From the IMG/VR virus record IMGVR_UViG_3300018420_000069, positions 1 through 30,427 of that record: DNA of 30,427 bases; one strand, 5' to 3'. Of this stretch, positions 1 through 30,427 are shown one piece after another; within the stretch, counting starts at the first letter, position 1; each line of letters begins with the position of its first letter. This DNA is from a virus (Duplodnaviria; Caudoviricetes). The position numbers and the translations under genes are program-made. The notes under the pieces were generated by a model that ran no database searches, had not been told where the DNA came from, and worked only from the letters and a program-made list of their open reading frames with translations.

Positions 1-1
1 G

Positions 2-343
2 ATGAAGGCGCAGGCAGAGATGACACGCGCCCAGATCGAGCAGGCCAAGCTCCAGAATGAGCAGATGAAGCTCCAGATCGAAGCTCAGAAGCTACAGGCT
101 CAGACAATGGGTGATCAGGCTGACAATCAGGTTGACGCATTCAACGCTGAGACTAAGCGCATGGAAACCCAGATCAAGGCCCAGCAGGCCAACGCAACCA
201 TTGACCACACGCAGATCAAGTCTTTCGGCGATCAGCTAGACAACCAGCAGAAGATGTCCGACATGATGGATGAGCAGCGCCGCAAGGCTCAGATGGCTGC
301 AATGTCCAACGCTGAGCTGATGAGGATTGCAAACGGTGGCTAA
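2..343 (+). CDS. Portal protein, C-terminal part (5'-truncated), P22-like coiled-coil barrel
   Basis: Q/A/E/M-rich coiled-coil with 'VDAFNAETKRM', typical of P22-like portal C-termini; lies upstream of scaffold and coat. Confidence 0.75.
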   Translation: MKAQAEMTRAQIEQAKLQNEQMKLQIEAQKLQAQTMGDQADNQVDAFNAETKRMETQIKAQQANATIDHTQIKSFGDQLDNQQKMSDMMDEQRRKAQMAAMSNAELMRIANGG

Positions 344-2369
344 GACCGATCAACAGCTCGCTCAGGAAGAGCTTGCCAGACAAGGCATAGACTACAAATA
401 CGGCGGAGATAATCTCTTTGGCGCATTCATGCCAGAGCGCAGGCGTATCTTGCGTCCTGAGCAAGAGCAGTTTGTTGGCTACGACAGCTCTGGTAACGCC
501 ATAATCCAGAACATCCCAGCAGAGTACGGGCCAAGCGAGGTTGATCCTTCATTTGCTCCCATTGTGCGCGGAGTTAAGAGAGGTTTGTCGTTCCTAAATG
601 ATGTCTTTCTTGGCGATGCTAACGAGCAAAACGCTGCAATTGGTCGAGCTGCAAGCGCATTGCGCGGTATGGGTGAAGGTATAGCTGACTATGCTGGCGG
701 TCAGGCGCGATCTGCTTTGGCTGGCGGCGTATCGTACAGCCCAGACACGGGACAGGTTGACAGGTTTGATCCTTTGGTTGTTATGGGCGGTGGTGGCGCT
801 CCATCTGGATCGCTGGCTTCTGGACTTGGTAGGTCACGAAGCGCACTAGATACATCGACTGCGGCAAGAATGCAGAGAGCGTTTGAGGACTTTGATTTAC
901 GGCCTGCTTACCATTATACAAATGCTTTAGAAGATGGAGGTGAGTTTACACAACTAAAACCTTCAATAGATGGCAAATATGGGCCGGGCATTTACTCGTC
1001 AAGAAATCCAGAATATGGCGAGAGGTACTTAAAAGGACAAGAAAACGCCAGAGCAATACCCATTTACATAAGAGGCGAAACGGCGCGAAAAGAAGATTGG
1101 TTTGATGCGCTAAACGAAGCAATGAATGAAGCTAAAGACATGAGACAAATGGGCATTGAGATGACAAGCCCAGAAATACGAAGGATGGCGCAAGGCTTAT
1201 TGCAAGACAAAGGTTACGACAATTTAGAATTTGACAATGAAATAGTGGTTTTTGATCCTAAAAATGTTAGGTCAGTAAACGCGCAATTTGATCCAGAACA
1301 AAGAGAAAGCGCAAATATCCTTTACTCAGGTGGCGGCAACACAGGCACAGGCGTAGCTGCTGGCTCTGCTTTGCGGCAGATGAACCCAAACCTAGACCAA
1401 TCCTATGAAGCTAGGATGCAGAGAGCGCAGGAGCAAGGATACAAGCCGGGACTTTATCACGGCGGTGTTACGGATATCAGTGAATTTGATATAAGTCGCG
1501 GAACTCCAGACTCTCATATGGGAGTGGGAGTCTACACAACAACTGGCGTACAAGACGCAAACGTAAATTATGCTGGAGAAGGCCCAGATTTAACTAATCG
1601 TTTGGAAAGAAGAGCAGAAGAGATTATTGATAGCGGAAAACTTTCTGAGGAATGGGCAGAAATTTATCGTAAAAGAGAAGTTGCAACAAGGAGAGATGTT
1701 GGTAAGGCAAGAAATGAAGCAAGATCAGATTTAGAGAATATTGCGAAAGAGATGGCAAGAGAAGAGATGAAAGATAATTTAGGTGTTGTTTACCCATTAA
1801 TGGGCAGGTCAAATAAGCCTTTTGACATTTCTGAAGGCAACGACACCTTTTTGAGATATGAATATCCTGAGCTTGATCCTAAAGATTACTTAGATGAAGC
1901 TGGCGGTGATATTGATTTAGCAAGAGATTTAGCCGGAGAGGCAAGGTATGAATTTGAGCCAGAAGGCGAGCTTGTAGACTTTTTGGAAAGTATTCAGCGT
2001 AGTTTAAGTGATAGAGAATACAGAGAGGTTGCTAGCGGCATAATGGACTCAGCGTATGATGGCGGCATTTCTGGCAAAGAGCTTGAAGATATTTACCGAA
2101 AGGCCGAAATTTACGCAGAGGATGATCTGGGAAGATTGAATCAAATGGAAATTTTCAGGCAAGGTCTTGAAGATGCTGGCTTTGATTCAATAATTCATGA
2201 CGCAAATCGTTTTAATATGCCGAATGTGGAAGGCGAAAAACACCAAATATTTTTCAGAGAAAATCAACTACGCAGCCCAAACGCCGAGTTTGACCCGCAA
2301 AACATTGACAGCGCAGACCTGTTATCAAGCAGGAGCAGGCCGATGTCTGCTTTGCGAGGAATGGCTTAA
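336..2369 (+). CDS. Polyvalent protein with two ADP-ribosyltransferase-like (ART-PolyVal type) domains
   Basis: Two copies of YH..F....G.G.Y.[ST]...GY/FD...vf.p..+RS.NA.FDP (AYHYT/GPGIYSS/GYDNLEFDNEIVVFDPKNVRS and LYHGG/GVGVYTT/GFDSIIH..HQIFFRENQLRS). GTG 336 with GAGG at 322-325 preferred over TTG 327. Confidence 0.7.
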   Translation: MAKTDQQLAQEELARQGIDYKYGGDNLFGAFMPERRRILRPEQEQFVGYDSSGNAIIQNIPAEYGPSEVDPSFAPIVRGVKRGLSFLNDVFLGDANEQNAAIGRAASALRGMGEGIADYAGGQARSALAGGVSYSPDTGQVDRFDPLVVMGGGGAPSGSLASGLGRSRSALDTSTAARMQRAFEDFDLRPAYHYTNALEDGGEFTQLKPSIDGKYGPGIYSSRNPEYGERYLKGQENARAIPIYIRGETARKEDWFDALNEAMNEAKDMRQMGIEMTSPEIRRMAQGLLQDKGYDNLEFDNEIVVFDPKNVRSVNAQFDPEQRESANILYSGGGNTGTGVAAGSALRQMNPNLDQSYEARMQRAQEQGYKPGLYHGGVTDISEFDISRGTPDSHMGVGVYTTTGVQDANVNYAGEGPDLTNRLERRAEEIIDSGKLSEEWAEIYRKREVATRRDVGKARNEARSDLENIAKEMAREEMKDNLGVVYPLMGRSNKPFDISEGNDTFLRYEYPELDPKDYLDEAGGDIDLARDLAGEARYEFEPEGELVDFLESIQRSLSDREYREVASGIMDSAYDGGISGKELEDIYRKAEIYAEDDLGRLNQMEIFRQGLEDAGFDSIIHDANRFNMPNVEGEKHQIFFRENQLRSPNAEFDPQNIDSADLLSSRSRPMSALRGMA

Positions 2370-2374
2370 AGAAA

Positions 2375-2405
2375 TTGCTTGCAAAACCACAATATGTGGT
2401 ATAGT
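2375..2405 (+). promoter_or_regulatory. Putative extended -10 promoter for head genes, overlapped by an inverted repeat
   Basis: TGG-TATAGT at 2397-2405; TTGCTT/TTGCAA upstream at non-optimal spacing; inverted repeat ACCACA-ATA-TGTGGT at 2386-2400. Confidence 0.5.
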
Positions 2406-2483
2406 TAGGCTACAGCGAACTCCACGCTTTTATGGAGGTGCGGAACGTCACCGTTTATTTGACGGCATTTACATAGGTATAAG

Positions 2484-3287
2484 ATGGAACCAGAAGATAC
2501 GCTCGATGAGGCTGAAGAGCTTGAAGAGGTTGAAACTGAAGGTCAGGAAACTGACTCCGAGTCATCACCGGATACTGCTGAGGAGCAGGAAGAATCCACT
2601 AGGCCGCGCTTTGACGAGGTGCAGCAGAAGGCTTTTGACAAAGCTATAGGTGAAAAGGTCTACCAGATCAAGGAACGAGATCGGGAAGTCCAAAGCCTAC
2701 AAGCTAAGTTGCAAGAGCTGGAAAGCCGCATCCCGGTGGAGCAACCGCCGCAAGTGCCTGAAACGCCTGACTTTTATTCGCTAACGGATCGAGAGATTCA
2801 GGAGCGACTGAGGCAGCGTGATGAGGCAATAGCTAAGCGAGCACAGTATGACGCACAGCAGGCAGCTTTGTTGCAGCAGCAGCAAGCCCAGCAGCAGGCG
2901 TTACAGCGCGAGCAGGTAGCTAGGCAGAACGAAAAGATCAAGAGCTACGCAGACCGAGCTGAGAAGCTGGGTGTGAAGAAGGATGATCTTCAGGTAGCAG
3001 CGAACAAGATTGCTCAGTTTGGGCTAAGCCCGATGCTGGCAGACCATCTTCTTGAATTAGACGATGGAAGTCTTGGTACGTTGTATCTTGGCGATAATCT
3101 TTTGGAGCTTGATAAGTTGGCACAAATGCCGGTGAATCAGGCGTTGTTGTATCTTAATGATCAAGTGATGCCGAATGCTAGAAAACTTAAACCTAAAGTA
3201 AATGCTGCTCCTGAGCCGCTAGATACGCCGCATGGTTCCGGTTCAAGACCGAAAGCTGGCGGCCCGAAAGGAGCAACCTTCGAATGA
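2484..3287 (+). CDS. Capsid scaffolding protein
   Basis: Acidic N-terminus, coiled-coil middle and P/G/K-rich C-terminal tail; directly upstream of the coat gene. Confidence 0.8.
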   Translation: MEPEDTLDEAEELEEVETEGQETDSESSPDTAEEQEESTRPRFDEVQQKAFDKAIGEKVYQIKERDREVQSLQAKLQELESRIPVEQPPQVPETPDFYSLTDREIQERLRQRDEAIAKRAQYDAQQAALLQQQQAQQQALQREQVARQNEKIKSYADRAEKLGVKKDDLQVAANKIAQFGLSPMLADHLLELDDGSLGTLYLGDNLLELDKLAQMPVNQALLYLNDQVMPNARKLKPKVNAAPEPLDTPHGSGSRPKAGGPKGATFE

Positions 3288-3303
3288 ATGAGGTGATCCG
3301 ATC

Positions 3304-4572
3304 ATGGCTAATAATCTTAGCAGTAATATCACTCGGAAGGTCGCGCGTGTCTTTTTGGAGGCATTCGAGTCCAGCCGAGTAGTTACAAAGACAGTTGACA
3401 CTCAACTCCTGAGTGGCAAATTCAATCCTTCAAGTGGTAGCAATGTAGACTTCAAACGTCCGCACGACTACAACTCCATCCGTACTTCTGGCGGTGATAT
3501 CTCTGCCAGCACTAAGTCAGACATCATTGCAGGTAAGGCAACTGGTACAGTCCAGAACTACTTCACCGTAGCGACCGAATGGGGCAACGTGGAAGAGGCT
3601 CTGGAGCTTGATCAGTTGGAGCAGATTCTTGCTCCTATGGCTCGCCGCATCGTGACTGACCTTGAGATTGATCTTGCTAGCTATATGCTCAAGAACTCTT
3701 CTCTGAAGTATGGTTCGCACGGTAATGCCGTTGATGCTTGGGGTGACGTAGCTGGCGCTGGCGCACTGATGGATTCCATCGGCGTTCCAATGTCTGCCGA
3801 GCGTTACTACTTGATGAATCCTTTCACCACTAGCGCACTTGCTAACGTGCAGAACGGCCTGAATGCTGCTGACCAACTAGTACGCACGGCTTGGGAGAAA
3901 GCTCAGATTTCACAGAACTTTGGTGGTATGCGAGCGCTTACTTCTAATGCTCTGGCTAGTTTTACTTCTGGCACTGGCGCTGACCGTGCAGGTACTCTGG
4001 CTTCAACTCCAGATGCTACCTACGTCACAGCTAAGGACACTATGACGCAAAACCTTGCCGTAACAGGCTTCCAAGCGTCTATGACTGTCAAAGCTGGCGA
4101 TTTGGTCACGATTGATGGTGTAAATCGTTTGAACCTTGATACTCGTCAGGCAATGATTGACGCATCTGGTGCAAACGTACTGTGGACAGGCGTTGTTACT
4201 GCTGACGTTACTCTGGACGGCTCTGGTGCTGGCACACTTGTTGTTGCAGGCCCAGCTATCCAAGAGGCTAACGGTCAGTACAACACCGTAGACACTGCAC
4301 CGACATCTGGTGATGTAATTAACATCCTTAGCGCTTCAAACACTCTGTATCAGCCAAACCTGTTCTTCACTAAGCAGGCTTTCGGACTTGGTACTGTGAA
4401 GCTGCCTAAGCTGTACTCTACTGACACTATTGCGACTACCGAGGACGGTATGAGCATCCGTGTTTCTAAGTACGCAGATGGTGATGCCAACACTCAGAAA
4501 GTACGTTTTGACTTGTTGCCTGCATACGCAACATTCAATCCGTTCATGTCTGGTCAAGGCTTCGGAGTCTAA
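3304..4572 (+). CDS. Major capsid protein, P22 coat (gp5)-like
   Basis: 422 aa; 'MANNL', 'VDFKRPHDY', 'EEALELDQLEQILAPMARRIVTDLE', 'VRFDLLPAYATFNPFMSGQGFG' match P22-type coats; SD GAGGTG upstream. Confidence 0.92.
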   Translation: MANNLSSNITRKVARVFLEAFESSRVVTKTVDTQLLSGKFNPSSGSNVDFKRPHDYNSIRTSGGDISASTKSDIIAGKATGTVQNYFTVATEWGNVEEALELDQLEQILAPMARRIVTDLEIDLASYMLKNSSLKYGSHGNAVDAWGDVAGAGALMDSIGVPMSAERYYLMNPFTTSALANVQNGLNAADQLVRTAWEKAQISQNFGGMRALTSNALASFTSGTGADRAGTLASTPDATYVTAKDTMTQNLAVTGFQASMTVKAGDLVTIDGVNRLNLDTRQAMIDASGANVLWTGVVTADVTLDGSGAGTLVVAGPAIQEANGQYNTVDTAPTSGDVINILSASNTLYQPNLFFTKQAFGLGTVKLPKLYSTDTIATTEDGMSIRVSKYADGDANTQKVRFDLLPAYATFNPFMSGQGFGV

Positions 4573-4587
4573 TTCCCACGAGGTCTT

Positions 4588-4623
4588 CGGGAGCTGCTTT
4601 GGTAGTCGGCTCCCGTTTTTTTT
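4588..4623 (+). terminator. Rho-independent terminator after the coat gene
   Basis: Stem CGGGAGCTG/CGGCTCCCG (4588-4596/4607-4615) followed by T8 (4616-4623). Confidence 0.85.
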
Positions 4624-4908
4624 ATGGCTAAACCCAGAAAAGGTAAAGCTAAAGTCAAGGTCACCGCCAGCGGTAAGAAAGTCTCCTACGGGCAGGCTGG
4701 AAAAGCCGCTGACGGTGGGCCTCGTGTTAGGCCCGGAACTAGCAAAGGCGATTCGTATTGTGCGAGATCGCTGGGAATCAAGAAGCGATTATCCAAAGAA
4801 AAGCAGAACGATCCGAACACTCCTAACAACCTAAGTCGTAAGCGCTGGAAGTGCAAAGGCGCTAAGTCGATGAAAGGCAGAGCCGCAAAAGGTGCGAAAT
4901 ATGAATAG
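4624..4908 (+). CDS. Small highly basic phage protein (DUF6321-like, SYCARS...RWKC)
   Basis: K/R-rich; 'KKVSYGQAG', 'SYCARS', 'NDPNTPNNLSRKRWKC' resemble a widespread small aquatic-phage family. Confidence 0.7.
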   Translation: MAKPRKGKAKVKVTASGKKVSYGQAGKAADGGPRVRPGTSKGDSYCARSLGIKKRLSKEKQNDPNTPNNLSRKRWKCKGAKSMKGRAAKGAKYE

Positions 4909-5083
4909 GCAAAAAGGACTCTGGGACAACATCCACGCAAAACGTAAGCGCATCAAAAGACAAAAGTCTGAAGGCAGAACGCCCGAGAGAATGAGAAGTC
5001 CCGGCGATGCAGGCGCACCGACTGCTGAGGCTCTGAAACGATCACAAAAGCGTAGAGGCCCACAAGGAGCGACATACGAATAA
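4901..5083 (+). CDS. Small basic phage protein (GLWDNIHAKRKR family)
   Basis: ATG 4901 overlaps the previous gene end; 'GLWDNIHAKRKRIK...MRSPG..GAPT' motif recurs in aquatic phages; stop overlaps the next ATG. Confidence 0.7.
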   Translation: MNRQKGLWDNIHAKRKRIKRQKSEGRTPERMRSPGDAGAPTAEALKRSQKRRGPQGATYE

Positions 5084-5565
5084 TGGCTACTGTCGCACAG
5101 GTTGCAAAAGCATCCTTACAAAGAATATTAGTACAGGCCAGCGAAGCACCGCTAGAGCCTGATGAATATAATGACTTCATCTTTGCGATGAATAACTACA
5201 TGACCGAGCTAGACGCTCAAGGTGTGTCTTTAGGATATACCGAGGTATCTGACTTAGGTGATGAGGTAACAATTCCCACAGGCGCTCTGAGAGGCTTGAT
5301 TGCCAATATGGCGATAGAGGTTGCGCCTGACTACAACGGCGTGATCTCTCAAGGTCTGGTCAAGGCTGCACGGGATGGATTTAACACAATGCGGTTGATC
5401 GGGCAGACAATGGGAGAGACCAAGAATCCTTCTACGTTGCCTATTGGTTCCGGAAATGAAGATATGCTGTATGGCTTTCCCGGTCATTTTTATCCAGACG
5501 AGGAAGCTGTCATTCTGGCAGAGACTACAGGCGCAATAGGTTTGGAGCTGAATACAAATGGTTGA
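5083..5565 (+). CDS. Head-to-tail adaptor, P22 gp4-like (packaged DNA stabilization)
   Basis: 'AKASLQRILV', 'LEPDEYNDFIFAMNNYM', 'GVSLGY', 'NMAIEVAPDY', 'PSTLPIGSGN' are gp4-family motifs. Confidence 0.85.
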   Translation: MATVAQVAKASLQRILVQASEAPLEPDEYNDFIFAMNNYMTELDAQGVSLGYTEVSDLGDEVTIPTGALRGLIANMAIEVAPDYNGVISQGLVKAARDGFNTMRLIGQTMGETKNPSTLPIGSGNEDMLYGFPGHFYPDEEAVILAETTGAIGLELNTNG

Positions 5566-6403
5566 TAGAGCGCAAGGCCGTAAAAAGTCCGATTTTGTAG
5601 CTAAGAGCGCGGTAGATGCTGGCGCTTATATGGACTACTTTGTAAACGGCACAAACTACAAGATTACTTATGATAATTTTGTTGGCGGTCTAGGCGTTAC
5701 GGGAAGTATCGTAACAACTGGATCAGGAACTGGTACTCCTGTTCTTGAGATTGACGGCACAACCAACAAGATTAGAAACATCAGCAATGGCGCTGGAATC
5801 ATATCCAGTATTGATGCTTATAACGGGGTTGAGTTAGCTCATAATTTTACAGTTGATGCTGTTGGTCAGCCGTTGATGCAGAACACTACATCAGCAAGTC
5901 CTACGTTTGTCAGTTTGGTTGCTGGCGCGGGAATCTCGATCAATACAACAGGCACACAGATAAATATTGCCTCTACTGCTACAGCTAAATACGCCAATGT
6001 CACGATGCAAGGAAACACCACTCCTACGACTATTGCTGTTGCGGGAACTCCCGTAAAAGTAGCTGGAACTTTTGTTGTCGGTGATATCAACGGATTTACT
6101 GCCGATACTACAGGAAAAATTACAGAGCTTGAGGCAGGAACTAGCAGGCACGTTATTAACGCAATAATTTCGATGACGGCAGCAAGTGGCACGAATCATC
6201 AGTGTTCTATTTACATTGCTAAAAATGGAGCAGTAATTGGTATCACTAGAATGACGAACACCATAAGCGCTGGTTTGTCTCGCTCGATGGCTACGTTTGT
6301 AAACATAGAGCTAACCACAAATGATTACATTGAGTTGTTTGTTTCAAATGATTCAACAACAGATGATTTAACAGTTTCCAGAGCGGTGCTAGGTATTCTG
6401 TAA
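5558..6403 (+). CDS. Virion structural protein, beta-rich, possible C1q/TNF-like C-terminal domain
   Basis: T/G/A-rich; C-terminal 'IYIAKNG...VNIELTTNDYIELFV' resembles trimeric jelly-roll tips; located between gp4-like and gp10-like genes. Confidence 0.5.
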   Translation: MVDRAQGRKKSDFVAKSAVDAGAYMDYFVNGTNYKITYDNFVGGLGVTGSIVTTGSGTGTPVLEIDGTTNKIRNISNGAGIISSIDAYNGVELAHNFTVDAVGQPLMQNTTSASPTFVSLVAGAGISINTTGTQINIASTATAKYANVTMQGNTTPTTIAVAGTPVKVAGTFVVGDINGFTADTTGKITELEAGTSRHVINAIISMTAASGTNHQCSIYIAKNGAVIGITRMTNTISAGLSRSMATFVNIELTTNDYIELFVSNDSTTDDLTVSRAVLGIL

Positions 6404-7824
6404 TGCCAAAGGTTGTTCTGCCAATAGCTAACGGATTCTATGAGAGTGATTCTCTGCCTATATCGGCTCAGGAATGCACTAACTTTTATCCGAACATAGC
6501 TCAGGCTCCTGCGTTAAATCAGGAGACTCTGTTTGGTACGCCCGGACTTGTGCAAGTTGCTTTTGCGGATGCTTTGAACAATAACCGAGGCGCGCACGAG
6601 ATGAATGGTGTGCCTTACTTTGTTATGGGTAATTCGCTATACAGTATGGCCGCTAATTATACCTTGTCTAATCTTGGAACTATTAGCGGTACTGGCAGAG
6701 TGTCGATGGCAGACAATGGCACTCAGATGCTTATTTTAGATCCGGGCGGTGACGGGTTTGTCTACAATCATGTTACAGCTACTCTGACGCAGATTACTGA
6801 TCCTGACTTCACGGCAAACGGTAATCCACAGATTGTTGTCTACATTGATGGTTATTTTTGTCTAACTACGGATTCCAAGAAGTTTATTGTAAGTGCCTTA
6901 AATGATGGTCTGTCTTATAACGCGCTAGACTTTGGGACTGCTGAGTCTGATCCAGATGAGATTGTCGCTCCGGTTGTTTTTAAGAACCAGCTATTTATCG
7001 GCGGTTCGCAGACGATAGAAGCATTTCAAAACATTGGCGGCGCTGACTTCCCGTTTCAGCGTACAGGACTGTTTTTAAGCAAAGGTATCGCTAGTCCGTT
7101 CAGCATTCAGTCTATGCTAGATACGTTTGTGTTTGTTGGTTCTGGTCAGAACGAGAGTCCTGCGATATGGGCTCTAACTGGAAATAGCGTTACAAAGATA
7201 TCAACTACCGCCATAGACAAAGAGCTAAACAAGCTAACGGAAGGACAGATAGCGGATATCTATAGCTGGGCATACGCGCAAAAAGGTGCGTATTTTGTAG
7301 GTTTTGCGCTGCCGGGAACTACCTTTGTGTACGATACGATAAGTAAGCGCTGGCATGAAAGGAAGTCTTTTATTGATGGCTCTTTGGGCGCTTACCGAGT
7401 TACGAGTCTTGTCCGAGCATACAATCAGACTTGGGCCGGTGATCTTGCTGATGGCAGGATTGGCAGGTTAGATCAGGAAGTTTACAAAGAATACGAAAAC
7501 GTCATACAGAGAACTATTGTTACTCAGCCTTTTCAGCAAAATATGGATTCATTTGTAGTACCAGAGATAGAAATGACAGTAGAGTCTGGTGTAGGAAACG
7601 CTGAAACAATTGATCCGCAGATAGGCATGGCTAGAAGCAAGAATGGAAAAACTTGGGCTGATACTAGGTATAGAAATCTAGGCAAGATTGGCGAGTTTAA
7701 TCATCGTGCAATTTGGCGCAGGAACGGGCGCGCAGCCCGATTTGAGCTGTTTAGGTTTACAATGAGCGATCCTGTCAAGCCAGTGTTGATACAACTGACT
7801 GCTGAGATTGAAGCGGTCGCATGA
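6403..7824 (+). CDS. Tail hub / packaged DNA stabilization protein, P22 gp10-like
   Basis: 473 aa; 'ISGTGRVSMADNG', 'YIDGYF', 'TAESDPDEIV', 'ISTTAID', 'TFVYD...WHER', 'WRRNGRA'. Confidence 0.88.
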   Translation: MPKVVLPIANGFYESDSLPISAQECTNFYPNIAQAPALNQETLFGTPGLVQVAFADALNNNRGAHEMNGVPYFVMGNSLYSMAANYTLSNLGTISGTGRVSMADNGTQMLILDPGGDGFVYNHVTATLTQITDPDFTANGNPQIVVYIDGYFCLTTDSKKFIVSALNDGLSYNALDFGTAESDPDEIVAPVVFKNQLFIGGSQTIEAFQNIGGADFPFQRTGLFLSKGIASPFSIQSMLDTFVFVGSGQNESPAIWALTGNSVTKISTTAIDKELNKLTEGQIADIYSWAYAQKGAYFVGFALPGTTFVYDTISKRWHERKSFIDGSLGAYRVTSLVRAYNQTWAGDLADGRIGRLDQEVYKEYENVIQRTIVTQPFQQNMDSFVVPEIEMTVESGVGNAETIDPQIGMARSKNGKTWADTRYRNLGKIGEFNHRAIWRRNGRAARFELFRFTMSDPVKPVLIQLTAEIEAVA

Positions 7825-8072
7825 CGTACAAACTAAACGTAGCTCAGCCGATAGTAGAAGGTGATGGCACTATGGCTCAGGCGTTTCGCCAGTACACGCA
7901 AGAGGTAGCTTTGAGCATACCTATTATTGGTATTGGTAGTCCTGAAGGCGTTGTAGAGGCAAGACAGTACAGTTTATATATTGATGAAACTGGCACAACT
8001 GGATCGTTGCAGTATCGAAAGATGCAGCCCAGTATTGCTGGAGACAGAACTAGAGGATGGGTTGCGGTTTGA
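7821..8072 (+). CDS. Small tail-associated hypothetical protein
   Basis: Coupled ATGA overlap; 'GSPEGVVEA..SLYID' motif; occupies the position of P22 gp26. Confidence 0.6.
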   Translation: MTYKLNVAQPIVEGDGTMAQAFRQYTQEVALSIPIIGIGSPEGVVEARQYSLYIDETGTTGSLQYRKMQPSIAGDRTRGWVAV

Positions 8073-8533
8073 TTGAAAGAACGTCTGATGAAAAGTTTAT
8101 TAGTGACTTTGTTTTGAAAAGCGAAGTATTTGATGAAATATCTGAGGACAACTTTTCAAGAGATGAATGGCAACCTGACATGAATAGCGGTTGGTTTGTT
8201 CATAAAGAAGATGATGAAGTTTGTGGTTTGTGGTTGGCTGAGCTGAGGAACGGAACGACACTAGAGATACATCCAATCGTTCCAAAGAAGCACAGAGGCA
8301 AAAAAGCCTACAAAGGTGCAAAAGAGTTTTTTAGTTGGATAACCAAAAACACAACTTACAAAAAGGTAAACGCTGAGATAGCGACTTGCTATCCGAATGC
8401 TAAATTGTTTGCTATGCAATGTGGAATGAAGGTAGAAGGCAAGATACGCGCTTCATTTCAGAAAAACGGTAAGCTGCACGATCAATGGATGTTGGGTATA
8501 ACCCGCGAAGAATTAGAGGCTCGATATGACTAA
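8057..8533 (+). CDS. GNAT-fold acetyltransferase-like protein (P22 gp14/DUF2824-like)
   Basis: 'LEIHPIVPKKHRGK', 'GMKVEGKIRASFQKNGKLHDQWMLGITREE'; syntenic with ejection genes; start may be TTG 8069. Confidence 0.75.
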   Translation: MGCGLIERTSDEKFISDFVLKSEVFDEISEDNFSRDEWQPDMNSGWFVHKEDDEVCGLWLAELRNGTTLEIHPIVPKKHRGKKAYKGAKEFFSWITKNTTYKKVNAEIATCYPNAKLFAMQCGMKVEGKIRASFQKNGKLHDQWMLGITREELEARYD

Positions 8534-9122
8534 TTTAGTAAAAAAGCTGTTTGGCGATCCCGGAAACGATGAAGCAATAGAACGGCAAGAAAAAAGCAAC
8601 GAGCTGCTTCGGGAGTTTATAGCCAATCAAACGAATATGGCGCGAGCTGATATTCGTAATACGTTGCCGAGTATGCAAGCTGCAATGACAGCAGGCACTC
8701 AGGCTGGTATGGATATATACGGGCAGACTATGCCTCAACAGATGCAGGCTATGACCGGAGGAAATGTTGCTGCTCAAGGATCAATACTTGCTGGTATGCC
8801 AATGTACGAGCAAGCGATTCGTGGCGGTGCAATAGATTATAGTGCTTTGAAGCCATACCAAAATAGCATTGATATGTCTTTTGCTAATCAACAACTTCCA
8901 GAAGCTGTAGCGAATCCTGAATATATAGCTATGGAGGCTGGGCGAGTAGACCCAACAAGTCCATACATTAGTCCTAAGTTTCAGAATATGCAGCGCCAGA
9001 TGTTGCACAATCCAAATGTAGCGACTACCCAAGCCGCCTCTCTTGGCGGTCAGCAAATGCCTGACGATTTTGATTACGCTGGCTATGCTGAGTACGAGCA
9101 ACGAATGGGATACGATAGGTAA
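8526..9122 (+). CDS. Putative ejection/internal virion protein
   Basis: Q/M/A/G-rich; N-terminus resembles the gp7 N-terminal region; follows the GNAT gene. Confidence 0.55.
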   Translation: MTNLVKKLFGDPGNDEAIERQEKSNELLREFIANQTNMARADIRNTLPSMQAAMTAGTQAGMDIYGQTMPQQMQAMTGGNVAAQGSILAGMPMYEQAIRGGAIDYSALKPYQNSIDMSFANQQLPEAVANPEYIAMEAGRVDPTSPYISPKFQNMQRQMLHNPNVATTQAASLGGQQMPDDFDYAGYAEYEQRMGYDR

Positions 9123-9127
9123 CCAAA

Positions 9128-12100
9128 ATGGCTAGAACAAGAGAAGATATGGAAGCAATGATCTCCGAGAGATTAGCTAACGATCCAAGTTTGCAAGGTT
9201 TGGGTGGTAACTTCCAGCCGCCAGCAACCATTCCCGGCGCTGATCCCATTACTACAGCGATGCGATTGAATAACTCTGGACAGCCTATCCCAGAAAATTT
9301 ACAGCGTGATGTTCTTTCTTATGCTTCTGCTCAAGGTATGGGCGCTGCTGATTTGGAGAATATGTTCGGTATGCCTGCTGGCACTGTGCAGAGTGCAGTG
9401 CAAAGTCTAGGTATTGCCGATCAGGTTCCGCAAAATCTTGGTGGTACTGGCGTTCCTGCAATGCCAAATCCCGCAACAACGGGCGGGCCGAGCAGAGGTG
9501 CTACTGGCACAGAATTTACTAATGTTCCTCCTGATCCCGCAAGTTACAGAGATCAACGCCGTAGACTTCGGGAAGGACAGCAAGCAGGTCTTAACGCGCA
9601 ACAAAATCACCCAAGAATGGGAGAATTACAAGCACTTGGAAACGTCCTTCAGCAGATCGGGCCAAATGATCCGAGGTATGCAGACCTAACAAAACAATAT
9701 CAAGATTTAGGAAACGCAATTAACGTAGACGCTCAAAGAGCGCAGCAAAGTGCTTTAGGAAACGGTCAAGACCAAAAAGGCTCTGGCGCAACCAATGGCG
9801 GAGGCGCAACAACACAAGCTGGAGGCGCTGCTGAAAAAACGCCAATCCAGAAGGTGCAAGATTTTATAGCTCAAGGCGGTAAGTCAGATAGAGACATCTA
9901 TCGTGAGATAGTGAAGCAAGGTGTTGATTTAGGCGAAATTGCTAATGCAGTCGGTGTGCCGTTAGATGAAGCTACAGCAAGATTTACCAGAGCTAAAGAG
10001 CTTGAGCAGATAGATGAATATGCGGCTATGGGGCCGGAAGCTGTAGCAAAAGAGTTTCCCAATGGCGTACCAGACAACCTAATTGCTAGGTACATCAACG
10101 AAACAGGACAAGATGACACAGCCATAGCGGCAACGATGGATCGTTTTGGTGTTACTCCTGACGATGTGGCTAGAGCTACTGGAAAGCCGTTGGCTGAGGT
10201 GCAGCAGAGATATAGCACCGCCAGAGGCGATACAGTGAAAACTGGTGGCACTGGAGGTGGCGCTGAAACTGTGCAGACTCCTGCGTCTACAACTGCTCAA
10301 GCTGGACGCGCAGGATCAGCAGGACAGACAGGACTTGCTGGCGCTGAAAGAGCGGCGGGTTTAGGTTTGGCTGGAGCGAATCAGGCAATTGCTGGAGGCG
10401 TTGATCAAGCTAGACAAGACGTATTAGATGCAACTCAGTTGGCCCGTGGTGATATTGCAAACGCTGCTCAGCAAGCTGGTGGTGCAGTCCAAACAGGAAC
10501 TCAGCAAGGCTTACAAGCTCTCACGGCTGGTTTACAGTCTGGACAGACAGATATATCTGGTGGGACAAATCAAGGTCTTCAGGCTTTAGCGGCAGGACTT
10601 CAATCTGGTCAGCAAAACGTACAGCAAGGCGCACAGGCTGGATTACAGGCACTTAGTCAAGGTCTTGGAGTTGCGAGAGGTGATATAGCTTCTGGAACTG
10701 CGGCTGGATTACAGGCTCTTGGTCAAGGCATTGGCGTTGGAAGGCAGGATATTGCTCAAGGCACTGCTGCGGGTCTACAGGCTTTAGGTCAAGGACTAGG
10801 AACCGCAAGAGGAGATATAGCTTCAGGAGCGCAGGCTGGTTTAGCGGCGTTACAGCAAGGTCTAGCAACAGGCAGAGGCGATATACAATCTGGAACGCAG
10901 GCTGGCATAGGAGCTTTACAGGCTGGTGTAGATACAGCCAGAGGAGACATAACAAGAGGCGCTCAAACTGGCCTACAGGCTCTAGGAACAGGATTAGAAA
11001 CAGCAAGGCAAGATATTCGGTCAGGAACTCAGACTGGCTTAGGAGAGCTTGCAGCAGGTTTTGGAGGCGCTAGAGGAGATATACAGGCTGCTCAACAAGC
11101 TGCTGCACAACAGTTTGGTGCTGGTTTAGGCGATATTACCAGCGCTAGAGACTTGGCTTCTCAACAGATAGGTCAAGCGTTTGGAGCTGCTGGGCAAAGG
11201 TTTGATCCGTATTCTCAGATAGGTCAGCAAGCTCTACAGCAGCAAGCTGCGTTATCTGGTGCGCTAGGCGGAGAAGCCTTTAATCAGGCGTTCCAAGAAA
11301 GCCCACAGATGCAATTTTTGAGAGAGCAAGGCGAACGTGCCGCATTGCGTACAGCAGCCGCTAGAGGAGGTGTGGGTGGCGGTAACGTCATGAAGGAGCT
11401 GGCTAGGTTCAATACTGGTTTGGCCTCTCAAGACCTTCAGAGGCAAATACAGAACCTTCAGGCGTTAGGCGGTCAAGGACTACAGGCTGCTGGTCAGCAA
11501 GCGCAACTAGGATCGCAGGCCGGTCAATTGCAAGCTGGGCTGCAAACGGATGCGGCTAGACAGCTCGCTGCACAGCGTGGGCAACTTGCTCAGGCAGAGC
11601 TTGGTACAGGACAGCAGTTAGCAGGATTGCAGTCACAGCAAGCTCAGCAGGCGCTACAAGCCAGACTTCAAGAAGCTGTCAGGCTTGGTCAAATTAGTGA
11701 AACTGAGGCAACTCAGGCTTTACAGGCACAACAAAGAGCTGGAGAGCAAGCCGCTCAATTTGCTTATGGTCAAGGCCAGCAGGAGCTTCAGGCAAGACAA
11801 GCTGCTGGGCAACAGGCGGCTCAGTTGGCAGCCCAATCAGCAGCGCAACAGCAGCAAGCAACACAGAGAGCAGCAGAGCAGCAAGCCTCTATGGCATTCG
11901 GTGCTGGAGGCCAAGCTCAACAAGCGTTGCAACAAGCTGCTGCTGCAAGAGCCCAAATGGCTGCTAGAGGCGGCGAGCAAGGTTTGGCCGCTCTACAAAG
12001 AGCTGGAGAAATCTCTGGTCAGATGGCGTATGGAGCCGGAGGTCAAGGACTGCAAGCTCTGCAAAGAGCCGGAGAAACAGCCGGTCAAATGGCTTACGGA

Positions 12101-12697
12101 GCTGGTGGTCAAGGATTGCAGGCACTGCAAGAAGCTGGCATGGCAAGAGGTCAAATGGGTTTCCAAGCAGGTCAGGCTGGTTTAGGCGCGTTGACCGGAG
12201 CTGGATCGCAGCTTGCTGATATCTTTAGCGGTCGTGGGCTGGCTCTTTCTCAGCTTGCCAGTGGCGCAGGAAGACAGCTTGCTGACTACGGAATGACCGG
12301 AGCCTTACAAGGCGCACAGAACATCTACGGCACTGGTAGAGATATCTCTGCACAGCGCTTCAGAGCTGGTCAGGACATTGCGTCAAACATACAAGCGCAG
12401 ATGGCAGCTTTGGCTGGATTGCAGGAAAGTCAAGGTATTAACCAAAGCAATCTGTTAGGACAGCAGGCTGGAACTCTTGCAGGTATGCAAACCGGAGCCG
12501 CACAGAACACTGCTGGCCTGATAGGTCAAGCCGGTCAAAACCTAGCAGGCGCAGCTATGGGTCAAGCAAGTGCTTATAATCCCGCTAATCTTGGTGGCTT
12601 ACAAAATGTCGGCGGAATGCTGTCTGGTGAGACTACAAAAGCAATTGGAACAGGCATTGGCGGTAACATCGGAACAGTTATAGGCGCATTTGGGTAA
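9128..12697 (+). CDS. Large DNA transfer (ejection) protein with P22 gp7-like core and 22-aa repeats
   Basis: Core 'PYSQIGQQAL...SPQMQFLREQGERAALRTAAARGGVGGGNVMKELARFNTGLASQ' typical of gp7-like proteins; G/A/Q-rich; glycine-rich hydrophobic C-terminus. Confidence 0.7.
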   Translation: MARTREDMEAMISERLANDPSLQGLGGNFQPPATIPGADPITTAMRLNNSGQPIPENLQRDVLSYASAQGMGAADLENMFGMPAGTVQSAVQSLGIADQVPQNLGGTGVPAMPNPATTGGPSRGATGTEFTNVPPDPASYRDQRRRLREGQQAGLNAQQNHPRMGELQALGNVLQQIGPNDPRYADLTKQYQDLGNAINVDAQRAQQSALGNGQDQKGSGATNGGGATTQAGGAAEKTPIQKVQDFIAQGGKSDRDIYREIVKQGVDLGEIANAVGVPLDEATARFTRAKELEQIDEYAAMGPEAVAKEFPNGVPDNLIARYINETGQDDTAIAATMDRFGVTPDDVARATGKPLAEVQQRYSTARGDTVKTGGTGGGAETVQTPASTTAQAGRAGSAGQTGLAGAERAAGLGLAGANQAIAGGVDQARQDVLDATQLARGDIANAAQQAGGAVQTGTQQGLQALTAGLQSGQTDISGGTNQGLQALAAGLQSGQQNVQQGAQAGLQALSQGLGVARGDIASGTAAGLQALGQGIGVGRQDIAQGTAAGLQALGQGLGTARGDIASGAQAGLAALQQGLATGRGDIQSGTQAGIGALQAGVDTARGDITRGAQTGLQALGTGLETARQDIRSGTQTGLGELAAGFGGARGDIQAAQQAAAQQFGAGLGDITSARDLASQQIGQAFGAAGQRFDPYSQIGQQALQQQAALSGALGGEAFNQAFQESPQMQFLREQGERAALRTAAARGGVGGGNVMKELARFNTGLASQDLQRQIQNLQALGGQGLQAAGQQAQLGSQAGQLQAGLQTDAARQLAAQRGQLAQAELGTGQQLAGLQSQQAQQALQARLQEAVRLGQISETEATQALQAQQRAGEQAAQFAYGQGQQELQARQAAGQQAAQLAAQSAAQQQQATQRAAEQQASMAFGAGGQAQQALQQAAAARAQMAARGGEQGLAALQRAGEISGQMAYGAGGQGLQALQRAGETAGQMAYGAGGQGLQALQEAGMARGQMGFQAGQAGLGALTGAGSQLADIFSGRGLALSQLASGAGRQLADYGMTGALQGAQNIYGTGRDISAQRFRAGQDIASNIQAQMAALAGLQESQGINQSNLLGQQAGTLAGMQTGAAQNTAGLIGQAGQNLAGAAMGQASAYNPANLGGLQNVGGMLSGETTKAIGTGIGGNIGTVIGAFG
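10508..11101 (+). repeat. Nine tandem degenerate 66-bp (22-aa) repeats GLQAL..GL..ARGDI.SG.Q.
   Basis: Visible in translation: GLQALTAGLQSGQTDISGGTNQ, GLQALSQGLGVARGDIASGTAA, etc. Confidence 0.9.
11981..12244 (+). repeat. Second block of 22-aa repeats GLQALQRAGE..GQMAYGAGGQ
   Basis: 3-4 tandem copies in translation. Confidence 0.85.
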
Positions 12698-12706
12698 GGT
12701 GTAAAC

Positions 12707-13969
12707 ATGGTTGATGCATACGATCCTAACAAAATAGAAAACACAGAATTTACATCTCGCTCTGGCATGAGCAGCAGAGATGCTTTTTCAGTGCCGCGAG
12801 CTAGAGTAAGCGCCAGACAACTACCTAGAGATATTTTGCAAGCGGTTGGTAGTGGTGTTCTTTCTGGTTTTGGTGTAGATCGCCCGTTGAGAGTAGAGAA
12901 AAGACAAGCGCAGCTTACTCAAGGAACAATTCAAGATGCTCGTCAAATTAAAAGAGCTTTAGAAAACGAAAACACCAATGAAGCTATAAGCATATTAGTT
13001 GACAGAATGAACATCTTGCATCGAATGGGTGAAGATGAATCTGACACTAGAATGTTGCGTGATGCGTTAGTTGCTGGAAGACCTGACGTTGTTATGAGAG
13101 AAGTAAACACTTTCTTAAACAACCTTCCGGTAGAGTATATCGATCCTGATATGGTTACAGAGCAAGGCCAAATGATAAGCCGCAGAGCTGGTGGAGCGCC
13201 TACTGCTGAGGCTGTTGGTGGGTTTGAGGTCAAGCCTGAAGAGCAATATAGGCCACTCACAGAAGGCGAAATAGCTTTGTATCGCCTTGATCCAAAAGGT
13301 TCTTATCGGATGAACGTAAGGACTGGAAAGCCAGAAAGAATAGGTTCTGGTGGAACTACTATTAATATGCCGCAAGTAGGAAGCATTCCTACCGGTTATA
13401 GAGCTGTATACAACGATCAAGGTCAGGTAGAAAGCTATGAGTTGATACCGGGCAGTCCAGAAGCGCAACAACAAGCTGAATCAGAGTCCCAAGAACAGCA
13501 GCGGACAGGACAACGCGCAACTTATGTTGATGTTGTTTTAGACGAGATTTCATCTGTAAGAAACATGGTGGAGAATCAAGGCCCGCTTACTCCTGTGACT
13601 GGATTTATGGGCGCTAGAATGCGTTCAGTAGAAGGATCGCCTGCCTTTGATATGGCGCAAAGAATTAGCACTATCAAAGGAAACACAGCATTCACACGAT
13701 TAGAGCAAATGAGAGAAGCCAGCAAAACTGGCGGTGCGTTAGGAAGCATTACAGAAGGAGAATTGGAGCTTTTATCTAATACTCTAGGTGCGTTGAATCC
13801 AGATATGTCTGATGCAGAGTTTTTGCGTACTCTGACAAGATTAGAGGAAACGTATACCAATATAATGAACAAGCTGATGCAAGAGCCAGAGATAGCCAGA
13901 CAATATGGTATTGAGGTTCCATCACTACAAAACGATCCTCTTGATTTATTTTCTCCGAGAAGACCATGA
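12707..13969 (+). CDS. Putative ejection protein (gp20-like position)
   Basis: C-terminal 'LEQMREASKTGGALGSITEGELELL..LGAL' motif seen in podovirus internal proteins; synteny. Confidence 0.6.
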   Translation: MVDAYDPNKIENTEFTSRSGMSSRDAFSVPRARVSARQLPRDILQAVGSGVLSGFGVDRPLRVEKRQAQLTQGTIQDARQIKRALENENTNEAISILVDRMNILHRMGEDESDTRMLRDALVAGRPDVVMREVNTFLNNLPVEYIDPDMVTEQGQMISRRAGGAPTAEAVGGFEVKPEEQYRPLTEGEIALYRLDPKGSYRMNVRTGKPERIGSGGTTINMPQVGSIPTGYRAVYNDQGQVESYELIPGSPEAQQQAESESQEQQRTGQRATYVDVVLDEISSVRNMVENQGPLTPVTGFMGARMRSVEGSPAFDMAQRISTIKGNTAFTRLEQMREASKTGGALGSITEGELELLSNTLGALNPDMSDAEFLRTLTRLEETYTNIMNKLMQEPEIARQYGIEVPSLQNDPLDLFSPRRP

Positions 13970-15579
13970 GCGAAAAATTAGATTTATTTAAGCAAAGATA
14001 TCCTGATTATCAGAATGTCTCAAATGCTCAGTTAGCTCACGCATTATGGAATGCAGAGTATAAAGACAAAATGCCAATGGGTATTTTTGCTGATTCTCTG
14101 GAGCTTACGGATGATGAGTTTGGTGAAATGATCGGTTTTGCAAGTCAAAGCGGATACGAGCCAACCACGATGTCTGGTGGCGGCGTTACTCCGGGCGCTA
14201 GAGCCGCAACTGCTGCCAGAGGATTTTCTATGGGAGCTGCGGAAAATGCTGCCGCAGCGTTGATGGCAACTAAAGATAGAGTTGGCAGGTTTGTAAGAGG
14301 AGAAGAACAAAAACCTTTTGGCGAAGATTTTAATGATTATCTTGGTCTTACTAGAAATCTTATTGAAGAATATCAAAAAGAACGGCCTTACGAGGCTTTC
14401 TTTATGGAAATGGTTCCGGCTTTAGCTTCAGGCATTGGTGTAGAAAGAGCTATAGCTGGAGGAGTTCCAAGAGTAGCTATGGGAACATCACCAAGCGTTG
14501 CAAGAACAGCGGCAACTTCTGGAACCGCTGGCGGAGTTTACGGATTTGCAACTGGAGAGCCGGGAGAAAGGTTAGAAAGTGCTTTTGAATTAGCTATACC
14601 TTCAACATTTTTTGGTGGTGTCAGTCAAATAGGATTAAATTTTGCCGCTCCAGCCATAAGAAGTATTGGTAGGTCTTTTGGCAGAAGAATGCAGCAGTTT
14701 GACAGCAATCCTACTGTAGAGGCTGCTAGAGCTTTGAAAAACGACATCTATGAAAAAGCTACCAATGCCGGAATAGTTTATGACGTTCCTGCAATGAGAA
14801 GTCTTTACAACAAAGCAAGAAGGTTTGTTGCCGATGAAGGCACATATAGTCCTGAAGTAGACGATCAAATGACTGCTGCTTTGAAGATGTTAAAAAATTA
14901 TTCAAAAAAACCGCAAAATCTTATTCAGTTAGAAAAGCTCAGAAGAGCAATGTACGACAGATATAGGAAAAGTAATTATACGGATCAATCTATACGAGAG
15001 CTAACACATATAATAGATGAAACTATTGAAAATTTTGGAAGTGGAGATGCCAATATAATTAAGTCTGCAAGATTGGCTAATTCTCGATTCAAAAAAGCTG
15101 AGCTGATAAACGAAGCGTTTGAAAAAGCGCAAAGGTCAGCCGGCTCTTCTGGTTCTGGTGGGAATGTAATCAATAGGTACAAACAAGTAATCAACAGCAT
15201 ACTAAATGACAAGAAACAAATGAGGTTTTTTACTAAAGAAGAAGAAAAAGCAATGCTTGACTTTGTTAATTTTACAACTGGAGAGCAGTTGTCACGGCTT
15301 GGCGCGAAACTTGATCCAACTTCAGGTGGTTTAATGCAAGCATTAGCAATAGGTGGCGCATATGCTGATCTTGGAACTACAGCATCAATTGCAATACCTG
15401 CTTCAATTGTTAGAAGAGGATTAGAACAGAAAACTACAGAAGGAGCTGAGGCTCTTGTAGAGAGAATGGCGACAGGACAAATGCCAACAACAAGAGCGGT
15501 AAGAACACCATCAACAGTTATGCCGCAAGCAATAGAAGAGTATGAAAGAGAGACAGAGCGTTTAAGAGGCGATATATAA
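13966..15579 (+). CDS. Putative ejection protein (gp16-like position)
   Basis: N-terminal 'FKQRYPDY..VSNAQLAHAL', Gly/Ala hydrophobic stretches, helical C-terminal part; synteny. Confidence 0.6.
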   Translation: MSEKLDLFKQRYPDYQNVSNAQLAHALWNAEYKDKMPMGIFADSLELTDDEFGEMIGFASQSGYEPTTMSGGGVTPGARAATAARGFSMGAAENAAAALMATKDRVGRFVRGEEQKPFGEDFNDYLGLTRNLIEEYQKERPYEAFFMEMVPALASGIGVERAIAGGVPRVAMGTSPSVARTAATSGTAGGVYGFATGEPGERLESAFELAIPSTFFGGVSQIGLNFAAPAIRSIGRSFGRRMQQFDSNPTVEAARALKNDIYEKATNAGIVYDVPAMRSLYNKARRFVADEGTYSPEVDDQMTAALKMLKNYSKKPQNLIQLEKLRRAMYDRYRKSNYTDQSIRELTHIIDETIENFGSGDANIIKSARLANSRFKKAELINEAFEKAQRSAGSSGSGGNVINRYKQVINSILNDKKQMRFFTKEEEKAMLDFVNFTTGEQLSRLGAKLDPTSGGLMQALAIGGAYADLGTTASIAIPASIVRRGLEQKTTEGAEALVERMATGQMPTTRAVRTPSTVMPQAIEEYERETERLRGDI

Positions 15580-17036
15580 TGGCTAGATTTGGCGAGATAA
15601 ACGCACAATACTTTGATGACGCTGGCGATCCGCTCAGCAGCGGTAAGATATATTTCTACGAGTCTGGCACTACCACGCCAAAGACAACGTATAGCGACAT
15701 TAACTTTACTATTCCTAACACGAATCCGGTAGTGCTAACAGCGGCTGGCAGGCAGCCAAACATATTCTTTGATGGTGTCGCTAAGGCGATACTGGTAGAC
15801 AAGAATGATGTTCAGATACTGGTTAGAGACCCAGTAGGCCAGACGGCAAGCTCGTTTGGTGATCCGTGGGTTGCTACCAAGATTTACTCTACCAATTCGG
15901 TAGTGATAGGCAGTGACGGTGTTTACTACCGATCTCTGGTTCCATCTAACCAGAACAACAATCCTACTACTACCACAGGATACTGGTCATTACTGTACTC
16001 GGTAGAATGGAACGCTGGAATAACCTATCAGGAAGGCGCTGTAGTTTCCTATAACGGTGAGCAATACCAGAGCCTGCAAAGCAGCAATCTAAACAACAAT
16101 CCATCTACCGCGTCAGCGTACTGGGTACTGCTTAGCTTTGCGTGGATATCCACTAGAACCTACGATCTGAACCAGAATGCAGTTGGCACTGATGGTATTC
16201 TGTATACATCTCGGCAAGGCGGTAACGTAGGCAATGATCCTACCGATCCTGCGAACCGTCCTACCTACTGGGTAGGCACATCTGCTGACGCTGCTGTTAG
16301 TGCTTTGGCGGCGGCTAATTCGGCAACAGCTAGTGCTAACTCTGCCACGGCATCCGCCAACTCAGCCGCAAATAGTCAGACCTATTCTGTAAACAGCGCA
16401 AATTCTGCGGCAGCGTCAGCGAACTCGGCAACAGATAGCCAAACTTATGCCACAAATAGCGCGAACTCAGCGACTGCTAGTGCCAATTCCGCCACAAATA
16501 GCGCGAACAGTGCTACGGCTAGTGCGAACTCCGCTACGGCGGCAGCAAACAGCGCAACTGACGCAGAGAACACGCTGGATGAATTTCAGGATATTTACTT
16601 AGGAGCTAAGTCTGCCGATCCCACAACCGATAATGACGGCAATCCGCTTCAGACGGGCGCTCTGTACTTTAATACAACGTCAACAACATTTCGGGTATAT
16701 AATGGCACTAGCTGGCAGAACACCGCAGACATCGCCACAAGCATCCTCTGGAGCCAGATAACTAATGCTCCAGACTTTACCGGCGAGGTAAATAAGTACC
16801 TGAAGTCTAACGGTTCTAGCATGACTTGGGAGATTGTAGCGGACGAGATACCGTCACAAACTGGTCATGCTGGTGAGTTTTTGACAACTAATGGAACCGT
16901 ATTGAGCTGGGCAGAAACGCTGCCAGACCAAACTGGTAACGCAGGAAAATACTTAACTACTGATGGTTCTACGACATCGTGGGCTACAGTTGAATCATTT
17001 GCAGAGAGCAAGGCTTACTTCTTTTCAGGATTTTGA
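15579..17036 (+). CDS. Tail fibre/tailspike adaptor: virion-binding N-domain, CBM5/12-like repeats, heptad stalk
   Basis: 'QYFDDAGDPLSSGKIYFYESGTTTPKTTYSD...NTNPVVL' N-domain; three W...Y....V...G..Y.S repeats; ANSATAS heptads; 'YLGAKSADPTTDNDGNPLQTGALYFNT'; PxQTGxAGxxLTTxG repeats. Confidence 0.8.
   Translation: MARFGEINAQYFDDAGDPLSSGKIYFYESGTTTPKTTYSDINFTIPNTNPVVLTAAGRQPNIFFDGVAKAILVDKNDVQILVRDPVGQTASSFGDPWVATKIYSTNSVVIGSDGVYYRSLVPSNQNNNPTTTTGYWSLLYSVEWNAGITYQEGAVVSYNGEQYQSLQSSNLNNNPSTASAYWVLLSFAWISTRTYDLNQNAVGTDGILYTSRQGGNVGNDPTDPANRPTYWVGTSADAAVSALAAANSATASANSATASANSAANSQTYSVNSANSAAASANSATDSQTYATNSANSATASANSATNSANSATASANSATAAANSATDAENTLDEFQDIYLGAKSADPTTDNDGNPLQTGALYFNTTSTTFRVYNGTSWQNTADIATSILWSQITNAPDFTGEVNKYLKSNGSSMTWEIVADEIPSQTGHAGEFLTTNGTVLSWAETLPDQTGNAGKYLTTDGSTTSWATVESFAESKAYFFSGF
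16308..16562 (+). repeat. 7-aa (21-bp) tandem repeat (A/S)ANSATAS, about 11 copies
   Basis: Translation AANSATASANSATASANSAANSQTY...; synonymous codons differ between copies. Confidence 0.9.
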
Positions 17037-17038
17037 TT

Positions 17039-17350
17039 ATGGCTACTGGAACTCTAGGACAATCAGCACTTACGGCGGCTACAGATACTACGGTCTACAC
17101 AGTCCCGGTTTCTAATACTGCTACGTTTAACGTAAATATTACTAATCCCAATGTTAGCGTTGCGGTCATTCGTTTGGCTGTAGCGGCTTCTGGAACACCG
17201 ACTCAAGCTGAATACTTGGAGTATGATGTCGCGTTGGGGCAAGGCGATGTCCTTGAGAGAACAGGAATAGTCGCATCATCTGGCAAAAATATAGTAGCCA
17301 ATTCAACCATAGATAATGTCACCGTTAATGTTTACGGATACGAGGCTTAA
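17039..17350 (+). CDS. Small tail-associated beta-sandwich protein
   Basis: 'MATGTLGQSALTAATDTTVYTVP...YLEYD...LERTGIV...VNVYGYE' is common in aquatic phage tail clusters; ATG 17039 preferred. Confidence 0.7.
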   Translation: MATGTLGQSALTAATDTTVYTVPVSNTATFNVNITNPNVSVAVIRLAVAASGTPTQAEYLEYDVALGQGDVLERTGIVASSGKNIVANSTIDNVTVNVYGYEA

Positions 17351-17352
17351 AA

Positions 17353-20196
17353 ATGGGACGTTCAATATCAGGCGATGCCGCAGCATCACAAACAAAAACG
17401 GTTTTCAGTGTAGACGGTTTCCAGAAAGGAGACCTGATATACAAGACAGCATCAAAAACTGGAAAGATACCAGATGATTTTGTCGCTACCGCAAGTTTTG
17501 AAGCATCTCAAAGAGAGATAAATTACTATCGAGGTGAGGATAGCTTATACAGCAGAAAAACCATCACTTCTCAAACTCCCACATCGCAGACAGCGATGGG
17601 AAATGGTGTTGCTGCGGCTGTATTAAGCAATGGCAATGTGGTTTCTGTATATCTCAGAAGCTACAACAATCCCGGCACAAGTAGCGAGTATCTTGATGTT
17701 GTTTTTCAAATAGACCAACCTGACGGCACAAGTGTTGTTTCTCCGACAGTGGTCAATCAACTTAATAGCACATACAGAAGTTATGAGAACAGATCATTGG
17801 CAGTTGCGTCAGATTCCAGTGGTGGTTTTGCTGTCTTTTGGACGGGCAGCACTAGCCTTACTGGTCATGTCCAGCTTTTTGACAATACGGGATCAACTGT
17901 TGGTTCTGTTCGGTCGCTTATTTCATCAACCACAACAATAAGAATTAAATCTTTTAACAATGGAACGTATGCTCTTGCATACGGCAATACTTCTAATTAT
18001 TGTTATTTCAGAACCGTTAATTCATCTGGTCTTGGCACACAGCAAACTGTAAATACCAATACGCAGTATTCCTCAAATTTTGATTTGGCTATGGATTCAA
18101 GCGGTGTTGCTCACATTGTTTATAGTACATCAAATCAGATTCTAAGAAAATCCTACAATTCCAGCTCAACTAATGTTATTTCTGAAACAATTAACTCAAG
18201 CCCGATGGCTGGAAGCAGTGTTCTTTGTGTAGCGGTTGCAGTTTCTTCTTCTGATAAAATTATTGCAGTAGCTTTTGGTTTGAATGCCACAGAAAAATTG
18301 GTTCTTTACGGAAAAGACGGGACAAGTGCTGGAGGTTGGCCTTCATCTCACGTTGCTTTATCTTGGGATAACAGTAATGCGCCTGCTCAACATTCACTTT
18401 TGTATTTTGAAAGCATACCTAGCACAGATAATTTTTTCTATCATGCTTGTGGTTTTGAATGGAATCAGGCACAAGTAATAGATTATCTCGGCGTGGCTCA
18501 AGGCCCGACAATAAATAACTTTGGCTCAAGACAGAACGCTGGCGCTAGAGGTTTAATACTGGCTAATTCAGAATTGAGGTTCTATGTATCTGGAGGAGGT
18601 AGAGACACCAATGAGTATAGAACCGATGGTATTCCATTAAATGAAGTTGGCTACGTCACAATAGATCAAACAAATTACGCTGGCAGTGGTGAGAATCTTT
18701 CTTCTGATCCAGTTGTACTAGCATCAACAACTGCAAATGTTAATGGTTACGCAAGAGGAGGCTCTACTCCAAACACTGCTCAGTTTACTGCGGCATCAAA
18801 TCAAACTGTAGTGGGATCATTACCTGTTACTACAAATGAGTCTACTTGGGTAGGAACACTAACTTCAATTGGTGAGTCTTCTAACATTTATTATGTGAGA
18901 GGAATTCAATTAGATAACGGAAACATAGCGATTGTTTATGCTACTAGCACTGCCCATCATCTTCGTGTGCTGGACAAAGATTATCAAACAATAAGCACAA
19001 CTGAGCTTGCGACTTTTACCACATCTAATTGGTATCCAAAAGTTGATATCACAAAATTGGCAAATGGAAACATTGTCGTAGTATGTCATGAAGACAACAA
19101 CAACATACCAACAGTTAGAATGTATGACTCAACGATGTCAGAAATTACGTCTGAAACTGTACTAGATACTTCTCCTACTATTGTTGCAACTGGTCAGCAT
19201 CAGTTTTGTGTTACACAAATACCATACCAGCCAACGTATTTTCTTTTCTCTTGGGCCAACAATGCTACTCAGCTTTATTTCTCTATATATGATTCAACAG
19301 ATATGAGCCAAGTAAACACGGCTACTTCGGTGGATACTAGCCGTACTATGGCCGGCACACAGAGAATGATTGTTGATAAAAGAGGTATTTTCTACGCTAT
19401 CTATAGAAGTCCTCCTTACAGTGAATATCCTTTATTTAGAGGAACAGATAACTCATTTCCAAATTGTACGAGTGTAGGTTCTTTTAATAGACTGAATGGA
19501 TACGGTTCTTCATCCTACAACAGATGGAATGGCGATATAATAATGAGTGCTGACGGCGGTCTTCTGTTTCCGTGGCATAACAACAGTGGGACTGATGGAG
19601 TTACTAGCGTAACTGGAACTTCAAGCGGTGATTGGCGAATTGGTAATGTAGGTACAGCAACTACAAATAATTATGGATCACTCCACGGCACGACAGGAAA
19701 CGGACAATATTTTGTTCTTAATACTACCGGCGCTGGTAGTTATCCGGGCTATATTTGGAAAGGCAGAACAACAATAAATATAGACCCGCAGGCACAAGAT
19801 CAAATATTAACCAACCTAAGCTCATCAGACCAATATATGGGTGGCGATATTATTCCGGCAGACGGAGATACTGCTCATGTGATATTTAGAAGAGGCACTG
19901 ATGCAACTCACATGATTGGAAAAGTTAGAGTCAGGCCAACTGGATATGTTTTGAAGACTGTTCAAAACGTAACACTAAGCGCTCCTGTGACTTTGAATGA
20001 GAAGACATCTCCACTATTAGGAGTTGCTGCTTCTGATTGTTCTGCTGGAGGAAGTGGAATTGTGCAGGTTTCTGGATCAACAGCATTAAATACAAATTAC
20101 CCATCTGGGACATCTGAGTTTTTCGATTTTAGAAGTCAGTTTTCTGATGGTGTCAATGGCTTGATATCAGGTCGCAACATAGAGCTGGGAGATTAA
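17353..20196 (+). CDS. Large S/T/N-rich beta-repeat (propeller-like) tail / receptor-binding protein
   Basis: 947 aa; repeated L.NGN(I/V)V..Y blades; located in the tail cluster. Confidence 0.65.
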   Translation: MGRSISGDAAASQTKTVFSVDGFQKGDLIYKTASKTGKIPDDFVATASFEASQREINYYRGEDSLYSRKTITSQTPTSQTAMGNGVAAAVLSNGNVVSVYLRSYNNPGTSSEYLDVVFQIDQPDGTSVVSPTVVNQLNSTYRSYENRSLAVASDSSGGFAVFWTGSTSLTGHVQLFDNTGSTVGSVRSLISSTTTIRIKSFNNGTYALAYGNTSNYCYFRTVNSSGLGTQQTVNTNTQYSSNFDLAMDSSGVAHIVYSTSNQILRKSYNSSSTNVISETINSSPMAGSSVLCVAVAVSSSDKIIAVAFGLNATEKLVLYGKDGTSAGGWPSSHVALSWDNSNAPAQHSLLYFESIPSTDNFFYHACGFEWNQAQVIDYLGVAQGPTINNFGSRQNAGARGLILANSELRFYVSGGGRDTNEYRTDGIPLNEVGYVTIDQTNYAGSGENLSSDPVVLASTTANVNGYARGGSTPNTAQFTAASNQTVVGSLPVTTNESTWVGTLTSIGESSNIYYVRGIQLDNGNIAIVYATSTAHHLRVLDKDYQTISTTELATFTTSNWYPKVDITKLANGNIVVVCHEDNNNIPTVRMYDSTMSEITSETVLDTSPTIVATGQHQFCVTQIPYQPTYFLFSWANNATQLYFSIYDSTDMSQVNTATSVDTSRTMAGTQRMIVDKRGIFYAIYRSPPYSEYPLFRGTDNSFPNCTSVGSFNRLNGYGSSSYNRWNGDIIMSADGGLLFPWHNNSGTDGVTSVTGTSSGDWRIGNVGTATTNNYGSLHGTTGNGQYFVLNTTGAGSYPGYIWKGRTTINIDPQAQDQILTNLSSSDQYMGGDIIPADGDTAHVIFRRGTDATHMIGKVRVRPTGYVLKTVQNVTLSAPVTLNEKTSPLLGVAASDCSAGGSGIVQVSGSTALNTNYPSGTSEFFDFRSQFSDGVNGLISGRNIELGD

Positions 20197-20197
20197 A

Positions 20198-20881
20198 ATG
20201 AGTATCCCGACACAAACGTCAAATTTATATAACCCGTTTAGCGGTGTATTTGGTAACGGCCAAGTCGAGACATTTTCTTACTCAAGGACGTTTACTGTTC
20301 CTGTAGGTGTTTCTAAAGTCAGAGTAAGATTGTGGGGAGCCGGTGGCTCTGGCGGTGGTGGCGGTGGCGGCTTTGCAATGAAAGTTTGCAATGTAACTCC
20401 CGGCTCTAATATAGCTGTCACTACAGGATACTCTGCGTCATCATTTGGAACTTTTGTTTCTGCTACTCAAGGAGCTAACACAAATGGAGTTGGAGGAACT
20501 GGGGTAGGAGGTGACATTAACCATACAGGAGGACAAGGTAGCACTGCTGGAGGTGGTGTTGCTAATTTGTTTGGAAATGGTGGCAGACCCGGACAACCCG
20601 GAACGTCTGGAGGTGGAGCGATAGCTTCTGGAAATACTGGATATGCAGGATTAAATACTAGCGGAGGTTTCCATACAAGCACATCAAGTGAACCAAAATA
20701 TCAGCCAGTAACTCATCCTATTTTTTCTATGGATTTCTTAGGAACTGGTCCGGGCGGTGGATACAATCAAATGGGTGTAAATGGTGGTGGTACTGGTGGT
20801 GGAAGTACCGCAGGCTCTTTTCCCGGAGGTGGTGGTGTTGGCGCCACTGGTGGTTATGGTTTTGTGATTGTGGAGTATTAA
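20198..20881 (+). CDS. Glycine-rich tail fibre tip protein
   Basis: 'TFTVPVGVSKVRVRLWGAGGSGGGGGGG...GFVIVEY' is the signature of the phage glycine-rich domain. Confidence 0.8.
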   Translation: MSIPTQTSNLYNPFSGVFGNGQVETFSYSRTFTVPVGVSKVRVRLWGAGGSGGGGGGGFAMKVCNVTPGSNIAVTTGYSASSFGTFVSATQGANTNGVGGTGVGGDINHTGGQGSTAGGGVANLFGNGGRPGQPGTSGGGAIASGNTGYAGLNTSGGFHTSTSSEPKYQPVTHPIFSMDFLGTGPGGGYNQMGVNGGGTGGGSTAGSFPGGGGVGATGGYGFVIVEY

Positions 20882-20883
20882 AA

Positions 20884-21177
20884 ATGATTGTCAGAATGGA
20901 AGGTAATACTATTGCAGAAATCTACACTGCCGTAGAAGGTTTTGAACTGGAAGAATGTTTTCACCCAGACGTTTTGAGAACCGCAGTAGAAGTAGAAGAT
21001 TACTTGAGCGTTGGATGTGCCGTGCAAGAAGATGGCTCTTGGTTAGACGCTGAAGGTGAAGTTATTCCAGAATCTGTTCCAGTTGAGCCGGTTGAAGAAG
21101 AGGATCCTGCTGAGGAAGAACCTGCCGAAGAAGCTCCAGCAGAGGAAGCTCCTGCTGAGGAGCCTGCTCCGGAATGA
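20884..21177 (+). CDS. Acidic hypothetical protein (tail fibre chaperone-like) with PAEE(A/E) repeats
   Basis: 'ECFHPD' motif after the Gly-rich fibre gene; 15-bp repeats at about 21106-21170. Confidence 0.6.
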   Translation: MIVRMEGNTIAEIYTAVEGFELEECFHPDVLRTAVEVEDYLSVGCAVQEDGSWLDAEGEVIPESVPVEPVEEEDPAEEEPAEEAPAEEAPAEEPAPE

Positions 21178-21180
21178 TCC

Positions 21181-21396
21181 GTGGTTCATGTATTTGTATT
21201 GATAATGACCATCGGAGGAGTGGAAGTAGCTAACGACTCCTGTCGGGAAGCTATGTGCTTTTACAACCTAGATACCTGTAATTCGTTTGCGGCTAAGTTA
21301 AGGCGCAGAGGAAGCCCAAGTACATCAATAAATATTACAGCCTATTGTAAGCCGATATTGGTAGACCCGACTCAAGATGGAGTGAGAGTTTACTAA
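21181..21396 (+). CDS. Small Cys-rich protein with hydrophobic N-terminus
   Basis: GTG start with GGAG upstream; four Cys; stop overlaps the next ATG. Confidence 0.6.
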   Translation: MVHVFVLIMTIGGVEVANDSCREAMCFYNLDTCNSFAAKLRRRGSPSTSINITAYCKPILVDPTQDGVRVY

Positions 21397-21866
21397 TGGC
21401 TGTCGCAGAAATAGGAATGCTTATCGCGGGAGCTAGAAAGGCCGTGCAGTTTTGCGAAGCTGTAGCTGAGGCAAACGGTGATTTCCAACAATGTGTAGGT
21501 AAGATTCAGACCTTTTTTAACTGCGCTGATGCGATTAAAGAGGCGGAGGTAAAAGCGGAAAGCGGTGATTACTTTTCGCGTAACAGCCCAGAGGCTGAAG
21601 CTCTACAGAACTTAAATGCTCGCTACCAAATGGAGCAGATGGAAAACCAACTCCGCACTTTAATTGTGTGGAATATGTCCGAACAACATTATAAGGACAT
21701 GATGCGTGATAGAAAGCGCATACGAGAAAGAAGGATGCAAATTGCTAAAGCTAGAGCAGCCAGACGTAAGATGATGATTGATGGCACGTTTGTACTAGGT
21801 TGTGCTGTGCTTGGTTTTGGTCTTATTTGGTACACAGCATTATTGATTATCGGATACGCAGAGTAA
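21396..21866 (+). CDS. Coiled-coil protein with C-terminal transmembrane helix
   Basis: Basic stretch followed by 'FVLGCAVLGFGLIWYTALLII'. Confidence 0.65.
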   Translation: MAVAEIGMLIAGARKAVQFCEAVAEANGDFQQCVGKIQTFFNCADAIKEAEVKAESGDYFSRNSPEAEALQNLNARYQMEQMENQLRTLIVWNMSEQHYKDMMRDRKRIRERRMQIAKARAARRKMMIDGTFVLGCAVLGFGLIWYTALLIIGYAE

Positions 21867-22087
21867 TGGAATACCAACTTTTATTTAACATAATTATTGC
21901 AGTGGCTGGGTTCTTAGGCGGTGTATTAGTCAACAGAGCATTTTCTACATTAGATAAAATAAATGACGAGCTAAAGATTATTCCTGAGAAGTACGTTTCG
22001 AAGGATGACTACCGAGAGGACATCCGAGAGATTAAAGAAACGCTCGGTGCAATCTTTAAGAAACTAGACAACAAGGCTGAAAAATGA
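21866..22087 (+). CDS. Small membrane protein, holin/antiholin-like (1 TM + coiled coil)
   Basis: True start is ATG 21866 (TAATG overlap): MEYQLLFNIIIAVAGFLGGVLV...EKYVSKDDY...IFKKLD. Confidence 0.65.
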   Translation: MEYQLLFNIIIAVAGFLGGVLVNRAFSTLDKINDELKIIPEKYVSKDDYREDIREIKETLGAIFKKLDNKAEK

Positions 22088-22818
22088 AACTTGATCCTGT
22101 TCTACTAAATATGGCTGCAAGCTGGTCAGAGAAGGCTTACAACAAGAAGAACAAGGACGCTATCAAGATTGAAAACAAGCTCACAGGAGCCACGGCTTTT
22201 GTGATCAAGCGCAAGACCATTGATGTCATTGCGTTTCGTGGTACGGAGAAGAAGCTAAACGATATTCTCACAGACCTGACGGCTATCCCGGTTCCGTATG
22301 CCGGTAGGATGTGCCACGCAGGCTTCGTTCTACAACCCGCTCCTATCCGCCATCCGACCAAGAAGCACATTGACCCAAAGAAGCGCACGATGTTTACAGG
22401 CCACAGTCTAGGCGGTGCGCTGGCAGAGATGTCTGCTGCCAAGATGAACGGCAAGCACGACAACATTAATCTCATCACGTTCGGTAAGCCGAATACGTTC
22501 TTCAAAGGCTTCAAGAGACCGATGAAGCTCGACAACCAGATATCCTGCGTCAATGGCAGTGATATGGTTGCACGAGTCCCACGGCTGCTCTACGGGCCTT
22601 CTAAGTCACAAACAATGCTATACTTTAGCAATACAGGCCCAGACTATATCAATCCCAGTAAGGACACCAGAATAGCTGACAGAGGCGGCATGAAGGATAG
22701 AGTTGCTGACCACAGCATGAGCGATTACAAGAAAAGGCTAAAAGAGTATCTTGAGTCTCAAGAGAAGGTAAAGCCTATAAACCAAGAAGCTGCTAAGCAA
22801 CTGGAGAAAATGAAATGA
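22084..22818 (+). CDS. Lipase class 3 (alpha/beta hydrolase)
   Basis: IAFRGT, HAGF, TGHSLGGALA, TFGKP, DMVARVP, DHSM: Ser-Asp-His triad motifs. Confidence 0.9.
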   Translation: MKLDPVLLNMAASWSEKAYNKKNKDAIKIENKLTGATAFVIKRKTIDVIAFRGTEKKLNDILTDLTAIPVPYAGRMCHAGFVLQPAPIRHPTKKHIDPKKRTMFTGHSLGGALAEMSAAKMNGKHDNINLITFGKPNTFFKGFKRPMKLDNQISCVNGSDMVARVPRLLYGPSKSQTMLYFSNTGPDYINPSKDTRIADRGGMKDRVADHSMSDYKKRLKEYLESQEKVKPINQEAAKQLEKMK

Positions 22819-23045
22819 GACTGATCTGTCTATTGTTTGTGTTTACCTTATCAAGCTGCACATCCGTGCAAGGTGTAATCGACAACAAGGAAATATACTG
22901 CTCGCAATTCTACAAAGGCATCCGTGCTGTTGGGCGGTCTGCTTTGTCTGCTACGGCTGGCGTGGTAGTGCCTGATGTCTGCGACACAATAGACGATATT
23001 GTTGCGGAGGAAAACGCCGAAGGCGTGGACAAAAGCGATAGCTGA
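22815..23045 (+). CDS. Lipoprotein (possible o-spanin-like or lipase partner)
   Basis: Signal peptide with lipobox LSSC; two further Cys. Confidence 0.7.
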   Translation: MRLICLLFVFTLSSCTSVQGVIDNKEIYCSQFYKGIRAVGRSALSATAGVVVPDVCDTIDDIVAEENAEGVDKSDS

Positions 23046-23081
23046 TCTCCGACTTATAATCCAACTGGTGTTATTGTTCAA

Positions 23082-23546
23082 ATGAAACTAGGTGGCCTAC
23101 TCAAAAGCCTCGCTCCTACCATAGCCTCTGCTGCTGGCGGGCCTCTCAGCGGTATGGCTGTAAAGATCGCAGCTCAGAAACTCAATCTACCAGACGCTAC
23201 AGCAAATGAGATAGAAGACCTGATTGAGCGAGAGCCGGAGAAAGCGGTTTTACTAAAGCAGGCTGACGCTGAGTTTAAGAATCGCATCCGAGAGATGGAG
23301 ATAGACCTTGAGTCATTTAAGACTGAAGTCGAAGACCGCAAGGATGCTAGGAATAAGTTTTCTGGAGACCTTACGCCAAAGGTGTTTTGCATATTGGCGT
23401 TGTTGCTGTACGGAGCTTATGTAATGGCTGTAACGATTATGCCGCACGATCAAAACGATGAGACCATAATTTCACTCGTGCTGGGCCAGCTATCCGGGAT
23501 ACTGGGAACCTGCGCGGCGTTCTTCTACGGAGGCTCTCAGAAGTGA
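23082..23546 (+). CDS. Holin (3TM / GTA-holin-like)
   Basis: 'LAPTIASAAGGPLSG', 'DRKDAR', two C-terminal TMs ending 'FFYGGS'; precedes the lysozyme. Confidence 0.75.
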   Translation: MKLGGLLKSLAPTIASAAGGPLSGMAVKIAAQKLNLPDATANEIEDLIEREPEKAVLLKQADAEFKNRIREMEIDLESFKTEVEDRKDARNKFSGDLTPKVFCILALLLYGAYVMAVTIMPHDQNDETIISLVLGQLSGILGTCAAFFYGGSQK

Positions 23547-23974
23547 ATAAGATGGACAGGCTCATAGAACAACTAAAGCGCCACGAAGGCGTTGAGACTC
23601 ATGCGTACAAATGCTCAAGCGGCAAGCTGACTATTGGTGTTGGTAGAAACATTGACCCAGAAGGCGGTATCGGTTTATCAATGGATGAGATTGAGTACCT
23701 GCTGTCTAATGACATCCTGCGCTGCATTAAAGAGCTTAGCACTGAATATGCGTGGTTTGGTGATCTGGATGAGGTGCGTCAAGAGGCAATAATTAATATC
23801 TTCCTGAATCTGGGCGCAACAAGATTCCGTTTATTTAAGCGGGCTCTGGCCGGGATGGAGCAAGGAGATTATGAAACTGCAAGCACTGAGTTTCTGGACA
23901 GTCGCTGGGCTAAGCAGGTAGGCGGTAGAGCGTTAGAGCTTACCGATATAATCAGGTCAGGCGAGTATGTATGA
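23543..23974 (+). CDS. Endolysin, phage lysozyme (GH24, T4-like)
   Basis: 'QLKRHEG...YKCSSGKLTIGVGRN', 'FLNLG', 'EFLDSRWAKQVGGRA'. Confidence 0.92.
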   Translation: MNKMDRLIEQLKRHEGVETHAYKCSSGKLTIGVGRNIDPEGGIGLSMDEIEYLLSNDILRCIKELSTEYAWFGDLDEVRQEAIINIFLNLGATRFRLFKRALAGMEQGDYETASTEFLDSRWAKQVGGRALELTDIIRSGEYV

Positions 23975-24365
23975 TCCTTATATCTACGTTTGTGAGATTG
24001 TTCGAGTCGTTGATGGAGATACTATTGATGTCAATGTTTCTCTGGGTTGGTCTGTTTATCTTCGTAAGCAGCGTATTCGTTTATACGGCGTTGACGCTCC
24101 CGAATCTCGCACTAGAGATGTGGAAGAGAAAAAATACGGTAAAGCCTCGAAGAAGTTTGTCAAAGACTTCCTGAGTAGCGATCACATTCTGCTCAAGACT
24201 AGAGAGAAAGGCAAATACGGCAGATATCTAGGTGACTTCTGCGTTGGTGATAAATGGCTTTGCGACGAGATGATCAAGGCTCACCACGCTGTACCGTATT
24301 ACGGGCAGAACAAGGCTGACATCGCAGCCGCGCACATCCGCAACAGAGCCTTAGTGCAGCTCTGA
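23967..24365 (+). CDS. Thermonuclease (staphylococcal nuclease family)
   Basis: 'RVVDGDTID', 'RIRLYGVDAPE', 'GKYGRYLG'. Confidence 0.92.
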   Translation: MYDPYIYVCEIVRVVDGDTIDVNVSLGWSVYLRKQRIRLYGVDAPESRTRDVEEKKYGKASKKFVKDFLSSDHILLKTREKGKYGRYLGDFCVGDKWLCDEMIKAHHAVPYYGQNKADIAAAHIRNRALVQL

Positions 24366-24569
24366 TCCGTATCTGTCAGTCTCTTCCATATACTTGAAGA
24401 ACTCTTTGCTTCGAGTTTCATCACCGAATACAAAGTCTTCTAGGTGTGACAGGTTCCAAGCCAGCGTTGCTATGTAATTAAGATCGCGGCTATTGAACTT
24501 GTGAGGAGCCCGCTTCAGCCATTCCTCGCAGTCCTCTGGGTTCTTTAAGATAAAGCTAATGCCTTCCAT
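24351..24569 (-). CDS. Hypothetical protein
   Basis: Last ORF of the tightly overlapping leftward operon. Confidence 0.55.
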   Translation of the reverse strand: MEGISFILKNPEDCEEWLKRAPHKFNSRDLNYIATLAWNLSHLEDFVFGDETRSKEFFKYMEETDRYGSELH

Positions 24570-25060
24570 TTTTTTGCCTCTTCGATGTCAGACAGATGCT
24601 TGTACTTGACTAGCCTAGCATCTTCTTTGACGGCTGTGTTGGTTATTTTTTCACCACGCTTGCGCTCTATAGCTAGATCGGTAGACCAGAACCACTCTTT
24701 AGAACAGTGACCCATAACGGTGCAGGTGTTGTCTAGGATGTTCACCACGGTGAATATGTAATGATCGCACTTCTGGTGACGCTGGTAGTCTGTCAGCAAG
24801 ACTCTACTGTCTGCGTGAGGTACATACTTCGGAGCGTTGGTTTTGACATCAATCCGGCAGTTGCCCACTAGAAAGTCATAATCAAACCCGTCTACAAAGC
24901 TGTACGGTACGTCATAGCAGGCCAGAAGCTCAGCCACAGCAAGCTCTCCGATAGTGCCTACTACCTTACTGTGCTTGTTAATACTGCGTCTGTTGAGCGT
25001 TTCTGGAGTGTCTTCAGCGATGTCGTACCAGATGTCAGGTATCTCAAAGATCGCTTTCAT
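24545..25060 (-). CDS. PD-(D/E)XK-fold nuclease-like protein
   Basis: 'GTIGELAV...YDF...RIDVKT...CDHYIF' pattern. Confidence 0.6.
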   Translation of the reverse strand: MKAIFEIPDIWYDIAEDTPETLNRRSINKHSKVVGTIGELAVAELLACYDVPYSFVDGFDYDFLVGNCRIDVKTNAPKYVPHADSRVLLTDYQRHQKCDHYIFTVVNILDNTCTVMGHCSKEWFWSTDLAIERKRGEKITNTAVKEDARLVKYKHLSDIEEAKKWKALALS

Positions 25061-25460
25061 GCGAAGGCCACGGTATGTGGATGCCTAGCTTCTCTCCGAG
25101 GTACTTGTTCAGGATGTCATAGACCTTGATGTAGTCTATTTTGTTTGCATCTGCTGAGCTTTCTTGGTCTGTCAGTGTTTTTAGCACTGGCTTAAATAGG
25201 TAGTCTTTGACAGCGTACTTAGTCCACGGTATCTCTTTCTTGTGTTCCATCACTGTCTTTACGTCTAGGTTCTTCTCGTTCAGCGCATCTGCAAGCTGTT
25301 CGCACCAGAGGTGCAATGAGCTGTTCTGCTTGACGCTACGCTGTTTTCCCGTCTTCCATTGCATGACAAGATACTTGTCCTTGCGATAGCACTCATCAAT
25401 GTGTTGCTTGAACATCTCTAGCGTATGCTCGCTGTTTATAATCCAATGCTGACCCGTCAT
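25044..25460 (-). CDS. NinB-like protein
   Basis: 'KQRSVKQNSSLHLWCEQLA', 'KDYLFKP', 'SSAD'; adjacent to the NinG-like gene. Confidence 0.65.
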   Translation of the reverse strand: MTGQHWIINSEHTLEMFKQHIDECYRKDKYLVMQWKTGKQRSVKQNSSLHLWCEQLADALNEKNLDVKTVMEHKKEIPWTKYAVKDYLFKPVLKTLTDQESSADANKIDYIKVYDILNKYLGEKLGIHIPWPSHESDL

Positions 25461-25864
25461 TTCAGCCTCTTCTCCTGTTCTTTGATTTGCGCTCTCAAGT
25501 CTTTAATCATGTCATCATAATCAGCCTTGTAGAGCTTGTGGACTTGGTTCTTTGTAGCAATCATGTGATCAACATGATCCTTGCCGTACATATCAATCAT
25601 GTGCAGCGTGTAGGCTTGTGATGCAGTGCCGTGCTTCATGCCAAACCCATTACAACCTTTGCATTGCAGGTGCACATTGCACTCTTCCAGCGCCCAGCGA
25701 CTGCTTGCGCCTTTCGGGAGCCAATGGCCTCCATCTGCATCCTTGTAATGCACCAGCTTGTTGCACGACACGCACCTAGCCATACCGTTGTCATCAGCAG
25801 CCTTCATCCTGACAAGCTGCTGAAGCAACCGTAATGCCTTTGCTCTGGGAGTTTCACTCGGCAC
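25457..25864 (-). CDS. ninG: NinG/Rap-like recombination endonuclease
   Basis: 'CVSC', 'DGGHW', 'RWALEECNVHLQCKGCN' are NinG signature motifs. Confidence 0.8.
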   Translation of the reverse strand: MPSETPRAKALRLLQQLVRMKAADDNGMARCVSCNKLVHYKDADGGHWLPKGASSRWALEECNVHLQCKGCNGFGMKHGTASQAYTLHMIDMYGKDHVDHMIATKNQVHKLYKADYDDMIKDLRAQIKEQEKRLK

Positions 25865-26084
25865 TCTTACGCACCTTTACAATGTGGAACCCGCCATTAG
25901 TGACCTGCTGAACGTCAAACGTAATATCTTTGCCGCGTAGCCAGCCTTTGATTGACCAGTAGGCTCTCCGCATTTCATCGTAATCCTCAAACTCGATGGC
26001 CTGCGAATATCCCATATCAACAAAGGCTCTAACTGCTTGGTTCTTGATCTGCCGCTCAGCTTTCTCAAATTCGACAACTTTCAT
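25854..26084 (-). CDS. Hypothetical protein (possible small DNA-binding protein)
   Basis: Overlapping start/stop coupling within the operon. Confidence 0.55.
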   Translation of the reverse strand: MKVVEFEKAERQIKNQAVRAFVDMGYSQAIEFEDYDEMRRAYWSIKGWLRGKDITFDVQQVTNGGFHIVKVRKSAE

Positions 26085-26380
26085 TAGAATGGTATATCCG
26101 AGTAATCTTCTTTTGTTTCATGTGGAACGTCATCAGGCTTTTCGCTCGCTACACGCTCCCATTTCAACGAAATAAACTTAGCGCCTGTCTTGCTGTTGGT
26201 ATTCAGCCAGCCTTTCAGGTCATACCCATACTCGCTCTTCCCAATCTGGCCTGAGTTGACAGCCTCAAACAGAGCCTTCATGTCTTCCTCTTTGATGCTG
26301 GCGTAATACTGGTCATCATCATACTTTGACTTGTTTATCCCAGTAAGCTGCACCCATTCCTTCTTCTCATACTTATCCAT
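26084..26380 (-). CDS. Small SSB-like protein with acidic DIPF tail
   Basis: 'GWLNTNSKTGAKFISLK' and C-terminal 'EDYSDIPF'; follows exonuclease and annealing genes. Confidence 0.65.
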   Translation of the reverse strand: MDKYEKKEWVQLTGINKSKYDDDQYYASIKEEDMKALFEAVNSGQIGKSEYGYDLKGWLNTNSKTGAKFISLKWERVASEKPDDVPHETKEDYSDIPF

Positions 26381-26972
26381 CTATCAGTCTCCTTGTTTCT
26401 GAATCTACTAATTCTGCGGCCTCGATAATTATCTTGGACGCTTTGTCTATCCATTCATCGTCACGTTCTACCTTGATAATGAACGGCTTGTGCTCTGGCC
26501 TAAATGAAAAGAACCAGTAGTAATCCAGCTCCATAATCCACATAGTGCCTTGCACCTGCTGGAAATAGGCGCTAGGAAGCCTACCAGAGCGTCTGTAGCC
26601 TATGTGCGTACTCCGCTGTGGGCATTTGATTTCGATGCCTGTATCGGCCCACAGGCCGTCTGGTGAGCATCCAACATCGTGATCGTCCAGAGCTACCAAG
26701 CCAACCTGCTTAATGCTGACATCGTGCAGCAGCTCAAAGGTAGAGCGGGCCTGATCTTCCAAATCGTTGCCTTCCTGCATTGCAGCGCTTTTGTAGGTGT
26801 CGATGGGTATCGGCACTTCACGCTCAGCAATCACAGCGTTAAGATAGGTATCAGCTTGTTTAGATTTAACTCCTTGAGTCGTTACGAGCTTTGAGAAGTT
26901 GGATGCGGTGATAAAGCCGCATCTGCTTCTCAACCATTCATCAGAGCCTTGTTCGTGGTAAAAGTGCCTCAT
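26373..26972 (-). CDS. YqaJ / lambda-Exo-like exonuclease
   Basis: 'EQGSDEWLRSRCGFITAS', 'GNDLEDQAR', 'GCSPDG', 'IEIKCP', 'YFQQVQG'; start ATG 26972 overlaps the ERF stop. Confidence 0.9.
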   Translation of the reverse strand: MRHFYHEQGSDEWLRSRCGFITASNFSKLVTTQGVKSKQADTYLNAVIAEREVPIPIDTYKSAAMQEGNDLEDQARSTFELLHDVSIKQVGLVALDDHDVGCSPDGLWADTGIEIKCPQRSTHIGYRRSGRLPSAYFQQVQGTMWIMELDYYWFFSFRPEHKPFIIKVERDDEWIDKASKIIIEAAELVDSETRRLIDG

Positions 26973-27532
26973 AGGAATGAGTCCTGCTGAGATACTTGCT
27001 CGCGCTCTTTGAGAATCTTCCTCAGCTGGCTGATCTGCCTGTCGCTCAGGTTCCAATTGTCAGCCTTCACAGACCGCAGGCAGGTCTCCAGATTCATGCC
27101 AGCCTTCTCGCAGTCAGCCTTGATGCTGTTTATATTGCCGGTCTCAGCGGGCTCTTCATCGTGCTGCGCGTCATTGTCATTTTCAGGATCGCCGAGAGCG
27201 AACAGGCCCATAAGGCAGTAGCGCTTGGCGTAGGTGTAGCCAGTGCCGCAGCCTTGCTCGGTCTTCTTGACCTTATCGACTAGCGTGAGCTGGGAATGTG
27301 ACTGACCGCTCTTGAGATGGATCAACGTGATGGTGCAGCCTACCTGATCCTCAGCGTTGACATCGGTGAAGTAGTACACGATCTCATCACCAAAGCAGTC
27401 CCGCGCTGCATCGTTCAGCACAGCTACAGACCAGTATTTCTGCTTGGTGTGCTTGTTGACTTGATCTTTTTCAGGTGTAACGAACTTGCCTCTGCATTTG
27501 GCAAAGGACTTCCAAAACTCAATGTTTTCCAT
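26969..27532 (-). CDS. erf: ERF-family single-strand annealing protein
   Basis: 'QGCGTGYTYAKRYCLMGLFALGDPENDND' ERF motif; start ATG 27532 (MENIEF) lies downstream of the leftward promoter. Confidence 0.85.
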   Translation of the reverse strand: MENIEFWKSFAKCRGKFVTPEKDQVNKHTKQKYWSVAVLNDAARDCFGDEIVYYFTDVNAEDQVGCTITLIHLKSGQSHSQLTLVDKVKKTEQGCGTGYTYAKRYCLMGLFALGDPENDNDAQHDEEPAETGNINSIKADCEKAGMNLETCLRSVKADNWNLSDRQISQLRKILKEREQVSQQDSFL

Positions 27533-27566
27533 AGTTATCCCGTCAAGGTGTGTAAAAGGAAAGGCG

Positions 27567-27595
27567 AGTGTAAGCGAGTGTGACGGGCGTGTCAA
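27567..27595 (-). promoter_or_regulatory. Leftward sigma70 promoter for the recombination operon
   Basis: Minus strand TTGACA (27595-27590), 17 bp spacer, TACACT (27572-27567). Confidence 0.8.
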
Positions 27596-27722
27596 GCGGT
27601 GAATAGTAGTGCGATCAGCCGGATCAAAGATCAACGGGATTTGGCGGGAATCCGCTTGCTGACGGGTGCAAGGTGCTGTTTCTTAGCACGAAGACCGCAC
27701 AACACAATAATACCACAAAGTC

Positions 27723-27761
27723 ACGGACAAAAATGCCAAAAAAAAATGCGTTTTTGTCCGT
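27723..27761. other. 14-bp hairpin with A9-containing loop
   Basis: ACGGACAAAAATGC / GCGTTTTTGTCCGT (one T-G pair); followed by AGATTTATTTTT. Confidence 0.85.
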
Positions 27762-27797
27762 AGATTTATTTTTGAGTTTGGATTATCCTGATTGTCC

Positions 27798-28006
27798 GGT
27801 GTGGTAAATCCTGACCGTACAACTCACGGATCATGCTCACGGCGAGCTAATAAGCTGGAACACGATAGATCAACGGGTTTGATGCGACCGCGCCTGACCA
27901 GCGAAGCGAAGGCGGCAAACAAGCTCAGCGGACATGAATGGCGCTAGACGCGGCGACCAATGGATGGTGAAGGCGTTCTTGTAATCTTGATCTCTCGTAC
28001 CACGCT
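27798..28006 (+). ncRNA. Candidate multi-branched structured RNA (or ssDNA origin element)
   Basis: Nested long-range helices 27798-27806/27998-28006 and 27863-27873/27987-27997 plus internal hairpins; no credible ORF. Confidence 0.5.
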
Positions 28007-28074
28007 CTGAATATGACTATGGTGTCCCAAAGCATCTAAATGACATTTTCGCCTAGAAAAGTGTAAAAGATGTG

Positions 28075-28103
28075 TTGACACGGTGTGAGTAATAGCCTAA
28101 GAT
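28075..28103 (+). promoter_or_regulatory. Rightward sigma70 promoter
   Basis: TTGACA, 17 bp spacer, TAAGAT. Confidence 0.8.
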
Positions 28104-28151
28104 TGTATTCAGTGAGAGGCATGGTGCAGCTCACATTGCGAGGATAAACGA

Positions 28152-28418
28152 ATGTCACAAGCTCAACAGATAGACCGAATCGTAGAATTAGAAGCTCAGA
28201 TCGCTGGCCTGAAAGCTGCTCAGCAATCACTGATAGCTGACTTCAAAAAAGCAGGTGCTGGCAAGTACAAAGGCAACAACGGCATCCTGACAGTATCCGT
28301 AGCAGAGCGTAAGACGCTGGACATGAAAGCGGTCAAGCTCAAGCTGTCACCACAATTTATTCGCGCTCACACCAAGAAGCAGGAAGTTGTCAGCGCCCGA
28401 ATCACTGTTCGAGTCTAA
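28152..28418 (+). CDS. Hypothetical early protein (N-terminal coiled coil, basic)
   Basis: SD GAGGA; first gene after the promoter. Confidence 0.75.
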   Translation: MSQAQQIDRIVELEAQIAGLKAAQQSLIADFKKAGAGKYKGNNGILTVSVAERKTLDMKAVKLKLSPQFIRAHTKKQEVVSARITVRV

Positions 28419-28429
28419 GGAGAAAGCGA

Positions 28430-28684
28430 ATGAGTACAGATATCAATTGTCACCGTGTGACCGATGTGAATATCAAATTGGGCAATCGTTGGGCTGAGCT
28501 TGATGTGTCTGACGCAGATGGCGAGAAGCTCTATTTAACATTGTTTTTCGGCTCCAATGGCAAAAACAAGTACGGCACATTTCAGACTGATGAAGATAGA
28601 CAGGAGGAGATGTATCTTGCGCTGCTTCAGTTTCATGATCGCCTCGGAGATAGGTTGAAGGAGCTGAAAAAGAATATGGCGTGA
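28430..28684 (+). CDS. Hypothetical early protein
   Basis: SD AAGGAG; compact ORF. Confidence 0.7.
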   Translation: MSTDINCHRVTDVNIKLGNRWAELDVSDADGEKLYLTLFFGSNGKNKYGTFQTDEDRQEEMYLALLQFHDRLGDRLKELKKNMA

Positions 28685-28688
28685 GGTG

Positions 28689-28716
28689 TTGCGTTAGTGT
28701 AAGGCCTGTGTATAAT
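28689..28716 (+). promoter_or_regulatory. Rightward sigma70 promoter
   Basis: TTGCGT, 16 bp spacer, TATAAT in the intergenic gap. Confidence 0.7.
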
Positions 28717-28763
28717 ACGAATGATGGAGCTGCGCGGTGCGGCTCCTTTAACGGAGAACGCGA

Positions 28764-29090
28764 ATGTTAGATCACCTACCAATGTCAACCTACGAAGAAA
28801 TCAAACGCGCTACAGTTGACGGTCAAGTTGACTTTGATGTCCTTGATCGACAAGCCTTTGAAGATGTGCAGGATCAACTTATTTGTCCTGAAAACACTGA
28901 CGCAGCTCACAACGTGCTGCACGAAGCGTTCAGCCTGTGCGCTGACTCAGCAGAAATCACGAATGCTCTGATGCTATTCATGAACAGCGGATCGCTTGAC
29001 AGCGCGCAAGCTCTCAGAGCTAAGATGCAGGAAGCTGTTGATGAGATGACACGCTCAGAGATTGAGAAGTTTCTTCGGGAGGTTCCATAA
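28764..29090 (+). CDS. Hypothetical acidic helical protein
   Basis: SD GGAG; stop overlaps the next ATG. Confidence 0.7.
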   Translation: MLDHLPMSTYEEIKRATVDGQVDFDVLDRQAFEDVQDQLICPENTDAAHNVLHEAFSLCADSAEITNALMLFMNSGSLDSAQALRAKMQEAVDEMTRSEIEKFLREVP

Positions 29091-29305
29091 TGACTAGAGC
29101 AGAGAGAATCAAGTACAGCGCGGCAGGCTTTGTCCTGCTTGCGCTCTTCGCCTTCGCAAGCAACATGGACTATCAGGACGAGCTGTGCGATGAGCGTCAC
29201 CGCTGGGAGGCCACAGGCCACGAGTACGTTGGTATCCCGGCAGGAGCTGAGAACTGCGAGCCGTGGACTCCAACCTACAGATGCGGTAGCTACTGTGTCA
29301 ATTGA
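29090..29305 (+). CDS. Small membrane-anchored/exported protein
   Basis: Hydrophobic 'AAGFVLLALFAFAS' then 'MDYQDE'; SD GGAGG. Confidence 0.65.
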   Translation: MTRAERIKYSAAGFVLLALFAFASNMDYQDELCDERHRWEATGHEYVGIPAGAENCEPWTPTYRCGSYCVN

Positions 29306-30427
29306 GCTTAGGCCACATCAGAAGACCGCAGTTGACGCACTACGCGCCAGCTTGCGGTCAGGCCACAAGAGACCAGTGCTGGCAGCGCCTTGTAGTATGG
29401 GCAAGACGCATATTGCAGCGTATGTACTCTTGAACGCTGTGGAGAAGAATCGACACAACCCAGACTATCGGGCTGTTTTTTTTGTAGACAGGTTAAAGCT
29501 GTTAACTCAGACCACGACTGTGTTCGATAGTTTGGGAGCCAGCTATAGCGTCATGCAAGGCGACGATCCGAGGTATGATCCGAACAAGCAGATACAGATC
29601 ATAAGCATCCAGACGGCTCTCAGGCGCAAGAGATTCAGCTTTGACATTGCGGTAGTAGATGAGTGCCACACGCTCTACAAAGGCGTGACAGAGCTTATGA
29701 GGCGGCTCACAGGTATTGTTTGGATAGGCTTGTCGGCCACACCGTTTTCGAAAGGTATGGCTGCTGAAGGCTTGTACGATGACCTGATAGTGACTTGTAC
29801 GCCTAGAGACTTGATTGATGAAGGCTGGCTCACTCCAACGGAATACTATGTGGGCAGGTCAGTTGACGCTTCTGGCATCAAGACAAAGGCGCTCAGCACT
29901 GGCGGTAGCGACTATGATCCGGAGGCTCTGGGCCAGAAGATGCTGGATGATGACACGCTGGCTGGCGATATCGTGCAGAACTATGTCAAACATAGCAACG
30001 GCCTCACCAGACGCGCTCTGTGCTTCGCTCCATCTATAGCCTATAGCAAGAGCCTAGTTGACCGTTTCAACACTGAGATCGGCTCTGAGATCGCCGTACA
30101 CGTTGATGGCTATATGGACAGAGAGCTTCAGAACTACATCTTTGAGGACTTTAAGCGCGGAGACTACAAGATTCTGGTCAATTCCAAGCTGACAAATACC
30201 GGATTTGACGATACTGGAATTTCTATTATCGTGGACTGCTATCCCACGAAGAGCCGCATAGCTTGGGTGCAGAGGATAGGCAGGTGCTGGAGGATACATC
30301 CCGGCAAAGATAAGGCCACAGTGCTTGATCACGCTGGCAATCTGGAGCATTTCAATTGCTTTCCAGAGGACATCATCCCGCATGAGCTGGACTCAGGTGA
30401 TCGCCGGTTTGACGAGAAAAAGCAGAC
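29295..30427 (+). CDS. SF2 DEAD/DEAH-box helicase (RadD/YejH-like), 3'-truncated; absent from the ORF track
   Basis: From GTG 29295: 'ELRPHQ', 'APCSMGKT', 'VVDECH', 'GLSATP', 'LTNTGFD', 'QRIGR', 'LDHAGN'. Confidence 0.92.
   Translation, partial: MSIELRPHQKTAVDALRASLRSGHKRPVLAAPCSMGKTHIAAYVLLNAVEKNRHNPDYRAVFFVDRLKLLTQTTTVFDSLGASYSVMQGDDPRYDPNKQIQIISIQTALRRKRFSFDIAVVDECHTLYKGVTELMRRLTGIVWIGLSATPFSKGMAAEGLYDDLIVTCTPRDLIDEGWLTPTEYYVGRSVDASGIKTKALSTGGSDYDPEALGQKMLDDDTLAGDIVQNYVKHSNGLTRRALCFAPSIAYSKSLVDRFNTEIGSEIAVHVDGYMDRELQNYIFEDFKRGDYKILVNSKLTNTGFDDTGISIIVDCYPTKSRIAWVQRIGRCWRIHPGKDKATVLDHAGNLEHFNCFPEDIIPHELDSGDRRFDEKKQ

What the first reader, a model, noticed from the sequence alone, without database searches (positions are those of the whole stretch)
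3259..5083. Shared C-terminal tag on the scaffold and two small basic proteins: a possible capsid cargo-loading signal
Seen: three otherwise unrelated head-module proteins end in the same motif. The scaffold ends GPKGATFE*, 4624-4908 ends AAKGAKYE*, and 4901-5083 ends GPQGATYE*. Codons and stop codons differ (GCA/GCG, ACC/ACA, TTC/TAT/TAC; TGA/TAG/TAA), which points to protein-level conservation. Known: in P22 the extreme C-terminus of the scaffold binds the coat, and fusing it to other proteins loads them into procapsids. Encapsulin cargo peptides work similarly. Inference: the two very basic proteins have acquired a scaffold-mimicking tag that packages them into the head, for example as DNA-condensing or injected proteins. 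This would be a natural encapsulin-like targeting system in a P22-like phage. Caveat: AAGGAG/AAGGT in the motif can double as a Shine-Dalgarno for the next gene, although the coat gene has its own separate SD.
Basis: partly seen in the sequence, partly recalled or inferred. Interest (0 to 1): 0.85.

Follow-up and report, generated by a model that had tools for sequence, protein, structure and literature searches.

The report
Scaffold-tail address tag on phage mini-proteins
In this uncultured Sf6-like phage and its relatives, at least five unrelated tiny, very basic proteins end in the same few amino acids as the head scaffolding protein while their homologues in other phages do not, so the tag likely docks them on the inside of the assembling capsid as cargo.

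Summary
Observation confirmed. The scaffold, protein A (4624-4908) and protein B (4901-5083) end GATFE, GAKYE and GATYE. Beside this Sf6-type coat, A ends [FY]E in 89 of 89 copies and B in 81 of 82; in other phage lineages in 0 of 54 and 0 of 14, though untagged A can be 93% identical. Three further unrelated basic families in the same variable cassette behave alike (54 of 54 against 0 of 30). All four Phe/Tyr codons, both Glu codons and all stops occur, so the core x-x-[FY]-E-COOH is kept as protein; the upstream Gly is partly a Shine-Dalgarno effect. Tagged A is not one clade (AU p 0.016). Best reading: a minimal scaffold-mimic tag that binds the coat site and loads small basic proteins into procapsids (0.65). 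Binding and packaging are untested; the complex predictor was not available. Two cassette families are untagged, and residue-level co-variation with the scaffold was not shown. Closest known: T4 capsid targeting sequence and SaPI1 CpmB. This scan noted the same tag earlier in two related genomes.

The parts
2484..3287 (+). Head scaffolding protein, 267 aa, acidic (pI 4.6), helical body, last 34 residues without predicted secondary structure
   Evidence: phrog_8865 E 3.6e-20; model helices end at residue 233; pI
3261..3287 (+). Scaffold C-terminal motif GPKGATFE plus stop
   Evidence: 116 of 120 listed scaffold homologues end [FY]E
3304..4572 (+). Sf6-type (P22-like) coat protein, 422 aa; inferred receptor of the tag
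   Evidence: PF11651 E 2.2e-70; 47% identity to Sf6 gp5; model TM 0.82-0.83 to Sf6 coat
4588..4623 (+). Hairpin plus T-run right after the coat gene, likely an intrinsic terminator upstream of the cassette
   Evidence: -18.1 kcal/mol, z -3.57; similar in 32 of 58 distinct post-coat stretches; missed by the consensus scan
4624..4908 (+). Small basic protein A, 94 aa, pI 10.8, tagged (AKGAKYE)
   Evidence: weak PHROG matches 4689/3477/11180 of unknown function
4882..4908 (+). Tail of A; its Tyr-Glu codons also hold the start codon of B
4901..5083 (+). Small basic protein B, 60 aa, pI 11.5, tagged (GPQGATYE)
   Evidence: phrog_16028 E 3.7e-14, unknown function
5057..5083 (+). Tail of B; GGAG doubles as likely Shine-Dalgarno, stop overlaps adaptor ATG
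5083..5565 (+). Head-tail adaptor (P22 gp4-like), downstream border of the variable cassette; untagged
   Evidence: PF11650, phrog_637; 0 of 141 copies tagged

Best explanation
The scaffold of this Sf6-type phage group ends in a short motif G-A-x-[FY]-E-COOH, and unrelated small basic proteins in a variable cassette between coat and adaptor genes carry a copy of it, which likely binds the same site on the inner coat surface and would load them into the procapsid. Shown: the motif, its protein-level conservation, its restriction to phages with this coat, its spread over five or more families. Inferred: the scaffold tail is the coat-binding element (by analogy with P22 and 80alpha); the copies use the same site; the terminator after the coat gene keeps cargo below scaffold levels; the basic bodies then bind the incoming DNA (charge neutralisation or co-ejection).
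For: Tag tallies beside this coat versus elsewhere: A 89/89 vs 0/54, B 81/82 vs 0/14, C 28/28 vs 0/6, D 14/14 vs 0/11, E 12/12 vs 0/13; coat, adaptor, portal, closure and three other genes 0. Adaptor-anchored metagenome set: 180 of 194. Untagged A up to 93% identical to window A. Whole records of 9 untagged A loci lack this coat, positive control 1 of 1 has it. A or B homologues in 5 of 5 named phage records checked are untagged. In 76 of 108 distinct cargo ends the aromatic codon was not assigned to the next start, and TAC, TTT, TTC, TAT all occur. Tagged A rejected as one clade, p-AU 0.0158. Motif conserved in cultured scaffolds: H6/1 KGAKFE, Sf6 PGAKIE, APSE-1 PGAMIE, phiSG1 PGATIE. Scaffold C-termini bind coat in P22 (PMC12005531) and 80alpha, where CpmB mimics the tail (PMC5644958).
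Against: Families G (0 of 16) and H (0 of 54) sit in the same cassette untagged. 14 of 194 family members in the metagenome set end otherwise (TLE, YA, YT, YD, one likely break). Where cargo ends L-E, the same genome's scaffold still ends F-E. The GNAT gene ends YE in 5 of 20 copies and YD in the window through a start-codon overlap, showing overlap alone can produce YE. Two to four residues are a far smaller contact than the 16-residue 80alpha hook or the P22 fragments used for loading. The cassette is missing from some close relatives (L150, L152) and from the six cultured Sf6-type phages looked at. No proteomic evidence that any of these families is in a virion was found.
Confidence: 0.65

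Rival explanations
1. The tag is a protein-level signal but its receptor is not the coat: it binds portal, the scaffold core, or a host or phage protease or modifying enzyme (for example to clear or protect these proteins).
For: No binding partner was determined here. The P22 scaffold C-terminal region also contacts portal (PMC12005531); T4 internal proteins enter via the core (PMC9026906). Coat columns that track tail residues are confounded by phylogeny.
Against: Five cargo families would compete for only 12 portal subunits; the tag tracks a viral coat lineage rather than any known host; no protease gene was recognised among 34 window proteins scanned (record 87% complete).
Confidence: 0.15
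2. The tagged proteins bind the coat site as assembly modulators or competitors (CpmB-like), tuning procapsid assembly or interfering with co-infecting relatives, and leave with the scaffold instead of staying as cargo.
For: CpmB precedent. The cassette is dispensable and variable.
Against: The bodies are unrelated, highly basic (pI 10.8, 11.5) and occur untagged in head regions of other phages, which fits a nucleic-acid-binding job independent of the tag.
Confidence: 0.12
3. The shared ends are a by-product of translational coupling: Shine-Dalgarno and overlapping start codons force G-A and Y-E.
For: 22 of 108 distinct cargo ends hold the next ATG in the Tyr-Glu codons; Gly at -5 occurs in 41 of 58 TAATG junctions against 6 of 15 with a separate start; some TTT-GAG ends may hold a TTG start; GNAT control 5 of 20.
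Against: [FY]E persists with TAC and TTC codons and with separate starts; 76 of 79 distinct scaffold ends have a separate coat start; other overlapping genes of the operon are never tagged.
Confidence: 0.05
4. The tails are relics of gene capture by recombination with the scaffold gene's 3' end and have no function.
For: The three tails share DNA words; such recombination may be how tags arise.
Against: Third codon positions and stops vary freely while aromatic and Glu stay fixed; tails are often reduced to ATFE, ARYE, PRFE with no DNA likeness beyond the codons.
Confidence: 0.03

Closest known systems
Phage T4 capsid targeting sequence (CTS) of internal proteins IPI, IPII, IPIII (PMC9026906, passages)
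   Same: A short shared peptide on small, basic, poorly conserved proteins; the review proposes it as a way to bring varied proteins into the head.
   Different: CTS is N-terminal, 10 residues, removed by protease gp21 and directs proteins to the core; here the tag is C-terminal, 2-6 residues, copies the scaffold's own end, and no protease was recognised.
SaPI1 CpmB and 80alpha scaffolding protein, shared RIIK helix-and-hook (PMC5644958, passages)
   Same: A second protein copies the scaffold C-terminus to reach the coat's scaffold site.
   Different: CpmB is one parasite-encoded alternative scaffold using 16 residues with a helix; here five or more of the phage's own families carry a minimal non-helical tail.
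P22 scaffolding protein hook and engineered SP fusions (PMC12005531; PMC9962691; passages)
   Same: P22-like coat fold; C-terminal scaffold region binds coat; fusing it loads cargo.
   Different: P22 hook is residues 268-303 with basic Arg293/Lys296 on an acidic N-arm; loading is engineered with fragments of 65 residues or more. Here the end is aromatic-Glu on a flexible linker and the fusions are natural.
Sf6/HK620/APSE head module
   Same: Coat 47% identical, same gene order, scaffold ends PGAKIE/PGAMIE.
   Different: Sf6 has only the untagged gene 6 protein between coat and adaptor; scaffold bodies do not align pairwise.
Encapsulin cargo-loading peptides (recalled, no call)
   Same: Short terminal peptide directs cargo to an HK97-fold shell.
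   Different: Cellular compartment without scaffold or genome; no sequence comparison was made.

Membership tests
Sf6-type P22-like podovirus head module | P22-family coat with Sf6-like fold | tested here: met
   PF11651; TM 0.82-0.83 to Sf6 coat
Sf6-type P22-like podovirus head module | Order scaffold, coat, gp4-like adaptor, gp10-like closure, gp14-like, ejection genes | tested here: met
   compared with Sf6
T4 capsid targeting sequence | Shared short peptide on unrelated small basic proteins | tested here: met
T4 capsid targeting sequence | N-terminal position, cleaved by a prohead protease | tested here: not met
   tag is at the C-terminus; no protease family among 34 proteins scanned, record 87% complete
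T4 capsid targeting sequence | Sufficient to package a foreign protein | not testable with these tools
   needs a bench test
80alpha SP / CpmB helix-and-hook mimicry | Non-scaffold protein shares the scaffold's C-terminal motif | tested here: met
80alpha SP / CpmB helix-and-hook mimicry | RIIK motif preceded by an amphipathic helix | tested here: not met
   motif is GAx[FY]E; no helix in scaffold residues 234-267 of a monomer model, pLDDT 55-57 there
80alpha SP / CpmB helix-and-hook mimicry | Both tails bind the same coat site | not tested
P22 scaffold hook | C-terminal helical hook with Arg/Lys binding an acidic N-arm | tested here: not met
   coat N-arm is basic in most relatives (R11, K12, R15)
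Encapsulin cargo-loading peptide | Cellular encapsulin shell gene without portal, scaffold or tail | tested here: not met
   complete phage morphogenesis module

The most novel reading that the evidence does not exclude
A natural plug-in cargo system: a four-residue free C-terminal tail copied from the scaffold is sufficient to load any small protein into Sf6-type procapsids, mobile basic mini-proteins gain it on entering this lineage and lack it elsewhere, and other phage lineages use other short labels for the same families.
Probability: 0.5. Interest if true: 0.85.

Novelty: new variant of a known kind. Interest (0 to 1): 0.7.

Why it matters
It names a testable coat-binding motif for Sf6-type scaffolds, for which no solved relative was found. 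It gives a location and an experimental handle for widespread unknown-function families of aquatic phages (about 2400 stored stretches estimated for patterns of A alone). It would answer how a protease-free P22-like head picks internal proteins, and a 4-6 residue loading tag would be far smaller than the P22 scaffold fragments now used for VLP loading.

Tried and rejected
Complex prediction of coat with the B tail: tool not available, no result. Profile search of representatives: machine busy, no result. Atlas: A matched only hypothetical viral clusters, with DUF6321 at 0.89 as a lead, no structure; no answer for B. Pfam: no family for A or B; D weak DUF5872, G weak DUF6321, both below cut-off. 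No solved scaffold relative. Coat-versus-tail mutual information (69 pairs) ranked K39, L278, T28, R275, D49, K12, F220, R11 highest, but the non-aromatic group is 8 rows from few clades, so it is not used as support. Distant coats from the Vibrio 234P9 query (18 loci) showed no tagged cassette, so gave no co-variation test. RNA runs: contigs from four metatranscriptomes cover parts of A and B but contigs cannot show expression level or strand. Promoter/terminator scan at chance level. Four MAG contigs hold the coat (three Gammaproteobacteria, one Dehalococcoidia): too weak to name a host. Paper searches found no description of this tag; the library lacks most subscription papers. PMC12749128 passages showed no tail mimicry; PMC10575957 main-text passages and 3 supplements had no virion proteomics terms. 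Trees rest on 72 and 44 columns with 8 and 13 rows skipped by a pattern filter.

Full report
Setting. The window is an 87% complete virus record of 30,427 bases. It holds a P22-like morphogenesis module: scaffold 2484-3287 (phrog_8865), coat 3304-4572 (PF11651), adaptor 5083-5565, head closure, a gp14-like gene and ejection genes. The coat is Sf6-type: 57.5% identical to Pseudoalteromonas phage H6/1 and 47% to Sf6, HK620 and APSE; its model (pLDDT 81.9) matches the Sf6 coat with TM 0.82-0.83.

Observation. The three ends are as reported. A (94 aa, pI 10.8) and B (60 aa, pI 11.5) share only their last 14 residues. Among 1083 distinct other ORF ends in the fetched loci 5 end [FY]E and none GAx[FY]E.

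The tag follows the coat, not the protein. I fetched loci with A, the window coat, the H6/1 coat and the Vibrio 234P9 coat and sorted 263 sequences (window included) by presence of an Sf6-type coat (190 have it). Ends in [FY]E, with coat versus without: A 89/89 vs 0/54 (distinct ends 17/17 vs 0/18), B 81/82 vs 0/14 (33/34 vs 0/14), and three further unrelated basic families found in the same cassette, C 28/28 vs 0/6, D 14/14 vs 0/11, E 12/12 vs 0/13. These counts include near-identical and twice-fetched contigs, so they are not independent events; the untagged sets come almost wholly from the A query. Untagged A reaches 93% identity to window A and simply stops after the shared core. In 25 of 55 untagged A loci another capsid or scaffold type is visible, in 30 none; whole records of 9 untagged loci (2 at least 90% complete) lack this coat, and a tagged control has it. 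Five named phage records with A or B (P-SCSP1u, S-TIM5, CRP-7, 199E37-1, a Manatee Spring phage) are untagged. Coat, portal, adaptor, closure and three other genes are never tagged. A second set of 117 metagenome loci picked by the DNA of the adaptor start, blind to the upstream gene, gave A 61/61, B 69/73, C 41/48, D 3/3, E 6/9; it overlaps the first set in part. The 14 exceptions end TLE, YA, YT, YD or at a likely break. On a tree of 66 A cores the label needs 5 changes (bootstrap 5-8; starred branches force only 1), and one clade of tagged A is rejected (p-AU 0.0158). The tag was therefore gained or lost more than once as genes moved; direction is not known.

Protein or DNA signal. Of 108 distinct cargo ends, 22 hold the next ATG in the Tyr-Glu codons, 58 are TAATG junctions, 3 ATGA, 15 have a separate start, 10 were unassigned. 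Outside the first class the aromatic codon is TAC, TTT, TTC or TAT, and Glu is GAA 56, GAG 52 overall. A few TTT-GAG ends may hold a TTG start. The cargo consensus is [GK]-[AP]-[TKR]-[YF]-E; the scaffold consensus G-A-[TK]-[FY]-E. The gp14-like gene ends YE in 5 of 20 copies and YD in the window, which shows what overlap alone can do.

The scaffold tail. 116 of 120 listed homologues end [FY]E. Cultured relatives end KGAKFE (H6/1), PGAKIE (Sf6), PGAMIE (APSE-1), PGATIE (phiSG1), PDAVIK (ZP9), PGTVFI (234P9), and none has a tagged gene between coat and adaptor. A monomer model puts the last helix at 217-233 and leaves 234-267 unstructured at low confidence: a short linear motif on a linker, not a P22 hook. 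Co-variation is weak: in one sub-clade with an altered coat N-arm some scaffolds end VTVE or VSVE and cargo ends TLE or MLE, but the genomes with such cargo have scaffolds ending FE.

Mechanism. In P22 the C-terminal hook binds the coat N-arm (PMC12005531, passages) and scaffold fragments load fused cargo (PMC9962691, passages); in 80alpha the last 16 residues bind coat and SaPI1 CpmB mimics them (PMC5644958, passages). I infer that GAx[FY]E-COOH is the coat-binding end of Sf6-type scaffolds and that the cassette proteins use the same site. A hairpin and T-run after the coat stop (z -3.57; 32 of 58 related stretches) would keep cargo scarcer than scaffold. What the cargo does is a further inference: basic, interchangeable, dispensable proteins (cassette empty in L150 and L152) fit DNA charge neutralisation or co-ejection, as for T4 internal proteins (PMC9026906, passages). 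No binding, packaging or virion proteomics evidence exists in my calls. Against a blanket rule, families G (0/16) and the Sf6 gene-6-like H (0/54) share the cassette untagged.

Verdict. A real, lineage-specific protein motif (about 0.93). Coat-site cargo tag 0.65; other receptor 0.15; transient assembly modulator 0.12; coupling artefact 0.05; relic 0.03. It works like T4 CTS and CpmB mimicry but fails membership of both, so it is a new variant of a known kind. Nine paper searches found no description; most subscription papers and bioRxiv supplements are outside the library. This scan reported the same tag in two related genomes and similar tags in other lineages; those notes are unchecked and are not counted as support.

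Noticed in passing
L264:2208-3168 (cyanophage S-TIM5): The A homologue and its two upstream neighbours, one annotated as virion structural, share a different short motif P[ED]GW near their ends; possibly another lineage's address label.
   Followed up: no
P0129-P0166: B homologues from other lineages carry other recurring short motifs (AKGG/AMGG; FKMKSPL), and some are fused to further small modules, one E-like.
   Followed up: no
window 327-2369: 680-aa protein with an ART-PolyVal domain (PF18760, E 3.2e-11) between portal and scaffold; present in only some relatives and untagged (0 of 27).
   Followed up: partly
window 8057-8533: gp14-like GNAT gene ends ARYD here and ARYE in 5 of 20 copies; its Tyr-Asp codons hold the next start codon.
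   Followed up: partly
L030:5001-5452: A complete 35.8-kb phage without this coat has A and B adjacent in the window's order, both untagged; its B groups with tagged B, a candidate for tag loss on transfer.
   Followed up: partly
L241:5568-5801, L289:4729-4944: A sixth basic family ending GMLE or GTLE in a sub-clade with an altered coat N-arm.
   Followed up: partly
L181, L196, L197, L200, L214, L218 after the coat gene: Basic 160-260 aa genes inserted right after the coat gene in several relatives, possibly homing endonucleases; not annotated.
   Followed up: no
window 13966-15579: 537-aa protein after the ejection genes matches phrog_21712 labelled major head protein (E 2e-16) although the coat is elsewhere; the label is probably wrong.
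   Followed up: no
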